64,000 nucleotides of DNA from UHGV virus genome UHGV-1384413. One strand, given 5' to 3'. The DNA comes from a virus. The notes below the pieces were generated by a model. It saw nothing but the letters and a program-made list of their open reading frames with translations. It ran no database searches and was not told the origin of the DNA. Both the position numbers and the translations under genes were made by a program. Shown piece after piece: positions 1 through 64,000 of the stretch; positions within the stretch are counted from its first letter, which is position 1; every line of letters starts with the position of its first letter.

Positions 1-249
1 TTTGTGGAGCGGGAAGTCGCTGTAGTCTTTCTCCAGATAGTCAGCCATCCGGCGTAACGCCTCTGATAAACTGCAATCTGTATACTCGTTACAGTATTTC
101 ATCCAGTATTTAAGCACATACCCTTCAAAGGTATTAGTGCATTGGGACAAAACACCCCTGCAACGACCAGTCAGATGATCATGATCTAAACAAGGCTTAC
201 GAAGTGGTTCGCACAAGATTGGATCAAGACCATCCTGCTCTTCTGACAA
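1..249 (-). CDS. HNH endonuclease-like protein, partial (gene continues beyond window start; start codon uncertain, possibly TTG 247-249)
   Basis: Minus-strand frame open from 363 to the window edge, absent from the ORF track; translation contains PCLDHDHLTGRCRGVLSQCTN, the same DHDHxTGxxRG..C..CN motif as the HNH ORF at 15907-16476; no in-frame ATG upstream of the motif. Confidence 0.4.
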   Translation of the reverse strand, partial: MSEEQDGLDPILCEPLRKPCLDHDHLTGRCRGVLSQCTNTFEGYVLKYWMKYCNEYTDCSLSEALRRMADYLEKDYSDFPLHK

Positions 250-326
250 TTCTTTCCGAAAGTCGGCTATGTCCTTAGAATCTTTTAGCCACCCGCTATG
301 GACGGGGGCTTTGACAGCTTTCTTTC

Positions 327-956
327 TTATTTTACGCTTTGCGATAATCCCTCCAGATGCGCCCTACCTATCCAATAAGCATCTGCGAGATCGGCCTTAC
401 CTTGTACTAAGTTGATCCCATCCAGGAACCCGGGTTCAGATACTTCGCAGGCCTTAACCATCAACTTTTTATCCATCGTAACAGGTTTCTTCACAGTATG
501 CTCTTTACCTGTCCTTTTGTCAAGCTTTTTCTTCTCCTCAAAAGCAAGTTCTTCAGGAAGATGACTACGAGCAAACTTTTTGGCAGTTGTTGGTGTCACT
601 GTGTGAACCTTAAACAGGCCGTCATTTTCACAATCTGCTAAAGCATCCCAAAGCATAACTTCAAGACCGTAAAACAACCCAGCCAGTTCACGTGTGGCAT
701 CTCCTCGCGATCCGAAGGAGAGCCCTTCCATAACCACGGTGTCAACGCCGTGCGTGTGGATATAATATCTAACCTGTTTGCAGATCCAGTCAATACGCTC
801 AGCAGCTGTTGCAAAAGAAACCGTCCCTGGTTTCTTCTCTTTTGCAGATGAGCTTTGTGTGCGTAACACAACCTTATGAACAGGCTTACCATCGTCCCAT
901 ACAACACAGGCTGTGTGGGTAAGAGACTGGTCTATAGACAGCAGTCTTTCTCTCAT
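327..956 (-). CDS. RuvC-like Holliday junction resolvase
   Basis: 209 aa; RuvC-type acidic motifs LSIDQS (Asp), VVMEG (Glu), KADLADAYWIG (Asp..Asp) in the expected order; start overlaps upstream gene stop (ATGA). Confidence 0.6.
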   Translation of the reverse strand: MRERLLSIDQSLTHTACVVWDDGKPVHKVVLRTQSSSAKEKKPGTVSFATAAERIDWICKQVRYYIHTHGVDTVVMEGLSFGSRGDATRELAGLFYGLEVMLWDALADCENDGLFKVHTVTPTTAKKFARSHLPEELAFEEKKKLDKRTGKEHTVKKPVTMDKKLMVKACEVSEPGFLDGINLVQGKADLADAYWIGRAHLEGLSQSVK

Positions 957-1279
957 GCTGTTTCCTCTTCATCTGGAGAATAAGCTTTGTCTTTGAATAG
1001 CACAAGAGAGCAAAGCTTAACGTCTGTTTCCACGCTGGTAAACATGCATAACCGCTCGCCCTCAATCAGCTCGCAATCTTCTTTTAAAACAGCAGACCAT
1101 ACACGATCATCTGCGTAATCATCAGTATACAGGATGTATGCAATAGTGTCATCTTCATACAACCGCCACATACCTGTGGCAACAATAAATGTATTTTTTG
1201 TTTTAAGGGTCCCTGTTGTATGATCATCCTCAAAAACAGCTTCCATAATTGCATTATCTACAGAATTTTTAGTCATCAA
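953..1279 (-). CDS. hypothetical protein
   Basis: 108-aa ORF translationally coupled to flanking genes; no recognisable motif. Confidence 0.4.
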   Translation of the reverse strand: MMTKNSVDNAIMEAVFEDDHTTGTLKTKNTFIVATGMWRLYEDDTIAYILYTDDYADDRVWSAVLKEDCELIEGERLCMFTSVETDVKLCSLVLFKDKAYSPDEEETA

Positions 1280-2415
1280 ATTGCTCCAACATTTCTAAGA
1301 ACGTTAACAAGTTTTGTTTGATCATTGAATGTTCGCTTCATATACAAACAGTCAAAAATTATACTCATCCACTGGCCTACGGAAATCCTACGGTCGATAC
1401 CATTGAAATCGGTATACTTAACAGCACCTTTCGGAAACCATTTTTTATACTGATCAATGATTGTTAACCACATCTCTTTCGGTGTGCTGCACTGGGACAG
1501 CAAGGAGAATGCAGATGCATCTCCAAACTTCCCTTTACCAATAAGACCTTGGTAAGGCTTAATATTGTCAGCTGAGTCACCACACAGCATTTGATAACCG
1601 AAGAACAACATTCCATACCCACCAACATCGCCGTTTGGTTTCATGAATATGTTACCCATACCGTTATCAATGAGCATAGGTGTCTCTCTTACAAAATCAC
1701 CTTTATCGTTCCTCATCGGATCGAATACAAGCCCAGGAAGTGTTCGCTGGTCCTTATCTATAGAGATAATAAACTTGTTGAACTTTCCTGTTTTCTGGTA
1801 GTGGTTCCAACCTTCAAATTGCTGGATAGCTAACCAGTCGTCAGCTTCAATACCGTTGATCACTTGAGCGTTATATTGCTTTTGGAGATACTGTCTTGCA
1901 TCTTCAAGCAACAGTGGTCGAAGAGTATTGTTACGGTTGGCTTTATATCGTTCCGGCATGGGAAGATCTAGTCTGAAATTACCAGTACCCCCAAGCACTC
2001 CTACGCACCGATCTTCAGGAATACCGAGATAGTTAAGGACTGCATTAGCTTTACACTTAATTGTGTGCAAGCAGTTCTCTACAGGATCAGGGGTTTGGAT
2101 ATCCAAGACATCGAAATCTTCTCGTGTCCACGGAATAAACTCCTTACCAGCTTTTTTACATGCAGCTTCACGGTTGGTGTTCTCAGCCTTTAACCAACCA
2201 CCAACTGCGTTCTTCTGTCTCCCCCAAAACTCTGTTCGTGTTTTAAACACCTTCTTACGTCCTGAGGCTTTATGTGTTACCTCAATTGTCCTTTTTTCAC
2301 AACTTGCTGCAGCTTGATATGCAACCTGATCGAAGTCATAATAAACTATAGCGTCAGGTTCAAGAAGATCAGCTAGACAATCTATGGACTCAATAAGCGG
2401 ATATTCTCTACTCAA
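1276..2415 (-). CDS. 5'-3' exonuclease / flap endonuclease (FEN family)
   Basis: 379 aa; motifs GIEADDWLA, SIDKD and GDSADNIKPYQGLIG match the acidic and helix-hairpin-helix signatures of phage and Pol I 5'-3' exonucleases. Confidence 0.65.
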   Translation of the reverse strand: MSREYPLIESIDCLADLLEPDAIVYYDFDQVAYQAAASCEKRTIEVTHKASGRKKVFKTRTEFWGRQKNAVGGWLKAENTNREAACKKAGKEFIPWTREDFDVLDIQTPDPVENCLHTIKCKANAVLNYLGIPEDRCVGVLGGTGNFRLDLPMPERYKANRNNTLRPLLLEDARQYLQKQYNAQVINGIEADDWLAIQQFEGWNHYQKTGKFNKFIISIDKDQRTLPGLVFDPMRNDKGDFVRETPMLIDNGMGNIFMKPNGDVGGYGMLFFGYQMLCGDSADNIKPYQGLIGKGKFGDASAFSLLSQCSTPKEMWLTIIDQYKKWFPKGAVKYTDFNGIDRRISVGQWMSIIFDCLYMKRTFNDQTKLVNVLRNVGAI

Positions 2416-2716
2416 AGACCCTCCTGTTAGTTATTCTGCAAGATGGTTGGATGCTGTAATGGAATGCATCATCACTCTCTGCAATAAGCGACTCAACATC
2501 CCAATATTTTTCAAAAAGGAACGGATTAGACCCCCAGTGGTGGGTTATTTTCATCAAGGAGTCTGGTATCAGATAGCCACAGATCTTAATTACATCGCCA
2601 GGTTGAATGGTGTTTTCATGAAGGTTGCTTGCCTTCTTCAGGATCATACCTTTATGATTCTCGTTTGCATACAACTGGACAATATCTTTATCTTCAACAA
2701 TAAAAATTTTAAGCAT
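2408..2716 (-). CDS. hypothetical protein
   Basis: 102-aa ORF in the co-directional early block. Confidence 0.35.
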   Translation of the reverse strand: MLKIFIVEDKDIVQLYANENHKGMILKKASNLHENTIQPGDVIKICGYLIPDSLMKITHHWGSNPFLFEKYWDVESLIAESDDAFHYSIQPSCRITNRRVFE

Positions 2717-2775
2717 GTCTAGTTCTCCTAGTTTATAAATATCTGACTGATAATATCAGATTAATAGCACTTTTG

Positions 2776-3069
2776 TCAAGACTTTTTAGTCTTTCTTGGA
2801 GAGCCTTTTGTTGATCTTTTCCTTTTGTGGTAGATTCCAAGTGCGGCGTTTTCTTGGGCGCACGTTTTAACAGTTCTCAGACAAGAACTTTCAGCTTTAG
2901 GTAGGTTTAACTCCCACCAACCAAGCCAGTAAAGTTCTGATTCAGACAACTGCTCAGATTCAGCCTTTCGATACAGTGCTTGCATACCTCTGATAATGTC
3001 GTCCAGAGGCGTATCAAATACAAAAGCTGTCTTATCGAATTTCTCTTTTACAGGTTTCTTAGCCATCAA
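2776..3069 (-). CDS. hypothetical protein
   Basis: 97-aa ORF with lysine-rich C-terminus. Confidence 0.35.
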   Translation of the reverse strand: MMAKKPVKEKFDKTAFVFDTPLDDIIRGMQALYRKAESEQLSESELYWLGWWELNLPKAESSCLRTVKTCAQENAALGIYHKRKRSTKGSPRKTKKS

Positions 3070-3562
3070 GGTAACCCTCTATCCACGAAAAGTCAGTCTT
3101 CCATTCTGGAACTTTACTAAGCTCACGCCACTCTGCAAAGCAGTCTCGGTAATACGCCTCTGCCATACCCTTGGTGATCTTATTCACCTTAGCCAACTGA
3201 TTAACTGCCTGAGCATACTTTCCACGGATATTTGCTAACCCAGGATGCACCGATGTGTGACAATCTGGGCACAACGCTATCAGTCCGACAAGCCGGATCA
3301 CTCCCTCTTCGAAAGTGTAAAGTTCATGACACTCCACCGGATGTTTGCTGCCTTTACCACCACACACCTCACAAGTGTAGTTGGCTTCTCTGTAACACTT
3401 CTTACGGATCTTATCCCACTCACTCTTCTTCACAGCGTTTCTGAGGTTATTATACCAAGCTGTCTCCGGGATCAGTTGCACAATAAGCCTGCGTTCAGAC
3501 TTCATTAAACGTCCGTCTTCCATCAGCCCTCCAATTTGACCATACAATGACCATCTTTCCAC
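3059..3562 (-). CDS. zinc-finger protein, possibly HNH-like nuclease
   Basis: 167 aa; CEVCGG..HPVECHE..CPDCH Cys/His cluster; the HNH assignment is weak. Confidence 0.3.
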   Translation of the reverse strand: MERWSLYGQIGGLMEDGRLMKSERRLIVQLIPETAWYNNLRNAVKKSEWDKIRKKCYREANYTCEVCGGKGSKHPVECHELYTFEEGVIRLVGLIALCPDCHTSVHPGLANIRGKYAQAVNQLAKVNKITKGMAEAYYRDCFAEWRELSKVPEWKTDFSWIEGYLDG

Positions 3563-3741
3563 TTAGAAATCGATCTTTCGCCATTAGAGTAATAAACTTC
3601 AAGCTTAGCACGGTCATTCTTGATCTGTATGACCTTCGCTGTTTCTAGGGAACCATAACCGTAGTATACTGCAACAGTATCTCCCACATACACTACACTC
3701 CCGCGATAATCGTGAATATAATCAGTGCCTTCTAAAGCCAT
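3523..3741 (-). CDS. hypothetical protein
   Basis: 72-aa ORF. Confidence 0.3.
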   Translation of the reverse strand: MALEGTDYIHDYRGSVVYVGDTVAVYYGYGSLETAKVIQIKNDRAKLEVYYSNGERSISKWKDGHCMVKLEG

Positions 3742-3751
3742 ATTACCACCC

Positions 3752-3958
3752 TTATTCGAAGAAGTGAGTCCGAGGACAAGATCCAGCCTCGCCTTGTTTC
3801 ACAAGCTCGTAGAGCTCACCTTGGCTTGTTTCATAAAGGCAAATACGTTTACCATTGTCCCGATATACATCTACAAGATACGCTGTTTCACCTGCAAACA
3901 CGACACCACAGGCAAGGCATGCTGCCATGAACAAAATTGCCAACAGAAAATCTTTCAT
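3752..3958 (-). CDS. small membrane or secreted protein (holin candidate, speculative)
   Basis: 68 aa; N-terminal hydrophobic segment FLLAILFMAACLACGVVFAG; lies immediately downstream of the endolysin on the same strand. Confidence 0.35.
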   Translation of the reverse strand: MKDFLLAILFMAACLACGVVFAGETAYLVDVYRDNGKRICLYETSQGELYELVKQGEAGSCPRTHFFE

Positions 3959-4021
3959 GGTTAAACTCTCCTTAACATTTTACTGGGTAACAATACCACA
4001 TCCATGTGGTCATGTCAATGA

Positions 4022-4492
4022 TTAATCTAGAACAACACCGCCTGACTTTTTAAACACCTCGATCAACTTTTCGATCTTCTGTTCGTGCTGACCATACCCT
4101 GCACCGGGGAGGCTTGCCCATCGGGATCTGCAAAGATGGATGGCCTGATGAATACGACCTTCATCAATATCATCGAGCGCCTTGCACTCACGGATCAATT
4201 GTAGTGCGATCTTATCCTGACTGGCAGGGCCAAAATCTGGTAATCCTAACTGTTTCATATAGTGTTTAGCAAACTTCTCCAAAACTTGGTAGCGCCCCGC
4301 AGCAGAGGAGGTAAGTTTAGCATTTAGCTTAACGTACACACCTGGATGCTTACTGTAATCGCTAAACAGCTTGCCACCGACTATGACATCATAGCCCCGA
4401 TCCTTGGTAGGTTGTCTACCATTATCTGTACCTTCTGAATATGCGATCATGTCCAAGAAAGCTTTTCGTTGAACATTTTTATCAAGTCTCAT
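4022..4492 (-). CDS. endolysin, lambda R-like lytic transglycosylase
   Basis: 156 aa; N-terminal NVQRKAFLDMIAYSEGTDNGRQ and C-terminal WASLPGAGYGQHEQ closely resemble phage lambda R as recalled from memory. Confidence 0.8.
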   Translation of the reverse strand: MRLDKNVQRKAFLDMIAYSEGTDNGRQPTKDRGYDVIVGGKLFSDYSKHPGVYVKLNAKLTSSAAGRYQVLEKFAKHYMKQLGLPDFGPASQDKIALQLIRECKALDDIDEGRIHQAIHLCRSRWASLPGAGYGQHEQKIEKLIEVFKKSGGVVLD

Positions 4493-4616
4493 TTTTCATA
4501 CTCTCCAATTTACTCATAACTAACCCGATCAACAACACTGCATAATGTGGTTATGTAGGTGCCAATTGAAAAACCATCATTCAATTGGCTACCGTTACCT
4601 ACTAAACCTTCCTACA

Positions 4617-5900
4617 TCATTCCAGAACCTCCCAAGTGTCAGGGTTAACATTTCGGACGCAGATGCCGACAGGGAATTGGTAGTTGTTGTCTTCTGTCCT
4701 TGCTTGATATTTGAAGGTGACAAACTTGCCGATCATTTCCTGCATCCTGTCATAGCTACGCTCCTCGTGCGTGCCTTTCATCTTCATTTTAACAACGATA
4801 CCTTCCTTGTCAACGCAGATAAGAACACCTTCATCATTCTTATCTTTCTCAACGTCAATAACTTTCACCTCAGCATCGTTGAACTTTTTCCATTTCAATG
4901 CTTCAGATGTTCGCTGACCATATTCATATTTACCGCAGAAGTTACGCATGATAGTACCTTCATATCCTTCGGACATGAATACACCAACAGATTCTTCGCA
5001 ATGATCAACTGTGTACGCAAGCTCTGCGTCAACAACCTTGATATGGTCAAGCATCAGGGTGGTAATGGTATCTTCTGCATCCATAAGATCCTTGCATCGT
5101 CCAGATTCTGTTTCTGGATCCCACCATACCTTGTCACTAGGGATGTCGAAAATATGATACTCTAAGTCATAGCTACAGTACCCTCCGTAACGCAAATCAT
5201 CACGAATAGGCTCAACATCAACAGGAATATCTACCTTATTGAAGTTTTTGTATGTTGATAAGCCTGCCTTAATTGCGGCATGACGGCGTTTTTTATCTGC
5301 CTCGTAGTCTTTATCGATCTCGGCCTGAATCTCTTCCTGTGTGCGCCACCGTTTAGCAAGAGACACTATTTTCTGCAGAGGCAGACCATGAATATAGATC
5401 TCTCCGTCGAGCTGTTTAATCCCGGTGGTGAAGTGGAAAGAACGAAGTTGCTCCAGAAGCTTTCCTTGAATAGGGTAGGACTTATTACCACGGGAAATAA
5501 ATTTAGGCTCACCGTTTTGGAAAACAACCAGTAGACGAAGGCCATCTAATTTACGCAAAATCCAGCAAGGTAATTTAAGTGCCTTTCCACGCTTCAGGTA
5601 GTCATGCACCAACATGGGTAAAAGGTCAACACCCTGCTCGCAATCTTCCATATTTTCAACATATCCCAGACGGACTTGTTTTTCCCACTTACTGATCGCT
5701 TCCAGCTCAGCCTGTTGCTCAGCTGTAGTTTCATTGGCACGACCCACGTTCTTAGGTGTGCAGATCGTCTCTTTGTATTGCAGTTTACCATCAAGCTTGC
5801 CAAACTCTACAATAACCTTATCACCATCCGTGAATACTTTCCACTGCTGGTAGCTGCCATCTTTGTTCAGTGCGTACAGTGTTGTTTTGATCTGATGCAT
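4617..5900 (-). CDS. ATP-dependent DNA ligase
   Basis: 427 aa; adenylation motif I KLDG within ILRKLDGLRLLVVF; length and layout fit T7-type phage ligases. Confidence 0.75.
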   Translation of the reverse strand: MHQIKTTLYALNKDGSYQQWKVFTDGDKVIVEFGKLDGKLQYKETICTPKNVGRANETTAEQQAELEAISKWEKQVRLGYVENMEDCEQGVDLLPMLVHDYLKRGKALKLPCWILRKLDGLRLLVVFQNGEPKFISRGNKSYPIQGKLLEQLRSFHFTTGIKQLDGEIYIHGLPLQKIVSLAKRWRTQEEIQAEIDKDYEADKKRRHAAIKAGLSTYKNFNKVDIPVDVEPIRDDLRYGGYCSYDLEYHIFDIPSDKVWWDPETESGRCKDLMDAEDTITTLMLDHIKVVDAELAYTVDHCEESVGVFMSEGYEGTIMRNFCGKYEYGQRTSEALKWKKFNDAEVKVIDVEKDKNDEGVLICVDKEGIVVKMKMKGTHEERSYDRMQEMIGKFVTFKYQARTEDNNYQFPVGICVRNVNPDTWEVLE

Positions 5901-6169
5901 TACTCAGCCTCTTCCTTAAAAATTTTAAACATCTCTTCTTTGCTCATTACCAACCAGTCTCCCATAAAGTCAACTAACCAATCCCCTTGGTACAAGACCA
6001 GGTTACCAAACGGCTCGACAAGCTCACACATGCGAAGAATATCTCTGGTCCGAACAGGTGACGGTGTAAACACACCTGTATCAATCCACCGTTGTAGATC
6101 AGATACTGATGAAGAGCTTCCGTCAAACTGGTGTGCTTCTACAGGTTTAGCAAGATTAAATAACGGCAT
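5900..6169 (-). CDS. hypothetical protein
   Basis: 89-aa ORF whose start overlaps the ligase stop. Confidence 0.35.
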   Translation of the reverse strand: MPLFNLAKPVEAHQFDGSSSSVSDLQRWIDTGVFTPSPVRTRDILRMCELVEPFGNLVLYQGDWLVDFMGDWLVMSKEEMFKIFKEEAE

Positions 6170-6464
6170 TGCAGTCCTCCTTCTCTAATAAGTCTTTTAT
6201 CGGGTAAACAAGCAGGTGCGGATCGTAATAATTTATAGTTTTATTCTGCCACACTATGAACTTAATTACAACTAAATTTACCACATCTTTATCTCCATGC
6301 AGTCCAACACACAGATTTGTCCATATTTTGTGGTTGAATACTTTGCTGTCGATGTAGATCTTAGTGTCAAACTTATCCTCTATCCTACCTATAAGTTTAA
6401 CCAATTCTTTCATCTGATCCCCAAACACAGCATCGTTTTCAAGATCTCTGGAGTGCTTGTACAT
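6156..6464 (-). CDS. hypothetical protein
   Basis: 102-aa ORF. Confidence 0.35.
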   Translation of the reverse strand: MYKHSRDLENDAVFGDQMKELVKLIGRIEDKFDTKIYIDSKVFNHKIWTNLCVGLHGDKDVVNLVVIKFIVWQNKTINYYDPHLLVYPIKDLLEKEDCNAVI

Positions 6465-6505
6465 AACTTTCTACCTCACTTGCATACTTTCCTAAACAAG
6501 TAAAG

Positions 6506-6526
6506 CCGGGATCGCCCCGGCTATGT
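6506..6526 (-). terminator. GC-rich hairpin between minus-strand genes (possible terminator or attenuator)
   Basis: gccggg..atcgcc..ccggc inverted repeat between the MazG-like gene and the next gene; weak T-tract. Confidence 0.3.
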
Positions 6527-6528
6527 TA

Positions 6529-7242
6529 TTAAATATATTCTGTTACATCCTTGAAGCTTGAAGGCTTCATAATCTTACCTTTACTGTCGAGGAATATGAT
6601 AACTTTATTTCCGTTGTAGAATTCTTCTTTAGCAACAAAACCTTCATAGCGACCATCAAAGCGTCGCTCAAGATCTTTAATCTCCAACTCGATAAGTTGT
6701 TCAGCAGGCATATCTGCACTGGCACCGTGTGAATACCGCAGATGGTTGACGCGTGCAAACTTGCTGTCATTAGATTTTAGAACCTTCCGCATCATCCCGC
6801 ACACATCACCGCGAAGCTGGAACAGCAAAGCTGTTGACAACTCTGCTAAGCGGTAAGCAGACGCTCTTTGCTTAGAGGTATTTTTCGCAGCGATCAGTGT
6901 ATCATAAAATTCACCGATCTTAAACTTAAGACCTCGCGGATTATCAAACAGGTTTGACCACTTTTCATGGTTATCGTTAACAAGATAAGCGGCATAACTT
7001 GTGACAACGTGAAGATCGCAGGCCTCTTTTAGGAGATGATCCCCACCATCACCTTTCTCCAACTCTTCCAAAACTTCATTGAACTCTTCCTCAATGAAAC
7101 TCAGCTGAAGTTCGAATGGTGTGTATGATTTTTTCACTTTAGCTGCTACACGGTTCCAATTTTCCACCCAGTTGGCAGACCAAAGGTAGTTTTCAGGCTG
7201 AGACAGTTTTTCCAAGTTGTCAATCAGTTTAGTATTCAGCAT
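6529..7242 (-). CDS. MazG-like nucleotide pyrophosphohydrolase domain protein
   Basis: 237 aa; EEEFNEVLEELEKGDGGDHLLKEACDL matches the MazG/HisE EExxE..D metal-binding helix pattern. Confidence 0.5.
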   Translation of the reverse strand: MLNTKLIDNLEKLSQPENYLWSANWVENWNRVAAKVKKSYTPFELQLSFIEEEFNEVLEELEKGDGGDHLLKEACDLHVVTSYAAYLVNDNHEKWSNLFDNPRGLKFKIGEFYDTLIAAKNTSKQRASAYRLAELSTALLFQLRGDVCGMMRKVLKSNDSKFARVNHLRYSHGASADMPAEQLIELEIKDLERRFDGRYEGFVAKEEFYNGNKVIIFLDSKGKIMKPSSFKDVTEYI

Positions 7243-7256
7243 TAAAAGGCCTCCGC

Positions 7257-8018
7257 TTACAGTTCCATAAAGTTTTCTACGATGTCAATGAATGTTTTAT
7301 CAGAGAAAGCGTCAACAGCCCCGTTAAACCAAACTGGGATGCCGCGATCCTCATACTGGTAAATGTCACTACGTGAAATGCCATTCTCCCCTAAATGCTG
7401 TGAGTCGTATTTGTTAACGATCAGCAGTTTGGTCCCCTTATTACAGGCAGGGAATAGCTCCCAGTTAAAATTGATAACTGTGTTGGAGCACCCTATAAGG
7501 ATAACCATATCATTGCTCGTCAGAGAAGTCAACAGGTCATACATGTCTGTATACTTTGGAGCTACTTCTCCGAAGAACACGACATTAGGCTTAACCCAAG
7601 TATACTTGCTTGCATCTACCTCAGAGTATCCAATGTCTTTAATGACGTTACTCCCTTCATCATCCTCGTAGACTATTTCTGGCAAATATCCGTGGACATG
7701 TAAAATATCTTCATGTTTTACACCAGCACGCTCCAGCAAATCATCTACATTGGTTGTCAGGTTGATCACGCGACCAGACCAGCGGGAATACCATTCAGCG
7801 ATCCGGAGATGTGCAAGGTTAGGATCAACACTGCCCAGAGCTACACGCCGTGCATTGTAAAAGTCATGAACCTTATAGTAGTTCTTGGCAAAGGTGTGGA
7901 TGTTACACACCTCATCGATGCTGAAATTCTCCCACATTGCAGTGCCACCAGATCGGAAAGTTGGGATACCAGATTCAGCGCTCAAACCAGCACCGGAGAT
8001 AATGATCAGTCGTCGCAT
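7257..8018 (-). CDS. Sir2-family (sirtuin-like) NAD-binding protein
   Basis: 253 aa; GAGLSAESGIPTFR, TTNVDDL, VHGY, KPNVVFFGE, IGCSNTV and LLIVNK match sirtuin motifs in order; no CxxC zinc-ribbon insert. Confidence 0.6.
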   Translation of the reverse strand: MRRLIIISGAGLSAESGIPTFRSGGTAMWENFSIDEVCNIHTFAKNYYKVHDFYNARRVALGSVDPNLAHLRIAEWYSRWSGRVINLTTNVDDLLERAGVKHEDILHVHGYLPEIVYEDDEGSNVIKDIGYSEVDASKYTWVKPNVVFFGEVAPKYTDMYDLLTSLTSNDMVILIGCSNTVINFNWELFPACNKGTKLLIVNKYDSQHLGENGISRSDIYQYEDRGIPVWFNGAVDAFSDKTFIDIVENFMEL

Positions 8019-8026
8019 AAGTGTCC

Positions 8027-8377
8027 TCAGTAGATGTTTTGTTTAATCTCTATTCCAAACTTTTTAAACGAGTCAGCAGCAAGCATGAATTTACGAGCAG
8101 CTGATGGGTTAGAAGTATGCACGAAAATCTTCACGTTGTCAACTACAGGAGGCTTACCAAATATAAATTTTTCCTCCAGCATAGATAGGCAATCGTACCC
8201 TTCAAATACCTCTCCAAGGTCGTTGTCCATGTGCCACTCAGAAACGCGCCTGTAGAGCTTTCCCTTATCGTTAATAAAATCCATAAACTCAGAGGAATTC
8301 TTTAGCCAAAGAGCATCTGGGAGCCCATAATTTGACGGATCTCTCAAGTCATCCAGCCACACAATCAACTTCTTCAT
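8027..8377 (-). CDS. hypothetical alpha/beta protein, receiver-domain-like pattern (speculative)
   Basis: 116 aa; MKKLIVWLDDLRD..HTSNP..K pattern; translationally coupled (ATGA overlap) to the RNA ligase gene upstream. Confidence 0.35.
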   Translation of the reverse strand: MKKLIVWLDDLRDPSNYGLPDALWLKNSSEFMDFINDKGKLYRRVSEWHMDNDLGEVFEGYDCLSMLEEKFIFGKPPVVDNVKIFVHTSNPSAARKFMLAADSFKKFGIEIKQNIY

Positions 8378-9288
8378 TGCATATAGTCCTCGTTGTGGAA
8401 ATAGTAGTCAAGTATCTCACGACGTTCTTGCTCCAGGAGGCAGTTCCACACATCTTCTGTGTAATTGCTACGAATGAAGTTTACCATGCCATAAAACTCT
8501 TCGTCAACACGTTTAAAGATATCATCATCCCAAATCTTCCAAGCTTTACCCCTCATTACGGCCTTCCGTGCCAAATAGTATGGAGACTTGATCTTCAGCT
8601 GCAAATCATAAGGGTAGTAAGGCTTACGAATCATATACCCTTCACCTCTTGTTTCTGCAGCTAATTCTTTTGCATAGCTGAACGGAATTTCACGCACAGT
8701 GTGAGGACGTTTTGCACCAAGGTATTTGGCAATCCCATCTAAAGCTGCTTCTGGTAGCATTATTCCAGAATCATTATATCTGCAACCTATCAAATATGCG
8801 CCATGATCTTCCTGAACAATATGCGGATCTGAAGGGTGGCAAATTTCAAACATGAATGTCATGTTTTCATGGCCCATAACCCTCTTGATAAGATCTAAAT
8901 TACCACATTGCTCCTGGATTGTTTCTTTTGCGAGGTTACAATATGGAGAATCAAGAGACCCGGTTGTTGAGAACAATAGTTCACCTTTATGAGATGATAC
9001 CACACCAAGGAATCCGTTCTTTTTCTCTACCGCCGTCACAAGTTTATTGTCAGGCAGGTTGGTGGAATTTTCTCCCAAGTTAAACACTTTTGTGAAGGGC
9101 CATGCCACAACATTTCCTTCATTACCGACAACAATGCCTCGGCACTCCAGCAAACGAGGAGACAAATGCCATAAATTGTTGTAGAATACTTTTCTGGCAT
9201 ATTTATAGATCTTTAACCCAAGATCCGGGTAATATCTGCTGGTTACAAGACCTTTGTCAACTAGGTCGTCTGCATTAAAATACTTCAT
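8374..9288 (-). CDS. ATP-dependent RNA ligase-like nucleotidyltransferase (Rnl2-like)
   Basis: 304 aa; motif I EKKNG (Kx[DN]G), motif IV-like EGYMIRKP and motif V-like LKIKSP, as in T4 Rnl2-type ligases recalled from memory. Confidence 0.6.
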   Translation of the reverse strand: MKYFNADDLVDKGLVTSRYYPDLGLKIYKYARKVFYNNLWHLSPRLLECRGIVVGNEGNVVAWPFTKVFNLGENSTNLPDNKLVTAVEKKNGFLGVVSSHKGELLFSTTGSLDSPYCNLAKETIQEQCGNLDLIKRVMGHENMTFMFEICHPSDPHIVQEDHGAYLIGCRYNDSGIMLPEAALDGIAKYLGAKRPHTVREIPFSYAKELAAETRGEGYMIRKPYYPYDLQLKIKSPYYLARKAVMRGKAWKIWDDDIFKRVDEEFYGMVNFIRSNYTEDVWNCLLEQERREILDYYFHNEDYMQ

Positions 9289-9352
9289 TATACATTCCTC
9301 ATTTGTTATTTTGTCCCTTTATCCTGCCACACAAATAACTTGGTGTCAACAC

Positions 9353-9381
9353 TTGAAATTAACAAAACAGTTAGGTATACT
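9353..9381 (+). promoter_or_regulatory. sigma70-like promoter upstream of kinase gene
   Basis: TTGAAA, 17 bp, TATACT; about 30 bp upstream of the 9410 start. Confidence 0.45.
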
Positions 9382-9409
9382 ATCATTAAAATTAAAACGG
9401 AGAGTTACT

Positions 9410-9820
9410 ATGTCTAAAATGCTATATATCGTGCGTGGTCTACCAGGGTCTGGCAAATCAACACTGGCAAATGCGCTATCTTTAGAAGGTCTGTATCCAC
9501 ATTTTGAGAACGATATGTTCTGGTACGACGATGACGGCAATTACAATTGGGATGCAAGTAAAGTAACACTTGCAGCAAAATGGTGCAAAGATAACGTAGA
9601 AGATATGATGCGTATGGGCTACGACCGTATCGTGGTAAGTAATACGTTTACAAAAGAAAAATATGTGCAAGAATATATTGACATGGCGATCAGTCATGGA
9701 TATAGTTATACCGTGATCGTGGTTGAAAACCGCCATGGTAATAAAAGCATTCATGATGTTCCAGACAGGGTTGTGGATCGTATGGAACGCCAGCTTAAAA
9801 ACTGCATTAAACTTAAATGA
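9410..9820 (+). CDS. polynucleotide kinase (P-loop)
   Basis: 136 aa from ATG 9410 with RBS acggagag; Walker A GLPGSGKST at the N-terminus; the track start 9254 is rejected. Confidence 0.6.
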   Translation: MSKMLYIVRGLPGSGKSTLANALSLEGLYPHFENDMFWYDDDGNYNWDASKVTLAAKWCKDNVEDMMRMGYDRIVVSNTFTKEKYVQEYIDMAISHGYSYTVIVVENRHGNKSIHDVPDRVVDRMERQLKNCIKLK

Positions 9821-9827
9821 GGAATGT

Positions 9828-10382
9828 ATGAAATACTTTGTAACAAGCGACACACACTTTCTCCACCAGCGGGTAATGGAGTTCGACTCATGTCAAAAAC
9901 ACAGATCTCAGTATGATCACAATCTTGACAGTATGAATGCGGGAATCATCACCAAGTGGAACTCTGTTGTGTCACCTGCAGACACTGTGTTTCACTTGGG
10001 GGATATTGCGTGCACTAATGATAAGAATATCAACAAATTGCTTCCAGATGTTCTAAATATGTTGAACGGACATATTATTCTTGTTCGTGGTAACCATGAC
10101 ACAAGGACGACTGTCAGAATTATGAAAGAGTTCGGTCATGAGGTTGTAGATTATTACGAGCTTCGCCACAACAAGAATTTGATCTGTATGAGCCATTACC
10201 AGTTTGCAAAGTGGAACAGAAAGCCTCACGGATCAGTCCAACTGTTCGGTCATGCTCACGGAACCACACAGCAGTTGTTTGGCAGGCAGTTTGATGTCGG
10301 TTGGGATGTGTGGGGGAGACTCTTACCATTAGAAGAGGCATACCGTATTGCAATGAGTCTTGCTATTGACAGCGGGGAGTAA
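9828..10382 (+). CDS. metallophosphoesterase (calcineurin-like), candidate RNA 3'-phosphatase / 2',3'-cyclic phosphodiesterase
   Basis: 184 aa from ATG 9828 with RBS gaggaa; complete MPE signature SDTHF, HLGDI, GNHD, GHAHG. Confidence 0.7.
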   Translation: MKYFVTSDTHFLHQRVMEFDSCQKHRSQYDHNLDSMNAGIITKWNSVVSPADTVFHLGDIACTNDKNINKLLPDVLNMLNGHIILVRGNHDTRTTVRIMKEFGHEVVDYYELRHNKNLICMSHYQFAKWNRKPHGSVQLFGHAHGTTQQLFGRQFDVGWDVWGRLLPLEEAYRIAMSLAIDSGE

Positions 10383-10429
10383 TCCCTGCTATTTTAAAGA
10401 AAATTGCCACACAAGGAGAATCAGGAGAT

Positions 10430-10780
10430 ATGAAAGATGGGGATAAGCTGCTATATCTTAAAGTCCCCCTTGAAATACTGTCTATGTCAAAAGTTTTGAA
10501 TGACACAACTGGGGAGGTTGTTGTTCTTGACTTATATGACAAGATCGTATACTGCTACCTGCACAACTGGTATAAGCTTGGAGAAAATTCACGCTTCACA
10601 CCCAGCACAAGGAAAATTGCAGCAGATGTTGGGATAAAGAAAACAAAAGCAGCAGCGTGCGTTAAAACTTTAGAATGTGCAGGAGTGGTTGAAATATCCA
10701 CACAAGGGAGAGGTAAAAGATGCACATTTTCCAAAGTTTTGCCACCAGAAGAAGTTATTCGAATGTCAACAACTGGTTAG
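10430..10780 (+). CDS. winged-helix DNA-binding protein (possible iteron-binding regulator or initiator)
   Basis: 116 aa; helix-turn-helix-like STRKIAADVGIKKTKAAACVKTLECAGVV; sits directly upstream of the palindromic repeat array. Confidence 0.4.
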   Translation: MKDGDKLLYLKVPLEILSMSKVLNDTTGEVVVLDLYDKIVYCYLHNWYKLGENSRFTPSTRKIAADVGIKKTKAAACVKTLECAGVVEISTQGRGKRCTFSKVLPPEEVIRMSTTG

Positions 10781-10855
10781 ACCAGTAAAAACTTAAACAT
10801 CTGTACTATAAGGATTTGTATGTTTTATGTTCACTCTGGAACAGAGGTTAGTAAC

Positions 10856-10936
10856 TGTCCGTGATACGGACACTACTGTCCGTCACGCGGACACATCTGC
10901 CCGTAGTACGGACACTAACTGTCCGTGATACGGACA
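10856..10936. repeat. array of four imperfect palindromic iterons, GTCCG-N5-CGGAC, on a 21-22 bp period
   Basis: Half-site starts at 10857, 10878, 10899 (gcccg variant) and 10921; units 1 and 4 are identical (taactgtccgtgatacggacac). Confidence 0.8.
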
Positions 10937-11075
10937 CATAAAGAATATAACTAAAATAACTAAATAATAAAAATAAAAGATCTAGCACTTATGGTACTAA
11001 AGTACATATACTTAACTTATGTAGAATATACTAGATCCTAAGTACCATGTTTTAAATTTATTACTTATTACTTAT
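10937..11075. other. AT-rich tract with short direct repeats (possible DNA unwinding element)
   Basis: ataactaaaataactaaataataaaaataaaag and ttattacttattacttatta; no ORF on either strand. Confidence 0.4.
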
Positions 11076-11300
11076 TATGGGTAGTGTCGGCCCTTCATTG
11101 GCACTCGCCTACGAGGGGCGAGATGCCGGGCCTCCGTAGTGCACACAATAACAGAAGTGCATACATGCAGGACTGTTAACATGTGTGGGAGCGAAGCGAT
11201 AGCGCAGGCCAAAGGCCGAGCACTAATGTGGATCACCGACGAAAGCTTGCCAGCGCCGGAAGGAGTCGGTTGAGAGCCTCCCGCGCGAGTTCTGATAAAG
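11076..11300. other. GC-rich ORF-free segment with multiple hairpins (candidate structured RNA or cis-element)
   Basis: Local inverted repeats ctcgcc..ggcgag and ggcc aaa ggcc; composition contrasts sharply with the flanking AT-rich DNA; no ORF of 60 aa or more. Confidence 0.3.
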
Positions 11301-11447
11301 TTTATGTGTGGAAACTGACAAGAAGGCTCCTAAATCGCTCCACAGCTATATAAACTATACCAAGTAAGGCAATCGCACCAGTTTGATAGAAAAGCTCGTT
11401 ACAAAGCGATACAGTGAGTTTTTCTATAACTTGAAGAGGAGGCTGCT

Positions 11448-12026
11448 ATGAGTTCACGCAAAGATGCCCGTGAAAAGATTGCAAAACGTTATCAGGATGA
11501 AGAACAGATGGAGAAAACTTTCAAGTGGAAGCCAGGTTTCCAGCGTAATCATTCTAACGCCCGTGATCGTAAGCATCCTGATAAGTGGCTAACACCGCCA
11601 AATGATGGCATGCAGGTTGGTGATGAGAAGGAGCTATCACCTGGAAAAGATGGCAACTACATTCGCACTAAGGACGCCAGTCCAAAGGATGACAGCTATC
11701 TTGTAGATAAGGTTCTTGATGGTATTGATGTAGATGTTGACACTGCACGAAACCTTTTTCTTGGTTGGTATCGTACAGGGTTTTTCGACATCAAGGCTAT
11801 TCGTCGTGTTTGTGATATTAAAAAGTCTGCATATGATGACGACTCGTTACATCGCACCCTGAGACAATATTCAGAAAGATATGGTCATCCGGTTATCACT
11901 CTTGACGATGTTAACGAAGTGATGTATCATGCAGAGGTTGTTGCAGGCAGATTTGGTGATGCATATCTTGATATCCTTTCTGCAAACGATGAGGTAATGT
12001 TGAATAAGATTTACTATGAACGTTGA
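11448..12026 (+). CDS. hypothetical protein
   Basis: 192 aa; RBS gaggagg upstream of the ATG. Confidence 0.45.
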   Translation: MSSRKDAREKIAKRYQDEEQMEKTFKWKPGFQRNHSNARDRKHPDKWLTPPNDGMQVGDEKELSPGKDGNYIRTKDASPKDDSYLVDKVLDGIDVDVDTARNLFLGWYRTGFFDIKAIRRVCDIKKSAYDDDSLHRTLRQYSERYGHPVITLDDVNEVMYHAEVVAGRFGDAYLDILSANDEVMLNKIYYER

Positions 12027-12225
12027 GGAGAGCTTAATGAACAATCCGGTAGCAAAGAACTGTAATAAGTTCAACAAGTCTGCAATTCACACCGACAGGA
12101 AAAAGAGCTGGTCACCGGACATTGACGAGGAGCTTGAGAATTACTTTGAAGATCTAGTCACCAATGCAGGTGAGGTTGCGATTAAAGAATACGCAGACAG
12201 GAAGGATAAGGCCGGAATCTGTTGA
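12016..12225 (+). CDS. hypothetical protein
   Basis: 69-aa ORF overlapping the preceding stop. Confidence 0.3.
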   Translation: MNVEESLMNNPVAKNCNKFNKSAIHTDRKKSWSPDIDEELENYFEDLVTNAGEVAIKEYADRKDKAGIC

Positions 12226-12272
12226 CAAAAATAATGTTACCTGATAAGATCTGCAATATGATGTGATACAAT
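12222..12272 (+). promoter_or_regulatory. promoter region (TTGACA-17-TAAGAT, plus downstream TGATACAAT extended -10)
   Basis: TTGACA 12222-12227 and TAAGAT 12245-12250; TGATACAAT 12264-12272 is identical to the motif at 30669. Confidence 0.4.
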
Positions 12273-12301
12273 TTTAACTTACGAGGTCTACAGGTAATGC
12301 T

Positions 12302-12544
12302 ATGTTTAAGGTTAAGCTCGTTTTCCGTTCCATGAATGAGGATTATTTAGAAGATGAAGGTGAATTTCGTGCACTAGATGATGCAATAGATTTTGCCAAC
12401 GACTTAGCTTGTATGAATACTGGTTATGGTTTATGTTGTTGGGATGGTGGTGTTCAGATTGGTGATAGCAAGATCTTCTACTTCTACCCTGAGCCCGATA
12501 ACAAACAAATTAAGTATGTTTTATTTATTTGTGCTTTACAATAA
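12302..12544 (+). CDS. hypothetical protein
   Basis: 80-aa ORF. Confidence 0.4.
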   Translation: MFKVKLVFRSMNEDYLEDEGEFRALDDAIDFANDLACMNTGYGLCCWDGGVQIGDSKIFYFYPEPDNKQIKYVLFICALQ

Positions 12545-12832
12545 GGTTGTTTTCGTGTATCATGATGAATATCCAATTTAAAGATGAGTTTGATGGCTTT
12601 ATCTCCGGATGCTTTGAAACAGGGTTCGGAGAAGACTGAGTTCCCCTTAGAGGGCTTGATAGTGCACCACACTTAAAATGGTAGGGGCAGCCAGCACATG
12701 ACGATGTGACCCCAGCCAACCTGTAATAAGGTCGAGCCAGAGCGCGGTAATGGGTATCTGGTAACCCACTTGTTGGGTCTTGCTGGTCCAGGACGCTGGG
12801 CAAGTCGCAGGGAATACCACCCTGCGGCGAAC
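12545..12832. other. GC-rich non-coding island (candidate structured RNA)
   Basis: No plus-strand ORF; all three minus frames stay open with Pro/Arg/Ser-rich low-complexity translations (track ORFs 12484-12954); perfect hairpin cgcaggg-aatacca-ccctgcg at 12806-12826. Confidence 0.35.
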
Positions 12833-12861
12833 TTGACAATCAGTATTTGCCGTGATAAAAT
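12833..12861 (+). promoter_or_regulatory. consensus sigma70 promoter with extended -10
   Basis: TTGACA 12833-12838, 17-bp spacer, TGaTAAAAT ending at 12861. Confidence 0.55.
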
Positions 12862-12889
12862 CCACCTATCACGTGATAATGGAGGAAAC

Positions 12890-13228
12890 ATGGCGGATAC
12901 AACTAAAAAGCGTCGCCGTAGAGGCAGACCTCTGAAAGAGGAGTCCAACGCCATTCAGCTAGAGAAGAACATTCTTGATATGAAGGAATCTTTTATAGCG
13001 ATGGTTCCAGAAGCTCACAAAGTTTTAAGAGAGCTGATGTTGGACCCGAAAACCAAACAAAATATTCGTCAAAGCATTGCAGAGTATGTTCTTGATAAGG
13101 CAGACCGAATGCAGGAAGAATATGATGAGATGTTTGGTGAAGAGGAAGAGGTGGTAGTAGAAGAGGCTGAAAAACCAGCACCTTTTATGCCATTTACCAC
13201 AGAAATACAGCCTGTTGGCAATAGTTAA
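12890..13228 (+). CDS. small DNA-binding-like protein with basic N-terminus and acidic C-terminus (terminase small subunit candidate, speculative)
   Basis: Start moved to ATG 12890 (RBS ggagga, promoter at 12833); MADTTKKRRRRGRPLK AT-hook-like N-terminus; track start 12770 lies in the GC island. Confidence 0.4.
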   Translation: MADTTKKRRRRGRPLKEESNAIQLEKNILDMKESFIAMVPEAHKVLRELMLDPKTKQNIRQSIAEYVLDKADRMQEEYDEMFGEEEEVVVEEAEKPAPFMPFTTEIQPVGNS

Positions 13229-13237
13229 AATATTTTC

Positions 13238-13266
13238 TTGACAAACTTTGCTTAACAGTGTAATAT
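13238..13266 (+). promoter_or_regulatory. sigma70-like promoter for the tRNA cluster
   Basis: TTGACA 13238-13243, 17 bp, TAATAT 13261-13266. Confidence 0.5.
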
Positions 13267-13324
13267 TGTAAACATGGTCTCCCACCTTTTCTGGCGGCTC
13301 AGGTGTAAAAGAAAGCCACCCAGT

Positions 13325-13399
13325 GCCCTGTTAGCTTAGTGGATAAAGCAGCGGCCTTCTAAGCCGTTGACACTGGTTCGAGTCCAGTACGGGGTGCCA
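13325..13399 (+). tRNA. tRNA-Arg (anticodon TCT)
   Basis: Manual cloverleaf: acceptor gccctgt/acggggt, D stem gctt/aagc, anticodon loop cuUCUaa, T loop ttcgagt, CCA encoded. Confidence 0.7.
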
Positions 13400-13403
13400 A
13401 ATT

Positions 13404-13490
13404 GGGGAGTTATCCCGTAGAGGTAGCGGTGTAGACTGTAAATCTATTGTCATTGCGACTCGGGTGGTTCGACTCCACCACTCCCCACCA
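13404..13490 (+). tRNA. tRNA-Tyr (anticodon GTA), long variable arm
   Basis: Acceptor ggggagt/actcccc, anticodon loop cuGUAaa, variable arm tgtcattgcgactcg, T loop ttcgact, CCA encoded; D stem imperfect. Confidence 0.65.
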
Positions 13491-13604
13491 AATTTACATT
13501 TTTAAATGCATAAATTATACAGATAATGACATTGATATTTATCGTCGTTTATACTAGTCACTAACTGCTCGAAAATCAGTGTCATTATCAGTGTAATTTA
13601 TAAA

Positions 13605-13695
13605 GGAGAGTAGGGAGCAATGGTGCTCAAGCGGTCTTGAAAACCGTCCCATTGAGGACGACTTGATGATGGTTCGATTCCATTACTCTCCGCCA
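13605..13695 (+). tRNA. tRNA-Ser (anticodon TGA), long variable arm
   Basis: Acceptor ggagagt/actctcc, anticodon stem gcggt/accgt with loop cuUGAaa, 20-nt variable arm, T loop ttcgatt, CCA encoded. Confidence 0.65.
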
Positions 13696-13793
13696 TATTG
13701 TTAACCTTGTAATTAAGCGAAAGCCGGAAGCAGAACCGGATTATCAAATGTTACAGTCGTCATCGCCGACTAGCAACATGGTTAACATTATTC

Positions 13794-13890
13794 GCTAGGT
13801 AAGCCCTTTGGCAAGGGCGAGGATTTTTAATCCTGAAAATAGACGAGGTAGTCGTTGAATACATAGGTGGTTCGATTCCATCACCTAGCA
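13794..13890 (+). tRNA. atypical tRNA-like gene (best fit anticodon TTT, Lys-like) with ~30-nt variable region
   Basis: Perfect 7-bp acceptor gctaggt/acctagc and canonical T arm ggtgg-ttcgatt-ccatc, but the anticodon arm is 4 bp plus a G.G pair around loop uuUUUaa, followed by a 30-nt stem-loop region; no CCA. Confidence 0.4.
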
Positions 13891-13896
13891 CCTTTT

Positions 13897-13972
13897 GCTG
13901 ATGTAGCACAATTGGCAGTGCAATTGATTTGTAATCAATAGGTTGCAGGTTCAAGTCCTGCCATCAGCACCA
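13897..13972 (+). tRNA. tRNA-Thr (anticodon TGT)
   Basis: Acceptor gctgatg/catcagc, anticodon stem attga/tcaat with loop uuUGUaa, T arm gcagg-ttcaagt-cctgc, CCA encoded. Confidence 0.7.
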
Positions 13973-13973
13973 T

Positions 13974-14048
13974 GGCCCTGTAGCTGGAAGGTTCAAGCAA
14001 GCGACTCATAATCGCCAGACGGTGGTTCAATTCCACCCAGGGCCACCA
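13974..14048 (+). tRNA. tRNA-Met or tRNA-Ile2 (anticodon CAT)
   Basis: Acceptor ggccctg/cagggcc, anticodon loop cuCAUaa, T arm ggtgg-ttcaatt-ccacc, CCA encoded. Confidence 0.65.
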
Positions 14049-14059
14049 AATAATAAATA

Positions 14060-14136
14060 CTCCGCGTAGCTCAGCTTGGTAGAGCGCCTGATTTGGGATC
14101 AGGAGGTCGAGTGTTCGAATCACTCCGTGGAGACCA
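14060..14136 (+). tRNA. tRNA-Pro (anticodon TGG)
   Basis: Acceptor ctccgcg/cgtggag, D arm gctcagcttggtagagc, anticodon stem cctga/tcagg with loop uuUGGga, CCA encoded. Confidence 0.7.
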
Positions 14137-14182
14137 CCTTTAGTTATACTTTAAATATATACACACAAAAGGAACCTTTAAA

Positions 14183-14452
14183 ATGTATACACTTAAAATT
14201 GTAGAACGTGTAAATCCAACCCATACTTTAGATCTTCGTGACGATTTCAACCCTCTTGCTGTAAATCTTCGAGAGTCGTATCATGAACTAAGCTGCGATG
14301 CAGTTGTGGTCTTCTTTGAAGACAACTCTGAAGGGGCAGTAGCTTGTGTTGTTGATAGCGAGCAGAAGTTTTATATTTACAGAGATGTGGATGCTTACTT
14401 GATGAATGAGAATGCGGTTACTGTCAGAATCATCCACCGAGTGCCTCGATAA
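14183..14452 (+). CDS. hypothetical protein
   Basis: 89-aa ORF with RBS aaaggaacc; followed by a hairpin terminator. Confidence 0.45.
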   Translation: MYTLKIVERVNPTHTLDLRDDFNPLAVNLRESYHELSCDAVVVFFEDNSEGAVACVVDSEQKFYIYRDVDAYLMNENAVTVRIIHRVPR

Positions 14453-14505
14453 GTATTAGTCTCCTTTTAGTTAGTTTCGATCTATTTAGGTTACTCAATT
14501 TTAAC

Positions 14506-14540
14506 CCGCCCCGTTAGCTGTATAGCTGCGGGGTTTTTTC
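14506..14540 (+). terminator. rho-independent terminator
   Basis: ccccg..cgggg stem followed by TTTTTT. Confidence 0.5.
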
Positions 14541-14558
14541 GTTTCTGGAGCCTTAAAA

Positions 14559-14957
14559 ATGATTTCAGTTTTAACATTGATGAGTAAACACAGAGGGATC
14601 ATAAAAGGTTTAGTTTTTGCAGCGGCTATAGGCATGGCTTATCTTGGGGCCGTGTATTGGTTTAACTCTAAGCTCAATGATGCTTATCAAGAAGGTGTGT
14701 TAGCAACAGAGTTAAAGTGGGAACGGATCCTTGACCAACAACAAAAGCAGGCCGACAAAATTAAAATGGGCCACGCAGAGGAGGTTAAAAACCTTGAAAA
14801 ATCTCTTTCTGATCTACAGGATAAATTAAATATGGCTGAGAAGGCAGGTAAAGAAAAGCAGATTATCTACCTCCAATCTCCTGAAGGTAAGAAGTCAACA
14901 CTTCCTGATCAGCTAATAGATATTTATAATGAGAGTATCAATCAGGAGGTTCGATGA
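14559..14957 (+). CDS. i-spanin-like protein (inner-membrane anchored, coiled-coil)
   Basis: 132 aa; N-terminal TMD GLVFAAAIGMAYLGAVYWF then charged helical periplasmic region; stop overlaps the next start (ATGA). Confidence 0.5.
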   Translation: MISVLTLMSKHRGIIKGLVFAAAIGMAYLGAVYWFNSKLNDAYQEGVLATELKWERILDQQQKQADKIKMGHAEEVKNLEKSLSDLQDKLNMAEKAGKEKQIIYLQSPEGKKSTLPDQLIDIYNESINQEVR

Positions 14958-15241
14958 GAGTTACTGCACTGGTTGTTTTGTGCTTGTTATTGTGTGGGTG
15001 TGCAACCAGCGTTGAGAGAGAATACAAGATTGACCCTCCGGATGTAGGAAGGTTGATTGTTAAACCTCCCGAGGGTGCTATGAAACCACCTGCTAAAGCT
15101 ATCCCTTTGAAGAAAGGTGCGCCAGATGCGGTGAATTCTGGCATTATGAGGGATAATAACCTGTCTTGTAGTAATGATAGGGCTAAATTGATCATTTTGC
15201 AAGACTATATAAGAACACTGTTTCCAAAGGAGAGAGGTTAA
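14954..15241 (+). CDS. o-spanin-like lipoprotein
   Basis: 95 aa; signal peptide ending in lipobox-like LLCGC, proline-rich mature part; coupled to the i-spanin gene. Confidence 0.5.
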   Translation: MRVTALVVLCLLLCGCATSVEREYKIDPPDVGRLIVKPPEGAMKPPAKAIPLKKGAPDAVNSGIMRDNNLSCSNDRAKLIILQDYIRTLFPKERG

Positions 15242-15666
15242 TGTCTAAGATTTACGGACCGTGTTCTGAAAAGCAGAAGATGATCCTAGAGAACGATGCA
15301 GATATTTTGGTGATCGGAGGTGCAGCTGGGTCTGGCAAGTCGTTCCTCTTGCAGCTAATGCCGCTTAAAATTATTGATGACCCGCACAGCTCTGTGGTTA
15401 TGTTCCGAAGAACAACTCCCCAGTTGGAAGGTGAGGGTGGGCTATGGCCTAAAGCAGTAGCTATTTACAGTGATCTGCCTGAAAACATTAAACCAAAGTT
15501 CAGAGAGAAGGATCATAAGTTTATTTTTCCACGGTTTGATCCGAGCACTGGCAAGTGGGATAGGAGCAAAAAGGGGGCCGTTGTAAAATACTGCCACATG
15601 GAGTATGTCCAAGATAAGCTTAACCATCAAGGCCTTGAGTACACCATGGTTTGCTTCGATGAGGGT
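15241..15666 (+). CDS. terminase large subunit, ATPase N-terminal part (exon 1)
   Basis: Walker A GGAAGSGKS; ORF ends straight after Walker B MVCFDEG with TAA at 15667. Confidence 0.7.
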
Positions 15667-16550
15667 TAATTTGTAGCTCTCGTAAAACCTCCCTAATTGC
15701 GGGGAAATCTTTATTATTGACACCACCAACCTGTCATGGTAACATGATAGAGGCTTCGAAGAGAGATCGAAGGTATGGTAACAGTGTGTTAATTTAGATA
15801 ATCCGCAGCGAAGCATCCGAGAGGATGAACGTTCAACGACTAGTCGAAAGACGTAGAATCAAGCGATTCGAAACGGGAGGGTGAATGTGTAATACTAAAA
15901 AAATGTATGGATTGCCAAAGAGTTCTGCCTCTTGATGATTTCTTTTTATCATCTAAGAGCAAGGATGGATACTCAGGTACATGCAAGGAATGCTATATGT
16001 ACTACAGGAAGAATGGATCTCGTAGAAACAAAAATATGGTTAAGAGAGATGATGCAGCATCTTTTGTTCAAGACTTGCTGAAGAAAGGTGAGCTTTTTGA
16101 ATGTAAATCTTGTCATGAAAGTATGCTTGCTGATAGTTTTTACACAAAGCGTGACTATGGTAAAGTGTATCTGGTTACGAACAGGTGTAAGATGTGTGAA
16201 AAGTTTTATCAGATTGAGAAGAAATTTCACATAACAAAAGATGAATACTATCGTTTACTCTCAGATCAAGATCATAAGTGTGCCATTTGTAGAATATCTC
16301 TTGATGAGTATAGGACGCAAGGGTACAGAGATTTCTTTTGTGTTGATCATGACCATAAAACTGGTGCTGTAAGAGGGTTGCTTTGTGATAAATGCAACAG
16401 AGCTTTAGGGTTCTTCCAAGAGGATGAGGAAACCATTCTTAGAGCAGCAGAGTATTTGCACATTCATAAGATATAGTCTGGTCTGCATGGAGACATGCAG
16501 CTGCCTGAAAATGGCGGGGCAAGACTAGCGACCTTGCCCGAACATAAACG
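15667..16550 (+). mobile_element. probable group I intron (boundaries approximate) carrying an HNH homing endonuclease ORF
   Basis: Interrupts the terminase reading frame right after Walker B; ORF-free flanks 15667-15906 and 16477-16550 contain hairpins such as gggcaag/cttgccc; stop at the 5' junction, candidate omega-G at 16550. Confidence 0.5.
15907..16476 (+). CDS. HNH homing endonuclease
   Basis: 189 aa; several CxxC pairs and canonical FCVDHDHKTGAVRGLLCDKCNRALG HNH core. Confidence 0.75.
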   Translation: MDCQRVLPLDDFFLSSKSKDGYSGTCKECYMYYRKNGSRRNKNMVKRDDAASFVQDLLKKGELFECKSCHESMLADSFYTKRDYGKVYLVTNRCKMCEKFYQIEKKFHITKDEYYRLLSDQDHKCAICRISLDEYRTQGYRDFFCVDHDHKTGAVRGLLCDKCNRALGFFQEDEETILRAAEYLHIHKI

Positions 16551-17672
16551 ACGCAATTCGAATGGGAGCAGATAGACTACCTGATGTCTCGTTTGCGATC
16601 TCAGTCAAAGTATCCATCAAGAATGGTTATCAGCTGTAACCCCGACTCAGAACACATGCTTGCCAAACTGGTTAGGTGGTGGTTGGACGATGAAGGGTAT
16701 CCAGATCCGGAGAAATGTGGTAAGAAAAGATATTTTATCCGACGCGACGGTGAATTTATTTGGGGAGACTCTAAAGAAGAGTTAATAGAGAAATACACCA
16801 CGGTTAACGGACTGGGTGTGGAGATCAAGCCAAGACCGTTGTCATTCTCGTTTATAGGCGCAACAATTTTCGATAATCCTGTCTGCTTGAGAGACAACCC
16901 AGAATACCTTGCTTTCCTTGAAGGTCTGCCAGAGCTTGAAAAAGCCCAGCTTCTTCATGGAAACTGGTTTGCCAAACCTGAGGGTGCAAACTATTTCCAA
17001 AGATCTTTCCTTCGGGATGCCGATAGAGTACCTCTTGGATCAGTATCTTGCAGGGCATGGGATAAGGCAGGAACCGAGAGAACTTCCGGTAATAAATTTC
17101 CTGACTTTACTGCCAGTGTTAAGGTAAGTAAAGATAGCGACGGCTTTTATTACCTGTCCGGGGATTATTGTCCTGAGAACGTGGATGACGGTAGGTATTC
17201 CACAGGTCTGGAAGGAAAGTTCTGTAAAAAGGCTGGGGAACGAGATGTGATCATCAGGAAACAGGCGCAGTTTGATGGAGATGATTGCATAATCGTATTT
17301 TCTGTGGACCCCGGTCAGGCAGGTAAGAGTGAGTTCTTAACCTCGTCCAGATCCTTGCTCGCCGAAGGGTTCAGGGTTGAAGAAGATCCAATGCCTTCCA
17401 ACAAATCTAAGCTGACAAGGTTCTCACCTTTTGCCAATCTTGCCCAACAAGGAATGGTGAGGATTGTAAAATCCAGTTTCCATCCTGACACTCTGGAAGC
17501 ATTTCTGACTGAACTTGAAAAGTTCAACGGGGAAAGATCAACATTTAACAGAAAAGACGACTGGGCCGACTGTGTAGCTTCTGCGATTAATTTCCTGGAG
17601 AAAGAGGAGGTAGCGCTGCCTTGTGTGATTCCATCAATCTCATCACCTTCTATGTTCAAGCGTTTTATCTAA
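16551..17672 (+). CDS. terminase large subunit, nuclease C-terminal part (exon 2; 5' boundary approximate)
   Basis: Frame open from 16548; TQFEWEQIDYLMSRLRS..VISCNPD continues the ATPase C-motif region, then a nuclease-domain-like region FSVDPGQAGKSEF. Confidence 0.6.
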   Translation, partial: TQFEWEQIDYLMSRLRSQSKYPSRMVISCNPDSEHMLAKLVRWWLDDEGYPDPEKCGKKRYFIRRDGEFIWGDSKEELIEKYTTVNGLGVEIKPRPLSFSFIGATIFDNPVCLRDNPEYLAFLEGLPELEKAQLLHGNWFAKPEGANYFQRSFLRDADRVPLGSVSCRAWDKAGTERTSGNKFPDFTASVKVSKDSDGFYYLSGDYCPENVDDGRYSTGLEGKFCKKAGERDVIIRKQAQFDGDDCIIVFSVDPGQAGKSEFLTSSRSLLAEGFRVEEDPMPSNKSKLTRFSPFANLAQQGMVRIVKSSFHPDTLEAFLTELEKFNGERSTFNRKDDWADCVASAINFLEKEEVALPCVIPSISSPSMFKRFI

Positions 17673-17774
17673 GTGTTGCCAATCTTAATTAGATGTGGTA
17701 GAATAGAGTAATCGGAGATACTGGCCCTCTGACACGAGGGCTATTTTGTTATACTGTTTTGAGGGGTAAAGCTT

Positions 17775-19331
17775 GTGTCCAAAAAGAACCGCAGGAAACA
17801 CAACGCCACAGCCAAAACTGTGAATAAATCTGGGAACGCAGGCGCACCAACTCATAATGTTCGTATGAGTGAGATCGGTTCTGGCGCACTTTCCCAAATT
17901 ATGGCAGAATCACAATCTATGATGGTTGAGGAATTGCGTTGGCCTCAACTGATTGCCACAGTGGAGACTATGAAATGTGATTCCACAGTTGCTACTGCCT
18001 TAGATACAAAATATGTTTTCATCACGAAAGCATTCAATGATTTTAAGATCCTTTATAATGTTAAAAGTGAAGACTCTAAGAAAGCCGCCGAGCTTATAGA
18101 GTATTCTTTGCGTAATTTGGCAAACCAACAAACTCTTCGAGATATTGCAAGAAGCGCAGCTACCTTTAACGAGTATGGTTTTTCACTGTTTGAGAAAGTA
18201 TACCGCAGAGAGAAAGAAGGTAAATACGCCGGGATGCTTCTTATTGATAAGATTGCGTTCCGACCACAGGCCAGTTTGTCCAGATCAGAGCCGTTTGTCT
18301 TTGACAAGAATAGTAGAACACTGACAGGTATTTATCAATCACCTAATGCATTTCTAAACACGCAGAATGCACGCTGGGCTGGTCCTCTCGCTGCAATGCC
18401 TTCAAAAGGCTTTAATGAGCCTGAAATTTTCATCCCTGCTAAAAAGCTTATGCTCATGACTCTGTCAGGAACAGAATCTAACCCTGCAGGTGTGTCACCG
18501 ATGATAGGTTGCTACAGATCTTTCCGTGAGAAAGTTTTGATTGAAAACCTTGAGGTTGTTGGCTGTTCCAAAGACCTTGGTGGTGTTCTTGAGCTGAAAA
18601 TTCCTTCCAATATTTTGAACAAGGCCAGTATTGACCCGAATTCAATGGAAGGGAGAATGGTTGCAGATCTTATGCTTGACGCAGCAAACGCCCATAGTGG
18701 GGAGCAAAGTTTCTTTATACTTCCGTCTGATAGAGATAAGTCTGGTAAAGAGCTTTACTCCATGACCCTGAAGGGGGTTGATGGTATGGGTAAGCAGTAT
18801 TCCACTAAAGATTTGATTGATGCCCGTAAGAAGGCGATTCTTGACCGTTTCGGTGCTGGCTTTATTAACCTTGGTAACGATAACGTTGGATCCTTCTCTC
18901 TGTCTGAGTCAAAACAATCTATTCATGGTCATTTTGTTCAGCGTGATATAGATATTATCACTGAGGCCTTCAATAAAGATCTTATTCCACAGCTTCTGGC
19001 ATTGAATGGTATCATCCTTGAAGATGATGATATGCCTAAACTGAAACCTGGTCTGATTGAAGAAGTGGACATGGAGAGCTTCTCCAAGTTTGTCCAGAGG
19101 ATCGGTGCTGTAGGTTACTTGCCAAAAACTCCTGCAGTAATTAATAAGATTCTTGAAGTAGGTGGGTTTGATGAAAGATTTGACGAGGACATGGATCAGG
19201 AAGAGCTAATGAAGCTCTTGGGCCAGGACATCAGCAGGGCTGGCGATGGAATGGCTGCAGGATCCACTGGCAACGGCACTTCTAAGATGTCATCAACCAG
19301 AGATAATTCCATATCCAACATGGAAAATTAA
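17775..19331 (+). CDS. portal protein (putative; GTG start)
   Basis: 518 aa directly after terminase and before scaffold and capsid; acidic C-terminus; call is by position and size. Confidence 0.5.
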   Translation: MSKKNRRKHNATAKTVNKSGNAGAPTHNVRMSEIGSGALSQIMAESQSMMVEELRWPQLIATVETMKCDSTVATALDTKYVFITKAFNDFKILYNVKSEDSKKAAELIEYSLRNLANQQTLRDIARSAATFNEYGFSLFEKVYRREKEGKYAGMLLIDKIAFRPQASLSRSEPFVFDKNSRTLTGIYQSPNAFLNTQNARWAGPLAAMPSKGFNEPEIFIPAKKLMLMTLSGTESNPAGVSPMIGCYRSFREKVLIENLEVVGCSKDLGGVLELKIPSNILNKASIDPNSMEGRMVADLMLDAANAHSGEQSFFILPSDRDKSGKELYSMTLKGVDGMGKQYSTKDLIDARKKAILDRFGAGFINLGNDNVGSFSLSESKQSIHGHFVQRDIDIITEAFNKDLIPQLLALNGIILEDDDMPKLKPGLIEEVDMESFSKFVQRIGAVGYLPKTPAVINKILEVGGFDERFDEDMDQEELMKLLGQDISRAGDGMAAGSTGNGTSKMSSTRDNSISNMEN

Positions 19332-19398
19332 AAATTATCAACACAGGGGGTTGCAAAACCTCCTTTGGCGTGATAAAATAATCCACATGGGGAATAAG

Positions 19399-19818
19399 AT
19401 GCCACAGGAAGAAATGATTTCCTACGAAATCATCTACGAACCGGACACTAAAGACGCTCACGGTGAGTGGATGAGTAAAGACACCATCAAAAAGGCTAAA
19501 GATAATTGGGACGCAGCATACGCCGCAGGCCTAGTTTCTGAAAACCTTTTCCACTTGACCTCTACAGATGCTTTCACTATTGAAAAGACGTGGATTCAAG
19601 AAGAGTTTGATGTTGTAGTAATTGGCACTGAGCAGGTCATCAAGGCTGGCTCTTGGGTTGCTAAAGTTAAATACAATAATCCTGAATTATGGGAAGCTAA
19701 GAAGGCTGGCATTGTTGGTGGCCTAAGCATTCAGGCAACAGGTAATGTTGATGAAGAAACTGGTGAAATTACCAACGTAAACTTCGGGATCAGTGTTGTA
19801 GAAGAGGGCAATGAATAA
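19399..19818 (+). CDS. head morphogenesis protein (in the position of a prohead protease)
   Basis: 139 aa from ATG 19399 (RBS gggga); track start 19246 overlaps the portal gene and is rejected. Confidence 0.3.
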   Translation: MPQEEMISYEIIYEPDTKDAHGEWMSKDTIKKAKDNWDAAYAAGLVSENLFHLTSTDAFTIEKTWIQEEFDVVVIGTEQVIKAGSWVAKVKYNNPELWEAKKAGIVGGLSIQATGNVDEETGEITNVNFGISVVEEGNE

Positions 19819-20795
19819 TGTCTGAAAAAACGATTACTATTAAAGAGAAGGGGATTGCCCTGTGCCATAAGGCGCAAGGCTATAGCGCTAACAACAGACC
19901 TGTATCTCTTTTGATGAAGAGTGATCTTCAGCCTGAGCAGTTGACAGACGATATTGTTAAGGCACTTCGCCAAGTTACTGTGGAGCTGAGTTTTGAAGAA
20001 TACCTGCGTCGTTTCTTCGATATGTGGTATGATGATGCCAAAGCACTTGCACACATGCTTGGTTTTGAGATTGAAGAGGAAGCTTGGGCTAAAGAGCATC
20101 CTGATTGGGAATGGGCACAAGCTGACGCAGAGTCTTGCATTGCATGGCTGGAAGAGCGTTGTGATAACGTGACCATTCATAAAGCTGCAAAAGAAGGCAA
20201 GCAGCTTAGTGTGGTAGATCAGTACAGTCTGTTAAAAACACAACAGATTTTTGAACAAGTAACCGCTGATCTCTTCGATAAAGAAGGGAACCTGATCAAG
20301 GCGGTACAGGAACCTACTGAGGTGGATAAAACTACCGAGGTGGATGATGTTGCAAAATCCGCAAATACCGAGGAGAATCCGGTGGACGTAACCAAAACTA
20401 AAGAGTATCTGGATCTGCTGAAGCAAGTAGAAGAGCTGAAAGCAACCCAGAGTAAAGCTGAAGAAATCATCAAGGCCCAGGTTGAAGTTGAAAAAGCTAA
20501 AATGCTGGCTAAAGCTCAAGCTTTAAGCTTTGTTGGTGAAGAAGATCATGCAACCCTGGTTGACTTCATGCTGGAAAAAGCTAACGAACCTATCGTAGCT
20601 ATGCTGGAGAAAGCTCAAGCCAAAATTAAAGAGCTGGAAGCAGAGGTGCATAAAACCAAAGAAGAGTTTGCCACCACTGAACATGGTAATGATGGCGAAC
20701 CTGTTGTGGATGATATTGCAAAATCCGCAGAAGAAATTCTTGCTGAAAACGTTGCAAAAGCACTTGCTCGTGCACGTGCAGAATCTACCAAATAA
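19818..20795 (+). CDS. scaffolding protein
   Basis: 325 aa, acidic, helical/coiled-coil character (AKALARARAESTK); located between portal and capsid genes. Confidence 0.5.
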   Translation: MSEKTITIKEKGIALCHKAQGYSANNRPVSLLMKSDLQPEQLTDDIVKALRQVTVELSFEEYLRRFFDMWYDDAKALAHMLGFEIEEEAWAKEHPDWEWAQADAESCIAWLEERCDNVTIHKAAKEGKQLSVVDQYSLLKTQQIFEQVTADLFDKEGNLIKAVQEPTEVDKTTEVDDVAKSANTEENPVDVTKTKEYLDLLKQVEELKATQSKAEEIIKAQVEVEKAKMLAKAQALSFVGEEDHATLVDFMLEKANEPIVAMLEKAQAKIKELEAEVHKTKEEFATTEHGNDGEPVVDDIAKSAEEILAENVAKALARARAESTK

Positions 20796-20815
20796 GACAT
20801 TAACGGGGGAAATAA

Positions 20816-21202
20816 ATGATTACCGCTCAATATTCTGATATCGTGCTCGGCAAAGTTGATTCTAGCGATGCTGGCTACAATTTTAAAGAAATCAAGGTAA
20901 CACTGACAGAGCATCACCACGCTGGTACTGTTGTAACAAAAACTGGGACCATCGCTAACGCAGACGGTTCTGATGTGTACGGCGTTCTTGTTGACCGTGC
21001 TCTTGTCAAAGATGCTGGTACGGTTCATCTTGCAAAACCGTTAGAAGTTGGTCAATCCTATAACCTGGTTGTTGCCGTTCACGGTGTTACCTTTGCAAAA
21101 GACATGCTGTTAGGTGCAGATGGAGCTAAAGCAGACCAAAGAATTCTGGATAAGTTGGAAGCTTTAGGTAACAAAGTTCACGTCCAAACTGTTGGTGAAT
21201 AA
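20816..21202 (+). CDS. head decoration protein candidate
   Basis: 128 aa immediately upstream of the major capsid gene, as in lambda D-E order; no motif. Confidence 0.3.
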   Translation: MITAQYSDIVLGKVDSSDAGYNFKEIKVTLTEHHHAGTVVTKTGTIANADGSDVYGVLVDRALVKDAGTVHLAKPLEVGQSYNLVVAVHGVTFAKDMLLGADGAKADQRILDKLEALGNKVHVQTVGE

Positions 21203-21252
21203 TAAGCCCTAAATTGTTCGGGAAATATTTAAGTTTTACTTTGGAGAAATAA

Positions 21253-22263
21253 ATGATTACTCGTAAAGATGAATTTGGCATTGTCGATTTAGGTGCTACT
21301 CTGGACCTTGTTCCGCGCCAATTCCGACTGATTACCGGTATGGATCTGTTCGAAACCCGTCTCGGCACCTCAACAATTGCTCAGATCGAGCGTGTTGATG
21401 AAGTTGTAACCGACATTCCGGCACGCCGTCGTGGTGGTGAGCGTAACTATGTTGGTAGTGAACGTGCTCAGGTTAAAAACCTGAACATCCCGTTCTTCCC
21501 TCTGGACAAAGGCATCACTGCTGCAGATGTTCAGAACTTCCGTCGTTACTTCACCCCTGATGCTCCGAAAACTGTTCAGGATGTAGTAACCCGCGTTGTT
21601 CGCCGTATCCGTGTTTCTCATGAAGCACTGCGTGAGAAAGCGCTGTTCCAGGCTATTCTGGGTAAATCCTATGCGCCTGGTGACGCTACCTGCCAGTATG
21701 ATTACTACACTCTGTGGGGTGTGTCTCAGAAGTCTGTTGAGATCGACCCTGCAAAAGCAGATCAGGATCCTATGGAGGTTCTGGAAGAAGCTCGTCTGCA
21801 CATCGCACTGCAAGCTGGTGATAACGCAGCTGGCTATCGTATTGTAGCTCTGTGCTCACCAGAGTTCTTCAGTGCTATTACCCATCACCCGCTGGTAGAA
21901 CTGGCATACACCTATTACGGCTCTGCTCAGGAACCTCTGCGTCGCCGTCTGGGTGCTGGCGGTCAAGACAGCGTATACCGTGTGTTTGAGCATAAAGGTA
22001 TCACCTTTATCGAAGATATCTCTGGCAATATTCCTAAGAAAGAAGCTCGCATTCTGCCGATGGGTATTGATCAGATGTTCCAGCTGCACTTTGCTCCGGC
22101 AGACGATGTTAACGAAGCAAACACTCCAGCACAGGAACTGTACATGTGGTATAAACACTCTGCATACCTGCGTGAAGAGAAGATTGAATCTGAAACTTCT
22201 ATGCTGGCAGTTAACACCCGCCCAGAGCTGGTTGTTAAAGCAACTCTGAAAAACGGTGACTAA
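21253..22263 (+). CDS. major capsid protein
   Basis: 336 aa; strongly biased codon choice typical of a highly expressed gene; strong terminator follows; position after scaffold. Confidence 0.65.
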   Translation: MITRKDEFGIVDLGATLDLVPRQFRLITGMDLFETRLGTSTIAQIERVDEVVTDIPARRRGGERNYVGSERAQVKNLNIPFFPLDKGITAADVQNFRRYFTPDAPKTVQDVVTRVVRRIRVSHEALREKALFQAILGKSYAPGDATCQYDYYTLWGVSQKSVEIDPAKADQDPMEVLEEARLHIALQAGDNAAGYRIVALCSPEFFSAITHHPLVELAYTYYGSAQEPLRRRLGAGGQDSVYRVFEHKGITFIEDISGNIPKKEARILPMGIDQMFQLHFAPADDVNEANTPAQELYMWYKHSAYLREEKIESETSMLAVNTRPELVVKATLKNGD

Positions 22264-22286
22264 TCACTAAGGTGATTCATCCCATA

Positions 22287-22318
22287 TGGGGAGGGGGTTC
22301 TCCCCCTCCCCTTTTTTA
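22287..22318 (+). terminator. rho-independent terminator
   Basis: ggggaggggg-ttct-ccccctcccc followed by TTTTTT. Confidence 0.8.
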
Positions 22319-22345
22319 TTTATTAGGGTTTAACAGGAGTGTCCC

Positions 22346-23200
22346 GTGAAGAGAGCCGTATATCCAGTTGAGTATGATCCTCTATTAAGAGTTTTCAACA
22401 ATCAGTTAAGTTTCTATCAATTTTTAGCACAATATAACCCAGAAATCAATGTTGGTTTATCAGCCTTGCTGCCACCAACAGAATTCGTTATTGGCAGTGT
22501 TCACTATCCATGTAGAACTATTGTAGACTTCTTCGAGAAGATTGCAAAACATACAGGCCTGCCAATTGATACTGGTATTTCAACCATCCGTATGGGTGTT
22601 ATTCTTCTGTTCTTCACAGAGAACCTTGATGAAAGCACTTTAACACTGCAAAGCGGTGATGTCAATATCACACTCACCCCGTCAGTGTTTAAAGAGGTAG
22701 ATGCCGCTTTCAAAGTTTCAGTGGCAGAAGGTCATCTGTGGGACCCTGAAGGGATGCCCAAAAAAGTGACCATAAACGATGAGCAATGCGATGTTGCTTA
22801 TGCAGAAGATACCCAAACTTTCACCATTGAGTGGCCTAAGAAACGTTCTCAGGTTGTAAATCTTGGGCTGACTTCTACAGTAGCCCCAGAACCTGAACCA
22901 GAGCCGGAGCCACCTGTAGGCCCTACTGAACCTGGTGGTGGCAGTGAGGAATCACCAGGTCCGACCGCACCGGATGGTACGGAAGGTACTGAGCAGGATC
23001 CTGAACAGGCACAAGAATCAAGATCTTCTCACGGCGATGTTGATGCCATACTGCACCAAGCCGCAGCTCTTAACAACGAAGAGGACAAGAGTGGTTCAAA
23101 AGATGCACTCCAAACCTTCGCTAAAGAGTACGGTGTTACCTTAAGTAAGGCAAAAACTTTCCAAAATATGATGAAAGATTTTGAGGCTGCACTGGCATAA
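22346..23200 (+). CDS. structural protein with Pro/Glu-rich linker
   Basis: 284 aa from GTG 22346 (RBS aggag); PEPEPEPEPP linker and acidic C-terminal region. Confidence 0.35.
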   Translation: MKRAVYPVEYDPLLRVFNNQLSFYQFLAQYNPEINVGLSALLPPTEFVIGSVHYPCRTIVDFFEKIAKHTGLPIDTGISTIRMGVILLFFTENLDESTLTLQSGDVNITLTPSVFKEVDAAFKVSVAEGHLWDPEGMPKKVTINDEQCDVAYAEDTQTFTIEWPKKRSQVVNLGLTSTVAPEPEPEPEPPVGPTEPGGGSEESPGPTAPDGTEGTEQDPEQAQESRSSHGDVDAILHQAAALNNEEDKSGSKDALQTFAKEYGVTLSKAKTFQNMMKDFEAALA

Positions 23201-23208
23201 TTTTGTTA

Positions 23209-23245
23209 AGGCCCCTTCCAAATCAGGAATGGGGCTTTATTTTTA
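23209..23245 (+). terminator. hairpin terminator
   Basis: ggcccc..ggggc stem then TTTATTTTT. Confidence 0.4.
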
Positions 23246-23259
23246 CGAGGTATTTTCAA

Positions 23260-23880
23260 ATGGCATGGTATGAAGATGAAGAGATTATCCCGTCACCGCC
23301 TAACCATGATGGTGTAGTCGATACCCCAGAAGAACCACCAAAAGAAGATCCTGTGCCTCCGGAACCTGATCCAGACCAACCTCTTATTGATATTATGAGG
23401 TTATTGCTTGGCAATGTTGACGAGGAAACACTCCCTGATGAGGTAATTAAAACATTCCTTGACATGGAGAAGCTGAAACTAAATTATCCGGCAGACCCTG
23501 ATAAGCTACCCCTGCTTAAGTACAATGTGCTTGTGCAGCTTGTGCGGTGGCTGATGATGCAGGAAGTTTCCAGCGGTAATGCAAGTATAACTTCTCGTCT
23601 GGAAAAAATAGGTGATGAGACCATAGAGATTCGTGGTGGATCTTCCTACGCTCAGTGGAAAGATTTTCTTGATTGGCTGCTGGCACACCCAGATTATGTA
23701 GACTCTGAGCTAGATGCTTATAGCAGAATGATTATCATTGGTGGTGTTCGTGTAGACGAAGGAATTCGGGTTAAATTTAATGAAAACAGTAACGGCCCGT
23801 TCGATGTTCAGGGGATTACACCTATTAGTGGTCTAAATAATCAACCTCCTCGCCACCCAAGACGCAAACGCAGTTTTTAA
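23260..23880 (+). CDS. head-tail joining protein (putative)
   Basis: 206 aa from ATG 23260; track start 23203 overlaps the terminator. Confidence 0.35.
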   Translation: MAWYEDEEIIPSPPNHDGVVDTPEEPPKEDPVPPEPDPDQPLIDIMRLLLGNVDEETLPDEVIKTFLDMEKLKLNYPADPDKLPLLKYNVLVQLVRWLMMQEVSSGNASITSRLEKIGDETIEIRGGSSYAQWKDFLDWLLAHPDYVDSELDAYSRMIIIGGVRVDEGIRVKFNENSNGPFDVQGITPISGLNNQPPRHPRRKRSF

Positions 23881-23906
23881 AAATTGTTGCTTTTGATGTA
23901 TCTTTG

Positions 23907-23916
23907 TGGTAAAATA
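23907..23916 (+). promoter_or_regulatory. extended -10 promoter element TGGTAAAATA
   Basis: Identical 10-mer recurs at 27428, 41570 and 47388 in front of structural operons. Confidence 0.45.
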
Positions 23917-23933
23917 CATTAGTGAGGAATATA

Positions 23934-24392
23934 ATGCTAAAGGTTAAATGTCAAACAAGGTTCAACCTAAAGCGTTTAGATCGCTTTTATAAAGACCTTG
24001 TGAAACTTGAAAGCAAAACAATAACCTACGGCTTTTATGATGAACCTCACCCGTCAGGCTTAAATATGGCAACATTGGCAGCTATTCACAACTTCGGTTG
24101 GAACGGGCTGCCTGTTCGCAATTTCATGGAGACGGCCTTTGCATTTCACAGCACGCAACTACAGACCTTGACAGAAAAATTGTTGAGAGCTATGGCTAGA
24201 GGATCAAGTGCAGAGGCTGTTCTTAGGCAGATGGGGGACACAGGGGCCAAAGCTATCCAGTTTGTTATTGAGGCTGGTCAGTTTAGTAACCCTACTGTTA
24301 GTGAGCAGTGGGCACAAGAGAAGGGCTTCAACGAGGCTATGCGGCATTACGATGTGCTGCTTGAATCTGCAACCTTTAAAATTGGACAGTAA
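23934..24392 (+). CDS. head-tail connector or tail completion protein (putative)
   Basis: 152 aa from ATG 23934 with RBS gaggaa. Confidence 0.35.
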   Translation: MLKVKCQTRFNLKRLDRFYKDLVKLESKTITYGFYDEPHPSGLNMATLAAIHNFGWNGLPVRNFMETAFAFHSTQLQTLTEKLLRAMARGSSAEAVLRQMGDTGAKAIQFVIEAGQFSNPTVSEQWAQEKGFNEAMRHYDVLLESATFKIGQ

Positions 24393-24407
24393 AAATAAGG
24401 GGGTTGA

Positions 24408-24833
24408 GTGGCAGCAGGTTATAAGCTGATAGGAAAGAACAGGCTAATACCTCGTAAAACATTCAAAGGTCGCCACAGAGTGTATAACAAAACAGTTGGT
24501 GGTCCTTTTGCTAACGAGGGGTTAGAACTTGAGTATGAAGAGTTTGATGTCTTAGAGTGTGTTGTGCAGCCGTTGACAGGAAGGGCAGCTAAAGATTACT
24601 CCTCTCAAATAAATCCTGAGGGTGACAGACAGTACGAGGCTTTTACAGTTTACTCCTCAACCAAGTTGTATAGTCCAGACGAAGGAACATATGCAATGGC
24701 TGATCAAATTCAACTGCCTGACATCCGTGGTGACCTGAAGTGGTTTACCGTTTTAAAATGTGATGCTTATGTCACGTCTGGTGGTGGAAGATATAGATTT
24801 TTTGTGGTAGAAGAGCCTGAAGGAGAAAACTGA
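24408..24833 (+). CDS. structural protein
   Basis: 141 aa; GTG start with RBS aagggggttgag. Confidence 0.35.
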   Translation: MAAGYKLIGKNRLIPRKTFKGRHRVYNKTVGGPFANEGLELEYEEFDVLECVVQPLTGRAAKDYSSQINPEGDRQYEAFTVYSSTKLYSPDEGTYAMADQIQLPDIRGDLKWFTVLKCDAYVTSGGGRYRFFVVEEPEGEN

Positions 24834-25384
24834 TGGAAGCTTTCGAAAAAGTTTTTTCTGATCTTGAAACAACCATCGCTAAGCTTGTCAAGGTTGCCAC
24901 AGGAAGAACTGTAGTTCTGGCAGAAAGCTCTACCATACCGAAGCCGGAAGGTGAGTTTGTACTTTTGCAAACCCTGGCGATCAATCCCACCACTTGGGAA
25001 GATAATGAGTTTCAAGATGCGGAGGGTAATGCTTACGTCACCCACAGTTACACTGTTACTTATCTGTTAACAGCTTATCGCGGCAGGGCATATGCTGCAC
25101 TTAGCAGAGTATTGCAAGCAATAAACCTTCCAATGTTTTATGACAAGTATTTCCCTCTGGGATCGTGCTTTGCCTACTCTAACAATTCAACAATCTCACC
25201 TCAAAGAGTACCGTTGAATAAGCAGACGTATGAAAATAGAGCCACGGTAATGCTGACATTTAACGTAAGGTTTGTTGAGACAGACATTGGGGCTTTTGAG
25301 GATCTTCAGGGAATTAAGGCTGAAATAACCACACACTTCCCTTCACCCAATTCTGATAAATCGGTTACAGACAGTGGTCAGTAA
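24833..25384 (+). CDS. structural protein
   Basis: 183 aa; start overlaps the previous stop. Confidence 0.35.
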   Translation: MEAFEKVFSDLETTIAKLVKVATGRTVVLAESSTIPKPEGEFVLLQTLAINPTTWEDNEFQDAEGNAYVTHSYTVTYLLTAYRGRAYAALSRVLQAINLPMFYDKYFPLGSCFAYSNNSTISPQRVPLNKQTYENRATVMLTFNVRFVETDIGAFEDLQGIKAEITTHFPSPNSDKSVTDSGQ

Positions 25385-25456
25385 TCGTTATAATTGTGTA
25401 GTGTAATGATTACACTGCGTGTTTGATATCCGTGCACAGATATTAAGAGGAAACAA

Positions 25457-26833
25457 ATGCCATATTTAGATAAAGTGGTAGATGTTACAGTTAACCTCGG
25501 AACCCAACCTATTGACACTGTAGGTTTCGAAACTCCCCTGTTCATCGCTATCCACAACAACTTTACTGAGCGAGCTCGCGTATATGCGGAGCTGGATCAG
25601 ATGGTGGAAGATGGTTTCGCACAAGGCTCTGCAGCGTATGAGTTTGCAGCAAAAGCTTTTGGTGGTGTATTCCCTCCACAATATGTTATGATCGGCAGAC
25701 AGGCCAAAGAAAAAACCACTGTAGATTTTAAAGGTATTGCTGCCGCAGCTGATACCGATGTCGTAATGACCATTGCAAAAGGTGGCTACAATACTTCTTT
25801 GATAGTCCCTATCTCTGGTGGAACAGGTGCAACTCAGATTGCAGAGTCTATGAAGACTAAGATCGAAGAAGATGATAGCTTGGATGGTATCTCTGTAGAA
25901 GCTGCCGATGGTGTTATCACCATCACTGGTGACTGTACTGTTGGTTATCATACTGGTAACTATACAATCAAAAATATCGCCAATTCTGAAAAACCTTCTA
26001 CAGTAGTTGATAAGATCAATGCTGAGCGGGACAATTGGTACTTCCTGTGCCATGAAGACCACACCGACATTGAGGCATGTGCTAAGTGGGCTCAGGCCAA
26101 CTACAAGCTGCACGTCTACTCTACTGCAGAAGATGTGACTGGCAAAGATAGTAACATCGCTACCAAACTGAAAGCTGCACAATATGACAGTGTTGGCATG
26201 TACGATCCTCGCGCAGATAAGGACTTCCCGGAGGGTGGTATCATAGGTGCTATGGCATCCAACGATCCGTCCTACGGTGACAGCTTGCACTTAAAACAGA
26301 TGCCAGGTGTGATTGCACCATCTCTGACTTTAACTCAGCGTATGGCGATTTGGGAAAACCACGTTAACTTCTACAGAATGATTAACGGTGTTGGAGCTTT
26401 CTGGGAAGGTAAGTGTGCTTCAGGTCAATATGCAGACGCTATTCGTTTTGCACACTGGATCAAGTTCAGATCTGAAGAATCCATGTTTGGGTACATGCAT
26501 CGCCGCTCCAATATGGGTTTAAGCATGAAGATGTCTGATGATGATCTTCCGGTTATCAAGTCTGTTCTGATGAACAACCCGATCAATACTGGCATTAAGA
26601 ATGGCGCGATCCTGACAGGTTTTGACGAAGACAACAATGTGTTCTACGACCCGATCATTACAGTTCCTAAACGTGCAGAGATCCCAACCAATCAGTTGGC
26701 TGCTCGTGTTCTGGAAGGTGTGAAAGTAGAACTGGTGTATAACAACGCCCTGCACTTCGTTCGTATCCGGATCAACGTCCTCCTGGACAAAGTTGGTTCT
26801 AAATCCACCAATGCTGTTGCAATGACTGAATAA
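25457..26833 (+). CDS. tail sheath protein (alternatively a major tail protein)
   Basis: 458 aa followed by a 157-aa tube-sized gene, chaperones and tape measure; C-terminal region resembles sheath proteins; gp25-like and V-like baseplate genes downstream support a contractile tail. Confidence 0.45.
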   Translation: MPYLDKVVDVTVNLGTQPIDTVGFETPLFIAIHNNFTERARVYAELDQMVEDGFAQGSAAYEFAAKAFGGVFPPQYVMIGRQAKEKTTVDFKGIAAAADTDVVMTIAKGGYNTSLIVPISGGTGATQIAESMKTKIEEDDSLDGISVEAADGVITITGDCTVGYHTGNYTIKNIANSEKPSTVVDKINAERDNWYFLCHEDHTDIEACAKWAQANYKLHVYSTAEDVTGKDSNIATKLKAAQYDSVGMYDPRADKDFPEGGIIGAMASNDPSYGDSLHLKQMPGVIAPSLTLTQRMAIWENHVNFYRMINGVGAFWEGKCASGQYADAIRFAHWIKFRSEESMFGYMHRRSNMGLSMKMSDDDLPVIKSVLMNNPINTGIKNGAILTGFDEDNNVFYDPIITVPKRAEIPTNQLAARVLEGVKVELVYNNALHFVRIRINVLLDKVGSKSTNAVAMTE

Positions 26834-26843
26834 GGAAGACTAG

Positions 26844-27317
26844 ATGGAAACTCAAATTTTAACTCCTTATGCTTATGACCCTAAAAAGGTCAAACTGTAC
26901 CTGATGCAGCAGCGTGTCACTGGCTTCGCTGCTGACACCAAGATCGTTGTTTCAAGAAACGAAGACAACATCTACCCTCATGTTGGTGTGGATGGCGAAA
27001 TGTCTGCAGCCCTGTCTCGTAACCAATCTGGTGTTATGACTGTGTCTTTGCAGAACACTTCTGTATGGAACGCCTACCTTTCTGACTGGCAGAAACAGGC
27101 ATCTATTACTGGTCTGGTATTCTTCCCGGTTCTGCTGGAAGGTAGCCAGGGTCCTGGTATTGCTACAATCGGTTGGATCCAAAAACAGCCAGACCTCACT
27201 TACGGAACCGAAGTAGGTCAGCTGGACTGGGATATCGGTATTCTGGATGCATGGCTCAACCGTGACAACATCACTGGTGCTCTCACTGGCCTCGCAGGTC
27301 TTGCAGGTATTATCTAA
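26844..27317 (+). CDS. tail tube protein (putative)
   Basis: 157 aa directly after the sheath candidate; terminator follows. Confidence 0.4.
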   Translation: METQILTPYAYDPKKVKLYLMQQRVTGFAADTKIVVSRNEDNIYPHVGVDGEMSAALSRNQSGVMTVSLQNTSVWNAYLSDWQKQASITGLVFFPVLLEGSQGPGIATIGWIQKQPDLTYGTEVGQLDWDIGILDAWLNRDNITGALTGLAGLAGII

Positions 27318-27335
27318 GGGCACACTTTAGTATAA

Positions 27336-27366
27336 GCCTCACCTTCGGGTGGGGCTTTTTGCTTTT
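27336..27366 (+). terminator. rho-independent terminator
   Basis: gcctcacc-ttcg-ggtggggc then TTTTTGCTTTT. Confidence 0.7.
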
Positions 27367-27407
27367 ATGGTTTTGACAAACTCTTTTGGATTGCTTGAAA
27401 GGTTAAA

Positions 27408-27437
27408 TTGACAATGCACCATAATCATGGTAAAATA
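27408..27437 (+). promoter_or_regulatory. sigma70 promoter with extended -10
   Basis: TTGACA 27408-27413, 17 bp, TGGTAAAATA 27428-27437. Confidence 0.55.
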
Positions 27438-27479
27438 CACAAATATGGTGCACAACATGACTAATAAGGATGCTATAAA

Positions 27480-27953
27480 ATGGCTATAAACTTTAGACCT
27501 ACAACAGAGATTGATTTAGCAGGGCACAACTTTGTGATCACCCACTGGGGACCGATGAAAGCAATGAAAAACATGCCTAAAATCGGTAAGATTGTAGCTG
27601 TCCCGCTAGGAGCTGTCGGCGGATCTATTCTCTCAGGTGGTCAGAATATGGCAGAGGTCCTTCCTACAGCCCTGGCTTACCTGTTTCAAGAACTTGATGA
27701 TAACTCTATTGAAGAGTTATTTAAAATCTTGTTCGAAGATATTACCGTGGATGGTGTGGATAAGCTTAACCCTGATGTTGTGTTTGCAGGGCATCTGCTG
27801 GAGATGATTAAGCTGGCAGGTAAGGTTCTGGAGGTTAACTACGGCTGTTTTTTCACACAAGACGGTTTAGGAAGCCTTCTGGAGATGTTACAGCAGATGG
27901 GTATGATCCAGCAGGTGAACAATCTGGATCAGGCTCCGGAAGAGCAGGAATAA
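27480..27953 (+). CDS. tail assembly chaperone
   Basis: 157 aa immediately upstream of the tape measure gene; acidic C-terminus; contains slippery heptamer T TTT TTC. Confidence 0.45.
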   Translation: MAINFRPTTEIDLAGHNFVITHWGPMKAMKNMPKIGKIVAVPLGAVGGSILSGGQNMAEVLPTALAYLFQELDDNSIEELFKILFEDITVDGVDKLNPDVVFAGHLLEMIKLAGKVLEVNYGCFFTQDGLGSLLEMLQQMGMIQQVNNLDQAPEEQE

Positions 27954-28213
27954 GCAAGGTTGTTGTGAGGGCCAGTGAGTGGGCAGCCAAGAACAGTTCA
28001 CTTAACTGGTTCGACTTTCTTTGGTGCAGGGTGCTCAAGAATTTCAAAGGGGAAAATTTTGAATCGCTAAATCTTGCAGATATGGCGTATTTCCTGAAAC
28101 TCTGTGAGTATCTTGATATCGAAGAATTCCTAGATACCGTCCAAAACAGGGAAATGGAGCGGGAGCAGAAGGCTGCCGCAGCTGCTGCGAAAGCTAAGCG
28201 CAGGAGAGGATAA
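27848..28213 (+). CDS. -1 frameshift extension of the tail assembly chaperone (G/GT-like product)
   Basis: -1 frame open from 27824 to 28213, overlapping the 3' end of the 27480 ORF; slippery site 27848-27854 in the zero frame; ends in an Ala/Lys/Arg-rich tail. Confidence 0.4.
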   Translation, partial: FFHTRRFRKPSGDVTADGYDPAGEQSGSGSGRAGISKVVVRASEWAAKNSSLNWFDFLWCRVLKNFKGENFESLNLADMAYFLKLCEYLDIEEFLDTVQNREMEREQKAAAAAAKAKRRRG

Positions 28214-28218
28214 TCTAA

Positions 28219-28253
28219 GGGCCGGATTCCTTTTCTGGGATCTGGCCCTTTTT
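28219..28253 (+). terminator. hairpin terminator or attenuator
   Basis: gggcc..ggccc stem then TTTTTATT. Confidence 0.4.
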
Positions 28254-28267
28254 ATTATGAGGAAAGC

Positions 28268-30604
28268 ATGGCTACAAACAAAATAGTTGCCACAACAGTC
28301 AACAAGATTGGCTTTGAGATAGAGAACTCCTCCTACAAAAAAGCTGTAGAGAAAATTCGCAGTATTGGGAGAGAGTTCAGGAAACTGGGCGAGGATTTTA
28401 ACTCAGCCAACCCAATGAGTAGATGGCAGGCAGTGGCTGTTAAAACCCAGCAAACAATGCAGCGGGTTGCCAGACAGCAATCTCAGGCAAATGCTAAATT
28501 GCACAGGGAGAGCGTAACACAAGCCAAGAAAGAGGCTGCAGTAAGGGCTGCAATAGAACGTAGGGAGAACGCGAGACGTAAACAAGCTGTAGGTAATCTT
28601 ACCGCTAAAAATCCAGAAATGGCTAGGATGCGTAAGTTCTACCAGCAGCAAGCTAAAGAGGCCAAAAAGGCTGCCAAATCTGCACCAGTGTCTTACGGAG
28701 GTTATAAGGCACCTAAGGCAAGAGTTTTGGCTAATGCCAAATCTTTCAAATATATCCCCGGTAACCCTAACATGGGTGGTGTGGCTTCCGACCCTAATCT
28801 TGTGAAAGCTCAGACAGCGGCTATGAACCGTTACCATAGGCAGCTAAGAAGGGACAGTAAAGCTGGTATGGATAATAGGCTTATGTCGGATCGTGAGGCA
28901 AGAAGAACCCACCTCTACAACTCTGCGATAAGACTTTCTGCCAAGTATGGGGCTGGATTCCGTGGAAGCTTGCCAGGATACTCAGAGTTAGAGTCCAGGT
29001 TTGCTCGCGGAGAGATGAAAAAGTCAACCTTTAACGCCCACCTGTCAGCTCTGCAGTCTGGGTTTAAAAGCGCCACCAGCCAAACGCTTACACTAGGCGA
29101 TGCCCTGAGAGACTTACGTAGATCTGTTATTAATGCAACAGCTGCGTATACAGCTTTTTCTGGATTTGCTGCGGTGAACAGATCCGGTCACATGATGGAG
29201 GGGGCAAGTGCTGCTCTTACTGCTGTTACTGGAGATCCAAACAAAGCCAACAGTGAAGTTGCGTTTGTCCAGCAGGAGGCTATGCGTCTTGGTTTTGATC
29301 TCAAATCTGGTCTTCAGGGTTATTCTCAGATGGCGGTGAACGCCAAAAATCAGATGACGAACCAAGAGGTCCATGAGCTATTCTCTGCATACTCACAGTA
29401 TGCTGCTGCTTATGGTGCCGATGAGGTAAAATACCAGCGCGGTATTATGGCAATCCAGCAAATGCTCGGTAAAGGGCAGGTAATGTCAGAAGAACTTAAG
29501 CAACAGCTTGCTGAGGCGTTACCTGGGGCATATGAACCTTTCATCAAGGCCACCAAAGAGGCTTTTGGTCTTTCTGAACTCTCCATGGATCAGTTCATGG
29601 ACATGATGAAGAAAGGTGAGGTTAAAACAGCCAAGATCATGAAGTATGTGGCTAAGTACATGAACGAGGCATCTGCAGCTGGTTATGAGAGAATGCAGAA
29701 GTCTAACGTGCTGGCAGAAAACAGACTGAAAACCTTCATCGAACTGTCCCGTCAGAAACTGTTCACCCGTTGGGCTGACGAACTAACAGAGTTCTATTAT
29801 ACACTGATTCGCACTGGTGAGACTTTGCAATTTGTGTGGGATGCCTCTGGTGATTTTGTTAGCGGGTTTGTGAGAGGTCTCAACTGGGTAGTTGGTGAAC
29901 TAAACAATACCATAGTCAAGATCCGCCTGTTTTTCCTTGAATGGGGGATTAAATGGGGATTCATAACAGCTAAGACGAAGGAATATTCTGAAGAGCTTCA
30001 TGACACCTTTAGTTATGCTAAATGGGCAGGGTTTGCTGCTGCCATCATGCTGGTCGTCAACGCCCTAACAAAAGGTTTTGTCATGGCATCTATGCTTGTA
30101 AAAACCTTTAAATTCCTTAGCTCTATAAGAGGCGCAGCTGGAGCAGCAGGTGCAGCTACTGCAGAAGGATCTGGTGGTGGTGGCGCGGCAGGAAAAGGTG
30201 GAGGTGGCCTCAAGACACCTGGTGGTAAAGTTGGCCTGCTTGGTAAGCTGGGTATTATCGGTACAATATTGAGCGCCGGGGAGTTATTTAATGACCGTTT
30301 CAACCCACTGAGTGAGAGAAATCAGCAACTGGATACTATCAGCGATATGATTCGCAAAGATATCATATCTGGAGGTAACGGGTTTGTTGATCCTTTGGAC
30401 ACCTTACCGGGCGGTACTCTTCCGTTGCCGGGTGGCCCTGGTTTTGCTTCTCAATTAAGAACTATGGAAATGCTCCCTTTAGAGATTAGTGATGGGAAAA
30501 TCACGATTTCAATAGATGAGGGTGAGTTTAGCAAAATACTTGATGCAAAACTTGAGTGGGAGAACAACAAAGATATTAACTTTATGTCAACAGATCTTTG
30601 GTAA
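28268..30604 (+). CDS. tail tape measure protein
   Basis: 778 aa, Ala/Gln/Lys-rich helical N-terminal half, Gly-rich hydrophobic segment AAGAAGAATAEGSGGGGAAGKGGGG; follows the chaperone pair. Confidence 0.6.
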   Translation: MATNKIVATTVNKIGFEIENSSYKKAVEKIRSIGREFRKLGEDFNSANPMSRWQAVAVKTQQTMQRVARQQSQANAKLHRESVTQAKKEAAVRAAIERRENARRKQAVGNLTAKNPEMARMRKFYQQQAKEAKKAAKSAPVSYGGYKAPKARVLANAKSFKYIPGNPNMGGVASDPNLVKAQTAAMNRYHRQLRRDSKAGMDNRLMSDREARRTHLYNSAIRLSAKYGAGFRGSLPGYSELESRFARGEMKKSTFNAHLSALQSGFKSATSQTLTLGDALRDLRRSVINATAAYTAFSGFAAVNRSGHMMEGASAALTAVTGDPNKANSEVAFVQQEAMRLGFDLKSGLQGYSQMAVNAKNQMTNQEVHELFSAYSQYAAAYGADEVKYQRGIMAIQQMLGKGQVMSEELKQQLAEALPGAYEPFIKATKEAFGLSELSMDQFMDMMKKGEVKTAKIMKYVAKYMNEASAAGYERMQKSNVLAENRLKTFIELSRQKLFTRWADELTEFYYTLIRTGETLQFVWDASGDFVSGFVRGLNWVVGELNNTIVKIRLFFLEWGIKWGFITAKTKEYSEELHDTFSYAKWAGFAAAIMLVVNALTKGFVMASMLVKTFKFLSSIRGAAGAAGAATAEGSGGGGAAGKGGGGLKTPGGKVGLLGKLGIIGTILSAGELFNDRFNPLSERNQQLDTISDMIRKDIISGGNGFVDPLDTLPGGTLPLPGGPGFASQLRTMEMLPLEISDGKITISIDEGEFSKILDAKLEWENNKDINFMSTDLW

Positions 30605-30617
30605 CAAACAGCACACA

Positions 30618-30641
30618 GGGGGCTCCGGCCCCCTTTATTTT
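30618..30641 (+). terminator. rho-independent terminator
   Basis: gggggc-tccg-gccccc then TTTATTTT. Confidence 0.7.
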
Positions 30642-30668
30642 ATCGGTGTTGTAAAAACGGCTATTTTA

Positions 30669-30677
30669 TGATACAAT
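30669..30677 (+). promoter_or_regulatory. extended -10 promoter element TGATACAAT
   Basis: Identical 9-mer at 12264; about 35 bp upstream of ATG 30711. Confidence 0.35.
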
Positions 30678-30710
30678 ATTTAGATGGTATCGGAGTGTCC
30701 TGGAGAGGTT

Positions 30711-31595
30711 ATGCCAAGCAATATAGTTGATGAAAAAGACCTGTACAAGCCTCAAGAGGTTAAATCTCCAAAGGCTGAAAAGGCAGAGCAGCAAACTGAA
30801 AGCGATGTAAAGTACACTATGTTTGTCAGCGGTCTTAACTATGGTGGTCGCAATACGGAGATGAAGGGTAAAAACTTTACTAACGATCTTGCCATTATCT
30901 TCGATCAGGTTGAGAACTACTCTTTCAAACATTCTGTTGATAAAACTGGTTTTGCAGTGGAAGATAAATCTACCATGTCAGACCACGCTGTAATTAAAGA
31001 TGGTGTATTTTCTTTTACTGGTAGAGTAAATACATCTCCACATATAATTTATGAGCAAAACTACATTGATAGGAATACTGACTCTAAAAACCCTGCAGCA
31101 TCTATGCGACCAGGCGCTGCATTGGAGGCTTTGACTGAGATTATCAATAAGCGACAGTTGGTTTCTTTGGTTACCGAGGAGAGACTCCTTGAGAACTACA
31201 TCATAACCAGTCTTTCTGCCAACAAGTCTGCTGGTGAAGGCGCTGCAATGGTGTTTGATGTAGAGCTTACAGAGTTCCGCACATTCTACTTGAATAAGGT
31301 TGTTAATGCAACTGTATACAGCAATCCTAAGAAAGTAGGCAAGACCCAGCAAAAAGGCGCTGTCAACGATTGTAAGAATGGCAGTAACGTGGGTAACAAA
31401 AGGGACACAGGAGCATTTGCAGACACTGCATCCACAAATGCCGCAGAAGAGTGGCAGCCATACAAATCTATGATGTGGACAGATGAAAACGGTGTCACCC
31501 AATCTGCTGCGGATTGGTACTATCAGGAGTATGGAAGACCTTCTACCATAGTCCCATCTGAGCAGGGAAACTACAACAAAGTTAACGGAAAATAA
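30711..31595 (+). CDS. tail/baseplate protein
   Basis: 294 aa from ATG 30711 with RBS ggagagg; track start 30684 rejected. Confidence 0.4.
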   Translation: MPSNIVDEKDLYKPQEVKSPKAEKAEQQTESDVKYTMFVSGLNYGGRNTEMKGKNFTNDLAIIFDQVENYSFKHSVDKTGFAVEDKSTMSDHAVIKDGVFSFTGRVNTSPHIIYEQNYIDRNTDSKNPAASMRPGAALEALTEIINKRQLVSLVTEERLLENYIITSLSANKSAGEGAAMVFDVELTEFRTFYLNKVVNATVYSNPKKVGKTQQKGAVNDCKNGSNVGNKRDTGAFADTASTNAAEEWQPYKSMMWTDENGVTQSAADWYYQEYGRPSTIVPSEQGNYNKVNGK

Positions 31596-31606
31596 GGGGG
31601 CGTGCA

Positions 31607-31987
31607 ATGGAGCTTAAAGATTGGTGCATAATCACCTTTGTGTGGGACATTGACGGCTTTCCTGATCAAACCATGCGTGTTGTTTTAGACAATGAAACAT
31701 ATGAAATGCGTATGCAATGGAATGAGAGGGATGAGTCTTGGTGGTTATCCCTTGGTCCGGTAGGTGACAGCCCTTTAGTAACCAGAAAAGTAACAGCTTG
31801 TCAAGATATCTTAGACGGACTGCATTACAGAGACGATTTACCGAAAGGTAGATTGATGGCGCTGTCGTTTAAAGATGATCAATATTGGGGCAGGGTTGGA
31901 AGATACAACCTTGGAGCAAGATCCGAGCTACAGCTTGTATACGGCACCCCAGTTGATCTTTACAAGGAACAGCAAGGGTTAGAATAA
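31607..31987 (+). CDS. baseplate or tail protein
   Basis: 126 aa, coupled to neighbours. Confidence 0.35.
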   Translation: MELKDWCIITFVWDIDGFPDQTMRVVLDNETYEMRMQWNERDESWWLSLGPVGDSPLVTRKVTACQDILDGLHYRDDLPKGRLMALSFKDDQYWGRVGRYNLGARSELQLVYGTPVDLYKEQQGLE

Positions 31988-32985
31988 TGGCAGAGTACAG
32001 ACGTAGAACATGGCGATTATTATTTGGTCGTCCTGTAGAACATGGCGGTAAATCAAAAACCAATATCCCAAAATCTGTTGAAAAGAAAGGAGAGAGTGAT
32101 TCCGGAGTTTATGAGATTAGCTCTGACACTGGTGCTGCCAATATCGAGTTTGACATACAAAAGGACAATACCAAAGAGCCAAACAAAGGCTATGTGACAG
32201 TTTACAACCTGTCTGACGATACAGTTAACTATTTAGATATGCATCAAGCTGATGCTCTTGCAGTTATGTTTGAGGCTGGCTATGATAATGAGAACCAGTT
32301 GATATTCTCCGGAACTGTAGAGTTTGTTGAGGACAGATGGGAAGGTCCGACCAGAAAAACTAAGTTCATCTTTGGGGATGGTACTGAGAACATCATTAAG
32401 TGCCAAAGCACAAGGTCTTATCAGAAAGGCACACCTCTGAACTCTGTGCTTAATGACCTGCTGAAGGATATGAACTTGCCAAAAGGTAGGGTTGTTGGTT
32501 TTGGAAACCAGACTTTACAATACTCTATGGCTTTCTCTGGGAACACTGCAGAGAACCTCCGCAGGTTTGCAAGGCTGACAAACTCAACATTCAGCGTTCA
32601 GGACGGTGCTCTATATTGGACCAAGGTTGGAAAAAGGTTCAAGGACTCTGTATTTGAAATAAGTGCAGAGTCTGGGATGCACGGATCACCCACACCTAAA
32701 AACCCAGAACCTGCTAAAAAACGAAAAGCTAAAGCTGCTGCGAAAGGTGGCACAAGTAAGAAAAAGAAAAACCCGAGAGAGGATGTTGGTCTTACTGTAA
32801 CCACATGTCTTAACGGAGCTATCCTCCCAGAGTCCACCATTTATCTTAAAAGCAGGCAATACACAGGCTTCTATAAGGTGATCACAGTCCATCATAAGGG
32901 CACCATAGAAGGTGGTGATTACACTACAGAGCTTGGCCTTGGGGAAACAATAGGTGGAGTTGTTGACAAAACTGAGGAGGTATAA
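31987..32985 (+). CDS. baseplate hub-region protein (putative)
   Basis: 332 aa; Lys-rich flexible linker PAKKRKAKAAAKGGTSKKKKNPRE; position between tape measure and spike. Confidence 0.4.
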   Translation: MAEYRRRTWRLLFGRPVEHGGKSKTNIPKSVEKKGESDSGVYEISSDTGAANIEFDIQKDNTKEPNKGYVTVYNLSDDTVNYLDMHQADALAVMFEAGYDNENQLIFSGTVEFVEDRWEGPTRKTKFIFGDGTENIIKCQSTRSYQKGTPLNSVLNDLLKDMNLPKGRVVGFGNQTLQYSMAFSGNTAENLRRFARLTNSTFSVQDGALYWTKVGKRFKDSVFEISAESGMHGSPTPKNPEPAKKRKAKAAAKGGTSKKKKNPREDVGLTVTTCLNGAILPESTIYLKSRQYTGFYKVITVHHKGTIEGGDYTTELGLGETIGGVVDKTEEV

Positions 32986-33662
32986 TGGCAATAAATAGGA
33001 AAGATGCTGCTGTAAGATCCTTTATAGAAAAAATAATGAGGGACTACCACACCAGTATCAGGGCCAGAGTTGTCAGTGTAGATTACAGTATCCCTTCTGC
33101 AGCCGTGCAGCCGATAGCTGAAACCACGTTTGATGACGGAGATGTTGAGAGATACCCTCTTATCTATGATGTTCCAATCCAGGTGATGTCTGCAAACAGT
33201 GGGAAGGCAAGGTTAACACTACCAATTAAGGCTGGGGATGTTGTAGGGTTGCAGTTTTCAGAGAGAAATGAAAACAATAACGATGATCAACAAACTCACG
33301 GCCTATTTCCAGGGTGGGCAATAACCTCTGTTCATTCAGACTCGAATGCTTTGCAGATCGATCCTGATAATGTAGAGTTATGGAATGATAGGGTTTATTT
33401 TAAGCTAACACCCTCTGGTGATTTTGAGCTTCAAACACCTGGTGGGACATTACGGTGCGACAGTAGCGGGGAGTTTTCTTTCACCAACGGGGCTGCCAAT
33501 TTACGAGCTGCTGTGGATGGAAATATTAGAATGAATGGTGCCACAATAGACCCATCAGGTAGAATTATAACGGCTGCTGGTGTGGATTTGGACTCATTCT
33601 ATGCAGAATATAAAGGTCATACCCACTCTTGCCCTGATGGCGAGACAAGTGGACCGCACTAA
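32985..33662 (+). CDS. baseplate spike protein (P2 gpV / Mu gp45-like)
   Basis: 225 aa; C-terminal apex motif YKGHTHSCPDGETSGPH resembles the His-containing tip of gpV-type spikes. Confidence 0.6.
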   Translation: MAINRKDAAVRSFIEKIMRDYHTSIRARVVSVDYSIPSAAVQPIAETTFDDGDVERYPLIYDVPIQVMSANSGKARLTLPIKAGDVVGLQFSERNENNNDDQQTHGLFPGWAITSVHSDSNALQIDPDNVELWNDRVYFKLTPSGDFELQTPGGTLRCDSSGEFSFTNGAANLRAAVDGNIRMNGATIDPSGRIITAAGVDLDSFYAEYKGHTHSCPDGETSGPH

Positions 33663-33674
33663 TAGAGGGCTTGA

Positions 33675-34391
33675 ATGGCTACGCTTTATAGTGATATATT
33701 GATGGACCCACAGACAGGTGATTTGGCGATAGACAAAGGTCTTGAGTTGATAGATTCAAACCAAGTAAGTCTGCGCCAGCGCCTGTGGATGAGGTTTAAT
33801 ACATGGAAGGGGAGCTGGTACTTTGATGAGTTGTTTGGCTTCCCTTATATGGACTTTCTCAGTAAGAAGGTCATGAAGACTGTTCTTGATAACAAGATTA
33901 TGGAAGTGGCAAGACAAGAGCCAGATGTGCTAAACATCATAAACTTCCAGTCTACTATGGATCGAAGATCGAGAACATACCAAGCGTTCTTTGAGGTTGT
34001 TACCAAGGAGAACGAGATTGTAAGGCTGGCTTTCGTAGGTCTTGATCAGTTTACCTACCCACAGCCTGATGACGGGGCAACCTCTCTTTGTGATGATGAA
34101 GGTTGGATTAAGTGGGCTAATAAACTGTACTACCTGATCAACTTCAGATTGCCTAGAACTGGAGATGCTACGTGGTGGAACCAGTATGCTGGTCCTGAGA
34201 TGGAAAACCCGATCCCTGTAGGTTCTCTGTTGACTCAGGATAAAGATCTGCTGATGACTGATGCAGAACAAACCATTAACCGCAATACCTGGACGCTTGC
34301 TCCAGATGAGCGCGAATATTCTGGTGTTATTGCTACCTCTAATGATGAGGCTATTGCCAACCAGTCTGGTCGTGCTATTGATGTTAACTAA
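33675..34391 (+). CDS. baseplate wedge protein with gp25/gpW-like N-terminal domain
   Basis: 238 aa; N-terminus MATLYSDILMDPQTGDL..GSWYFDELFGFPY parallels T4 gp25 (LYSDIDPE..FDPEFG) as recalled from memory. Confidence 0.55.
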   Translation: MATLYSDILMDPQTGDLAIDKGLELIDSNQVSLRQRLWMRFNTWKGSWYFDELFGFPYMDFLSKKVMKTVLDNKIMEVARQEPDVLNIINFQSTMDRRSRTYQAFFEVVTKENEIVRLAFVGLDQFTYPQPDDGATSLCDDEGWIKWANKLYYLINFRLPRTGDATWWNQYAGPEMENPIPVGSLLTQDKDLLMTDAEQTINRNTWTLAPDEREYSGVIATSNDEAIANQSGRAIDVN

Positions 34392-34400
34392 GGAGAAATC

Positions 34401-35069
34401 ATGGCTGTAGCTTATCCTACAATACCAATCCCAGATCTTGAAGATGCAGAAACAGTCTTGAGTGATGACTTCTTGGTTGTCAACCAGACTGACGGGACAA
34501 GAAAGGCTAAGATTGATGATGTTGTCAATGATCTTAGCATTACTAAAATAGTTTATTTCACAGAGGGCGGTTATCTTAAGAGCAAGAAGGATTTTGCTTA
34601 TGATCCGGAAACTAAGCGCTACTACACATGGAATGGAGATTATCCTAAAATAATCCTCCCAGATTCCACTGTAGAGGGTGCCGGAGGTGTGTCTGCAAAA
34701 GCATGGTCTGTTTTTGGAGAGCTTGCTGCAACTTCTTCAGGTAGGATAGTTGATTACGGCTCTATTGGTGGTCAACTTGACATGGATCTTGACGTTGCAG
34801 ACACGTTTAAAGTTCGGCTCACTTCAAACACCACAATCTCTTTTGAAAATCAAACAGAAGGGCTCGACGGAGTGGCAAGAACTATAACTGTATGCATAAC
34901 GCAGACCTCTGGTGGTAACAAAGTTTATTGGCCTGACAATGTTAAATGGGCCTACGGAAGAGATCCTATCCTAACATTTACAGCTGGTGCAACAGACATT
35001 TTCAAGTTGGAAACATATGATAATGGACTAACTTGGTACGGGGCACTGATCATCGCAGGAGCTATCTAA
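34401..35069 (+). CDS. tail fibre or adaptor protein sharing the N-terminal anchor domain with the 37704 fibre
   Basis: 222 aa; N-terminal DDFLVVNQTDGTRKAKIDDVV..FTEGGYL..DFAY parallels DDYLVVQQPDLTRRVKIGDVV..FKEGGKL..DFAY of the 37704 ORF. Confidence 0.45.
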   Translation: MAVAYPTIPIPDLEDAETVLSDDFLVVNQTDGTRKAKIDDVVNDLSITKIVYFTEGGYLKSKKDFAYDPETKRYYTWNGDYPKIILPDSTVEGAGGVSAKAWSVFGELAATSSGRIVDYGSIGGQLDMDLDVADTFKVRLTSNTTISFENQTEGLDGVARTITVCITQTSGGNKVYWPDNVKWAYGRDPILTFTAGATDIFKLETYDNGLTWYGALIIAGAI

Positions 35070-35070
35070 G

Positions 35071-37668
35071 ATGCGTATTCAACACAACATTGATAACGTA
35101 TTTCAGATGATCGAGGGGCACAGGAAGTGCCTCGATAATAACACAGGTATTACCAATCTTCCTACACAGAACAAACTGGTAAACCAGGATGGACTTATAG
35201 CGTCAGGTTGGTCAGGGAGTAAGATAAATAATGATTGGGCAATGCATGAGTCCCAAGCTGTGTTGATTCTGGGATACATTGAGGCATACAGGGCATCAAA
35301 AAGCGATTTTTATCTAGACAGGGCCAAAGAGGCTTGGGAAGCCTACAACAGTCATCTTCTGGGCGTATATGCAGTAGAAAGTAAAATGCAAAGATTGTCC
35401 CACTACCCGTTATCCACAGATGGGGTTCCATCGCATGGTGGGTTTAAAGATGTGGTTGTGTCTTTTAACAAAGGTAGAGGAAAAATCCCAGCGGGATCCC
35501 CGACATGGGGAGAATACTTAGACAAGGCTTTTCAGGCGTATAACGGTGTTTTAGGAAGAAACACGGTAGACTCTGATGTTTACGGCGGCACAGATGCTAA
35601 TCCTAATTGGACAACTTCCGGATTAAGTTGGTGGGTTGAGTGGTATATAGCATGGGATGGTAACCGCTATTGGGCCAACGGTAGCATAGCCGACAGTGGT
35701 CATACGTCTGCAGAGTTCGGCACAATCCAACTGCAAGATAAGGGTGTTACAGGCAACCACAAGGTTACCTATTGTGTGAGATTGCCTCAAGAGCAGGGCG
35801 GATCGGTGATACCTGCTGGATCCCCTGTAATTGTAAACCCTATAAACGTGGTTGCAGACAATCAAGCCCCAGAGTTAGACGGAGAAGAGATGTGGTGTGA
35901 CGCTTGTTATCAACTCTATACCTTAACAGGCGAGGAAAAGTATTACACCGCGTTTAAACAGTCTTACAATAAGTTGCTTAATTTCAGCGATATAAACGCC
36001 TACGACAAGCTGTTCAGAAAGACCACGTTGATTAAGGCACCGTTCACGGATGGTACTTGTCTCGTCGCAGGAACAGTTCCTGTCATGAGCAGGGACAGTG
36101 ACGGGTATATCAATTTTAGAATGAACGCTCGCCAGCCTTGCGAAATAATCCAAAAAGGGACTACATACAAAATAGGCAGAGATGCTGAAATTGTTATGAA
36201 TTTCGGAGGAGAAGGGGTTCTGTTCCAGCCACATTTCATCCTTAATGATGGCAACAATAACAAAAAACAGTACAGAATAGGTGTCCCTTTTGGAGGAGCA
36301 GAGGTAACAGAAACAGTTGCCAAGGTTACTGATTTTGTAGAGGTGGTTGGTAAAGACGGTAACCCATATCTCTTGCCAAAAGAGGAAAACATTGCCGTAA
36401 GCGGTGGCGCTAGTGTTAGTATGCAGTATGATACCGACATTTACAACCACTCTGACAACTTCACCCGTTGCAACATAGTAAGAGGCAAGGTAACTTTCAA
36501 TTTTGGAAGAGAGATTTCTTTAAACTCAGTAACTTATCGATCAGATGATGAAATGGTAAGGGTCAAATTTCTTGACAAAGACCGTTGGTTATGGTATGCT
36601 GATCTATATGCCACTAATGGACAATGGATAACAGAAACTCTTACTCTGGGGGATTTTAAACTAGACCCTACACAACCTCATCACACCGAAGAGGAGATTA
36701 AACCTTTCTTTGCTAACACCAAAGGGATCACCTCTGTGGATTTCAGTCTGAGCGACAGGCAGATAGGCAATGGCTTGTTTGATCTGTATTGCGTCAACAC
36801 GCTACCGCAATTTTATGTTGCAGATAGAGATGCTTACCTAATTTGGTTTAGTGTATGGATGGCAAGCAAGACAGAATCAACCGCTAAGGTTGGCGATTGT
36901 TATGTCAGAAACTACAAGCAAGGTGCATACAGGCACACGCCCGGTGTGTTCCCTGCCGGAAAGGTGATAGATAAGGAAAATTATCTCTTAGAGGAAAGGC
37001 CAAGTTGGCCCTATCCTGGTATGCAATACCCAGCAGTTTACTGCATGGGTGCAGAAAACATAGACCGCCATAGATTGTCAAATACAATAGGCTTTCTGTA
37101 TGACTCTCAAGCCTGGTATAACAATACATTTAAGACAGAGGGTCCAGTTGCCTCACGTTATGTATGGCAGAGAGGTAATGAAGGGTTGACTGGTTGGTGG
37201 GAGATGGTAGATAACTCTAAACTCCAGTCAAGATCTTTTGTTGCTGCGTGCCGCACAATATATGAGCTCAAGAAACATAAAGAGCCTGTTGATGAAAGAC
37301 TATTCCTGTTCTGCCAGAAATGGGCATGGTTCCTCAACAGATTCCAGTCATCCCATTCAGGAAATTTGCCTACAGACTTTAACACCTCTGGTGGATACTC
37401 TTATCAAGATAGGGGAGATAGGATGTGGGTGGTAGGTGAATGGCTTGCAGGTTGCTGCTGGCTAGGTCTTTGCGGGTATTCAGAGACAATACCTCAAATA
37501 GATATTGTTGTAGAAGCCTGTATGAAGCTACTGCAAAAGCACCACTTTATTAATGGGGATAATGTTTTAAATGGCTGCTGGGCAGTTTCTGATCCGGTAG
37601 GCTATCACTCTGGCGAAATCCTTCGCGGTCTGGGCCTTTATGCTCAATACCGTGGATTGTACCTTTAA
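35071..37668 (+). CDS. large tail-associated protein, Trp-rich (possible carbohydrate-active tailspike)
   Basis: 865 aa; Trp/Tyr-rich segments such as WWVEWYIAWDGNRYW; no catalytic motif assignable by eye. Confidence 0.35.
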   Translation: MRIQHNIDNVFQMIEGHRKCLDNNTGITNLPTQNKLVNQDGLIASGWSGSKINNDWAMHESQAVLILGYIEAYRASKSDFYLDRAKEAWEAYNSHLLGVYAVESKMQRLSHYPLSTDGVPSHGGFKDVVVSFNKGRGKIPAGSPTWGEYLDKAFQAYNGVLGRNTVDSDVYGGTDANPNWTTSGLSWWVEWYIAWDGNRYWANGSIADSGHTSAEFGTIQLQDKGVTGNHKVTYCVRLPQEQGGSVIPAGSPVIVNPINVVADNQAPELDGEEMWCDACYQLYTLTGEEKYYTAFKQSYNKLLNFSDINAYDKLFRKTTLIKAPFTDGTCLVAGTVPVMSRDSDGYINFRMNARQPCEIIQKGTTYKIGRDAEIVMNFGGEGVLFQPHFILNDGNNNKKQYRIGVPFGGAEVTETVAKVTDFVEVVGKDGNPYLLPKEENIAVSGGASVSMQYDTDIYNHSDNFTRCNIVRGKVTFNFGREISLNSVTYRSDDEMVRVKFLDKDRWLWYADLYATNGQWITETLTLGDFKLDPTQPHHTEEEIKPFFANTKGITSVDFSLSDRQIGNGLFDLYCVNTLPQFYVADRDAYLIWFSVWMASKTESTAKVGDCYVRNYKQGAYRHTPGVFPAGKVIDKENYLLEERPSWPYPGMQYPAVYCMGAENIDRHRLSNTIGFLYDSQAWYNNTFKTEGPVASRYVWQRGNEGLTGWWEMVDNSKLQSRSFVAACRTIYELKKHKEPVDERLFLFCQKWAWFLNRFQSSHSGNLPTDFNTSGGYSYQDRGDRMWVVGEWLAGCCWLGLCGYSETIPQIDIVVEACMKLLQKHHFINGDNVLNGCWAVSDPVGYHSGEILRGLGLYAQYRGLYL

Positions 37669-37671
37669 CAT

Positions 37672-37692
37672 AGGGGGCTGTTTGCCCCCTTT
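37672..37692 (+). terminator. hairpin terminator
   Basis: gggggc-tgtttg-ccccc then TTTC. Confidence 0.5.
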
Positions 37693-37703
37693 CAGGAGAA
37701 AGA

Positions 37704-40700
37704 ATGGCTGATATTAAAGTTGTCAGAATTGAATCTCTTCCTGCCACTACCGCAGTGACAGAGGATGATTACCTGGTTGTTCAACAACCAGACCTGACCC
37801 GTCGTGTAAAAATTGGCGATGTTGTCCATGTTGATGGGACTGTTTCTCATGTAATCTCCTTTAAGGAAGGTGGTAAGTTAAACGGCCCAATGGATTTTGC
37901 CTACTTCGAAGAGGAAGACCTCTACCTGCGTTGGAAAGGCGAATTTCCACACACTGTCCCTGCACTGTCTTCACCATACTCTGACGGTGGGATTACTGAC
38001 GCTGCATGGATGGTGTATACAGACCCGTCATTAAGGGAGGAGCTGGAGTCTACCATTGGTGCGTCTATGATTATGACAGCCGAAGGGCAGTCTGTCCAGG
38101 ATGTAATGGATGTTACTGTTCAGACAGCCAACGATGCTAAAGCACTTGCACAGCGGGTAGATTTTGGCACAGTGCATACTGTAGGCGATGTTATTCACCT
38201 TGTCAACTTTGTTGGTCCTGCAGTTATTGAAGAGGGAAGAACTACTAACTACCCTTCTGAAGCAGCTGGTGAAAAATTTCTGAACGGTGTGGTATCTCGT
38301 CGTGATACTACAACTGTTGATGGCATTTTCCGTGGCGCTACCTCCGGAGCTATGTATACCATTGCAGTAACCAACGGTGTAGCAACAACAAAAAGAATAG
38401 CACTTCGTGACGAATTTAAACGCCTGGAGGCAAACAACCCAACAAGAACAGTTATCCGTGCCGGAGATGATTTAAACACGGCAGGGTACTTGCAGCTTGA
38501 TGCAACAGGCCGTTGGGGTATGTGGAACCAACAAACAGCCTCGTGGCAACCTCTTGCTATAGAGCAAGGCGGTACAGGAGCCAGAGATGCCGCAGGTGCA
38601 CGCATTAACTTAGGGGCTTTCTATAAGCAACGTGCAGCCCTTGAGGCAAATTTCAATATCAATAACTTAACTGGTAATCAGGATGGTGTATACTACCAGC
38701 CGATGACTGCTAATGCAACTGAGGCAAATGGTTACCCTGCGGGTTCTGGTGCGGGTCACTTGATTGTTTGGCAGAACAATGCTAACGGCGGTACAGGTTG
38801 TCGTCAGGAATACTATCCATTCTCTAACGTAGATGTTTGGTATTTGAGAACCTATCAGGCCAACACAAATCAGTGGACTGCATGGCAGCCGATGGTCAGA
38901 CCTCGTAACGATGATACCTTTAGAGCGCACATCGGTCTCGGGTCTAGAAATTCCCCTACCTTCGGGCACCTTTACCTGTCTCAAAGTTCTGCTGATGTTA
39001 AGTCAGCATCAGGTATTGTTAACGGGGACAAATACAACGCTGACGGTGTCCTTGAGCATGGTTATAGGATCTACTCTGAGGTAAGAAACGACAATAAAGC
39101 TTGGTTGACAATCCACCTGCACAAAGGTGCAAAAGGATCTGAAACTCACAGATATTTAGGTTTCCGCGAAGACGGAGTATTAGACTGCCCTAAATATATG
39201 CAGGTTGGTGATCTGAACGGTCAGCTGGCAAACTGGGGACTTGGAGAATGGATCCGCAGTTCAGGGGCAGAAAGAGGTTTCTGGGGATCTAAGAAAGCCG
39301 CCAAGATGGTCATCTGGGATGGCGGGATGGACGAATCCGGTAACGGCAGTTTGGAATGGGGTGTTTATAACACCCGGAAAGCTAAATGGGAACCACTGCC
39401 GATAGCTTGTGGTGGTACCAGTGCCAGGACTGTAGGGGATGCTCAAGCACAATTCAGAATCCCTCTGGCAGCAGGCGCTAGACCCTATGTAAACCTGCCT
39501 AGAACTGCAGCTATGCAGGACGGTAAGTATTATCCTATTATCGTCAGAACTGACCCCAACTTTGCAGCAACTATCGGGACAGATTTGACCATTGTCACCA
39601 GATCTTCTTCTGGCGGTGACCCAATGAACTGTGCTACACTACAGTGTCACTACAGAACTGGTGGCTGGACAGACAGAGGTGATTCTTTCCAAGGGGTTAT
39701 TAATTTCTACCAAAACGAGAGAGCAATCCTCGGATGTGTATCTCCAACCAGAGGTAAGCAGGAGTATGTTGCATTCTATGTAGAGGCACGTGCATTCCCT
39801 GTTACAGTATATGCTGGCGCTACTGTAATAGAAGTGTCAACCAGGGAGGCTGATTGGCAAGTAGGCAACGTGACAGGTAACCAAGATGGTGTCAAGTTCT
39901 GTGCTCCTCTGGAATCTGCAGATTTGAGTCTTGCAATCAAAGGTGATGATGTAACAAACACCAGACCTCTGGTTGAGTTCAAAGGAACATCAGGTTTCTA
40001 CACTGGTGGTGGAACTATGTGGCACTACCTGGGGACTCCTGAACGCTATGCAGTGATGAGCAAAACGAACATGCCTAAAGTCGAGCTGTGGGCAGACGGT
40101 CTTGACTATTTGTGCTACGGCAGTCCTAGAAAGGCATTATTCTCTAACGCGGGATTCCAGTGTGCATCTGACGGAACAGAGGATCTAACTAACGGCACGT
40201 TTACCTCTAAATGTGGTAATGGTGCTGGCCTTAAAGGCCAAGCAGAGTTCAGGTCTACTCCAGAAGCTGGTCAAGTTATTGTTCGAGATGTTGTGGGAAC
40301 AGCTCATAGATTCTACAACTTCAACAAAGATGGTACTTTCTCAGCCCCAGGTGGTTTTGTATGTCATACTGGTGGAGACTGGAACAACCAGTTCGGGCCT
40401 AATAACCCGTCAAAAATAATGGCTGGCAACGTCAACGGACCAGAAGGTTCGATGGTTGTTGGTGGACTGTCTGTGGCGTTTTCTGGAAACTATGCTTTCC
40501 AAATGGCTGGTCGCCTTGATCAGTTATACACCAGATCTATTGAGGGTGGTAACCACAGGGCGTGGAACAAAGTTATTCAGCACCGTGGTCAAGGTCTGGG
40601 GACAGAAGACCTTAATGACTACGATGGTAGCCGTGAAGGTTTCTATCACCAAGGTTCAAACGCTGACGCACTTGTAATAGATCGCCACTACCCTGCTCCA

Positions 40701-41510
40701 TACGCTGGTACACTGCTTGTTTACAAAAACACAGCTAACAGACCTCAAGGTTGTGTGCAGGAATATATCACCTATTTTGGTGACAGATATACTCGTGCTG
40801 GTAACTACGTTGGCGATGTCTTTACTTGGGAAGAATGGAGACACGATGCTGGTAAGGGCATTCAGTTAAGACCTAATTACACTTTCGGTGAAACCAGTAA
40901 TCAACTGGAAATTCATGTCGGTTCTAATAGTCTTTCTAGCAACGCCGATAACTTACCCACCAATACAGGTAGAATGTTCTATTGGGGAAACACAGCCAGG
41001 AAGAATGTGCTTGAGTTTCAGATAAACGACAACGCTGCGTCTGCTGGTTGGGTATTCCACTGTGGTGCTAGGTCAGACGAGGCTAAGTCAAGATATTTTG
41101 CTGTCAACGGTGTAGTAGAGTGCACCACTGTAAGCCAGAGCTCTGATAGAGACCTGAAGGATAACATAGAGGTTATTCCTAACGCGCTGGAAGCTATCCG
41201 TAAGATGAAGGGCTATACCTACACTTTAAAAGAGAATGGTATGCCTCACGCGGGGGTAATTGCTCAAGAGGTCATGGAAGCATTGCCAGAGGCAGTAGGG
41301 TCTTTCGTGAAAAGGAAGGAAATCCCAAACCCTGATCAAGATGGGACTCCTTTGATAACAGAAGAAAGGTTCTATAACGTTGACTACGCAGCTGTAACAG
41401 GCTTGCTTGTCCAGGTTTGCAGGGAACAGGACGATAAAATAACCGCCCTTGAGGAGCAGGTTAAAAAATTGACAGAGGTTGTTACTGGGTTGCAAGAGAA
41501 ACTGAAGTAA
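37704..41510 (+). CDS. long tail fibre with C-terminal intramolecular chaperone domain (peptidase S74-like)
   Basis: 1268 aa; two GG[TS]GA..AR.NLG-type hinge motifs (IEQGGTGARDAAGARINLG, IACGGTSARTVGDAQAQF); C-terminus SDRDLKDNIEVIPNALEAIRKMKGYTY plus coiled coil, typical of auto-cleaving chaperone domains. Confidence 0.65.
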   Translation: MADIKVVRIESLPATTAVTEDDYLVVQQPDLTRRVKIGDVVHVDGTVSHVISFKEGGKLNGPMDFAYFEEEDLYLRWKGEFPHTVPALSSPYSDGGITDAAWMVYTDPSLREELESTIGASMIMTAEGQSVQDVMDVTVQTANDAKALAQRVDFGTVHTVGDVIHLVNFVGPAVIEEGRTTNYPSEAAGEKFLNGVVSRRDTTTVDGIFRGATSGAMYTIAVTNGVATTKRIALRDEFKRLEANNPTRTVIRAGDDLNTAGYLQLDATGRWGMWNQQTASWQPLAIEQGGTGARDAAGARINLGAFYKQRAALEANFNINNLTGNQDGVYYQPMTANATEANGYPAGSGAGHLIVWQNNANGGTGCRQEYYPFSNVDVWYLRTYQANTNQWTAWQPMVRPRNDDTFRAHIGLGSRNSPTFGHLYLSQSSADVKSASGIVNGDKYNADGVLEHGYRIYSEVRNDNKAWLTIHLHKGAKGSETHRYLGFREDGVLDCPKYMQVGDLNGQLANWGLGEWIRSSGAERGFWGSKKAAKMVIWDGGMDESGNGSLEWGVYNTRKAKWEPLPIACGGTSARTVGDAQAQFRIPLAAGARPYVNLPRTAAMQDGKYYPIIVRTDPNFAATIGTDLTIVTRSSSGGDPMNCATLQCHYRTGGWTDRGDSFQGVINFYQNERAILGCVSPTRGKQEYVAFYVEARAFPVTVYAGATVIEVSTREADWQVGNVTGNQDGVKFCAPLESADLSLAIKGDDVTNTRPLVEFKGTSGFYTGGGTMWHYLGTPERYAVMSKTNMPKVELWADGLDYLCYGSPRKALFSNAGFQCASDGTEDLTNGTFTSKCGNGAGLKGQAEFRSTPEAGQVIVRDVVGTAHRFYNFNKDGTFSAPGGFVCHTGGDWNNQFGPNNPSKIMAGNVNGPEGSMVVGGLSVAFSGNYAFQMAGRLDQLYTRSIEGGNHRAWNKVIQHRGQGLGTEDLNDYDGSREGFYHQGSNADALVIDRHYPAPYAGTLLVYKNTANRPQGCVQEYITYFGDRYTRAGNYVGDVFTWEEWRHDAGKGIQLRPNYTFGETSNQLEIHVGSNSLSSNADNLPTNTGRMFYWGNTARKNVLEFQINDNAASAGWVFHCGARSDEAKSRYFAVNGVVECTTVSQSSDRDLKDNIEVIPNALEAIRKMKGYTYTLKENGMPHAGVIAQEVMEALPEAVGSFVKRKEIPNPDQDGTPLITEERFYNVDYAAVTGLLVQVCREQDDKITALEEQVKKLTEVVTGLQEKLK

Positions 41511-41515
41511 CTGTT

Positions 41516-41547
41516 TTGCCCTCGCTTCGGCGGGGGCTTTTTGTTTG
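41516..41547 (+). terminator. rho-independent terminator
   Basis: gccctcgc-ttcg-gcgggggc then TTTTTG. Confidence 0.75.
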
Positions 41548-41569
41548 TATTGCGTATTAACTCAAAATC

Positions 41570-41579
41570 TGGTAAAATA
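41570..41579 (+). promoter_or_regulatory. extended -10 promoter element TGGTAAAATA
   Basis: Same 10-mer as at 23907, 27428 and 47388; 30 bp upstream of ATG 41610. Confidence 0.45.
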
Positions 41580-41609
41580 ACTATCATGATTGTTTAACCT
41601 GGAGGCACA

Positions 41610-42200
41610 ATGTTTTTATGGGAAAGGCCTAGATATCTTCCAGATATTAGATTGGAGTTGCTGGCAGATATTGTTACGTTTAAAAGCCCGTTTACAGGTA
41701 AGACGCAAAAAGTAACCTATGCCACGCCCAACTGGAAAGGAACTTTGACGGTTTCCAATATAAGTGAGTCCCAGCTATTGGAGCTTAAAAGTTTTGTTGA
41801 TCAGGTGTATAAAGATGGGAACATCTTTCTTATTAAAACGTACGGTCACTCAGTAACAGCTAATGAGCCAATCGCCCTTGGGCCTACTGGTAACGACGAT
41901 TTTTTGAAGACGGTCGGATGGGAGCCAAACAGAGACATAGCCAGAGCTGGGGATAAAATATCTGTCAATGATGAATTGAAAGTGGTAACAGCTCCAGTGC
42001 GCAGCGATGGTGTTGGGTCTGCTGTCATAAGCATATCCCCAAGACTTAGAAAACCTATTGCTGCAGGGGACACTATGAAGATAATAACTCAATCCCCAAA
42101 GGGTAGGTTTCATATCAGAGATATTTATAAAATTAAGCAAAAAGTCGATGCTATGCAAAAAGGTGATAATATAGTTATCAACTTCTTTGAGGATTTCTAA
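41610..42200 (+). CDS. tail-tip-associated protein
   Basis: 196 aa; first of three coupled genes preceding the J-like fibre gene. Confidence 0.35.
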   Translation: MFLWERPRYLPDIRLELLADIVTFKSPFTGKTQKVTYATPNWKGTLTVSNISESQLLELKSFVDQVYKDGNIFLIKTYGHSVTANEPIALGPTGNDDFLKTVGWEPNRDIARAGDKISVNDELKVVTAPVRSDGVGSAVISISPRLRKPIAAGDTMKIITQSPKGRFHIRDIYKIKQKVDAMQKGDNIVINFFEDF

Positions 42201-42753
42201 GATGATTAGAGCGCCATTAGATAATTTATTTCTTGAAAAGCTGGAGCTTGATAGTGTTGAGATCTTAATTGCTGCAAAGCTAGAGCTACCAACAGGGACT
42301 GTCAGGGTGTGCTCAGGAACTGGTGTTGTGGTGATTGAGGGGCAACATTTTATAGGGATAGGTGGATCAGCAACATTGACTGCTGTGTCTGAGAAAGATG
42401 CCACCAACTTCGGATCTGTGGTAGCAACATTGAACGGATTTGATCCCAAGTATGTAGGTGATCTGCTGAAGACAGAGTATTCGGGTTGTCGTGCCACGTT
42501 GTATATCACAGCTATGGAGAATGGTTTACCTGTTACAACCAATGGCTTGTTTGACGGCCTTATAACAGACATGGCTATTCAGACAGGGGAGAATAGTGCT
42601 TTGTCCATATCCATATCTTCCATCTTCAACAGCTGGTTAAGAGGTTTTCCTTATCGATACACAGAGGAGAGCCATAGCTCAAGAAACGATAATGACAGAT
42701 TTTTTAAATATGTGGATCAGGTGGCAAGCCGCCCGATCATTTGGGAGGTTTAA
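42187..42753 (+). CDS. tail-tip-associated protein
   Basis: 188 aa; overlaps both neighbours. Confidence 0.35.
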   Translation: MRISKMIRAPLDNLFLEKLELDSVEILIAAKLELPTGTVRVCSGTGVVVIEGQHFIGIGGSATLTAVSEKDATNFGSVVATLNGFDPKYVGDLLKTEYSGCRATLYITAMENGLPVTTNGLFDGLITDMAIQTGENSALSISISSIFNSWLRGFPYRYTEESHSSRNDNDRFFKYVDQVASRPIIWEV

Positions 42754-43178
42754 TGAGCACACACCCTCGTTTAGTGGACTGGCAAGAAAGATTGTGGAAA
42801 GTGTTTGACGAAGAAGCCACCGTCCCGTTTGAATGGGGATTCCACGATTGCTGCACTTTTGCGGCTAAGTGTGTTGATGCCCAATACGGAACAGATTTTC
42901 TTTCTAACTTTGAAGGAACGTATAAAACAGAGTTGGAAAGCAAGAGATGGTGCATGCTTCGTTTCAAAACCACACATCTGCCTACTATTTTTGATCTCTT
43001 TTTGACTCGACTGGATACTCCTAAACAGGTTCAGCGTGGGGATATTGTTATTTTCGAAGGTCTGAACGGGCTCACCGCTGGTGTGTTCTGGAACAACCAG
43101 ATTTGGGCGAAAGGTGATAAAGGGATCTTTATGTTTGACATGAAAGATTCTATCGTTGTTGATGTCTGGAGGTATTAA
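42741..43178 (+). CDS. tail-tip-associated protein (possible gpK-like Cys-containing domain)
   Basis: 145 aa; WGFHDCCTF Cys-containing motif; stop overlaps the J-like start. Confidence 0.3.
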   Translation: MGGLMSTHPRLVDWQERLWKVFDEEATVPFEWGFHDCCTFAAKCVDAQYGTDFLSNFEGTYKTELESKRWCMLRFKTTHLPTIFDLFLTRLDTPKQVQRGDIVIFEGLNGLTAGVFWNNQIWAKGDKGIFMFDMKDSIVVDVWRY

Positions 43179-46100
43179 TGCCAATTGCAATGATTGATAA
43201 CATCGTTGCTTCTGCAAGATCTTCGAGCTATGACTGGAACGCATCCAAGGCAGCTCTGGCTGACAGCCTGAACACTGTTACCACCAGAACCTTGGATAAG
43301 ATTTTCGAAGGCAACAAATCTTACAGAAGTCAGCAAGATAGACAAAAGCTCCTCAGATCTTCTGCTGCACCTTGCTCTGTAGTGTATGGGAAGACACGCA
43401 CATCTGGATTGCTTGCGTTTTTGGAGCAGGACAGGGACAGAACCCTTCATTGTGCTATTGTTCTTGCCAATCACCCTCTGGAAGGTGTAGAAGATATACT
43501 TATCGACGGTAATCCTATTTCCTCATATGGAGATTTGGTATCTTGGGAGCTACATAACGACAGAAAAACCTCTGATCCTTTCATGGGCACACACTGCCCT
43601 TCGTGGTCACCAGACATGATAGGTAGAGGGATCAGTTGGCTACGTGCCAGCTTTAAGTTTGACCCTAACAAGTTTCCTTTTGGGTTGCCGAACGTTACAC
43701 TCGTCAAAGTTGGTAAAAAATGTTATGATCCTCGTATCAGTAAAGAGGTGTATACCAATAACGCTGCCTTGGTGATTCTGGACTATCTAAGAACGTACCT
43801 TAAATGTCCTGACGAAACCATCAACTGGGAGTCCTTCAAGGAGGCTGCCAACATATGCGACGAGGCTGTAAGAAACGCAGACGGAACCAGTGAGCGTCGT
43901 TACACCATTAATGGAGAGTTCGACATGGATGAAGCACCAGCAAGCATTATGGCAGAAATGCTGAAAGCTTGTGGTGCAGATCTTAGCTATGTAGCTGGCA
44001 AATATGGTCTGCTGGTAGGTGCATATTATGGCCCGGCAACAATGACACTGAGTGAGGACTGTGTTTGCGGTGAGGTTAAGATCTATCCGGAAGCCTCTTT
44101 CGACAAGAGATCGAACACAATAACTGGCAGATTTACTAGTCCAACCAAAGGGTATTCTGAAACAGATTTTCCATCAGTGTTTGTCCCAGAGTGGATAGAG
44201 AAGGATGGAGAAAGAAAGATAATCGATATAGATTATCGCTTTGTTACCAGCCCTTATCAAGCTCAGCGTGTTTCTGCAATCTTCTTAAGACGTGCCCGAG
44301 CTGGCAGGATTATTGAAGTAACCTGCAATATGCGAGGTTTTAAATTTAAACCTGGGCGTTACGTTACGATGAATCTTCCAAGTATTGGTATAGTGGGCCA
44401 AGAAATGAGGGTTCTTGAGTGGGAGTTCACCAAAAAGGGAGGTGTCAAGGTAAAACTTCGTCAAGATGCCAAAGAGTGGAACGATGCCACAGGACAACTT
44501 CCGGATTCTGGAGATGTAGATATTCCGATATCTCCATCCGGCGTAGCTCAACCGCAAAACTTCAGATACTCTGTTCTTCAAGCTGGAGAAGTAACTCACG
44601 GTGTTTTGGCTTGGGACAACGTTGGAACTTATGCTCAAAATATTGTGCAGGTAAGAAAGAACGGAGAGATTATTTGGACAGCACAAACAGTAGAGCAGTT
44701 TGTCCGTGTAGAAGGATTGACCAAAGGGTCATACACAGCAACCGTGGTTGCAACATCTTATAAAGGTGGTGTATCTCCAGAAGCGTACTGCGAGTTTAAC
44801 ATTCAGGCACCTGAAGCTCCGGTTTCTGTAGAAGTTAAGCAGGGATACTTTGCTATCACCTTGATTCCGCACAGCAGGGACTTAGCAAGTGTAAGCACCC
44901 AGTATGACTTTTGGACATCTGGTATGACAAGGTTGCCAGACACAAGTGATGCAACCGTTACTTCAAAAGCCACTCGTATGGGTGTTGGTTCAACTTGGAC
45001 ATCTGAAGGTCTGCAGAACGATAAGATCTATTATTGGTATATTCGAACCACAAACGCTTTTGGTAGTTCTCAGTTTATAGAATGCGCTGCACGCTGCTAC
45101 ACCTCTATTGAAGATTTGATGCCTCAGATAGATGCTGAATTTAAAAAGACAGAAACTTATAAAGAGTTGATGAGCACTTTAGATTCCTCTATCGAAGAGG
45201 TTGAAAATCGTGTCACAGAACTTAACAGGTACATGGATGGTAGAGTTGACGAGGCTTTTGACCACATGGAAGGTGAGTTCTCTAGAGTAGACAAGCTGTA
45301 TGCTCAGTTGGGGGATAGGGTTGGAATATTCATCCAAGAAACCCACGACAACTTCCAGGACGTTAATGGAACGCTTACCACTCTAGACCAGAAACTGGTA
45401 GCCACTCAGAACAAGTTTGCAGATGATCTTTCTAAAGAAAGTGGTAAGCTGACTTCTCTAATACAGACCACTAACAAAGCTACAACCGATCTGTTAAATC
45501 AGAAAACTGAAGCTTTGGACGAGAAGATTTTTTCAACAAGGGGTGAATTGGAAGATGCTTTGGCACAGGAAAGCTCTGAGCTGAACTCTCTGATTGTTTC
45601 AACCAATAAAACGACTACAGATCTCCTTAATCGGAAAACCGAGGCTTTAGACAATAAGCTGACAGCAACGAAAGGTGAGTTGACCAACAACCTGCAGAAT
45701 GAGAGTGCTAAACTATCATCCTTAATTGAGTCAACCAACAAATCCACCACTGATCTTCTTAATAAGAAAACAGAGGCGTTGGATGAAAAACTGGTTGCTG
45801 CACAGGGCGAGTTGACTGAGCAGATCGGAGATGTTGAAAAAGGCTATCTGGCTGGTGATAAGAGCCTAGAGGGCAAGTTGAATACTCAAAGATCTGAGTT
45901 GGATGCGAGCATTCTGAGCACTAACCAGGCCACTGTGGACTTGCTGAACAGAACTTCTGAGACTCTTGACCAGAAGATTAGCCAGACCAACGCCACAGTG
46001 TCCAAAAACTACACCACGCTTGATGGTAAGATAAACACCGCCAAGTCTGATCTTAATACGTTGATTTCTACCACCAACAAGGCCACAACTGACCTATTGA

Positions 46101-47323
46101 ATCAGAAAACGGCAGCTTTGACTGAGCAGTTAACCACTGCTAAAGGGCAGATTACAACCAACACCAATAACATTACCGGGTTGGATAATAAGCTGACTCA
46201 GACTAAGAAAGAATTGTCTGCGAATATTTCTGAAACTAATAAGTCTACTGTTGACCTTATTAATGGCACAGCGTCAGCTATTCGTCAAGAACTTGCTGTT
46301 GCTAAGCAGGAGATTATTGATGATGTTGGAGATGTGACCGAACTCAGAGCTGCAGTGGCTACAACATCTAAGGCTGTGACCGACTTAGAGGGCAAAGTAA
46401 ATGCTCAATGGGGCACAAAAATACAGGTAGACTCTGCAGGGAATAAGTATGTGGCAGGTATCCAGTTAGGCATGGAAGGCTCTGGAGGCCAAGTTCAGTC
46501 ATATTTCATGGTTAGCGCAAACAACTTTGCGGTATACAACCCAGGCAATGGAACAGCAACCCTTGCTTTCGCAATCAAGAACAACCAAGCGTTCTTGAAA
46601 GACGCTTTTATAGAGAACGGCACGATCTCTTCTGCCAAGATCGCGCAAGAAATTTCGTCAAACAACTACGATGGCAACGGGTACCACAAATACGGTTGGT
46701 ATATTAACAAGAACGGGCACGCCCAGTTTATGGATGTGTGGGTGAAAGGTAACATCAACGCTAGTGCAGGTAACTTCACAGGGGCAGTTAACGCCACCAG
46801 TGGTACCTTCCGTGGAGATGTTTATGCCAACAATGGTAGCTTTAGAGGGACCATAGATGCAACAGGAGGTACATTCCGTGGACGTGTAGAAGCTTCCGTT
46901 ATCCGTGCTAACCAGTTCGAAGGTGCGATTGTTGCACACAGGACTTACGGAGATTGTGCTCCAGTATATAACTCGCAGCAAAGGGTTTGCCGTTGGAGGT
47001 GGAGATATGTGGACAACGTGCAAGGCCAAGGTAAGAACGTAACATTCTTCTTTAAACTGAATGGTACTCTTGCCAGCTCCCAACTGAATGCATGGATAGC
47101 TGGTCATCAGATCCTTGCTGGCAAGAAGTATTTTAACGACAACAACGGCATGTGTGCGGTAGGGATAACAGGTCTGGGTGAACAAACTATAGACATTGTT
47201 ATCGAGATTTACACACCGTGGTCAACGTCCAGCGTGACAGGTGTCACAATCTCCTGTCCCACTGTGATCGTTAGTCGTTCTAACTCAAGCTTCCAGGGAC
47301 CTTGGAACGAGTCTCACGACTAA
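43178..47323 (+). CDS. central tail fibre, lambda gpJ-like, with inserted coiled-coil repeat array
   Basis: 1381 aa; QGYFAITLIPH..YYWYIRTTNAFGSSQFIECAA and C-terminal KYVAGIQLGMEG..NAFLKDAFIENG parallel lambda J (PGYFQITATPH..YYFYIRSVN; HYVAGIGLSMED) as recalled from memory; about six tandem ~40-aa repeats STNK[AS]TTDLLN.KTEALD.KL. Confidence 0.65.
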   Translation: MPIAMIDNIVASARSSSYDWNASKAALADSLNTVTTRTLDKIFEGNKSYRSQQDRQKLLRSSAAPCSVVYGKTRTSGLLAFLEQDRDRTLHCAIVLANHPLEGVEDILIDGNPISSYGDLVSWELHNDRKTSDPFMGTHCPSWSPDMIGRGISWLRASFKFDPNKFPFGLPNVTLVKVGKKCYDPRISKEVYTNNAALVILDYLRTYLKCPDETINWESFKEAANICDEAVRNADGTSERRYTINGEFDMDEAPASIMAEMLKACGADLSYVAGKYGLLVGAYYGPATMTLSEDCVCGEVKIYPEASFDKRSNTITGRFTSPTKGYSETDFPSVFVPEWIEKDGERKIIDIDYRFVTSPYQAQRVSAIFLRRARAGRIIEVTCNMRGFKFKPGRYVTMNLPSIGIVGQEMRVLEWEFTKKGGVKVKLRQDAKEWNDATGQLPDSGDVDIPISPSGVAQPQNFRYSVLQAGEVTHGVLAWDNVGTYAQNIVQVRKNGEIIWTAQTVEQFVRVEGLTKGSYTATVVATSYKGGVSPEAYCEFNIQAPEAPVSVEVKQGYFAITLIPHSRDLASVSTQYDFWTSGMTRLPDTSDATVTSKATRMGVGSTWTSEGLQNDKIYYWYIRTTNAFGSSQFIECAARCYTSIEDLMPQIDAEFKKTETYKELMSTLDSSIEEVENRVTELNRYMDGRVDEAFDHMEGEFSRVDKLYAQLGDRVGIFIQETHDNFQDVNGTLTTLDQKLVATQNKFADDLSKESGKLTSLIQTTNKATTDLLNQKTEALDEKIFSTRGELEDALAQESSELNSLIVSTNKTTTDLLNRKTEALDNKLTATKGELTNNLQNESAKLSSLIESTNKSTTDLLNKKTEALDEKLVAAQGELTEQIGDVEKGYLAGDKSLEGKLNTQRSELDASILSTNQATVDLLNRTSETLDQKISQTNATVSKNYTTLDGKINTAKSDLNTLISTTNKATTDLLNQKTAALTEQLTTAKGQITTNTNNITGLDNKLTQTKKELSANISETNKSTVDLINGTASAIRQELAVAKQEIIDDVGDVTELRAAVATTSKAVTDLEGKVNAQWGTKIQVDSAGNKYVAGIQLGMEGSGGQVQSYFMVSANNFAVYNPGNGTATLAFAIKNNQAFLKDAFIENGTISSAKIAQEISSNNYDGNGYHKYGWYINKNGHAQFMDVWVKGNINASAGNFTGAVNATSGTFRGDVYANNGSFRGTIDATGGTFRGRVEASVIRANQFEGAIVAHRTYGDCAPVYNSQQRVCRWRWRYVDNVQGQGKNVTFFFKLNGTLASSQLNAWIAGHQILAGKKYFNDNNGMCAVGITGLGEQTIDIVIEIYTPWSTSSVTGVTISCPTVIVSRSNSSFQGPWNESHD

Positions 47324-47329
47324 CTTTTA

Positions 47330-47356
47330 AAGCCCCGCTTCGGCGGGGTTTATTTT
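47330..47356 (+). terminator. rho-independent terminator
   Basis: agccccgc-ttcg-gcggggtt then TATTTTTAT. Confidence 0.75.
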
Positions 47357-47366
47357 TATGCTCAGA

Positions 47367-47397
47367 TTGACTATTGTTACAAAATTTGGTAAAATAC
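47367..47397 (+). promoter_or_regulatory. sigma70 promoter with extended -10
   Basis: TTGACT 47367-47372, 17 bp, TGGTAAAATA 47388-47397. Confidence 0.55.
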
Positions 47398-47428
47398 CTT
47401 GTAGAGATTTTCATACCGGAGGAGTGAC

Positions 47429-48919
47429 GTGGCTAAGTATGGATTGACAGAGGCTGGTTTCGTTATACCAACCCTAAATGACCTAATCGTTGAAACTAAG
47501 CAAAGCCTGATCCGTGCTTTTGGCGAAAACTTCAACGTACAGAGTAACTCCGTTGCAGATAAGCTGACCACTATCTTCAACGAGCGAGAGTATCAACTTA
47601 TTCTTATGGCAGCATCTGTATACGCATCGCAGACGCTGTATGGGGCAGAAGGTATTTACCTGGATGAGCTTCTTGGAAGACAGGGTATTTACCGAAGAGG
47701 CCGTTCTAAATCATCAGGTACCTGCCAGTTGACAATCAACACAACTGTGCCGTACAATATGATTTATGATTCCAAAACTTATACACTGGACAGTGGCAAC
47801 TTTGTTCTTAGCAACGATGTGCAGGTGGCGGGAAATCTTATTGCTCACAGAATAAACGCTCCAGACCTAAGAATTGGGAAATACAACTTTCAAATTACCA
47901 ACCAGACAGACGGAAGTATCAAAACAAAAAGTCTGGTTTTAACAGATAAGGCTCTGGACTCTTCTGATTTGCCAAGCTTTTACGGCGAGATTAAGCAATT
48001 CATTGTCGATAATACAACCCTGCTGAATGATGATTTAATTCAGATAGATATGTTGACAGGGACGTTGTGGATAGGGTACAATTCGAATCTTGATCAAGTT
48101 GGACTTAATAGTAGGGTAGATTTCAGAGTATCCCCGATTGTAGGGGAAAGAACTATCACCCTAGATGTTATCGCTAACGAGGCTGGTGAGCTGTCAAGAG
48201 AGGCAGAAACCGTGACAACAATGTCACCTACTCCCAGCGGATTTATCAAGCTTACCAACCGAGAAAGATTCAATGAGGGCAGGGATGTTGAGAAAGACTC
48301 TGAGTATCGCCTAAGAGCTTCCAGCACTAAGCAGTTAACATCTAAAGCTACCCGCCCTGCAATTCTTAGCGCTGTAAGCGAGGTGAAAGGTGTTGAGAAA
48401 GTAAGAGTGTTCTCCAACAACACCGATAAAACGGATGCGAAAGGTATACCACCTTATAAGTTTCAAGTGGTGGTGTTTGGTGGTGCAACAGAGGATATCT
48501 GTCAGGCGCTGTATCAAACCATAGCTTGCACAAACAGAACTTATGGGAATATCTTCTACGATATTACCACATCAGACGGTCAAACTGAAAGGATTTATTA
48601 CTCCAAGGCAAATACCTACCGCCTAGATGTAAGAATTACCTACTCAGGTGCTGCGCTTTCCACAACCGAAAAAGATGCCATTGTAGAGGCTCTTTTGCAG
48701 GTTGTTAACGGACTGGATGTTGCAGATACGTTGTACAATATCCAATTGGTTGGTGCTGCATCAGCTGCTGTGTCAATAGGCAGATTTAACAGACTTGTAA
48801 TTCAAGTCAAACCTGTGGGGGCCTCTGATGAAGCTTACACTACAAACGATATTGTTGCAAACATGACTGAGGTGTTTGACCTAGACGAAAGTAATATAAC
48901 TTTCCAACAAACTATTTAA
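47429..48919 (+). CDS. baseplate J-like wedge protein (P2 gpJ / T4 gp6 family; GTG start)
   Basis: 496 aa; N-terminal region and C-terminal AKGIPPYKFQVVVFGG..YRLDVRITYSGAA resemble Baseplate_J proteins. Confidence 0.5.
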   Translation: MAKYGLTEAGFVIPTLNDLIVETKQSLIRAFGENFNVQSNSVADKLTTIFNEREYQLILMAASVYASQTLYGAEGIYLDELLGRQGIYRRGRSKSSGTCQLTINTTVPYNMIYDSKTYTLDSGNFVLSNDVQVAGNLIAHRINAPDLRIGKYNFQITNQTDGSIKTKSLVLTDKALDSSDLPSFYGEIKQFIVDNTTLLNDDLIQIDMLTGTLWIGYNSNLDQVGLNSRVDFRVSPIVGERTITLDVIANEAGELSREAETVTTMSPTPSGFIKLTNRERFNEGRDVEKDSEYRLRASSTKQLTSKATRPAILSAVSEVKGVEKVRVFSNNTDKTDAKGIPPYKFQVVVFGGATEDICQALYQTIACTNRTYGNIFYDITTSDGQTERIYYSKANTYRLDVRITYSGAALSTTEKDAIVEALLQVVNGLDVADTLYNIQLVGAASAAVSIGRFNRLVIQVKPVGASDEAYTTNDIVANMTEVFDLDESNITFQQTI

Positions 48920-48930
48920 GGCGGTGAGAT

Positions 48931-49617
48931 ATGGCAGAGATTAAGTCGGATGTCAACCACATCCACACTCTGCCAGATTTTGTTCAGGGAGGTCTTGATT
49001 ACCTGCCTGGGGATTTTCTGGCTGAGAAGGTTAATTTAGTCACATTCTTAACCGTGTACCTTAAAAGGTTGGAGAATGTTGATAAGATGCTGGTAGGTTT
49101 GGCTGAAGGAAGATTGCTTAACAATGCCAGCGGAAGATACCTTGATGAAGTTGGTAATCAACTTGGTATTCTTAGGAATGGGCTTTCAGATGCTGATTTT
49201 CGTGCTACGCTGATTATTCAGCAGGCAGCATCATCAAGAGGTGGTACTCGCGAAGATGTCATCTCCACCTTACGGCAGTTGTTCGGAAGAGACAATTTCG
49301 ATACGTGGAAAGGTGACAACTTCAGATTTGACATAAATATTAGAAAAACTTGCTTCGACATATTACAGTCCATCGATCAAATCTTAGATATGCTACCATT
49401 ACCTTGTCATTTGCGTCTTACAGAGTCGCAAGGGCAAGCTTTTGGTTTTGAAGGGGACTCTACAGCTCTCGGCTTCGGGTCGGTGTGGGAAGAAAACCAG
49501 TTCGGTGTCGGTGGGTTGGCTACTTTGTTATATGTTCCTGACGTAAGACCTGATTGGGATACCACAACTATTTATTGTGAAAGTATTACAGTAAACGCAA
49601 CTAGACAGGAGGGTTAA
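48931..49617 (+). CDS. baseplate protein, P2 gpI / Mu gp48-like
   Basis: 228 aa immediately after the J-like gene; ..LDYLPGDFLAE.. N-terminal pattern and gene order match tail protein I. Confidence 0.45.
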   Translation: MAEIKSDVNHIHTLPDFVQGGLDYLPGDFLAEKVNLVTFLTVYLKRLENVDKMLVGLAEGRLLNNASGRYLDEVGNQLGILRNGLSDADFRATLIIQQAASSRGGTREDVISTLRQLFGRDNFDTWKGDNFRFDINIRKTCFDILQSIDQILDMLPLPCHLRLTESQGQAFGFEGDSTALGFGSVWEENQFGVGGLATLLYVPDVRPDWDTTTIYCESITVNATRQEG

Positions 49618-51689
49618 TGGCAACAGCTGTTTTTAAACCTTACCGTGATTACTCTACAATGGCTGCACGGTTTCATTACCGCACAGTTCAGGATACTGCA
49701 GTTCCGGGTAGGGATTATGATCATGTTGAGGGCGATGTAACTATCCCGGTTGGGGCAACCAGTATTGAGATCCCTGTAGAAATTGTTGACAAATTGCCAA
49801 ACAGGTTGCCAAGAAGCTTCTTTATGGAGTTTTCATCAAACTCCCAAGGGGTTATGATTGGAACACAAAGAGCGAAATGTACAATAGTTTCAGATGAGAA
49901 TCTTGACAGAATATCTTGGGATACCGTTGAGGAGAGAATGTTTCACCCAAGATACTGGGTTACAACCACACAGCAGACTGAAAGCACCTGTATTGTTGCG
50001 GATAATAACTGCTGTATTAACCGTTTAGTGTCAAGAACATATGGAGGCATGGCTGGGTGCATTTGGGAAACAGTTGACAAGTATGACCATTTCGGCATTG
50101 GATTTGATGATCACTACGAGATGAGAAACACCAAGCTTTGGTTCAGAATGTCAATAACCAATGCCAGCAACTTCTCCACCCCTGAAAAGATGATTATGAC
50201 TGTAGACCTTGTTGATGGTACAATCATCTATGTTCCTTTAGCTCAATATGCTGTCAGCATCTCAGAGGATAAGAATGTTGCAGAAATTCATATTGATTTC
50301 GAGGACTGCGTCGGGATGGACCAGAACAACAACATGATGGGTGTTGATCCTCGGCAGGTGAGAAGGATTTTAATACCGCTTATGCCTAAAGATTGGGTAG
50401 GTAATAGCACAGACCCGAGAACGGAAAATGTAGAATGTGAGTTGCGTCTAGATCTTCTTCAGCCAGACACAGGCTGGAAAATGATGCAACTTAACAATAT
50501 TCAGGTGAAAGAACACGATGTTGGGATCTGCACAGCATATGACGATATGTGGAACGTATCCCCTTTAAGGGTGTTGAGTAATATCAAGCGTCTGGGCTAT
50601 ACAGGAACCATAAACCATTATGTTGGTATGAGCCATTATTATGACTACACATGGTCAGGAACCCAATGGTCTATAAACAAAACAGGAGCTCTAAACGCTG
50701 CAGCTTATAAATGGCATGATGATTTTATGTACAATGCCAAACGGCATGACTTCGACGTTATGCAGTCTGTAAGCTTTGAGCTTTATAGCGATGCCTGTCC
50801 GTTGGAATGGACCCAGAGAGACTGGAACGATAACTATGCTAAAACAGGCTATACGCCTTGCAGTTACCTCCTGTCTCCAACCATTGAAGAGGGCATGAAT
50901 TTCCTTACTGCAGTATTTAAGAATTTTGCATCAGCCGCTATAAGAAACAACCTGCCAGTGATTATGCAGATTGGTGAACCGTGGTGGTGGTTCAATACCG
51001 ATACCCGTAAGCCTTGTATTTATGACTACCCTACAAAGCAGGCGTTTTATGATGAGACTGGTGAATATGCACTAGACATTGGGACTATTGACGATCCTAA
51101 AACTGGCGGTGTTTATGACAAGTATGTAGCATTTTGTCGTGGTAAGCTTGGCGCTCGTATTGCAGCTATTTCAAAGGCAATAAAAGCACACGCTGCATCA
51201 GCTCAGATGACAGCTTTACTGTTTTTCCCCACTATTATGGAAACCGAGCTTACGCAAAAACTGAACCTTGCTGACCAATATAAAAAGGAAGCAGGTGCTC
51301 TTGATTTCTTCTGCACTGAGTGCTACGATTGGGTGATGCAGGGAGGTATTGAAAAGGCAAAAGAGTCTGTAAACATACCTATCGTTAAGTTAGGTTGGAA
51401 ACCGTCTGAAATACAATACCTTGCAGGGTTCGTTCCTAGCAAAGAGCTTGCTCCGGTATATGGCTACGACCCAACCAGGAATTACCAAGAATTTTTATGG
51501 AGATGTATTTGCGGAAACATGGCAACCATAGAGTATAGATACCCTGAGGTAAAACAGTATGTGTGGGCATACCCGCAAGTAATGTCTGACAGCATCACTG
51601 TTACCGCCAGAGATTCTACTGTTCTGCATATGGGGCAGGTTGCTCTGAAAGGGTATGTAGAAGATGTTGTTCCGCCAGACTTCTCATAA
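49617..51689 (+). CDS. tail fibre or spike with N-terminal Calx-beta-like domain
   Basis: 690 aa; GRDYDHVEGDVTIPVGATSIEIPVEIVD fits the Calx-beta pattern; Trp-rich C-terminal domain (IGEPWWWFN) of unknown, possibly enzymatic, function. Confidence 0.4.
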   Translation: MATAVFKPYRDYSTMAARFHYRTVQDTAVPGRDYDHVEGDVTIPVGATSIEIPVEIVDKLPNRLPRSFFMEFSSNSQGVMIGTQRAKCTIVSDENLDRISWDTVEERMFHPRYWVTTTQQTESTCIVADNNCCINRLVSRTYGGMAGCIWETVDKYDHFGIGFDDHYEMRNTKLWFRMSITNASNFSTPEKMIMTVDLVDGTIIYVPLAQYAVSISEDKNVAEIHIDFEDCVGMDQNNNMMGVDPRQVRRILIPLMPKDWVGNSTDPRTENVECELRLDLLQPDTGWKMMQLNNIQVKEHDVGICTAYDDMWNVSPLRVLSNIKRLGYTGTINHYVGMSHYYDYTWSGTQWSINKTGALNAAAYKWHDDFMYNAKRHDFDVMQSVSFELYSDACPLEWTQRDWNDNYAKTGYTPCSYLLSPTIEEGMNFLTAVFKNFASAAIRNNLPVIMQIGEPWWWFNTDTRKPCIYDYPTKQAFYDETGEYALDIGTIDDPKTGGVYDKYVAFCRGKLGARIAAISKAIKAHAASAQMTALLFFPTIMETELTQKLNLADQYKKEAGALDFFCTECYDWVMQGGIEKAKESVNIPIVKLGWKPSEIQYLAGFVPSKELAPVYGYDPTRNYQEFLWRCICGNMATIEYRYPEVKQYVWAYPQVMSDSITVTARDSTVLHMGQVALKGYVEDVVPPDFS

Positions 51690-51701
51690 TCAGGAGATAA
51701 A

Positions 51702-52742
51702 ATGTCAAAACCTAGTTTTCCATTAGAGATTTGGGCAGAGGAGGATCAGGTTCTGCCTAACACCCACAGACAGAACAGGCTACGCCCGATTGATGATTTG
51801 TGGAGAAAAGGTTGGGATCTTGGTCAAAAGCCGTCATGTGAAGAACTTAACTATATTTTCAATATGCTCGGGACTTGGGCAAAATATATTGCTGACGAGC
51901 AGATCCCTGCCCAAGAGGGCCGTTATCTGGTACGTGATAATAACCTGAGCGATCTTTTGAACATTCCTGTTGCCCGTAGAAACCTTGGGATTATTACTAA
52001 GGAAGAGGCAGACGCCAGGTATGTAAAAGTTACAGGCGATACAATGACAGGCCCCTTAGGTTTGCAGCGTATCAACTTTAAAGCTGCCGAGACAGATAAG
52101 GCTTGGATAGAGACAACTATTGGTCCAGATAAGACAACTCTCGACTTTGGGTTAAGTGATAACACTGGGGCGTTTGATGATGGTGGCACATCTACAGTAG
52201 ATGCGTTTCGTTGGAGATTCCAGCCAACTCAGCCAGACATTAATCCAGAGTTCACTTTGATGTACCTGAACGCGATCACGGCTAACCGTGCGCTGTTGAA
52301 AGTGGTAGGTAATGTTGAAGTTGTCGATAACATGCGGTGTAACAACCTTACCATTAGCAGCACAGCAACATTCACCAACTGTAATGTGGCTAGTCAGTTG
52401 ACAGCTGGGTCCGTATATGTTAATGGCGGCGCAAGTTGTGACAGTATGGTTGTAAGAAGCCAGCATTGTGTTGTCGGTAACAGGAATGTGGTGCGCTCTG
52501 TGAATGGAGTGACGGCTAACGGTAACGGAGATGTAACGATCACCATCCCGCAGACAGGGGTACAGGATATCAGAATCGGTGCAAGACTTGTTGATGGTGT
52601 TTCTGAATCTCCAGTTCGCAACGGCTACGTTGTCACAGGTTGGCATTTTGGTGATAAAAAAGAGATGCGTGGTTCAACCTACTGGGCAGGACCTTTACAA
52701 AAACTTGTAAATGGTCAATGGATCACTGTTAATTATGCGTAG
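51702..52742 (+). CDS. tail fibre / receptor-binding protein, paralogue A
   Basis: 346 aa; conserved N-terminus (SFPLEIWAEEDQVLPNT) and C-terminus (LQKLVNGQWITVNYA) shared with the 53755 ORF, divergent middle. Confidence 0.45.
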   Translation: MSKPSFPLEIWAEEDQVLPNTHRQNRLRPIDDLWRKGWDLGQKPSCEELNYIFNMLGTWAKYIADEQIPAQEGRYLVRDNNLSDLLNIPVARRNLGIITKEEADARYVKVTGDTMTGPLGLQRINFKAAETDKAWIETTIGPDKTTLDFGLSDNTGAFDDGGTSTVDAFRWRFQPTQPDINPEFTLMYLNAITANRALLKVVGNVEVVDNMRCNNLTISSTATFTNCNVASQLTAGSVYVNGGASCDSMVVRSQHCVVGNRNVVRSVNGVTANGNGDVTITIPQTGVQDIRIGARLVDGVSESPVRNGYVVTGWHFGDKKEMRGSTYWAGPLQKLVNGQWITVNYA

Positions 52743-52756
52743 ATCGGAGGACTAGC

Positions 52757-53341
52757 ATGAAAATACTTCAAGAGTTTAAACTTTACCAGCCGGGATCTGG
52801 CGAATACTACACCAACAAGGAGACCAAGGAGCTGACTCCTCAGGAGGTTGAGGATTACACAGCATACACTGGATATTTTTTACGTAATGATGATGGCGAT
52901 TGGTATGTGCAATCACGAACACTGCGACAAGAAAATCCAGGCTGTATCTTCCTACTTGTTGACGAGAAGGGTATTCTTAAGACATCTACAGAAGAACCTG
53001 ATGCCTTGTGGCCTGCTCCAGGTCTTCGTGTGGTTATCGCCAAAAAAGAAGAGGTACCAGAAAACATTATGCTCCACCACGACGCTTTGCGTTTAGTTGG
53101 TGATGAATTTGTCACAGACAATGAATTCTTTGTTCAACAGGCAGAGGGTGTCATAGAGACAGAACTTGCTTGGGCTACTGCTAGAATTGGTGCCTATCAA
53201 GACATGATTGACCTTGAATACGATCTTACTGATGACCAAAAACGCAACATCAGAGATTTGAAAATGTACAGGGTAAAACTTCTTGAAATAGATACATCTA
53301 AAGCCCCTGACATTTTCTTCCCGGAACGACCTACCCTCTAA
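52757..53341 (+). CDS. tail fibre assembly protein (Tfa-like chaperone)
   Basis: 194 aa; C-terminal YRVKLLEIDTSKAPDIFFPERP matches the conserved Tfa C-terminal motif. Confidence 0.6.
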   Translation: MKILQEFKLYQPGSGEYYTNKETKELTPQEVEDYTAYTGYFLRNDDGDWYVQSRTLRQENPGCIFLLVDEKGILKTSTEEPDALWPAPGLRVVIAKKEEVPENIMLHHDALRLVGDEFVTDNEFFVQQAEGVIETELAWATARIGAYQDMIDLEYDLTDDQKRNIRDLKMYRVKLLEIDTSKAPDIFFPERPTL

Positions 53342-53352
53342 GAGGAGGTGTT

Positions 53353-53667
53353 GTGGAGTTGGATTTGGCGGCATTGTACGGTATCTGCATGGGTACCGTT
53401 GTCCCGATCTGTGTATGGGCTTTCAACCAGTGGCACACCAAATGGAAAGGCATTTCCAAGAGGTTGGATGAGCTGGAGAAAGACCTCATCTTAGTGAAAA
53501 ATAGCATGGTTACAAAAGATAGACTTGATTCCATTATCGAGACCCGGTTAAGTAAGCTAGAGGCCGATATTAACGACCTTAAGCAAGATGTCAGGACAGA
53601 TGTCTCCGGTATCAGAGCTGATGTGCAAAAGATTTTACACATGCTTGTAGAGCATAGTAAAAGGTAA
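53353..53667 (+). CDS. small membrane protein with coiled coil (function unknown)
   Basis: 104 aa, non-ATG start with RBS aggagg; one N-terminal TMD LYGICMGTVVPICVWAF then charged helical region. Confidence 0.35.
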   Translation: MELDLAALYGICMGTVVPICVWAFNQWHTKWKGISKRLDELEKDLILVKNSMVTKDRLDSIIETRLSKLEADINDLKQDVRTDVSGIRADVQKILHMLVEHSKR

Positions 53668-53675
53668 ACAAAGGT

Positions 53676-53710
53676 CAGAACGGCAAGGATGCCGTTCTTG
53701 CATTTTGTTC
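53676..53710 (+). terminator. rho-independent terminator
   Basis: cagaacggc-aagga-tgccgttctt then TGCATTTTG. Confidence 0.6.
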
Positions 53711-53717
53711 TCTAAAG

Positions 53718-53726
53718 TGTTAAAAT
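53718..53726 (+). promoter_or_regulatory. extended -10 promoter element TGTTAAAAT
   Basis: Variant of the recurring TGnTAAAAT motif; about 30 bp upstream of ATG 53755. Confidence 0.35.
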
Positions 53727-53754
53727 AGTCCTTAAGGAATTTTCTCAGGAGAAC

Positions 53755-54801
53755 GTGATGACTAAACCAGTTATCCCTCTTGATATTTGGGCCAATCAGG
53801 ATGTTGTGCTTGAAAATACAGGAGAGTTGAACAAATCTCAACCGAACAAAGAAGAGAGATTGAAAGGTTGGGATATGACACAAAGGATAGCATGTGAAGT
53901 TGTTAACTTTGAACTCCACATGCTTTCTGCGTGGCTAAAGCATTTAACAGAAGATGTTGTCCCTGGATGGGATAATAGATTCTTAAGGGTCACTAATAAT
54001 CTGGCAGATGTTCCAGACAAAGCTGCTGCACGTAAAGTTCTCAATGTATACTCGCCTGAAGAAATGGATGACCTGTATGTTGACAAGACTGGGGACACAA
54101 TGACCCAGACTCAAACTTTAGGTCTTCAAAGAATCGAGTTTGCATCCGCGTCAACAGACAATGCGGCGATATATACCACCATAACTCCAGACAAGACGAT
54201 GATGGATTTCTGGATTATGGACAACATCGGCGGTGCTGACGGCACGGACCTTGATGATCCTTCTCACCAAATAGACGGTTTCCGTTGGAGATTTCAACCC
54301 TCTGGTGGGCAGCCTGTGTTTTCGGCTATGAAGCTCAATGCTATAACTGCCAACCGTGCAAGACTGGCTATCCAAGGAAATCTTGAATGCAATGATGCAA
54401 AAAGCTCCTCTGCAAATGCTAATGCGGTAACGATACCAAGAGCCACTGTTAATGGACAACAATCCTGCGGCAGCGCTCAAATAGGTGGAAGAGTAGATTG
54501 TAACGATAAAACCGCCAGGGGTCAATATGCAACAGTTGGTGGGAGAAACGTTGTCCGCAGGGTAAATGGTAGTAGCGCAGATAGCAGTGGTAACCTTACT
54601 ATCCCTATGCCTAGTAGGGGTGTTGAAGATGTAAGGATAGCAAACCGCTTCAGAACCACCTACAGAGAATCAAGAGTATACCCTGGGCATGTAATGTGCT
54701 CCGGCAATTACGCCTATAAACACCCGTATCAAGGTGACTATTGGACTGGTGCTATTCAAAAATTTGTAAACGGTCAATGGATCACTATATCTTATGCTTA
54801 A
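53755..54801 (+). CDS. tail fibre / receptor-binding protein, paralogue B
   Basis: 348 aa; N-terminus PVIPLDIWANQDVVLENT and C-terminus IQKFVNGQWITISYA parallel the 51702 ORF. Confidence 0.45.
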   Translation: MMTKPVIPLDIWANQDVVLENTGELNKSQPNKEERLKGWDMTQRIACEVVNFELHMLSAWLKHLTEDVVPGWDNRFLRVTNNLADVPDKAAARKVLNVYSPEEMDDLYVDKTGDTMTQTQTLGLQRIEFASASTDNAAIYTTITPDKTMMDFWIMDNIGGADGTDLDDPSHQIDGFRWRFQPSGGQPVFSAMKLNAITANRARLAIQGNLECNDAKSSSANANAVTIPRATVNGQQSCGSAQIGGRVDCNDKTARGQYATVGGRNVVRRVNGSSADSSGNLTIPMPSRGVEDVRIANRFRTTYRESRVYPGHVMCSGNYAYKHPYQGDYWTGAIQKFVNGQWITISYA

Positions 54802-54810
54802 AGAGGGTAA

Positions 54811-55077
54811 ATGAAATTAACTCAGTTTTTATGGGGGTTGGTTGCGGCATCTGATGACCCTACGAAAGTGTCCCAATCTAAGCTATGGTCAAACATAGGC
54901 ATGGCAGTGATGACTGGGGTGTTTATTCATATGGGGTACAATGATACGCTTCCTGAATGGTATGCGTGGATATACGCACCTTCGGTAGCTTGCCCCCAGC
55001 TTATTAGCAAATTCATCTCGCTCCGGTGGGGTTGCCAACACCCTGACCACGTTAAAAACGAAGAGCAAAAAGCTTAA
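54811..55077 (+). CDS. small hydrophobic protein (function unknown)
   Basis: 88 aa with two hydrophobic stretches (FLWGLVAA, IGMAVMTGVFIHMGY). Confidence 0.3.
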   Translation: MKLTQFLWGLVAASDDPTKVSQSKLWSNIGMAVMTGVFIHMGYNDTLPEWYAWIYAPSVACPQLISKFISLRWGCQHPDHVKNEEQKA

Positions 55078-55086
55078 GGAGAAATC

Positions 55087-56832
55087 ATGGCGCAAGACAT
55101 GACAAGCTTCGAGCAAGCGGTAGATCAAGTAATTGTTGATTCTGAACGTTTGCACTTGATTGTCAACGGTAACGCTGTGGATGAAGTTGTCGTAGAGGAT
55201 GGGACCACTATCCCTACGGTACGAAAAGCCATGCTTGACACCCTTTATTTTAAAACGCCACCAATCCCTTGGGCGTATGGTGCATCCACAACAGTTTTTA
55301 ACCAGTTGTACGAGTTTAAAGGGGATACAGGCACTCAGTGGTGGTACGCCCCAGCAGCATCAAAATCTAACCCGGTTAGGATGCCAGCAGATCCTTCACA
55401 ATCTCCGAACTGGAGATTATACACCGATTCTGCAGTAATGGCAAAATACTACGCAAAACTTAACAGCCCAAGGTTCGAAGGTGACCCGAGAGCACCTACA
55501 CCTCCAATGGATGATAAGTCTGAGTCTATAGCAAACACAGAGTTTGTTGTTGACTATGTGGATAGCATATTTAAAGCCATGGAGGGGATGAAAGTTACTG
55601 TAGGATCTTTGGTGGTAAAAGGTCTTACAGAACTTGCTAACACTATAGTTGGGGGCACCCTTACCTTACACGGACCTGTTAATGGAGCAGATTCTACTGC
55701 ACGCTTCAGGAACCTAATCCTTACGGCAAATACTTCTACACTGACTTTTGCGTGGAGCGATCCTAAGCATGCAGACTGGAGAAGCACAGAGCTGCAACCT
55801 CATGAAGTATCAACTCACAGAGTTATAGCTGACACTATAACTTCTGGGAAACCAGTGGCTAATAACAACGATGTGCATTTTGATGGTCTAGGTAATAACT
55901 TTTTTGACTACGTGTACATTCGCGGTAATGCCATGAAGGCAGCCACCGAACCGACATTGCAGGTTGATGGGACCACCAGGGTTAAGAACCTTGAGGTGAC
56001 AGGGACCGTTACAGGGATAACCTACTCTGTAGATGGCACCATGATCTACCCTAGCTATATTGAAAGCACGGGAGATGCACTGATCAATGGGGATTTAGAG
56101 GTTGGCGGATCTATAGTCATTCGTGGCACAGCATCTGTCCAGAACATATCTTTAAATACTCTGAGGGTGAATGAGCGTGCCACTTTTGAAGGAGAAGGGC
56201 TTACAGCCAACAAAGGTGCAATTACCGAGCTGACAACCACCACTCTAACTGCAACAACTGCAAACTCTGAAAACTGCAACGTTACCAGAAACTTGCAGGT
56301 AAATGGAGATGTTAGTTTAAACGCAGCAGGGACGGGCACCACCTACCTTCACAACCTTGAAATATCAGGTACAGTGACTGGGTGGCTGCCAGACTTCTCT
56401 AATGTCAACTTTGTCTGTAACGGCATTAACTCCAGTGGCAAGATAACCACCTCTCAAGAAATTGAAGCTGGTAAAACTATTACTGCCCCTGCTTTCCATG
56501 CAGGGAAGGTGGAGTTTGACTTAGAGGAGGCTGACGCATCTGGTGGGACATGGACACCTAACGGGCAGGCCAATATGTATGTTGTCCACGCGAAAGGGGA
56601 TTTTACAATAGGGCCATGGCCTGGAACATCGGCTGAAGATAAACCTTACCCGTTCACTGCAATCATCTATGTCATTCAGGATGCTGTAGGCCACAACGTG
56701 ACTTTACACGATAAATATGCCATACTGTCGGCTACTCCTGTTATTAACAACAAAGCCAACAGCGTCACTTTGCTACAATTGACATATTGTGGTGTTGGTG
56801 ATATTGTGGATGTGGTTATTGCACAACGTTAA
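55087..56832 (+). CDS. tail fibre protein
   Basis: 581 aa; Thr/Gly/Asn-rich beta-strand repeats; terminator follows. Confidence 0.45.
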   Translation: MAQDMTSFEQAVDQVIVDSERLHLIVNGNAVDEVVVEDGTTIPTVRKAMLDTLYFKTPPIPWAYGASTTVFNQLYEFKGDTGTQWWYAPAASKSNPVRMPADPSQSPNWRLYTDSAVMAKYYAKLNSPRFEGDPRAPTPPMDDKSESIANTEFVVDYVDSIFKAMEGMKVTVGSLVVKGLTELANTIVGGTLTLHGPVNGADSTARFRNLILTANTSTLTFAWSDPKHADWRSTELQPHEVSTHRVIADTITSGKPVANNNDVHFDGLGNNFFDYVYIRGNAMKAATEPTLQVDGTTRVKNLEVTGTVTGITYSVDGTMIYPSYIESTGDALINGDLEVGGSIVIRGTASVQNISLNTLRVNERATFEGEGLTANKGAITELTTTTLTATTANSENCNVTRNLQVNGDVSLNAAGTGTTYLHNLEISGTVTGWLPDFSNVNFVCNGINSSGKITTSQEIEAGKTITAPAFHAGKVEFDLEEADASGGTWTPNGQANMYVVHAKGDFTIGPWPGTSAEDKPYPFTAIIYVIQDAVGHNVTLHDKYAILSATPVINNKANSVTLLQLTYCGVGDIVDVVIAQR

Positions 56833-56841
56833 TATATCTGA

Positions 56842-56866
56842 CCGCTCCTGACGGGGCGGTTTTCTT
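56842..56866 (+). terminator. hairpin terminator
   Basis: ccgctcc-tgac-ggggcgg then TTTTC. Confidence 0.5.
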
Positions 56867-56880
56867 ATCTGGAGAACACA

Positions 56881-59800
56881 ATGCTTCCAATCCCTTTGCT
56901 AAAACTTGGTCGTCATTTCCTCGATAAGAGGGGTGGAGTTAAGGAACTTGCTGTTCTGTCATACCCAATAGACAACAGTGACGGTACAAGCACTACAGTA
57001 GCTTATGTAAACAGCTTAGCTATACTTTTTGACGATGGTCAGCTTAATATTACTGGCTATAACAAGTTCGGAGAGTGTCGCACTGGGGATCGTAGCCCTA
57101 TAAACTACCCGAGCGAGACAGCTTGGAATGTTGATCATGTGTGGAGAGCAGACCGTGCGTTTGTGATCCGGACTTTTGATAACCAGTTTTTCTACATCGG
57201 CTGCACTGCAGGTCTTATCGGATCCACTGCGGCAGGTGGTAACGATGTTTGCGTAAACGAGTGGACACCTCTTCCTGAACAGATTGTTAAAGGGTTACAC
57301 CTTGACACGCACCCAGAGCGCCTTGTTGAGGTGATGGGTGGTATTAACAACACTGTTTGGGTTATTGCAGAGGCAGAAGGCACTGGCATACTGAACTTGT
57401 ATGGATCTGGTAACAACACCTACGGATCTTTGCATGTAGATAAAAACCAGCATGCAACTCCTGTAAAGATTGGTGAAACATCAGAAAATCCTGAAACAGG
57501 CCCTTGGAAAAACCCAAGCATTAACTGCGAGGTGCATGATAACTCTGTTATTTTCGGTGGGCCTAGAGGTTTTTGGATTGCTGGATACGACTTTCTGAGA
57601 AACAACAGTAGAAACGACCTTGTTTGGCCCCCTGCTCAGATTACTCGCAACGATTTGAAAGGCATTCCTGCAGATGAGGAGTGGAAAGGATTCATGTGTG
57701 GTCCGAACGGGGCGATAATTGCAACGCAGAGGATGCACAAGCCTAATGATCAGCAGCTTGTTAACGTATTCTACGGGCAAGATGTCTGGGGAGATGATAC
57801 ATGGCGTTCCTTAAATATTACCTACACCCATGAAGTAATAATGGCTCGTGGGTACGGAACAAGTGGCATTTTCTTCAATAATGGCACTAAGCAGTATCGC
57901 GGATTCTCTCGCAACTTATGTAATGATATTGGCGCACAATCTGCAAACAATAACCCTAGGGCCAATTTTATCCACTATCAAGCTCTTGCCACAGCCAAAT
58001 ACGTTGAGCAACGCCTCCCAGTTAGCTGGACAGAGAGTGTTTATTTCCAAGGCATTCACAGAGAAGGTTTTTTAGGGACCTTTACTGTTGTTAATGGTAA
58101 ACTTTGGTGGTCAGGTATCCCAAGGGGAAGTTTTGCAGGTTCTAATAACCTGTTTGGCGGCAGACTTAATAGTCAAGGGTTCACAGAGGTTCCTGAGAAT
58201 TGGTATAAAAATGTCCCAGTAGACAGTTGGGGTGTTGATGATATTTTTGACGTTAACGGTGTTAGCAGTGTTAGCAATATTTACATTGGTGACACGGTCA
58301 AGATGAAATTGAAGCCTCAGCCAGAGGGGGCTACGTTCATTATTGACAAGATTGAACTGGTAAATGCTGCGGGTACGGTTGTTACAGATGCAAATTACCA
58401 ATTCTCCACCAACTGGAACCACGGCGGGGCCAACGAAGTTGTTGTTACACAGTATAACAGGAATGTTAACAGACGTGGCCTGTACTCTGTAAAAATAACC
58501 TATCACGACAAGCATGGCACAGGTAGAACGCACACGACAAGGACTTTGAACTGGAACACCATAGTTCCTGCGTATCCTTCTGACGGTAAGTGGCATACTG
58601 TCGGTAGAAACAAACAGTTCCATGTTAATGACACTGTATACTTCGGGTTGAATGGGACTCAGCCTGCGGTAGAAGGAGATACATCGTACATGGTCCGACT
58701 CCACAGAATGGATGCTGGATCAGTAACTTATGATGTTACCCAAGAGATTTATAATCAGCGACGGAATACCTATAATAACTTGGTGCAGACACAGGCCTTA
58801 TGGGAGTTCAACCCAAACGGTAGAGGTGGTAAAATGCTGCAGGTCAACGAACAAAACGGAACGTCGTTGACTGTCCACGAACACCCAGACCCTTGGCCTG
58901 ATCCTGGAAAACCTCACCCAGGTGCTCGTACACTGAAAATTGTCAGCCATGATGCAGGATATTTCGGAATACGCTGGGAAGCCACAGTAAGATATGCCGA
59001 CGGGACAACAAACAACATAGGGATTACACTCGGCGGTACTAGTGAGGATAACTCGCTGAAAATTGCCTACACCCCTAGAGGTATCTCTGTTGATAATATG
59101 GATGTTGTTCGCAATGGTTACGGCGATGTGAATGTCAAAGTTACTCTTGGCGAACATCTTGGTGGGGAAAGGATCATTATGTATGCCTTTGATCATGACC
59201 CACGAACCGATGGAACTTATGCAAATCAGGCATGGAGTTACCTGATAAATGCACCTGAGCCGAATACTAAAGAGTTCTACTACGGTATGAAGCGAGATGC
59301 GTGCAAGAAAACAGGAACACATGACTGGATTGCTATCTGCGTTAAAGATGAGCGCACAGCTTGGGATGAGCCTGTTAACAGATGGTTCATAGGTATTCCT
59401 ACCCGGAGTGATAAGTATGTCGCAGAGTATATTGTATGCATGGGCGGTACCAACCTAAACATGTGTTGGAACGAAGATGCAAACAAATACTCTGATTATG
59501 ACTATATGAGAGATTACTCTTGTAATCAGTGGTTTAACCAATCAACAGGGTATCCTCCACGTCAGGCGAGAGTAAACCCTGCAATCTTTACAGATACGCA
59601 GGTTTTCTTGACAAAACAGGCCAATGAGGTTCAGACCTTCAAGAACAAATATGACCCTAACAAATGGTTTTATAACTGTTATGGCGCATTTTTCTGGGGT
59701 CCTGGCGAACTGCCTAATGGAGGATCTTGCTTCGAGGCTGCAACTTACGCCAGTGATTACATCATGGGCCAGGTTAAGAAGTATAAGATAATTCCAGGTC

Positions 59801-62508
59801 CTGAAACTCTTGGTAATGCCGTTGACCCTTATATCATCATGACTGCGCTGAGATCAAACATGGACGGGACATCCATGTCTATGCAGATTCCAGTAACAAA
59901 TGGGTACAAACGTGTTGTGATGATTATTAAGTGTGACTTAATAGGTAAACAAGTCCTTGCAGAAAACGGGACCTCCACACATCCTTTTGAGATTGCTCTG
60001 CACTATCAGTTTGCTGACTCACCCTTTTCAGGGGATAAGAGAATATCTGATACAGATGCGCAGCGTTGTAAGAAGGTATTGTTGGGTGCAGGTTGGTGGT
60101 GGTATGAATTTGATTTAACAGACAAATTCACCGACACGTCAAAAGTTGTAACAGGGCTTCGTCTAGACCTTGGCGAGAACATGCACAAAGCTGTTTGTGA
60201 TGGCACCTATGGTGACCCTACAGTATATCTGAAGTATGTCTCTTTTGAGCATCCGGAAGATGTTGTTTACGGTCCAAAACTGAGATTGTTTGGCAGTTGG
60301 ATTGCAAAAGACAGGGTAGGCATGGGTAAAAAGGTAAGAGGGTTCTTAGTTGATGCAGGAACAGAAGACATGCTGGTTAATGCAGTATGGCCTGAATTAC
60401 CTGGGACTCAGTGGAATAACTCAGCCAAGTCTATAAACTGGTTCAACATTCACAGAGCTATGTGGACCACTAACTGCTACTTGTGGAGAGAGCTTAACGA
60501 TCAGGCTTTTGGCTTCGGTAACGGCAGAAGGATGGCGATCATTTGCTGGACAACGCTGCAAAGATGCTATGACCATGATTACGAGATTGGTGGTAGGGCA
60601 TGGAAAAATATCAGGGATAGAATCATAACCAATTTTGCAGACGACAACGGCGGTGGAGCACATAACTTTGGCACAAGCCGACTTATCCATTTGAACGGAT
60701 CCTCAGCCTACAAGAAAGAAGGTTACTCTGGGTCTATGATTGAGTGGGGTTTGGTGAAAGATGCTCGCGTATTGATGGGTCAACAACTTGCTGCTGCAAT
60801 AGGTCCTAACGCAGTGCAGTCTGTTAAGCCAGCGTGGTTCGATATACCAATATGGTCATCTGGAACACCGGGAACTGCGGCAATCAACCCTACCACTGGG
60901 GATTTGGAAATCTCTTGGGAGGACTTAAAGCAGGTTGGCGGCTGGGATAAGACAGGGTACCAGGTGCAATGGTGGAGATCTGACGGATCGTTAGCAGCTG
61001 ATGAGTTTGTTAAGGACAATTTCTACACCATGTCCTCTGCAAAAGCCCAGCAATTGTTTGGTCAGGCCACTCCGTCAACGATCACTATGTCTATGTGTTG
61101 TAAAGACAACAGAACTGGAGCTTTGGGACCAAGGGTTGCTAAAGTTTTCTCAGGTATTAAATGGAATCTCCCTGTTCAAAGTGTTTCATGGAAGCAAATA
61201 GGTGATAACAAGCTACTGGTTACTCCTGCCTGCCAGTTCAACGCAACCCTCAACGTTGATCCGGCTGTTGCAGCAAACTCAGCTAAAGCTTCTGACTTCT
61301 CTGTGTCTAACACTGCTATGGCAGATGTGAGAAAGATTGACACACTGAATGCCAGAATTACCTGTAAAAACACTTATGGCACATTCCAGATCATCAACAA
61401 CTTCACAGATGCTGATTCTAAGGTAGTGAGGACAGCAAGCCAGACTATGCAGTTGGGAACTCTGGCATACTCTGCCTTGATCACTGAACAATCTCCTACC
61501 CTTCAGGGTGGGGGTGTTGGTAAGTTGATCACAACACCTGTGTGGAAGCCAAATGAGTGGGTTGTGTTTGATTTGACTGTAGACTTCTCCAGTGACAATA
61601 ACTGGACATGGGTAAGGAATTGCTTGTCACAGTTGATGGGTGGTCCAAGCTCTGTTAGTGATAGCCACGACTCTACTGACCCGAGCGTGTTCCAGGTGGG
61701 TAAAACTCACCCAGAAACTGGGGCACAGTTGCCTGACAGGAAGTATGCTTTGGTTTGCATCTCCAACGGCAAGGCAGATGTAACCTTCTCAGGGACACAC
61801 ACATATAACGGCACTTACAACTTCTCTAAAAAGTACAGCCTCAAGGCAGGTAACATTGTAGATGAAGTTGGTGCGTTGTATAATCCAGGTAACGGCATAG
61901 GGATTGTGGGCGGTAAACTGCAGATGCAGGAACCTTCTATAACCCCAGCCAACGTGCCTGGTATCAGAAAAACTTGGGAAAGTAGCAATACCAATATTGC
62001 AACAGTGGATGCTACCACAGGACTGGTAACATTTAAGGCTACCGAGAATGTCACCATAAGGTTTGTAGTTACAGATGATGCAGGCCGCAAAACGTCTTCA
62101 ACATCGTTTACTGTCAAACAGATGGCACCTCAGTGGTTTATTTGGGAAGGAAATCCTCTTGACGGGGCTTACCCTAGACCTGCAGGAACGTCTAATATGA
62201 GGGTCTTTACCGGTCCAGTCATGGACAATCCAACCACAACCACCAACCCTGCATTTTTTGGTGCTTACATACCTGAAATTATTGGCCTACCAAGGAACCA
62301 AATACAATTGCTTTTCGGGGCAGGCGTTGATGGTCTAGCCACTTTCGGGTACAGTGACAACATTGATGCAGCCAGAAGCTCCGGTTGGATTGGATTTAAG
62401 TTCCAGTGGAACCCTGGTGGTAGAACATTAGGTCTCGCAAGTATAGGTGTTATGCTGCCTGGCAACCAGCAATACCATCTCGAAGCTTATACAAACTTCC
62501 CTAGTTAA
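56881..62508 (+). CDS. giant tail fibre / adhesin-like protein with Ig-like (Big_2-type) domain
   Basis: 1875 aa; N-terminal Gly/Asn-rich repeats (LYGSGNNTYGSLHV) suggestive of a beta-propeller; Big_2-like segment TWESSNTNIATVDATTGLVTFKATENVTIRFVVTDDAGRKTSSTSFTVK. Confidence 0.5.
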   Translation: MLPIPLLKLGRHFLDKRGGVKELAVLSYPIDNSDGTSTTVAYVNSLAILFDDGQLNITGYNKFGECRTGDRSPINYPSETAWNVDHVWRADRAFVIRTFDNQFFYIGCTAGLIGSTAAGGNDVCVNEWTPLPEQIVKGLHLDTHPERLVEVMGGINNTVWVIAEAEGTGILNLYGSGNNTYGSLHVDKNQHATPVKIGETSENPETGPWKNPSINCEVHDNSVIFGGPRGFWIAGYDFLRNNSRNDLVWPPAQITRNDLKGIPADEEWKGFMCGPNGAIIATQRMHKPNDQQLVNVFYGQDVWGDDTWRSLNITYTHEVIMARGYGTSGIFFNNGTKQYRGFSRNLCNDIGAQSANNNPRANFIHYQALATAKYVEQRLPVSWTESVYFQGIHREGFLGTFTVVNGKLWWSGIPRGSFAGSNNLFGGRLNSQGFTEVPENWYKNVPVDSWGVDDIFDVNGVSSVSNIYIGDTVKMKLKPQPEGATFIIDKIELVNAAGTVVTDANYQFSTNWNHGGANEVVVTQYNRNVNRRGLYSVKITYHDKHGTGRTHTTRTLNWNTIVPAYPSDGKWHTVGRNKQFHVNDTVYFGLNGTQPAVEGDTSYMVRLHRMDAGSVTYDVTQEIYNQRRNTYNNLVQTQALWEFNPNGRGGKMLQVNEQNGTSLTVHEHPDPWPDPGKPHPGARTLKIVSHDAGYFGIRWEATVRYADGTTNNIGITLGGTSEDNSLKIAYTPRGISVDNMDVVRNGYGDVNVKVTLGEHLGGERIIMYAFDHDPRTDGTYANQAWSYLINAPEPNTKEFYYGMKRDACKKTGTHDWIAICVKDERTAWDEPVNRWFIGIPTRSDKYVAEYIVCMGGTNLNMCWNEDANKYSDYDYMRDYSCNQWFNQSTGYPPRQARVNPAIFTDTQVFLTKQANEVQTFKNKYDPNKWFYNCYGAFFWGPGELPNGGSCFEAATYASDYIMGQVKKYKIIPGPETLGNAVDPYIIMTALRSNMDGTSMSMQIPVTNGYKRVVMIIKCDLIGKQVLAENGTSTHPFEIALHYQFADSPFSGDKRISDTDAQRCKKVLLGAGWWWYEFDLTDKFTDTSKVVTGLRLDLGENMHKAVCDGTYGDPTVYLKYVSFEHPEDVVYGPKLRLFGSWIAKDRVGMGKKVRGFLVDAGTEDMLVNAVWPELPGTQWNNSAKSINWFNIHRAMWTTNCYLWRELNDQAFGFGNGRRMAIICWTTLQRCYDHDYEIGGRAWKNIRDRIITNFADDNGGGAHNFGTSRLIHLNGSSAYKKEGYSGSMIEWGLVKDARVLMGQQLAAAIGPNAVQSVKPAWFDIPIWSSGTPGTAAINPTTGDLEISWEDLKQVGGWDKTGYQVQWWRSDGSLAADEFVKDNFYTMSSAKAQQLFGQATPSTITMSMCCKDNRTGALGPRVAKVFSGIKWNLPVQSVSWKQIGDNKLLVTPACQFNATLNVDPAVAANSAKASDFSVSNTAMADVRKIDTLNARITCKNTYGTFQIINNFTDADSKVVRTASQTMQLGTLAYSALITEQSPTLQGGGVGKLITTPVWKPNEWVVFDLTVDFSSDNNWTWVRNCLSQLMGGPSSVSDSHDSTDPSVFQVGKTHPETGAQLPDRKYALVCISNGKADVTFSGTHTYNGTYNFSKKYSLKAGNIVDEVGALYNPGNGIGIVGGKLQMQEPSITPANVPGIRKTWESSNTNIATVDATTGLVTFKATENVTIRFVVTDDAGRKTSSTSFTVKQMAPQWFIWEGNPLDGAYPRPAGTSNMRVFTGPVMDNPTTTTNPAFFGAYIPEIIGLPRNQIQLLFGAGVDGLATFGYSDNIDAARSSGWIGFKFQWNPGGRTLGLASIGVMLPGNQQYHLEAYTNFPS

Positions 62509-62520
62509 CAGGAGGCAAAT

Positions 62521-62550
62521 AAAAAGGGGCCGTTTGGCCCCTTTCTTTTA
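62521..62550. terminator. bidirectional hairpin terminator between convergent genes
   Basis: aaaaaggggcc-gttt-ggccccttt flanked by A- and T-tracts on both sides. Confidence 0.7.
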
Positions 62551-62553
62551 TAA

Positions 62554-62754
62554 TTAGTAATATTCCCAACACGACCCATCTTCAGACGGCTGGACACGCT
62601 TACCTTTGTAGTCAACATAGGTGTAACCACAACCTTCGCAGATAACAGGTGCTGCATAGCCTTCCTTCCACTGATCCTCAGTGATCAGACCTTCAAAATC
62701 TTTGCAGTCAAAGCCAAATAACTCTTCAGAGCAATCTTTACAAAAATCAGCCAT
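62554..62754 (-). CDS. small zinc-ribbon protein
   Basis: 66 aa; CKDC..CEGC Cys pairs. Confidence 0.35.
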   Translation of the reverse strand: MADFCKDCSEELFGFDCKDFEGLITEDQWKEGYAAPVICEGCGYTYVDYKGKRVQPSEDGSCWEYY

Positions 62755-62757
62755 TTC

Positions 62758-63240
62758 TCAGTCCTCGCATTTAACAAATTTTTCTACAGATCCACCAAGC
62801 ACAGCTTGTTGTTTGATGGCACTTTCTTCATCATAGTGGATAGACTTATGTTCCGTACCTCCAAACTTGCCTGTGTGGAAGGTGTGCACCCAAATCTCTT
62901 TAGGAAGGGATTTATTCTCTTCTTCCACCAACTCCCACATTCCCCATAAGTGATCTGTGATATCTCTGATGAAATATCCCTCGCCGAGGTTTGTATTCAC
63001 ACTGTAGGCCGATTCGTGATCTCCGCAAATATAACGGAAGGCAGTGTACTCTTTCCCTGGCGTGAAGTGGGTATCCATTAGTATGGCTGTTAAAGAATTA
63101 GGGTCTCGAAATCCCAAAAACTTTAGTTTAACAATTTCGACGTTCACACTTGCAAGATTATCCATGACAATCTCCTCTGCTTGGTTGATGAGATAATCAT
63201 ATATAAATCTGGTGTTGATGTCAAGCTTAATTTTAAGCAA
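62758..63240 (-). CDS. hypothetical protein
   Basis: 160-aa ORF; first gene of the next minus-strand block. Confidence 0.35.
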   Translation of the reverse strand: MLKIKLDINTRFIYDYLINQAEEIVMDNLASVNVEIVKLKFLGFRDPNSLTAILMDTHFTPGKEYTAFRYICGDHESAYSVNTNLGEGYFIRDITDHLWGMWELVEEENKSLPKEIWVHTFHTGKFGGTEHKSIHYDEESAIKQQAVLGGSVEKFVKCED

Positions 63241-63328
63241 TTTGAGAGGGTATTTTATTTAGAGAGGTAATCACACAGAGGTAGGTAGTTTATGAAGGCA
63301 CAGGCCTCGTTTGAGGCCTTAAAACAGA

Positions 63329-63709
63329 TTATGACGATTTGACGTAGCGCTCTGACAAAGCTGGGAAGCCAAAAGCAGCACCTACACTACCGTACGCTAT
63401 CCACCATTGAAGTTCATCGTGACACCATTTTCCGATCAGAAAGGTGCTGGGGTAGCGAGTTAATATTTTGGCATAAGCTTTAGGGTCTGCATCCTCTGGG
63501 ATAATGATGCTTGGAACATCTTTGTTATGACCACAGCAGCAGTTTAGAGTTTTCAATCCTGCCGCCCATAGGCTCATGATAGGCTTAGCCATGCACTTAT
63601 CAAGGCACACACGTTTTTTGCCGTCACGGAGCTTTTTAGGCACATCAACGATAACATTTTGATGCTTGGCACCTTTCACTTTCCAATTATAGGATTTACA
63701 CTTGCACAT
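63329..63709 (-). CDS. Cys-rich hypothetical protein
   Basis: 126 aa with CKCK, CLDKC and CCCGHN clusters. Confidence 0.35.
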   Translation of the reverse strand: MCKCKSYNWKVKGAKHQNVIVDVPKKLRDGKKRVCLDKCMAKPIMSLWAAGLKTLNCCCGHNKDVPSIIIPEDADPKAYAKILTRYPSTFLIGKWCHDELQWWIAYGSVGAAFGFPALSERYVKSS

Positions 63710-64000
63710 TTAATCAGTCTCCATCTAGAAAGCAATACTTTACTTAAAATCTTTGTCACCTATTACGATTGCACGAATCCACTCATTGTGATGTTCAATG
63801 GCGGTAAGGTGTAACATAATGCAGTGATTGTCATTACTAAACACGGTACGGTAAGCTTTAGCAGCACCATGATATAACTTCCACATTAAGTAATGATACC
63901 TTCGTTTCATGGCTCTTTCTCCGGTTCAGGATCTGGGTAATCTTCAATAATAAAAGGCCATCCATTACGCTTTGCGTCAGACTTATATTTAATCTCCTTC

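Follow-up and report, generated by a model that had tools for sequence, protein, structure and literature searches.

We analysed a 64,000-nucleotide stretch of DNA from an rV5-like phage (Vequintavirus), referred to here as the window, and focus on a tRNA-like RNA gene at 13794-13890, which we call X. The gene lies within a cluster of seven tRNA genes preceded by a host-type promoter, and three genes for RNA repair lie further upstream:

8374-9288, minus strand, Rnl1-type RNA ligase (Pfam PF09511, 1.1e-14)
9254-9820, plus strand, P-loop kinase ORF (Pfam PF13671, 9.7e-10)
9723-10382, plus strand, calcineurin-like phosphoesterase (metallophosphoesterase) ORF (Pfam PF12850/PF00149)
13238-13266, σ70-like promoter TTGACA-17-TAATAT read from the sequence, ahead of the tRNA cluster
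13325-14136, all plus strand, tRNA cluster called by ARAGORN, in the order Arg(tct), Tyr(gta), Ser(tga), X, Thr(tgt), Met/Ile(cat), Pro(tgg)

The same order is annotated in relatives, and in most genomes X starts 2-3 nt past the CCA of the preceding tRNA. At least four of the other tRNAs in the cluster (Ser, Thr, Met and Pro) encode their CCA. The ligase, kinase and phosphoesterase genes lie approximately 3.4-5.4 kb upstream of X and are annotated in phage EduardKellenberger as RNA ligase, polynucleotide kinase and phosphoesterase. A T4 pathway of the ligase/kinase type repairs PrrC-cut tRNA-Lys (PMC10264068), and we infer a functional link between X and these healing-and-sealing genes. The flanking ORFs (12770-13228 and 14183-14452) gave no Pfam match, and product annotations pointed to no neighbour gene common to the Vequintavirinae and the Schitoviridae carrier of X.

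Two other readings of the locus were rejected. The only ORF overlapping X is a 64-aa TTG ORF on the minus strand (13760-13954), and substitutions at X are of the covarying, RNA type rather than those of a coding sequence. The hairpin of the D arm followed by a run of Ts makes a weak intrinsic terminator (there is a 5-nt gap before the Ts) and is absent in other genera.

Architecture of the tRNA-like RNA

X can be divided into the following elements, all on the plus strand:

13794-13890, plus strand, non-canonical tRNA-like RNA, from the acceptor 5' end to discriminator A73
13794-13800, plus strand, acceptor stem 5' strand GCTAGGT, in perfect 7-bp pairing with ACCTAGC at 13883-13889
13803-13818, plus strand, D arm GCCC-TTTGGCAA-GGGC, from the sequence and from covariation at 3 of the 4 stem pairs
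13820-13834, plus strand, 'anticodon' hairpin of 15 nt versus the usual 17, flanked by G13819 and G13835
13835-13841, plus strand, A-rich 5' linker GAAAATA, conserved among homologues
13842-13856, plus strand, extra hairpin G-ACGA / GGTAG / TCGT-T, with G13842 as closing base
13857-13865, plus strand, 3' linker GAATACATA, conserved, abutting the T stem on its 5' side
13866-13882, plus strand, T arm GGTGG-TTCGATT-CCATC, from the Rfam alignment and pairing in homologues

The elbow features of a canonical tRNA are present (a 7-bp acceptor stem, a D arm with G18/G19 and a T loop of the T-Psi-C type), and A8 and U14 are invariant in the family. A first-pass annotation made from the sequence of the window had described a perfect acceptor stem, a canonical T arm and an extra hairpin, and had taken the element to be an atypical derivative of a tRNA. 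All three features are found where it placed them, and the description holds: the acceptor, D and T arms are intact, with an anticodon arm of 15 nt and a variable region of 31 nt. The D arm can alternatively be drawn with a longer stem of 6 bp (GCCCTT/AAGGGC) that closes a loop of 4 nt (TGGC), the form given by both RNAfold and RNAalifold. The discriminator is A (13890), and because the CC that follows (13891-13892) is succeeded by T (13893), X does not encode CCA.

The anticodon hairpin can be paired in two registers. The first (AGGAT-TTTTA-ATCCT) has 5 bp and a 5-nt loop; the second (AGGA-TTTTTAA-TCCT) has 4 bp and a 7-nt loop with UUU at 13826-13828, but includes a G.G mismatch and lacks nucleotide 26. 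X therefore departs from the canonical 17-nt anticodon arm (5 bp and a 7-nt loop, with U33, purine 37 and a preceding nucleotide 26). The variable region (13835-13865), between the 15-nt hairpin and the T arm, is likewise outside the canonical lengths, which are 4-5 nt in class I and roughly 10-24 nt in class II, where the stem-loop is joined by 1-2-nt linkers; the linkers of X are single-stranded and 7-9 nt long.

Fold predictions and covariance-model scores

With the Rfam tRNA model (RF00005) X reaches 35.5 bits, above the gathering score of 29. The alignment to this model, with the G.G mismatch, 4 bp, the loop UUUUUAA and a 26-nt insertion, reproduces the fold proposed in the first-pass annotation, which had called for covariance scoring and for an ARAGORN search. 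ARAGORN also called a tRNA (13794-13892, plus strand), but as 'tRNA-???(atcc)' through a different fold, in which a stem ATTTT/AAAAT carries a 4-nt anticodon, 'atcc'; we rejected this fold, the strands of which are non-complementary in other genera. The orthologues in other genera were missed by ARAGORN.

The predicted minimum free energy of X is -34.2 kcal/mol (z = -3.3), a value matched by none of 200 shuffled sequences. Thermodynamically the anticodon hairpin is predicted to have 5-6 bp and a 3-5-nt loop, and comparison with homologues likewise favours the 5-bp AGGAT/ATCCT register with its 5-nt loop. The letters of the lysine-type loop (uuUUUaa) noted at first pass are thus present, but the stem with a G.G pair on which it was placed is not the preferred fold. 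A covariance model built from homologues (R1) scored X at 102.9 bits and family members at 78-120 bits, with ordinary tRNAs reaching at most 30.

A conserved and covarying RNA family

The comparison set comprises 26 distinct homologues, drawn from Vequintavirus, Seunavirus, Mydovirus, Henunavirus, one N4-like Schitoviridae phage (UTK0002) and metagenomes. Two loose pattern scans of viral contigs gave mostly chance matches, which were filtered with the covariance model, and the covariance-model search covered the pattern-seeded loci. These comparisons indicate that the family is conserved across the Vequintavirinae and that X passed into an N4-like phage on at least one occasion. The 3' motif had no match in 185,579 bacterial genomes, and the 5'-half pattern matched 34 loci in bacterial genomes, none above 22.6 bits. 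A literature search found no paper describing this RNA.

Across the 26 homologues, 99.1% of stem cells are paired, with compensatory double changes at 13 of 22 pairs. The covariation score is 0.508 versus 0.193 in shuffled alignments (reached by none of 500) and falls to 0.10 or less when the pairing partners are slid; a 12-sequence MAFFT alignment independent of R1 gave the same picture. All seven acceptor pairs are kept, five of them with double changes, and three of the five pairs of the anticodon-hairpin stem covary. The pairs with double changes include the tertiary pair of the elbow, where D-loop G19 (13811) covaries with T-loop C56 (13873), as G:C (n = 18) or U:A (n = 8). Two T loops occur, TTCGATT and TTAGATT, and the second is confined to sequences with the D loop TTTGTCAA. 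The extra hairpin differs in length and sequence by genus, with compensation from ACGA/TCGT to ACGG/CCGT in Av-05-type phages and stems of CCCCC/GGGGG, CCUCC/GGAGG or CUCUC/GAGAG in Seunavirus, and its closing pair alternates between G.U and U-A. Covariation in all three stems (acceptor, D and T) and in the tertiary pair between D loop and T loop indicates that the family retains the L-shape of tRNA.

Two oddities are constant in the family: an anticodon arm 1-3 nt short (14-16 nt in all 31 distinct homologues examined) and a variable region of 31-41 nt (38-41 nt in the orthologues of other genera), with a hairpin between A-rich linkers. GAAAA is found in the 5' linker of all 31 except homologue L161 and phage UTK0002, both with GTAAAA. 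ATACATA in the 3' linker shows no variation among the homologues, and this holds also for those that BLAST or the 5'-half pattern retrieved without selecting for the motif. Inspection by eye for extra base pairs or pseudoknots involving the conserved linkers turned up nothing convincing.

In collinear Vequintavirus genomes the identity of X (96-100%) is like that of tRNA-Thr and tRNA-Met, and the flanking spacers are 76-98% identical. X is kept at 92% identity in Av-05-type phages, where the flanks are unrelated. The most conserved parts of the RNA are the elbow, the acceptor end, U73-CCA and the linkers GAAAA and AUACAUA; the anticodon loop is not among them. Outside Vequintavirus, U73-CCA, G1-C72 and C2-G71 are invariant, features that also fit an aminoacylated, ribosome-active tRNA. 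The encoded CCA has been lost in rV5-like phages (ACCT, with ACAT in homologue L114 and TACA in Av-05-type phages), which could mean relaxed constraint. In phages V18 and O157 typing phage 4 the whole of X has been lost through recombination between the T arms of tRNA-Tyr and X, and these phages are still viable.

The anticodon loop and its resemblance to tRNA-Lys

The loop differs between genera, being CAUCCA (6 nt) in some, NAUCAAA with A33 in others and UUUUUAA in rV5-like phages only; the full set among homologues comprises CAUCCA, CAGCCA, CUUCCA, CCUCCA, CCUCAA, NAUCAAA (A33), GUGAUA and UUUUA. The corresponding triplet is UAU in orthologues of the Av-05 type and UCC or GCC where the loop has 6 nt; other orthologues combine UCA with A33, and position 33 is A in most orthologues. 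AUCAA is conserved among diverged sequences and CAUCCA is conserved within its clade, and the loop is thus not neutral. The orthologues do not show the conservation of anticodon and identity elements expected of tRNA-Lys(UUU), and with loops such as CAUCCA, CAGCCA, CCUCAA and NAUCAAA on arms of 14-16 nt, the earlier suggestion of a structurally altered tRNA-Lys does not describe the family. If all members have one function, the loops of the other genera (A33, 5-6 nt) are no obvious copy of any single host tRNA. Existing annotations of X are as varied: tRNA-Lys (tRNAscan-SE-based), tRNA-OTHER, tRNA-Pseudo, tRNA-Stop or none at all, and the NAUCAAA-loop orthologue of Hena1 is annotated "tRNA-sup(tca)".

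In the phage analysed here the loop reads UUUUUAA, with U33, UUU and A37. Positions 13822-13832 (GATTTTTAATC) agree in 10 of 11 nucleotides with the stretch from position 30 to 40 of E. coli tRNA-Lys (GACTTTTAATC; sequence taken from PMC11464382), and this is the sole such site in the window. The match in the rV5 lineage spans the loop and the lower stem; the upper stem has G-C, G-C where host tRNA-Lys has U-A, U-A. The discriminator is A73 here and U73 in all 18 distinct homologues outside Vequintavirus. A73 is an identity element for LysRS; X has UUU, U33, A37 and A73 together with an anticodon loop of non-canonical geometry. Canonical tRNA-Gly(tcc), tRNA-Cys(gca) and, in several genomes, tRNA-Lys share clusters with X orthologues. 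From the differing loops and arms of the orthologues beside these canonical tRNAs, we take the Lys-like loop to reflect lineage-specific retargeting of an older non-canonical scaffold. The resemblance could be a neofunctionalisation of this lineage, or it could partly be coincidence in a U-rich loop.

Weighing the explanations

X is very probably a real, selected structural RNA and not a pseudogene. Decay of a tRNA gene, the fallback offered at first pass, would account for the atypical arms, the lost CCA of the rV5-like lineage, the tRNA-Pseudo label of some annotators and the non-lethal loss in V18 and O157 typing phage 4, but we regard it as very unlikely given 99% pairing, 13 compensated pairs and tertiary covariation in at least five genera and two phage families, conservation like that of true tRNAs and above that of the spacers, and retention of X both where its flanks were replaced and after horizontal transfer. 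A UGA-reading tRNA, either tRNA-Sec-like or an opal suppressor, as annotated in Hena1 and pEp_SNUABM_01, is exceedingly improbable. The UCA-containing NAUCAAA loop of Henunavirus, UTK0002 and several metagenomic members suggests it, as do the long extra arm and the possible 6-bp D stem with a 4-nt loop, and tRNA-Sec (RF01852) is the best Rfam match in the clan for orthologues outside Vequintavirus (23-39 bits). None of these scores, however, attains the gathering score of 47 (the best orthologue has 39.0 bits, and a phage tRNA-Tyr a comparable 36.3), the acceptor/T architecture is 7/5 and not 8/5, nucleotide 73 is U or A and not G, and position 33 is A and not U, leaving the 6/4 D arm as the only compatible feature; we rejected membership in the tRNA-Sec family. 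For the window itself the sequence excludes this reading, since the loop (UUUUUAA or UUUUA) contains no UCA.

Two further explanations carry more weight, though we consider each of them unlikely. In line with the first-pass idea, X could be a working tRNA-Lys(UUU), charged by LysRS, reading AAA/AAG, protected from PrrC- or PARIS-type nucleases by its altered stem and giant variable region, and replacing cleaved host tRNA-Lys as T5 tRNA-Lys does. The 7-nt register, with U33, UUU and A37, is the one used by the Rfam model (35.5 bits); UUU and A73 occur in one and the same lineage; the upper stem is unlike that of the host, and PARIS resistance of T5 tRNA-Lys maps to changes in the anticodon stem; rV5-like phages carry no other tRNA-Lys, unlike several relatives with a non-Lys loop in X; the T loop and elbow are canonical; and the tRNAscan-SE-based annotations agree. 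Such a tRNA would nevertheless have to work with only four Watson-Crick pairs and a G.G mismatch, without nucleotide 26, against a favoured fold of 5-6 bp and a 3-5-nt loop, and without an encoded CCA, in contrast to the Ser, Thr, Met and Pro tRNAs of the cluster; outside the tRNAscan-SE-based annotations it is labelled tRNA-OTHER, tRNA-Pseudo or tRNA-Stop, or is left out. We know of no decoding tRNA with a variable region as long as 31 nt. Since the orthologues, with A33 and 5-6-nt loops, lack canonical decoding, this explanation also needs neofunctionalisation. The same doubtful standing falls to a conserved function unrelated to lysine or nucleases, with the Lys-like loop incidental: X could be a punctuation signal for RNase P and 3' processing combined with a stability module, serving the polycistronic tRNA transcript; it could bind another tRNA-binding protein as its ligand (CCA enzyme, modification enzyme, EF-Tu or a toxin); or it could be used as a substrate in non-ribosomal aminoacyl transfer. 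The concentration of conservation outside the loop, the free variation of the loop between genera, the 2-3-nt spacing from the preceding CCA and the T4 precedent of stable rnaC and rnaD inside a tRNA cluster all fit. Both hairpin stems are, however, kept by compensation, of which a pure RNase P signal has no need; the loops are conserved within clades (AUCAA, CAUCCA); and the 10/11 match to the tRNA-Lys anticodon stem-loop together with the switch to A73 is hard to dismiss.

A tRNA mimic in the contest between phage and host over tRNAs is, in our view, likelier than an ordinary tRNA-Lys or a dead gene, because the anticodon arm is short, the extra arm is oversized and the Lys-like loop occurs only in the lineage of this phage. 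We advance a mimic or anti-nuclease mechanism tentatively, by analogy with the finding that phage tRNAs counter nucleases directed at tRNA-Lys and tRNA-Tyr (PMC11464382, PMC11555353, PMC13096335, PMC10264068). X would be transcribed with the tRNA cluster from host-type promoters and released by RNase P and 3' trimming, which would probably halt at the encoded CC, the host CCA-adding enzyme supplying A76. Its core job is unlikely to be ordinary decoding, since the arm is non-canonical and the loop varies by genus; the canonical tRNA-Gly and tRNA-Cys of the same clusters, joined in several genomes by tRNA-Lys, and the failure of ARAGORN to call the orthologues also speak against it. Most likely X mimics tRNA towards tRNA-binding proteins. 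In the rV5 lineage the hairpin and discriminator would have been remodelled towards host tRNA-Lys(UUU), which makes partners directed at tRNA-Lys the likeliest, namely anticodon nucleases of the PrrC/RloC/PARIS type and possibly LysRS. X might then spare host tRNA-Lys by offering a substrate that competes with it, can be re-sealed or is cleaved poorly, and might work alongside the phage-encoded Rnl1-type ligase, kinase and phosphoesterase.

A bolder possibility, which we think improbable though worth stating, is that X is the founder of a phage-specific class of non-coding tRNA mimics with a fixed L-scaffold, a giant variable region and a short, re-targetable hairpin. The hairpin would have been rewritten by genus (UCC-like, UCA-like with A33, UUU/Lys-like) for different tRNA-directed immune nucleases or tRNA-binding factors. 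Working either as a decoy or as a non-cleavable inhibitor, X would then count as an anti-defence RNA element and not as a substitute decoder.

Implications

Recent work has established that tRNAs of phages overcome tRNA-cleaving immunity (PARIS, retron-Eco7, Septu and PrrC); to our knowledge these tRNAs are canonical in every case. X is conserved throughout a well-studied subfamily of large enterobacterial phages that includes rV5, PVP-SE1 and several phages of the BASEL collection, and in most genera it is no normal decoder. If X is a mimic or decoy, it would represent a new principle of RNA-based counter-defence and would explain why rV5-type phages keep it although they have only six other tRNAs. 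If instead it decodes, the known structural limits of a functional tRNA would widen to an anticodon stem of 4 bp and a variable region of 31-41 nt. Either way X defines a testable RNA family with a ready covariance model, and annotations of its members as tRNA-Lys or suppressor tRNA call for caution.

Comparison with known systems

The closest functional parallels are anti-defence phage tRNAs, namely T5 tRNA-Lys acting against PARIS AriB, T5 and T6 tRNA-Tyr acting against retron-Eco7 and Septu, and mycobacteriophage tRNAs with mutant anticodon loops (PMC11464382, PMC11555353, PMC13096335, PMC10264068). Like these, X lies in a phage tRNA cluster, and its anticodon stem-loop resembles that of the nuclease-targeted host tRNA-Lys with a different stem; the window also contains tRNA-Tyr and the ligase, kinase and phosphoesterase genes. 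The anti-defence tRNAs are canonical, chargeable RNAs 75-90 nt long, with stems of 5 bp and loops of 7 nt, whereas in X the arm measures 15 nt and the variable region 31 nt, CCA is not encoded and the orthologues have loops that cannot decode.

X is a cloverleaf like class II tRNAs and tRNA-Sec (RF00005, RF01852), and as in these a further hairpin stands between its anticodon and T arms. The possible 6-bp/4-nt D arm, UCA in some orthologue loops and sub-threshold matches recall tRNA-Sec in particular, and scores for the family outside Vequintavirus fall below the gathering score. Class II arms are joined by 1-2 nt, in contrast to the 7-9-nt conserved single-stranded linkers of X, and tRNA-Sec differs in its 8/5 architecture; X has 7/5, U73 or A73 and, in most orthologues, A33.

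T4 rnaC (species 1) and rnaD (species 2) are, like X, small and partly tRNA-like RNAs inside a phage tRNA cluster, and they are co-processed with tRNAs. Homology was rejected: R1 scored 6.8 bits (E = 0.41) on rnaC and found nothing on rnaD. Their predicted folds differ from that of X, which has a complete cloverleaf. Rfam gave X no match to tmRNA, YrlA (Y RNA-like), viral tRNA-like structures or mascRNA. With these mimics (the tRNA-like domain of tmRNA, YrlA, viral 3' tRNA-like structures and mascRNA) X nevertheless has in common an L-shaped acceptor/T/D core and an altered anticodon region; it differs from them in being a separate gene the size of a tRNA, both ends of which lie in the acceptor stem, and in having neither an mRNA-like nor a Ro-binding module.

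Anatomy and genomic context

Over the 1.1 kb around the tRNA-like gene (window 13794-13890, +), identity to rV5-like coliphages of the genus Vequintavirus (B9-1, EduardKellenberger, nomo and Murica among others) is 97-98.6%. ARAGORN placed seven + strand genes between 13325 and 14136, and a CCA is encoded in at least four of the other cluster tRNAs of the window (Ser, Thr, Met and Pro).

The tRNA cluster and its promoter
13238-13266: strong sigma70-like promoter, TTGACA-17-TAATAT
13325-14136, +: Arg(tct), Tyr(gta), Ser(tga), 'tRNA-???(atcc)', Thr(tgt), Met(cat), Pro(tgg), in this order (ARAGORN)
13605-13695, +: tRNA-Ser(tga), class II, 91 nt (ARAGORN), below the Rfam tRNA gathering score
13794-13892, +: 'tRNA-???(atcc)', the tRNA-like gene as called by ARAGORN
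13974-14048, +: CAT-anticodon tRNA, Met in most records, Ile in BASEL genomes

The Ile label would imply AUA reading with lysidine at position 34. The tRNA-Ser is 88-96% identical among Vequintavirus genomes, lower than the tRNA-like gene or the other tRNAs. A group I intron (15657-16500, +; Rfam RF00028, 50.9 bits, barely over the gathering score of 50) interrupts the gene that in relatives is the large terminase subunit, and contains an ORF (15907-16476) with an Endonuclease VII domain (PF02945, 2e-21); terL is uninterrupted in phage EduardKellenberger.

Elements of the tRNA-like gene, read from the sequence
Acceptor stem: GCTAGGT/ACCTAGC, 7 perfect pairs
D arm: GCCC-TTTGGCAA-GGGC
G26: between the D arm and the 15-nt hairpin
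'Anticodon' hairpin, 15 nt: AGGATTTTTAATCCT
Variable region, 31 nt, with a hairpin inside: GAAAATAG-ACGA-GGTAG-TCGT-TGAATACATA
T arm: GGTGG-TTCGATT-CCATC
3' end: discriminator A, then CCT

Direct reading thus recovers every structural feature described in the first-pass annotation (7-bp acceptor, T arm, extra hairpin within the 31 nt). Its anticodon register (a G.G mismatch, 4 bp, loop UUUUUAA) is also that of the alignment to the Rfam tRNA model, which scores the element at 35.5 bits (gathering score 29) and leaves a 26-nt insertion. The ARAGORN call, 'tRNA-???(atcc)', uses a different fold. GenBank labels are tRNA-Lys in BASEL phages (tRNAscan-SE) and elsewhere tRNA-OTHER, tRNA-Pseudo, tRNA-Stop(tta) or none. 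The RNAfold prediction (-34.2 kcal/mol, z = -3.3) is a cloverleaf that also has the extra hairpin, with the 'anticodon' hairpin closed further (6 bp, 3-nt loop) and a D arm of 6 bp with a 4-nt loop.

A family spread across phage genera

BLAST with the element alone recovered it at full length in about 114 records of Vequintavirus; phages of Seunavirus and Mydovirus gave weaker matches. The latter loci are unannotated or annotated with a spurious small CDS, and ARAGORN never detected the element in these genomes; when read, they share the architecture but differ in their stem sequences. The set was built by BLAST, by scanning viral and metagenome contigs with sequence patterns, and with a covariance model from 12 family sequences (R1), which scores members at 78-120 bits and all other tRNAs in about 2 Mb of phage DNA at 30 bits or less. 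The alignment (A3) holds 26 distinct sequences; 5 further distinct ones came from GenBank phages. Two scans of 185,579 genomes found no members in bacteria or archaea.

Carriers of the tRNA-like gene
Vequintavirus: rV5 type, Av-05 type
Seunavirus: PVP-SE1, 4MG, SSE121, KE22, EspYZU15, NINP13076, FENT2
Mydovirus: KB57, Mydo, KPP-1
Raoultella phage Ro1
Henunavirus: Hena1, pEp_SNUABM_01 (annotated 'tRNA-sup(tca)')
Metagenomic contigs of 137-152 kb
N4-like Schitoviridae: Salmonella phage vB_SenP_UTK0002

The UTK0002 copy (locus L243, 401-508; OQ359892.1 66355-66462) is unannotated, lies within the tRNA cluster of this N4-like podovirus, has the loop CAUCAAA and is 88-89% identical to Erwinia Henunavirus copies. 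Its presence in Schitoviridae implies that the RNA gene has moved horizontally between phage families that are not related.

The gene has been lost from V18 and O157 typing phage 4, which carry a chimera of a tRNA-Tyr 5' part and the 3' part of the element (L236, about 855-945, and L237, about 845-930, respectively) that retains its acceptor 3' strand; Tyr, Ser and the element are deleted in V18. Apparently the T arms of tRNA-Tyr and of the element, which are nearly identical, recombined. The gene is therefore dispensable on laboratory hosts, as is usual for accessory anti-defence genes.

Selection on the RNA structure

In A3, 99.1% of stem positions are paired and double changes are seen in 13 of 22 pairs; a model-independent MAFFT alignment of 12 sequences gave 98.9% of cells paired, with both sides changed in 11 of 23 pairs. 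The A3 covariation score is 0.508 versus 0.193 for shuffled alignments (0/500 reach 0.508) and at most 0.10 for slid partners, with covariation in the acceptor, D, anticodon-hairpin and T stems. The extra hairpin is compensated as well (ACGA/UCGU to ACGG/CCGU), and its stem elsewhere is CCCCC/GGGGG, CCUCC/GGAGG or CUCUC/GAGAG, with a G.U or U-A closing pair. The D-loop GG becomes GU exactly where the T-loop UUC becomes UUA, a compensation in the tertiary elbow pair (G19:C56 in 18 sequences, U19:A56 in 8).

Among collinear Vequintavirus genomes the element is 96-100% identical, like tRNA-Thr and tRNA-Met and above both the spacers (76-98%) and tRNA-Ser (88-96%); in Av-05-type genomes it is 92% identical despite unrelated flanks. 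This pairing, compensation and conservation rule out the decayed pseudogene that the first-pass annotation had allowed for, a reading we now regard as highly improbable. The element is shown to be a genuine gene for a tRNA-like RNA, specific to phages and kept under selection, whose anticodon arm is non-canonical and whose structured variable region is very large.

Constant and variable parts

G1-C72 occurs in 23 and C2-G71 in all of the 26 distinct sequences. Also constant are A8, the D loop UUUG(G/U)CAA (UUUGGUAA in L220, L221, L231 and UTK0002), G26, the T arm, the variable hairpin, a 14-16-nt hairpin in place of the 17-nt anticodon arm, and two linkers, GAAAA 3' of that hairpin and AUACAUA directly 5' of the T stem. 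AUACAUA formed part of two search patterns and is also invariant in sequences recovered by BLAST or by the 5'-half pattern. U73 and an encoded CCA are present in 18/18 distinct non-Vequintavirus sequences, and most of these genes begin just 2-3 nt past the CCA of the preceding tRNA.

Hairpins in place of the anticodon arm
AGGUC-CAUCCA-GACCU: most Seunavirus and Mydovirus phages
Loop variants of the CAUCCA type: CAGCCA, CUUCCA, CCUCCA, CCUCAA
GGGC-[C/U/A]AUCAA[A/G]-GCCC, A at position 33: Henunavirus, UTK0002, several contigs
AGGG-GUGAUA-CCCU: one contig
AGGAU-UUAUA-AUCCU: Av-05-type phages
AGGAU-UUUUA-AUCCU: rV5-type phages, window included

In Seunavirus and Mydovirus carriers, whose clusters count 21-24 tRNAs, the element is accompanied by canonical tRNA-Gly(tcc) and tRNA-Cys(gca) genes and, in several genomes, by a tRNA-Lys. 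The variable loops and these co-resident tRNAs argue that the family is not a conserved decoder of any codon; on the predicted fold, the RNA cannot present a canonical anticodon in most genera.

The motif GAACUAACAGUA is kept in the extra arm of Mydovirus-, Henunavirus- and UTK0002-type copies (L130, L131, L161, L213, L217, L227, L242, L243, L245), with different flanking stems. FENT2 and KPP-1 differ there by the same C-to-U change, found at two positions with no pairing between them. The tRNA gene directly 5' of the element in Seunavirus and Mydovirus is also non-canonical (L004 1119-1194, L005 1118-1194, L007 1051-1125), with loops of 7 nt with C33 and U37 (ACGAUUC), 8 nt (ACAGAUCC) or 6 nt (ACGAUA), called Ile(gat), ???(agat) or ???(ga) by ARAGORN; its acceptor end consists of a U1-A72 pair and G73 followed by an encoded CCA, and the window lacks a counterpart.

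Lysine-like features and interpretation

A loop readable as U32 U33 U34 U35 U36 A37 A38 occurs in rV5-type sequences only, and the family's U73 has become A73 in this lineage. LysRS recognises its tRNA by the UUU anticodon and A73. Between window 13822-13832 (GATTTTTAATC) and E. coli tRNA-Lys positions 30-40 (GACTTTTAATC, as printed in PMC11464382), 10 of 11 nucleotides agree, a match that occurs nowhere else in the 64 kb. The lineage no longer encodes the CCA (ACCT in the window, ACAT or TACA in variants). The family comparison shows the Lys-like stem-loop and A73 to be derived traits of the rV5 lineage. The Lys-type loop of the first-pass annotation is present in the rV5 type, but the family as a whole is not one of altered tRNA-Lys, since a Lys anticodon is not general in it.

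Three window genes ~3.4-5.4 kb upstream, of RNA-repair type and annotated alike in a relative, may bear on the role of the element.

8374-9288, -: Rnl1-type RNA ligase (PF09511)
9254-9820, +: P-loop kinase ORF
9723-10382, +: calcineurin-like phosphoesterase ORF

These three make up an RNA healing-and-sealing cassette that precedes the tRNA cluster by a few kb; a Sir2-family protein (7257-8018, -) adjoins the ligase. In T4 a set of this type mends PrrC-cut tRNA-Lys (PMC10264068), and tRNA-Tyr (cut by retron-Eco7 and Septu) and tRNA-Lys (cut by PrrC and PARIS) are the only two host tRNAs that coliphage-defence nucleases are known to cleave (PMC11555353, PMC13096335, PMC11464382).

The element is a phage-encoded tRNA or tRNA mimic. 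Since canonical decoding can hardly have been the ancestral function of the family, we tentatively favour a mimic. In the window phage its targets would be factors directed at tRNA-Lys, and it may act on anticodon nucleases as a decoy, a competing substrate or an inhibitor. In favour of a genuine decoding, nuclease-resistant tRNA-Lys, as first suggested, are U33, UUU, A37 and A73 and the lack of another tRNA-Lys: rV5-type phages keep only six canonical tRNAs, tRNA-Tyr among them, and ARAGORN finds no other tRNA-Lys. However, the stem would have 4 bp with nucleotide 26 missing, the variable region is 31 nt, the CCA is lost and the orthologues are non-decoding, which makes this reading unlikely. 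A structural or other tRNA-binding function with no relation to lysine is likewise doubtful. We give least credence to a tRNA-Sec-like or suppressor tRNA in the window: members outside Vequintavirus score best with the tRNA-Sec family of Rfam, but their 23-39 bits fall short of its gathering score of 47, and their 7/5 architecture, U73 and A33 speak against it.

The RNA would be co-transcribed and processed with the tRNA cluster, and its maturation would require trimming at the 3' end and the host CCA-adding enzyme. As a mimic, it would possibly be re-sealed by the phage ligase.

Comparison with known systems

An Rfam search of the family gave no match beyond tRNA or tRNA-Sec, and we found no description of this RNA in the searched literature. 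As a family it is robust, within a field that is very active; its function as a mimic is a proposed one. T4 rnaC and rnaD resemble the element in position but are not homologous to it. In concept it comes nearest to the anti-defence phage tRNAs, from which it differs in not being a canonical tRNA, and it is therefore not classed among them.

Follow-up and report, generated by a model that had tools for sequence, protein, structure and literature searches.

The large terminase gene (terL) in the window, i.e., the 64-kb stretch of phage DNA analyzed here, is read in two parts, which raises the question of what separates them and how a single terminase could be made from such a gene. The first ORF (15241-15669) encodes 142 aa, with EYTMVCFDEG at the C terminus and then TAA. 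The second coding part opens at 16551 with TQFEWEQ, is read as stop-TTQFEWEQIDYLMSRLRS...VISCNPD, and ends at 17672. An earlier note, made from the letters of the sequence, had described an ORF that halts directly past MVCFDEG and resumes 884 bp further on, and had explained the gap as a probable group I intron. Alignment to the uninterrupted allele of phage ECP2303 confirms the first statement: exactly 884 bp (15667-16550) lie between both parts of terL, and precisely these positions are missing from ECP2303, a natural intron-less allele. Hence, splicing would restore a terminase colinear with the uninterrupted homologs. This was the comparison with intron-less alleles that the note had called for, and the natural intron-less and ORF-less alleles give the same insert boundaries to the base. 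The second statement is upheld by a match to Rfam family RF00028, the helices, a U.G pair and terminal G at the splice sites, the natural alleles, covariation, and the published record. The group I intron reading holds up, and rV5-like phages are already known to carry this intron. We consider it highly probable that the insert is a mobile group I intron, of the IA type of phages, that has P7.1/P7.2 but lacks P2 and lies in the terL of an rV5-like coliphage of the genus Vequintavirus. By analogy with related introns, it is very probably self-splicing. The parts of the locus are as follows.

15241-15666, + strand: terL exon 1; N-terminal part of the ATPase, in which Walker A is GAAGSGKS and Walker B, together with the catalytic Glu, is MVCFDE-G
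15667-16550, + strand: group I intron, 884 nt; matches RF00028, absent from ECP2303, omega-G at 16550
16551-17672, + strand: terL exon 2; remaining ATPase (TQFEWEQ..., VISCNPD) and RNase H-like nuclease domain
16867-16868, + strand: unoccupied insertion site of another group I intron of terL

Joining 15666 to 16551 yields a 515-aa ORF colinear with the homologs. The spliced protein aligns without gaps over the junction to uninterrupted terminases (30-69% identity), and the Pfam domain Terminase_6N covers the junction (residues 25-294 of the spliced protein). The last codon of exon 1 is GGT, the T of which is the splice-site U. The insert has 10 in-frame stops, with TAA (15667-15669) directly past the 5' splice site. 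The second site is empty in the window. In rV5, HdK5, and others it is occupied by a 979-bp intron carrying a distinct HNH gene, and in C7 and RudolfGeigy by an ORF-less form of ~267 bp. Hence rV5 has two terL introns and the window the first only; an Rfam scan of the whole 64-kb window at E ≤ 1 found no second group I intron.

The fold of the insert

The covariance-model search for group I introns proposed in the earlier note matched RF00028 on the + strand at 15657-16500 (50.9 bits, E = 5.3e-10, over the whole 64-kb window), and the alignment spans the full length of the model (positions 1-253). The score only just clears the gathering score of 50, because this copy has a 570-nt ORF insertion and lacks P2. 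ORF-less copies of the same intron (rV5, LL12, RudolfGeigy) score 79-85 bits, and the intron lineages 75-96 bits each. The note had also suggested folding the P1-P9 elements. All helices from P1 to P9.2 could be located and drawn, including the P3-P9 core.

15661-15681, + strand: P1 hairpin; 15661-15668 pairs with the internal guide sequence at 15674-15681
15688-15693, + strand: 5' strand of P3, CCUCCC; partner 15875-15880
15698-15832, + strand: P4-P6 domain; P4 15698-15703/15802-15807, P5 15707-15799, P6/P6a 15808-15832
15838-15842, + strand: 5' strand of P7, GACUA; partner 16474-16478
15843-15869, + strand: hairpins P7.1 (15843-15852) and P7.2 (15856-15869), peripheral elements characteristic of phage introns of subgroup IA
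15875-15880, + strand: 3' strand of P3, GGGAGG; also Shine-Dalgarno-like, located 4 nt before the start codon at 15885 of the ancestral endonuclease ORF
15883-16465, + strand: P8; stem 15883-15889 (GAAUGUG) pairs with 16459-16465 (CACAUUC), and the loop is the endonuclease gene
16466-16478, + strand: J8/7 AUAAGAUA and 3' strand of P7, UAGUC; matches the Rfam consensus AGAUAUAGUC
16483-16549, + strand: P9 (16483-16500, GAGA loop), P9.1 (16501-16517), P9.2 (16518-16538, loop ACUAGCGAC), and tail

At the 5' splice site, U15666 and G15676 form a wobble pair, which is kept in all nine related introns (9/9). At the other end, the tail GAACAUAAAC lies directly ahead of the omega-G (G16550). J8/7 and the 3' strand of P7 form the most conserved segment of the group I core. 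P5 is a long three-way extension (15707-15799), and the P4-P6 domain has a minimum free energy of -44.4 kcal/mol. P10 with exon 2 is weak: 3-4 bp between 15669-15673 and 16554-16558, offset by 3 nt from the splice site. The 3' architecture of this intron is also found in CB7, L020, L021, and the second intron of rV5.

A scan for sigma-70 consensus sequences returned a promoter-like match (10/12) within the P5 extension, at 15717-15745. It was scored by consensus only and given no weight, since the ORF-less alleles keep the TTGACA box and a near-identical spacer there.

Across five diverged relatives, 444 of 450 pair cells are canonical and compensatory double changes occur at 34 of 50 helix positions, in a hand-anchored alignment on conserved junctions that was fitted to the proposed structure and is therefore less objective. 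The changes include a U-A to C-G replacement in the P7 of L020 and covariation at four of the five positions of the P7.2 stem; P4 and P5 covary as well. A MAFFT alignment of nine ORF-trimmed introns was set aside, its 5' half being mis-registered because the introns differ in P2 and in their P5 extensions. The stem of P8 is wholly different in sequence between ORF-less and ORF-containing alleles, yet it is paired in both.

Two features place the intron in subgroup IA: the P7.1/P7.2 hairpins and a sequence resemblance to the introns of T4 td and nrdB. Over the 3' 79 nt it is 83.5% identical to td introns, and over 109 nt 70.6% identical to the T4 nrdB intron. Like T4 td, nrdB, and sunY (subgroup IA2), it has a core with P7.1/P7.2, carries its endonuclease ORF as the loop of a peripheral helix, has a stop soon past the 5' splice site, and interrupts the coding sequence of a highly conserved catalytic site. 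Unlike them, it has no P2, a long P5 extension, and its ORF in P8 rather than in P6 or P9.1. Its endonuclease is of the Endonuclease VII-motif type, whereas those of T4 are GIY-YIG (I-TevI, I-TevII) or I-TevIII-type HNH enzymes, and its host gene serves late packaging, whereas the T4 introns lie in genes of nucleotide metabolism.

These elements suggest how the gene could be expressed. terL would be transcribed as a single pre-mRNA, in which the intron RNA would fold, its internal guide pairing with the end of exon 1 (P1, with U15666.G15676) and P7 binding free guanosine. Two transesterifications would then excise 15667-16550 and ligate GGU to ACG, giving MVCFDEG-TQFEWEQ within the 515-aa terminase. 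The predicted junction of the ligated exons is ...GAUGAGGGU followed by ACGCAAUUC.... On unspliced RNA, the TAA directly past the 5' splice site would stop ribosomes.

The endonuclease gene in the P8 loop

The ORF that the earlier note had described as a 189-aa HNH endonuclease lies in the loop of P8, preceded by a run of adenines.

15897-15903, + strand: A7 homopolymer run, one A more than the A6 form
15907-16476, + strand: putative homing endonuclease ORF with the Endonuclease VII motif (ββα-Me, His-Me finger), 189 aa as read in the window

Both parts of that description needed adjustment. An ORF for a homing endonuclease is indeed present, matching Pfam Endonuclease_7 (PF02945, E = 2e-21, residues 103-185), and the label "HNH" is more precisely Endonuclease VII-motif, of the His-Me finger superfamily. 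The motifs are C125-C128, DHDH (147-150), and CDKC-N (160-164, with C160-C163 and N164), and the CxxC pairs are of the zinc-ribbon type. Judged by these motifs, the ORF in the P8 loop is an Endonuclease VII-motif homing endonuclease. Its best PDB matches are Hpy99I and T4 endonuclease VII. The catalytic Cx2C...DHDH...Cx2C-N is shared with the family of F-CphI from cyanophage S-PM2 (PMC6083498) and with Hpy99I (PDB 3FC3), which aligns with residues 55-185, including the zinc-ribbon repeat. The gene for F-CphI stands free next to an intron, but the present ORF lies within one; its sequence identity to any characterized enzyme is low, and the Vequintavirus protein is known from sequence. In the phage collection searched, the ORF is confined to this intron.

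The 189-aa ORF exists at 15907-16476, but in a truncated form, frameshifted off the normal start at 15885. Of seven further copies with the ORF that were read at this run, five show A6 and Gotham shows A5, the last being unreadable there. In the A6 copies of ECP26, DrSchubert, and JES2013, 196 codons are open from the ATG at window position 15885; the IMG/VR locus L008, also A6, stops prematurely at codon 89, and four further records carry an annotated 591-bp ORF. The lengths of the region fit these counts: 2432 in the window, 2430 in Gotham, and 2431 in 28 other ORF-containing records, a count that takes in spans of 3410 (2431 plus the 979-bp second intron). The A7 frameshift is unique to the window. 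The extra A cuts the endonuclease ORF off from its start; the frame from 15885 ends after 16 codons. Upstream of the start left at 15907 there is no Shine-Dalgarno-like sequence, and a product from it would lack two N-terminal cysteines, Cys2 and Cys7, which belong to the first zinc-ribbon-like motif. The endonuclease of this copy, with its catalytic domain unbroken, is probably poorly expressed or N-terminally truncated, the ribozyme part being intact. The additional A could also be a homopolymer sequencing error, and another possibility is that the run is a slippage-prone switch tuning endonuclease expression, rather than damage.

The gene and the ribozyme overlap at both ends. The 5' stem of P8 holds the ancestral AUG, the 3' stem lies near the 3' end of the ORF, and the stop codon TAG (16474-16476) falls inside the 3' strand of P7. 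Since the Shine-Dalgarno-like sequence is the 3' strand of P3 and the AUG is in the stem of P8, we infer that in the normal form of the ORF the folded ribozyme should mask the initiation of translation.

Alleles and probable homing in related phages

Three states of the locus occur among ~120 related phages: no intron, an ORF-less intron, and an intron with ORF. The intron is present in 53 of the ~120 records, 30 of these 53 with ORF, and terL is uninterrupted in about half of the close relatives. The first intron of rV5 and LL12 lacks exactly the P8 loop with its ORF (565 bp). Such ORF-less alleles have an unrelated 18-nt hairpin at P8, and the remaining insert of 319 nt reaches the 79-85 bits given above, so that the ribozyme is independent of the ORF. 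An IMG/VR scan with the spliced terminase gave 15 loci, with few extra close alleles and useful distant ones.

This intron has been described before. The terminase introns of rV5 were published in 2013 by Kropinski et al. (PMC3606486), and the ORF of JES-2013, the protein of which is 97.4% identical to that of the window, was classed in 2018 as an intron-encoded Endonuclease VII-motif homing endonuclease (PMC6083498). The terL introns of rV5 and other Vequintavirus phages (PMC3606486; LL12, PMC6658697; DrSchubert of the BASEL collection, MZ501060) share the gene, the site, and the intron RNA with ours. The ORF-containing copies of ECP26, DrSchubert, and JES2013 are 97-99% identical to the window intron; in rV5 and LL12, this very position is occupied by the ORF-less form.

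The exons tell a different story from the intron. Exon 1 of the window is identical at 424 of 426 positions (99.5%) to that of the intron-less ECP2303, whereas its identity to every intron-containing relative is 94-95%; by its exons, the window falls in the lineage of ECP2303, from which the intron is otherwise absent. The intron, in turn, is 99.0% identical to that of ECP26, the exons of which are diverged. This decoupling of exon and intron histories is directly visible in the alignments, and we read it as a signature of homing. By analogy with its family, the endonuclease of the P8 loop would cut an intron-less terL near the insertion site in a mixed infection, and repair after cleavage would copy the intron in.

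The junction itself may bear traces of such an event. Exon 1 ends in GGT in all 13 intron-containing alleles and in GGC or GGA in all nine intron-less ones, and the sole differences between the window and ECP2303 in exon 1, GAA GGC to GAG GGT, lie at the junction. At the next marker upstream, which lies ~33 nt away from the junction, the window retains the recipient variant. If homing was recent, the co-conversion tract in exon 1 would measure at least 4 nt and less than ~33 nt, and the A7 frameshift would mark the start of endonuclease decay immediately after homing.

More distant relatives have introns at other positions in or next to the coding sequence of Walker B. The insertion points are QG/I in L021, D/E in CB7 and L020, and DEG/T in the window; the terminases hosting these introns are only ~30% identical, and the endonuclease types and loops differ. 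Pectobacterium phage CB7 (Certrevirus) belongs to the same subfamily, Vequintavirinae, and its intron is inserted in the same Walker B motif at the D/E boundary, 6 nt upstream from the G/T site of the window. Its 3' domain is homologous to ours (P9, P9.1, P9.2 with a UAGCGA loop, and the tail GAACA.AAA.G), but its ORF is of a different HNH type and sits in P6, and the intron has P2 and an extended P7.1. Splicing of the CB7 terL intron was shown by RT-PCR and cDNA sequencing (PMC7344957). Other terL group I introns resemble that of the window in that some have HNH-type ORFs and some are multiply inserted per gene. Self-splicing has been demonstrated for some of these introns, the hosts and terminase lineages of which are unrelated to those of the window. 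One could picture a scenario in which the window records a very recent homing into an intron-less terL lineage, followed by ORF decay, as part of one ribozyme family that has reached at least three positions in or next to Walker B; we rate this full scenario as rather unlikely.

Alternative readings and annotation

Could the gene work without splicing? The earlier note had offered a split terminase as its alternative, in which the insert stays in the RNA and the 142-aa N-terminal and the C-terminal pieces are translated separately and assemble. Many GenBank records do give two "terminase large subunit" CDSs around an endonuclease gene, and exon 2 has an in-frame ATG at 16584, 11 codons inside. 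However, a Shine-Dalgarno-like sequence precedes none of the five in-frame starts within 150 nt of the beginning of exon 2, and a start at 16584 would lose the conserved TQFEWEQIDYL, which is aligned in all homologs. The break falls directly past the catalytic Glu of Walker B and so divides one ATPase fold midway; nothing in this reading would explain why the ribozyme core is kept complete and covarying; and the related terL intron described in PMC7344957 is spliced in vivo. With uninterrupted genes in so many close relatives, the split terminase is disfavored, and we regard it as highly improbable. There is next to no chance that the insert is an intein, a group II intron, or a free-standing homing-endonuclease gene without ribozyme, despite inteins and free-standing HNH genes being common in Vequintavirinae (PMC7344957). 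An intein was rejected because the insert is not translated in frame with terL: the in-frame stops and the TAA directly past exon 1 exclude it. The sole Rfam match is the group I model, the scan at its E-value threshold returned no group II intron family, and the insert still scores as a group I intron when the ORF is missing. The sequence features already refute these readings.

A further alternative accepts splicing and concerns the role of the ORF: the Endonuclease VII-like protein could be an accessory nuclease for packaging, like the HNH proteins of HK97-like phages. Its location within the terminase gene would suit such a role, some actinophages have Endonuclease VII-like matches annotated as "terminase," and cooperation of HNH proteins with terminase is documented (Kala et al. 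2014, as reported in PMC7344957). Still, ~75% of the closely related phages, i.e., those with intron-less or ORF-less alleles, have no such ORF and package DNA normally, and disrupted copies (A5, A7, internal stop) occur in propagated isolates. The pattern of presence and absence and the decoupled exon and intron histories are better suited to a selfish element, and the ORF falls in the "endonuclease" clade with the homing enzyme F-CphI and Hpy99I (PMC6083498). A packaging role is therefore very unlikely, and we retain the reading of a homing endonuclease within a group I intron.

This has practical consequences. Many GenBank records present the locus as three CDSs, two "terminase" fragments and a "recombination endonuclease VII," whereas those of DrSchubert and rV5_ev146 join terL into one CDS that encloses a "putative homing endonuclease." The annotation should be a single terL CDS, joined over the intron, together with a homing endonuclease encoded in the intron, and phylogenies of Vequintavirinae terminases should mask the intron and a few flanking bases. 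For the biology of mobile introns, the terL intron is a textbook example rather than something fundamentally new: a single genus displays the life cycle, from the empty site to invasion, decay of the endonuclease ORF, and its loss. If one ribozyme family has indeed come to occupy several positions in or next to Walker B, these phages would provide a natural system for studying how introns and endonucleases are retargeted within one conserved motif.

Terminase gene and its insert

The large-terminase gene (terL) lies in a region (15241-17672) that matches its counterpart in rV5-like coliphages of the genus Vequintavirus at 96-98% identity (closest match phage ECP26, 98.2%). Genes for an i-spanin and an o-spanin and a tRNA cluster are found on its 5' side, and the portal gene on its 3' side. 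The earlier note had described an ATPase ORF that stops right after the Walker B motif MVCFDEG, a frame that resumes 884 bp downstream through VISCNPD, and between them a 189-aa endonuclease ORF, and had read the insert as a probable group I intron. Both the observation and its interpretation are right. The reading frames involved are:

15241-15669: terL exon-1 ORF, ends ...EYTMVCFDEG then TAA
15907-16476: endonuclease ORF, 189 aa (Pfam Endonuclease_7, E 2e-21)
16584-17672: downstream ORF, 362 aa; frame open back to 16548, reads TTQFEWEQIDYLMSRLRS...VISCNPD

Natural alleles set the boundaries of the insert. In phage ECP2303, whose terL is uninterrupted, precisely the 884 bp of 15667-16550 are missing, and uninterrupted IMG/VR terminases (30-69% identity) align without gaps over FDEG|TQFE. 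When 15666 is joined to 16551, the product is a 515-aa protein that matches Pfam Terminase_6C and, over residues 25-294 and thus spanning the junction, Terminase_6N. The intron at this site is only 319 bp long in phages rV5, LL12 and RudolfGeigy, where 565 bp of the window intron are absent (15896-16460 in the alignment); in these ORF-less alleles the entire P8 hairpin is in effect swapped for an unrelated 18-nt hairpin, AAGCG-AUUGUUGU-CGCUU.

Two features upstream of the gene deserve mention. The o-spanin ORF (14954-15241; TAA 15239-15241) overlaps the terL ATG (15241-15243) by one base, and the strong Shine-Dalgarno-like sequence of terL (AAGGAGAGAGG) sits within the o-spanin gene. The tRNA cluster (13325-14133) matches that of rV5:

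13325-13396, 13406-13485, 13794-13890, 13897-13969, 13974-14045, 14060-14133: six tRNA genes above the Rfam gathering score
13604-13692: tRNA-like element (tRNA-Sec model, 40.5 bits, below threshold)

Ribozyme fold and rival explanations

The Rfam group I model RF00028 matches 15657-16500 (+) across its whole length (50.9 bits against a gathering score of 50; E 5.3e-10 in the 64-kb window), and an Rfam scan of the window gave no second group I match even at E <= 1. The score is modest because the ORF of ~570 nt is looped out of P8 and P2 is absent; the ORF-less form of this intron reaches 84.9 bits in rV5, 84.0 in RudolfGeigy and 79.4 in LL12. The helices from P1 to P9.2 could all be located.

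Elements of the window intron
P1: 15661-15668 / 15674-15681, with U15666.G15676 at the 5' splice site
P3: 15688-15693 / 15875-15880
P4: 15698-15703 / 15802-15807
P5 with long extension: 15707-15799
P6/P6a: 15808-15832
P7: 15838-15842 / 16474-16478
P7.1: 15843-15852
P7.2: 15856-15869
P8: 15883-15889 / 16459-16465
P9: 16483-16500
P9.1: 16501-16517
P9.2: 16518-16538
Terminal G of the intron: 16550

The P10 pairing is weak. By its P7.1 and P7.2 the intron groups with IA-type phage introns; BLAST gives 83.5% identity between its 3' 79 nt and the td introns of T-even phages, and also shows resemblance to the T4 nrdB intron and to introns from phiKZ and further phages. The P5 extension includes, upstream of the endonuclease ORF, a sense-strand sigma-70-like promoter match (15717-15745: TTGACA, 17-nt spacer, TAACAT with upstream TG; 10/12), whose TTGACA box, with an almost identical spacer, also occurs in this extension in ORF-less alleles.

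The alternative is a split terminase, made as two separate pieces flanking an unspliced insert. Yet none of the in-frame starts within the first 150 nt of exon 2 is preceded by a Shine-Dalgarno-like sequence, the break falls inside a single ATPase fold, right after the catalytic Glu, and the conserved ribozyme would be left unexplained. The ORF itself could be seen as an HNH packaging accessory, but this is unlikely, since it is missing from about three quarters of close relatives. An intein is ruled out, since exon 1 is followed by a TAA and the insert contains 10 in-frame stops.

Related introns and signs of homing

We compared the window intron with four other lineages: a second terL intron (rV5, C7, RudolfGeigy), the terL intron of Certrevirus CB7, and ORF-less introns from two IMG/VR contigs, L020 (76.4 bits) and L021 (75.5 bits), whose terminases are only 33-35% identical to that of the window. 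The introns of L020 and L021 lie within the Walker B coding sequence or next to it.

L020 4284-4515: ORF-less intron, site D|E
L021 4330-4555: ORF-less intron, site QG|I
CB7 (L034) 385-1347: spliced terL intron, site D|E

With helices anchored on conserved junctions, 444/450 pair cells are canonical and 34/50 positions show compensatory double changes; P7 of L020 has a U-A to C-G swap, and the splice-site U.G is invariant. These counts come from a manual fit, MAFFT having misaligned the 5' half of the introns, and serve as support beside the model scores, short of independent proof. The L020, L021, CB7 and window introns share the 3' tail GAACA(U/A)AA(A/U)G and the P9.2 loop (U)UAGCGA (UUAACGA in L020), which suggests a single intron family settled at several positions around the Walker B motif.

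The target site of the second terL intron (16867/16868) is vacant in the window. It is occupied in rV5 and HdK5 by a 979-bp intron with a different HNH gene (rV5 gp066) in P6, in several UNVERIFIED "Campylobacter phage" records by an insert of the same size, and in C7 and RudolfGeigy by an ORF-less intron of ~267 bp (Rfam 87-96 bits). The two terL introns have near-identical P9 and related 3' domains.

This terL is present in ~120 phage records, 53 with the intron and 30 of these with the ORF, leaving about 23 ORF-less and 67 intron-less; the proportions were the same in 60 records sampled at even intervals. Exon 1 ends in GGT, providing the splice-site U, in 13/13 intron-containing alleles read, and in GGC or GGA in 9/9 intron-less ones. 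The window exon 1 is identical to that of intron-less ECP2303 at 424/426 positions, the sole differences being at the junction (GAA GGC in ECP2303, GAG GGT in the window), whereas it has only 94-95% identity to exon 1 of every intron-containing relative. Its intron, in contrast, is 99.0% identical to that of ECP26. Hence, exon and intron have separate histories, matching what homing with a short co-conversion tract would predict. Eighteen GenBank records named as Campylobacter phages (within MG065646-MG065682, e.g., L005) carry the classification Vequintavirus and match the terL of E. coli Vequintavirus phages at 95-97% identity; those inspected are marked UNVERIFIED and lack annotation, and their host label is probably wrong.

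Endonuclease gene and standing of the allele

The ORF has the endonuclease VII catalytic motif (CAIC at 125, DHDH at 147, CDKC-N at 160) and two N-terminal CxxC...CxxC repeats. Its nearest solved structures are T4 endonuclease VII and Hpy99I (E 1.4e-5, residues 55-185), a sequence-specific restriction enzyme. Copies with >= 96% identity are restricted, within the phage collection, to the 30 Vequintavirus terL introns, and the next relative is at 40%. The paper that describes F-CphI as founder of an Endo VII-motif homing endonuclease family (PMC6083498) also lists the JES-2013 protein, 97.4% identical to the window ORF, as intron-encoded. Endo VII-like sequences also lie under "terminase" features of actinophages, namely mycobacteriophages AlanGrant and Vincenzo (KR080200, KR080194, NC_028934) and Gordonia phage Tangent (MH976519), with 35.5-39% identity to the C-terminal part of the ORF (57-62% query coverage); they may represent a fusion or a further case of Endo VII insertion at a terminase gene.

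In ECP26, DrSchubert and JES2013, an uninterrupted 196-codon ORF starts at an ATG in the P8 5' strand (window 15885), and APECc02, HdK5 and rV5_ev146 have a 591-bp ORF annotated there. The GGGAGG 4 nt before this ATG doubles as the P3 3' strand, and the final codons and stop (TAG 16474-16476) pass through P8', J8/7 and P7'. Because its start and end lie within ribozyme helices, the folded ribozyme is predicted, on the model of the T4 td intron and I-TevI, to mask translation initiation of the ORF.

The window has seven A residues at 15897-15903; among the seven other copies read, Gotham has five and a further five copies have six. Runs of five and seven each break the 196-codon frame. In the window, reading from 15885 meets a stop after 16 codons. 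What is left of the ORF begins at 15907, has no Shine-Dalgarno-like sequence before it and lacks Cys2 and Cys7. The terL span of the window has a length unique among the 30 ORF-containing records, the others having 2431 bases, 3410 (2431 plus the 979-bp second intron) or, in Gotham, 2430 because of its shorter run. An IMG/VR copy of the ORF (L008) has an internal stop. The seventh A reflects either an endonuclease gene in the early stages of decay or a sequencing error in the homopolymer.

The rV5 paper of 2013 devotes a section to "Introns in terminase" and acknowledges the assistance of D. Shub in finding the intron (PMC3606486), a joined terL is annotated in LL12 (PMC6658697) and in the BASEL collection (PMC8594841; MZ501060), and splicing of the CB7 intron was demonstrated by RT-PCR and cDNA sequencing (PMC7344957). 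The feature is real and well supported at the sequence level, but already known; for the window phage itself we infer splicing, endonuclease activity and homing. The window therefore adds a somewhat unusual allele to those of an element already described, with the ORF, ECP2303-type exons, the seven-A frameshift and an empty second site.

Follow-up and report, generated by a model that had tools for sequence, protein, structure and literature searches.

Does the locus between the tail tube and tape measure genes of this phage encode one tail assembly chaperone or two forms of it? We analysed a 64,000-nt stretch of the virus genome UHGV-1384413 (64 kb; the window), in which a first-pass annotation had proposed a programmed -1 frameshift joining two overlapping reading frames, the G/GT arrangement found just 5' of tape measure genes. 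The 1.1 kb around the proposed site was 99.9% identical to Escherichia phage EduardKellenberger and 95-99% identical to more than 110 further rV5/FV3-like phages of the genus Vequintavirus. Judged by this identity, the source of the window is a Vequintavirus, an rV5/FV3-like E. coli myophage. All genes identified in the window lie on the + strand, and its tail module reads in the order sheath, tube, chaperone, 82-aa ORF in the -1 frame, tape measure:

25457-26833, + strand: sheath gene (Pfam DUF3383)
26844-27317, + strand: tail tube gene (Pfam PF11681 KPP10_Orf10, 4e-9; 'tail tube protein' in the EduardKellenberger record)
27408-27436, + strand: predicted sigma-70-like promoter, TTGACA-17-TAAAAT with TG (11 of 12 consensus positions)
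27480-27953, + strand: chaperone ORF, zero frame, 'G'-type short product of 157 aa (ORF list, Pfam, PHROG)
27965-28213, + strand: 82-aa ORF, -1 frame relative to the 27480 ORF (ORF list; no Pfam match)
28217-28250, + strand: terminator-like hairpin and T-run before the tape measure gene (14-bp stem, 8 GC pairs)
28268-30604, + strand: tape measure protein gene (Pfam TMP_3, 3.3e-18)

The chaperone gene looks bracketed by transcription signals of its own. A terminator-like hairpin is predicted downstream of the tube gene (27334-27357), the predicted promoter lies 44 nt 5' of the chaperone start codon, and the hairpin at 28217-28250, called strong, falls between the -1-frame stop and the tape measure start.

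The ORF list bore out the 157-aa length of the 27480-27953 product. This protein matched Pfam family PF21822, Phage_TAC_15, over residues 15-129 (1.2e-23; 84.4 bits, cutoff 22) and PHROG 3840, 'tail assembly chaperone' (1.7e-68). The family, the gene order, the heptamer described below and its conservation all support a G/GT arrangement just 5' of the tape measure gene. Three features delimit the proposed shift:

27836-27838, + strand: last -1-frame stop, TAA, before the open stretch (translation and stop list)
27848-27854, + strand: slippery heptamer T_TTT_TTC, proposed shift site, codons F124-F125 (the sole zero-frame X_XXY_YYZ in the gene)
28211-28213, + strand: -1-frame stop, TAA, end of the predicted 244-aa fusion (stop list)

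The heptamer TTTTTTC is present at 27848-27854 as described in the first-pass annotation, phased T_TTT_TTC in the zero frame, where the codons TGT TTT TTC encode C-F-F. The limits given there for the -1 frame had to be corrected. It was said to be open from 27824 and to overlap the chaperone ORF by 130 nt, but TAA codons occupy 27821-27823 and 27836-27838. Because of the second of these, the frame opens at 27839; the open stretch runs from 27839 to 28210 (124 codons), and the actual overlap is 115 nt. The heptamer sits within this overlap, 9 nt past the last -1 stop.

Slippery heptamers are common, and a heptamer may meet an open frame by chance; likewise, a sequencing indel may split one gene into two. 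In favour of such an explanation there is nothing but the general frequency of heptamers: the window's ORFs of 100 aa or more contain 64 in the zero frame. Against it, the first 119 codons of the gene hold 15 stops in the -1 frame and the 124 codons after them hold none; at that stop density such an open run has a P of about 6e-8. After the 64 heptamers, the -1 frame stayed open for a median of 7 codons. On the + strand, the only one with a -1 continuation far beyond the stop was the present site (85 codons); comparably long continuations occurred only in one minus-strand ORF, which we took as non-coding. A -2/+1 shift on the U6 run was rejected as unproductive because the +1 frame hits a stop at 27868.

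We therefore asked how widely the arrangement is kept. A tblastn search with the 157-aa protein matched 578 phage records. The set used for comparison comprised 30 loci, with 29 distinct predicted fusion proteins and identities to the window protein down to 28%. It included Vequintavirinae (FV3, GAP31, PVP-SE1, pEp_SNUABM_01, BIS47, CR3, A7_1 and F5M2A), Stephanstirmvirinae and relatives (ESCO5, VivaForever and KP2025), Felix O1-like phages of the Ounavirinae (Alf5 and Moogle), one Aeromonas phage, Rheinheimera phage Barba8S, Pseudomonas phage KoPa-4, and IMG/VR and metagenome contigs. An open -1 frame of 106-149 codons, reaching from just 5' of the site to a stop right before the tape measure gene, was found in all 30 loci, and TTTTTTC occupied the aligned N-Y-G-x-F-F position in 28. 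The two exceptions were Barba8S, which has the lambda heptamer G_GGA_AAG four codons downstream, and KoPa-4, which has G_GTT_TTT. The slippery site is therefore replaceable while the two-frame architecture persists.

Within the 28 loci the shift-site codons were frozen (TTT in 28 of 28, then TTC in 28 of 28), whereas other conserved Phe columns used TTT and TTC at 14:12 and 11:17. The preceding codon always ended in T, being TGT (Cys), CCT (Pro) or AGT (Ser). The 50 nt from 27828 to 27877 were 100% identical in 118 independent phage records, whereas identity over the surrounding 1.1 kb was mostly 95-99%. For distant Felix O1-like Erwinia phages, the sole nucleotide match to Alf5 was a stretch of 41 nt around the heptamer. 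These patterns argue that selection acts on the nucleotides of the shift site and not on the protein alone; as far as the alignments reach, several phage subfamilies share one slippery site at an unchanged codon pair. Neither coincidence nor a sequencing indel accounts for 50 invariant nucleotides in that many records or for a two-frame arrangement in every relative examined. Chance and artefact are effectively refuted by these comparative data, and we assign them a negligible probability.

Some relatives carry mobile-looking insertions beside the chaperone locus. In Barba8S (locus L012, 1832-2470) the -1 ORF and the tape measure gene are separated by an HNH endonuclease gene on the opposite strand. 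In two metagenome contigs of about 116-140 kb, at least one of them from human gut (loci L036 and L037, 1-1144), a large DUF723-containing ORF stands directly 5' of the chaperone gene, in the place of the window's tube gene. A separate observation concerns host labels. Among the matching records, 18-24 are labelled 'Campylobacter phage' with Campylobacter jejuni as host (MG065647, MG065655, MG065661, MG065674, MG065676 and others); they are unannotated and 97-100% identical to rV5-like E. coli phages at this locus. These host labels look doubtful, and contamination or mislabelling is possible.

We consider that a -1 ribosomal frameshift at 27848-27854 yields a GT-type fusion of 244 aa besides the 157-aa G protein, with a probability of roughly 0.86. 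Most ribosomes would read 27480-27953 to the end and produce the short chaperone. A minority would slip back by one base while two tRNA-Phe occupy UUU in the P site and UUC in the A site of U_UUU_UUC. The slipped tRNAs would re-pair with UUU UUU, and the ribosome would then read the -1 frame from C27854 until it meets the stop at 28211. Of the A-site tetramers in E. coli, only A_AA.G is more shift-prone than U_UU.C, and heptamers composed of pyrimidines throughout are favoured, which fits the invariant C at position 7 of the heptamer. Since U_UUU_UUA and U_UUU_UUU are, according to a review, far less shift-prone in E. coli than A_AAA_AAG, we assumed that the efficiency at U_UUU_UUC is low as well; a low efficiency would be in keeping with a long form made in small amounts.

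If the two forms act as in lambda, the N-terminal part that they share would coat the tape measure protein, and the tube protein would be recruited by the extension of the long form. Both forms would then be needed in a fixed ratio and would be absent from the virion.

The predicted long product consists of residues 1-125 followed by 119 residues read from C27854. It would thus begin with the chaperone core (1-125) and run through a basic RRFR segment and a linker rich in Gly and Ser to a conserved, helical domain at the C-terminus. The part beyond the shift site is made up as follows:

27854-27949, + strand: -1-frame stretch after the shift, with the R-R-F-R motif (27860-27871) and a Gly/Ser/Asp-rich linker (fusion alignment; overlaps the zero-frame tail of G)
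27950-28210, + strand: 'T'-type C-terminal domain, ISKVV.RA.EWA.KNSSL.WFD.LWCR..., which includes the 82-aa ORF (alignment, PHROG 10409)

The 29 predicted fusion proteins could be aligned over their full length: core, invariant Phe-Phe, basic R-F-R, a variable linker rich in Gly, Ser, Asp and Glu, and the conserved C-terminal domain, whose family version reads ISKVV.RA.EYA.KNSSL.WFDYLWCR...LNEYLD.EEF. This domain matched PHROG 10409, of unknown function, at 9.6e-51. In the predicted fusion, VLEVNYGCFFHTR is the tryptic peptide that spans the junction; VLEVNYGCFFTQDGLGSLLEMLQQMGMIQQVNNLDQAPEEQE is the peptide expected without a frameshift. The first residues after the shift, H-T-R-R-F-R-K, have the Arg codons AGA, CGG and AGG, the ones that E. 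coli uses least. Almost all relatives retain the basic-Phe-basic motif, even where the slippery site is a different one.

The AF2 model of the short form was of moderate confidence (mean pLDDT 66.7), with a confident core to near residue 125; the last core helix, 106-125, stopped at the Phe-Phe of the shift site, and the tail was of low confidence. A Foldseek search of the PDB with this model returned nothing below E = 1, and a sequence search of the PDB with the fusion protein gave no match. The top fold match, which was not significant, was 5ir0, the ORF19 protein of a Vibrio cholerae PICI-like element, of unknown function (E about 1, probability 0.72-0.75, TM 0.56-0.58 on the target). For the -1-frame part, an AF2 model built with 3 homologues was unusable at a pLDDT of 47; all that it showed was helices preceded by some 35 residues of disordered linker.

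Could the 82-aa ORF be an independent gene, translated without recoding? It would have to start at GTG 27965, either from a weak AAGG ribosome-binding site of its own or by reinitiation 12 nt past the chaperone stop. The window and FV3 indeed have AAGG 5 nt upstream of the GTG, and most GenBank records annotate a separate hypothetical protein here. Yet the start codon of this ORF is not conserved: in most relatives it is replaced by a non-start codon, the variants being CTG, CTC, CTA, CAA, GAG, GAA and TTA. In several lineages the first in-frame start lies well inside the conserved domain, and in BIS47 it lies past the middle of the domain. For two loci (L034 and L039) the database gene callers report no gene at the -1 ORF.

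The coding signatures also begin too early for a gene starting at 27965. We counted the phase of substitutions among 13 closely related sequences, in which all indels were multiples of 3. Between 27480 and 27838, 99 of the 159 variable sites were zero-frame third positions. Between 27965 and 28210 the pattern was that of the -1 frame (63 of 101 variable sites in its third positions), and in the short interval 5' of the GTG, 27954-27964, all 4 variable sites were -1-frame third positions. Protein conservation (ISKVV.RA...) likewise starts upstream of the GTG, the conserved C-terminal block opening at about 27950. An independent gene would, moreover, leave unexplained the frozen heptamer and the 115-nt -1 overlap that is free of stops in all relatives. 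We regard it as highly improbable. Our reading is that the 82-aa 'hypothetical protein' (27965-28213) is the tail end of the predicted long form and not a separate gene, because the slipped product would include that stretch as its C-terminal domain. Some initiation at GTG 27965 may add a little product in this genus.

Within the overlap itself, substitutions followed the zero frame more than the -1 frame; the linker in the -1 frame is open and shows little purifying selection. Such a pattern would be expected if the short form has a conserved C-terminal tail and the long form a tolerant linker. Past the shift site the zero frame runs on for 33 conserved codons, so that about 100 nt would code in both frames. 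A C-to-A change in the window at 27868 replaces Phe by Leu in the zero frame but is synonymous in the -1 frame (Arg, CGx to AGG), so that the R-F-R motif is maintained.

The same 244-aa fusion could also be made by transcriptional slippage, in which RNA polymerase adds one U within the T6 run and ordinary translation does the rest. The site does offer a homopolymer of six T, and the protein product (C-F-F-H...) would be identical, so that sequence alone cannot separate the ribosomal from the transcriptional route. A review, however, places efficient transcriptional slippage in bacteria at runs of about 9 A or T, and the run here is T6 and does not exceed that length in any of 28 lineages. Both the fixed codon phase and the invariant C at position 7 agree with the rules of tRNA re-pairing, and Barba8S has GGGAAAG without a long homopolymer. 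We therefore judge slippage by the polymerase very unlikely. The doubt that attaches to the ribosomal frameshift is nevertheless in part a doubt about the route, ribosome or polymerase.

We then looked for stimulatory elements around the heptamer. A downstream stem-loop or pseudoknot, envisaged in the first-pass annotation, was found neither by folding nor by RNAalifold or Rfam. Downstream folds of 113, 61 and 46 nt in the window and five other lineages stayed within the range of shuffled sequences (z from -1.0 to +1.3), RNAalifold of 12 lineages gave 0 conserved pairs 3' of the heptamer, and an Rfam scan of 27300-28350 yielded no family at the gathering score. The single match, to GcvB at 18.6 bits against a gathering score of 42, was taken as chance and rejected. 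On the 5' side there is one candidate:

27830-27834, + strand: Shine-Dalgarno-like GGAGG, candidate 5' stimulator (13 nt 5' of the heptamer, read from the sequence)

A Shine-Dalgarno-like element spaced 10-14 nt from a shift site is reportedly stimulatory. Vequintavirus, Seunavirus, phAPEC8-like phages and Alf5 have GGAG(G/A) with an unchanged spacing; a GGAGG-like element is absent from Certrevirus, A7_1 and BIS47. Because GGAGG at 27830-27834 coincides with conserved Leu-Glu codons and some genera lack the element, we treat its role as hypothetical. A more far-reaching proposal would be that the shift works without RNA structure, using GGAGG/anti-Shine-Dalgarno pairing and possibly the near-invariant 3' GGTTT, and that the conserved tail of the short form, unusually long at 33 residues and absent from the long form, gives the isoforms distinct functions beyond the lambda model. 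We consider this unlikely. If true, Vequintavirinae, Stephanstirmvirinae, Ounavirinae and Vandenendeviridae would share one ancient minimal U6-type signal.

How does the proposed ribosomal frameshift compare with known systems? In lambda, whose G/GT chaperone frameshift was described by Xu, Hendrix and Duda 2004, two overlapping ORFs are likewise flanked by the major tail protein gene and the tape measure gene. The likeness noted is one of arrangement. The present phage is a myovirus, its heptamer is U_UUU_UUC instead of G_GGA_AAG, and, unlike in lambda, 33 conserved zero-frame codons follow the shift site. The E / E+E' pair of P2 also resembles the present one: P2 has a contractile tail, and a U6-type heptamer lies in its chaperone gene 5' of the tape measure gene, without a hairpin downstream. 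This heptamer is TTTTTTG, with G in place of C as its last base, and the P2 products, at 91 and 142 aa, are smaller than the 157 and 244 aa predicted here.

The Felix O1-like phages Moogle and Alf5 have a homologous family (about 29% identity by tblastn), with TTTTTTC at the aligned F-F and the same basic-F-basic motif after the shift site. In the Moogle record the chaperone is given as a joined CDS, 'with translational frameshift'. These phages belong to the Ounavirinae and differ from the window in a shorter overlap (42 nt in Alf5) and a shorter, more divergent C-terminal domain. The paper on phage Adele from 2025 (PMC12846349), in the portion available to us, predicts -1 frameshifts in the chaperones of Pakpunavirus/Vandenendeviridae and Andersonviridae, clades that it describes as related to Vequintavirinae and that have the same type of tail module. 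Its authors describe a GTTTTT motif that is conserved and a -1 frame that stays open, and they reinterpret the small 'hypothetical' ORF as the C-terminus of the long form. That motif, of the G_GTT_TTT type seen in KoPa-4, is not a full X_XXY_YYZ, and the chaperone analysis in that portion is without Vequintavirinae. With the cassettes of E. coli dnaX and insertion sequences the present site shares tandem slippage on a heptamer, as proposed, and, as a candidate stimulator, an upstream Shine-Dalgarno-like element, here GGAGG at 13 nt. Unlike in those cassettes, no 3' stem-loop or pseudoknot was found at 5-9 nt past the heptamer, and the Shine-Dalgarno-like element is not family-wide; their efficiency is about 50%, whereas here it is presumably low.

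The type of mechanism is thus already known from lambda G/GT, and it is unannotated in the Vequintavirinae records examined. None of these 9 records annotates a join; the second half appears as a separate hypothetical protein, is split, or is left blank. A search of a collection of 5.8 billion proteins returned 72 homologues, all of them short forms of 149-159 aa, and no protein of fusion length. In NHEP1 (locus L002, 2176-2414) the region of the -1 ORF is annotated as two hypothetical genes of 96 and 132 nt, although its -1 frame is uninterrupted and as long as that of the window; in slur16 the region carries no annotation at all. Such inconsistent gene calls illustrate what an unrecognised frameshift leads to. 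In the literature on rV5 and Vequintavirinae we found no paper describing a frameshift and neither a fusion peptide nor any other experiment on it; the rV5 proteomics paper mentions neither chaperone nor frameshift.

The gene is present in about 120 Vequintavirus records and in several hundred records of related phages, many of which are candidates for therapy or biocontrol. Recognising the frameshift would correct their proteomes by a 244-aa GT-type protein, and its value lies mainly in annotation. The conserved site would offer a convenient natural series for the study of structure-independent frameshifting on U_UUU_UUC in enterobacteria. For the phages themselves, the finding would extend the G/GT rule to another large group of myoviruses and would leave the understanding of tail assembly unchanged.
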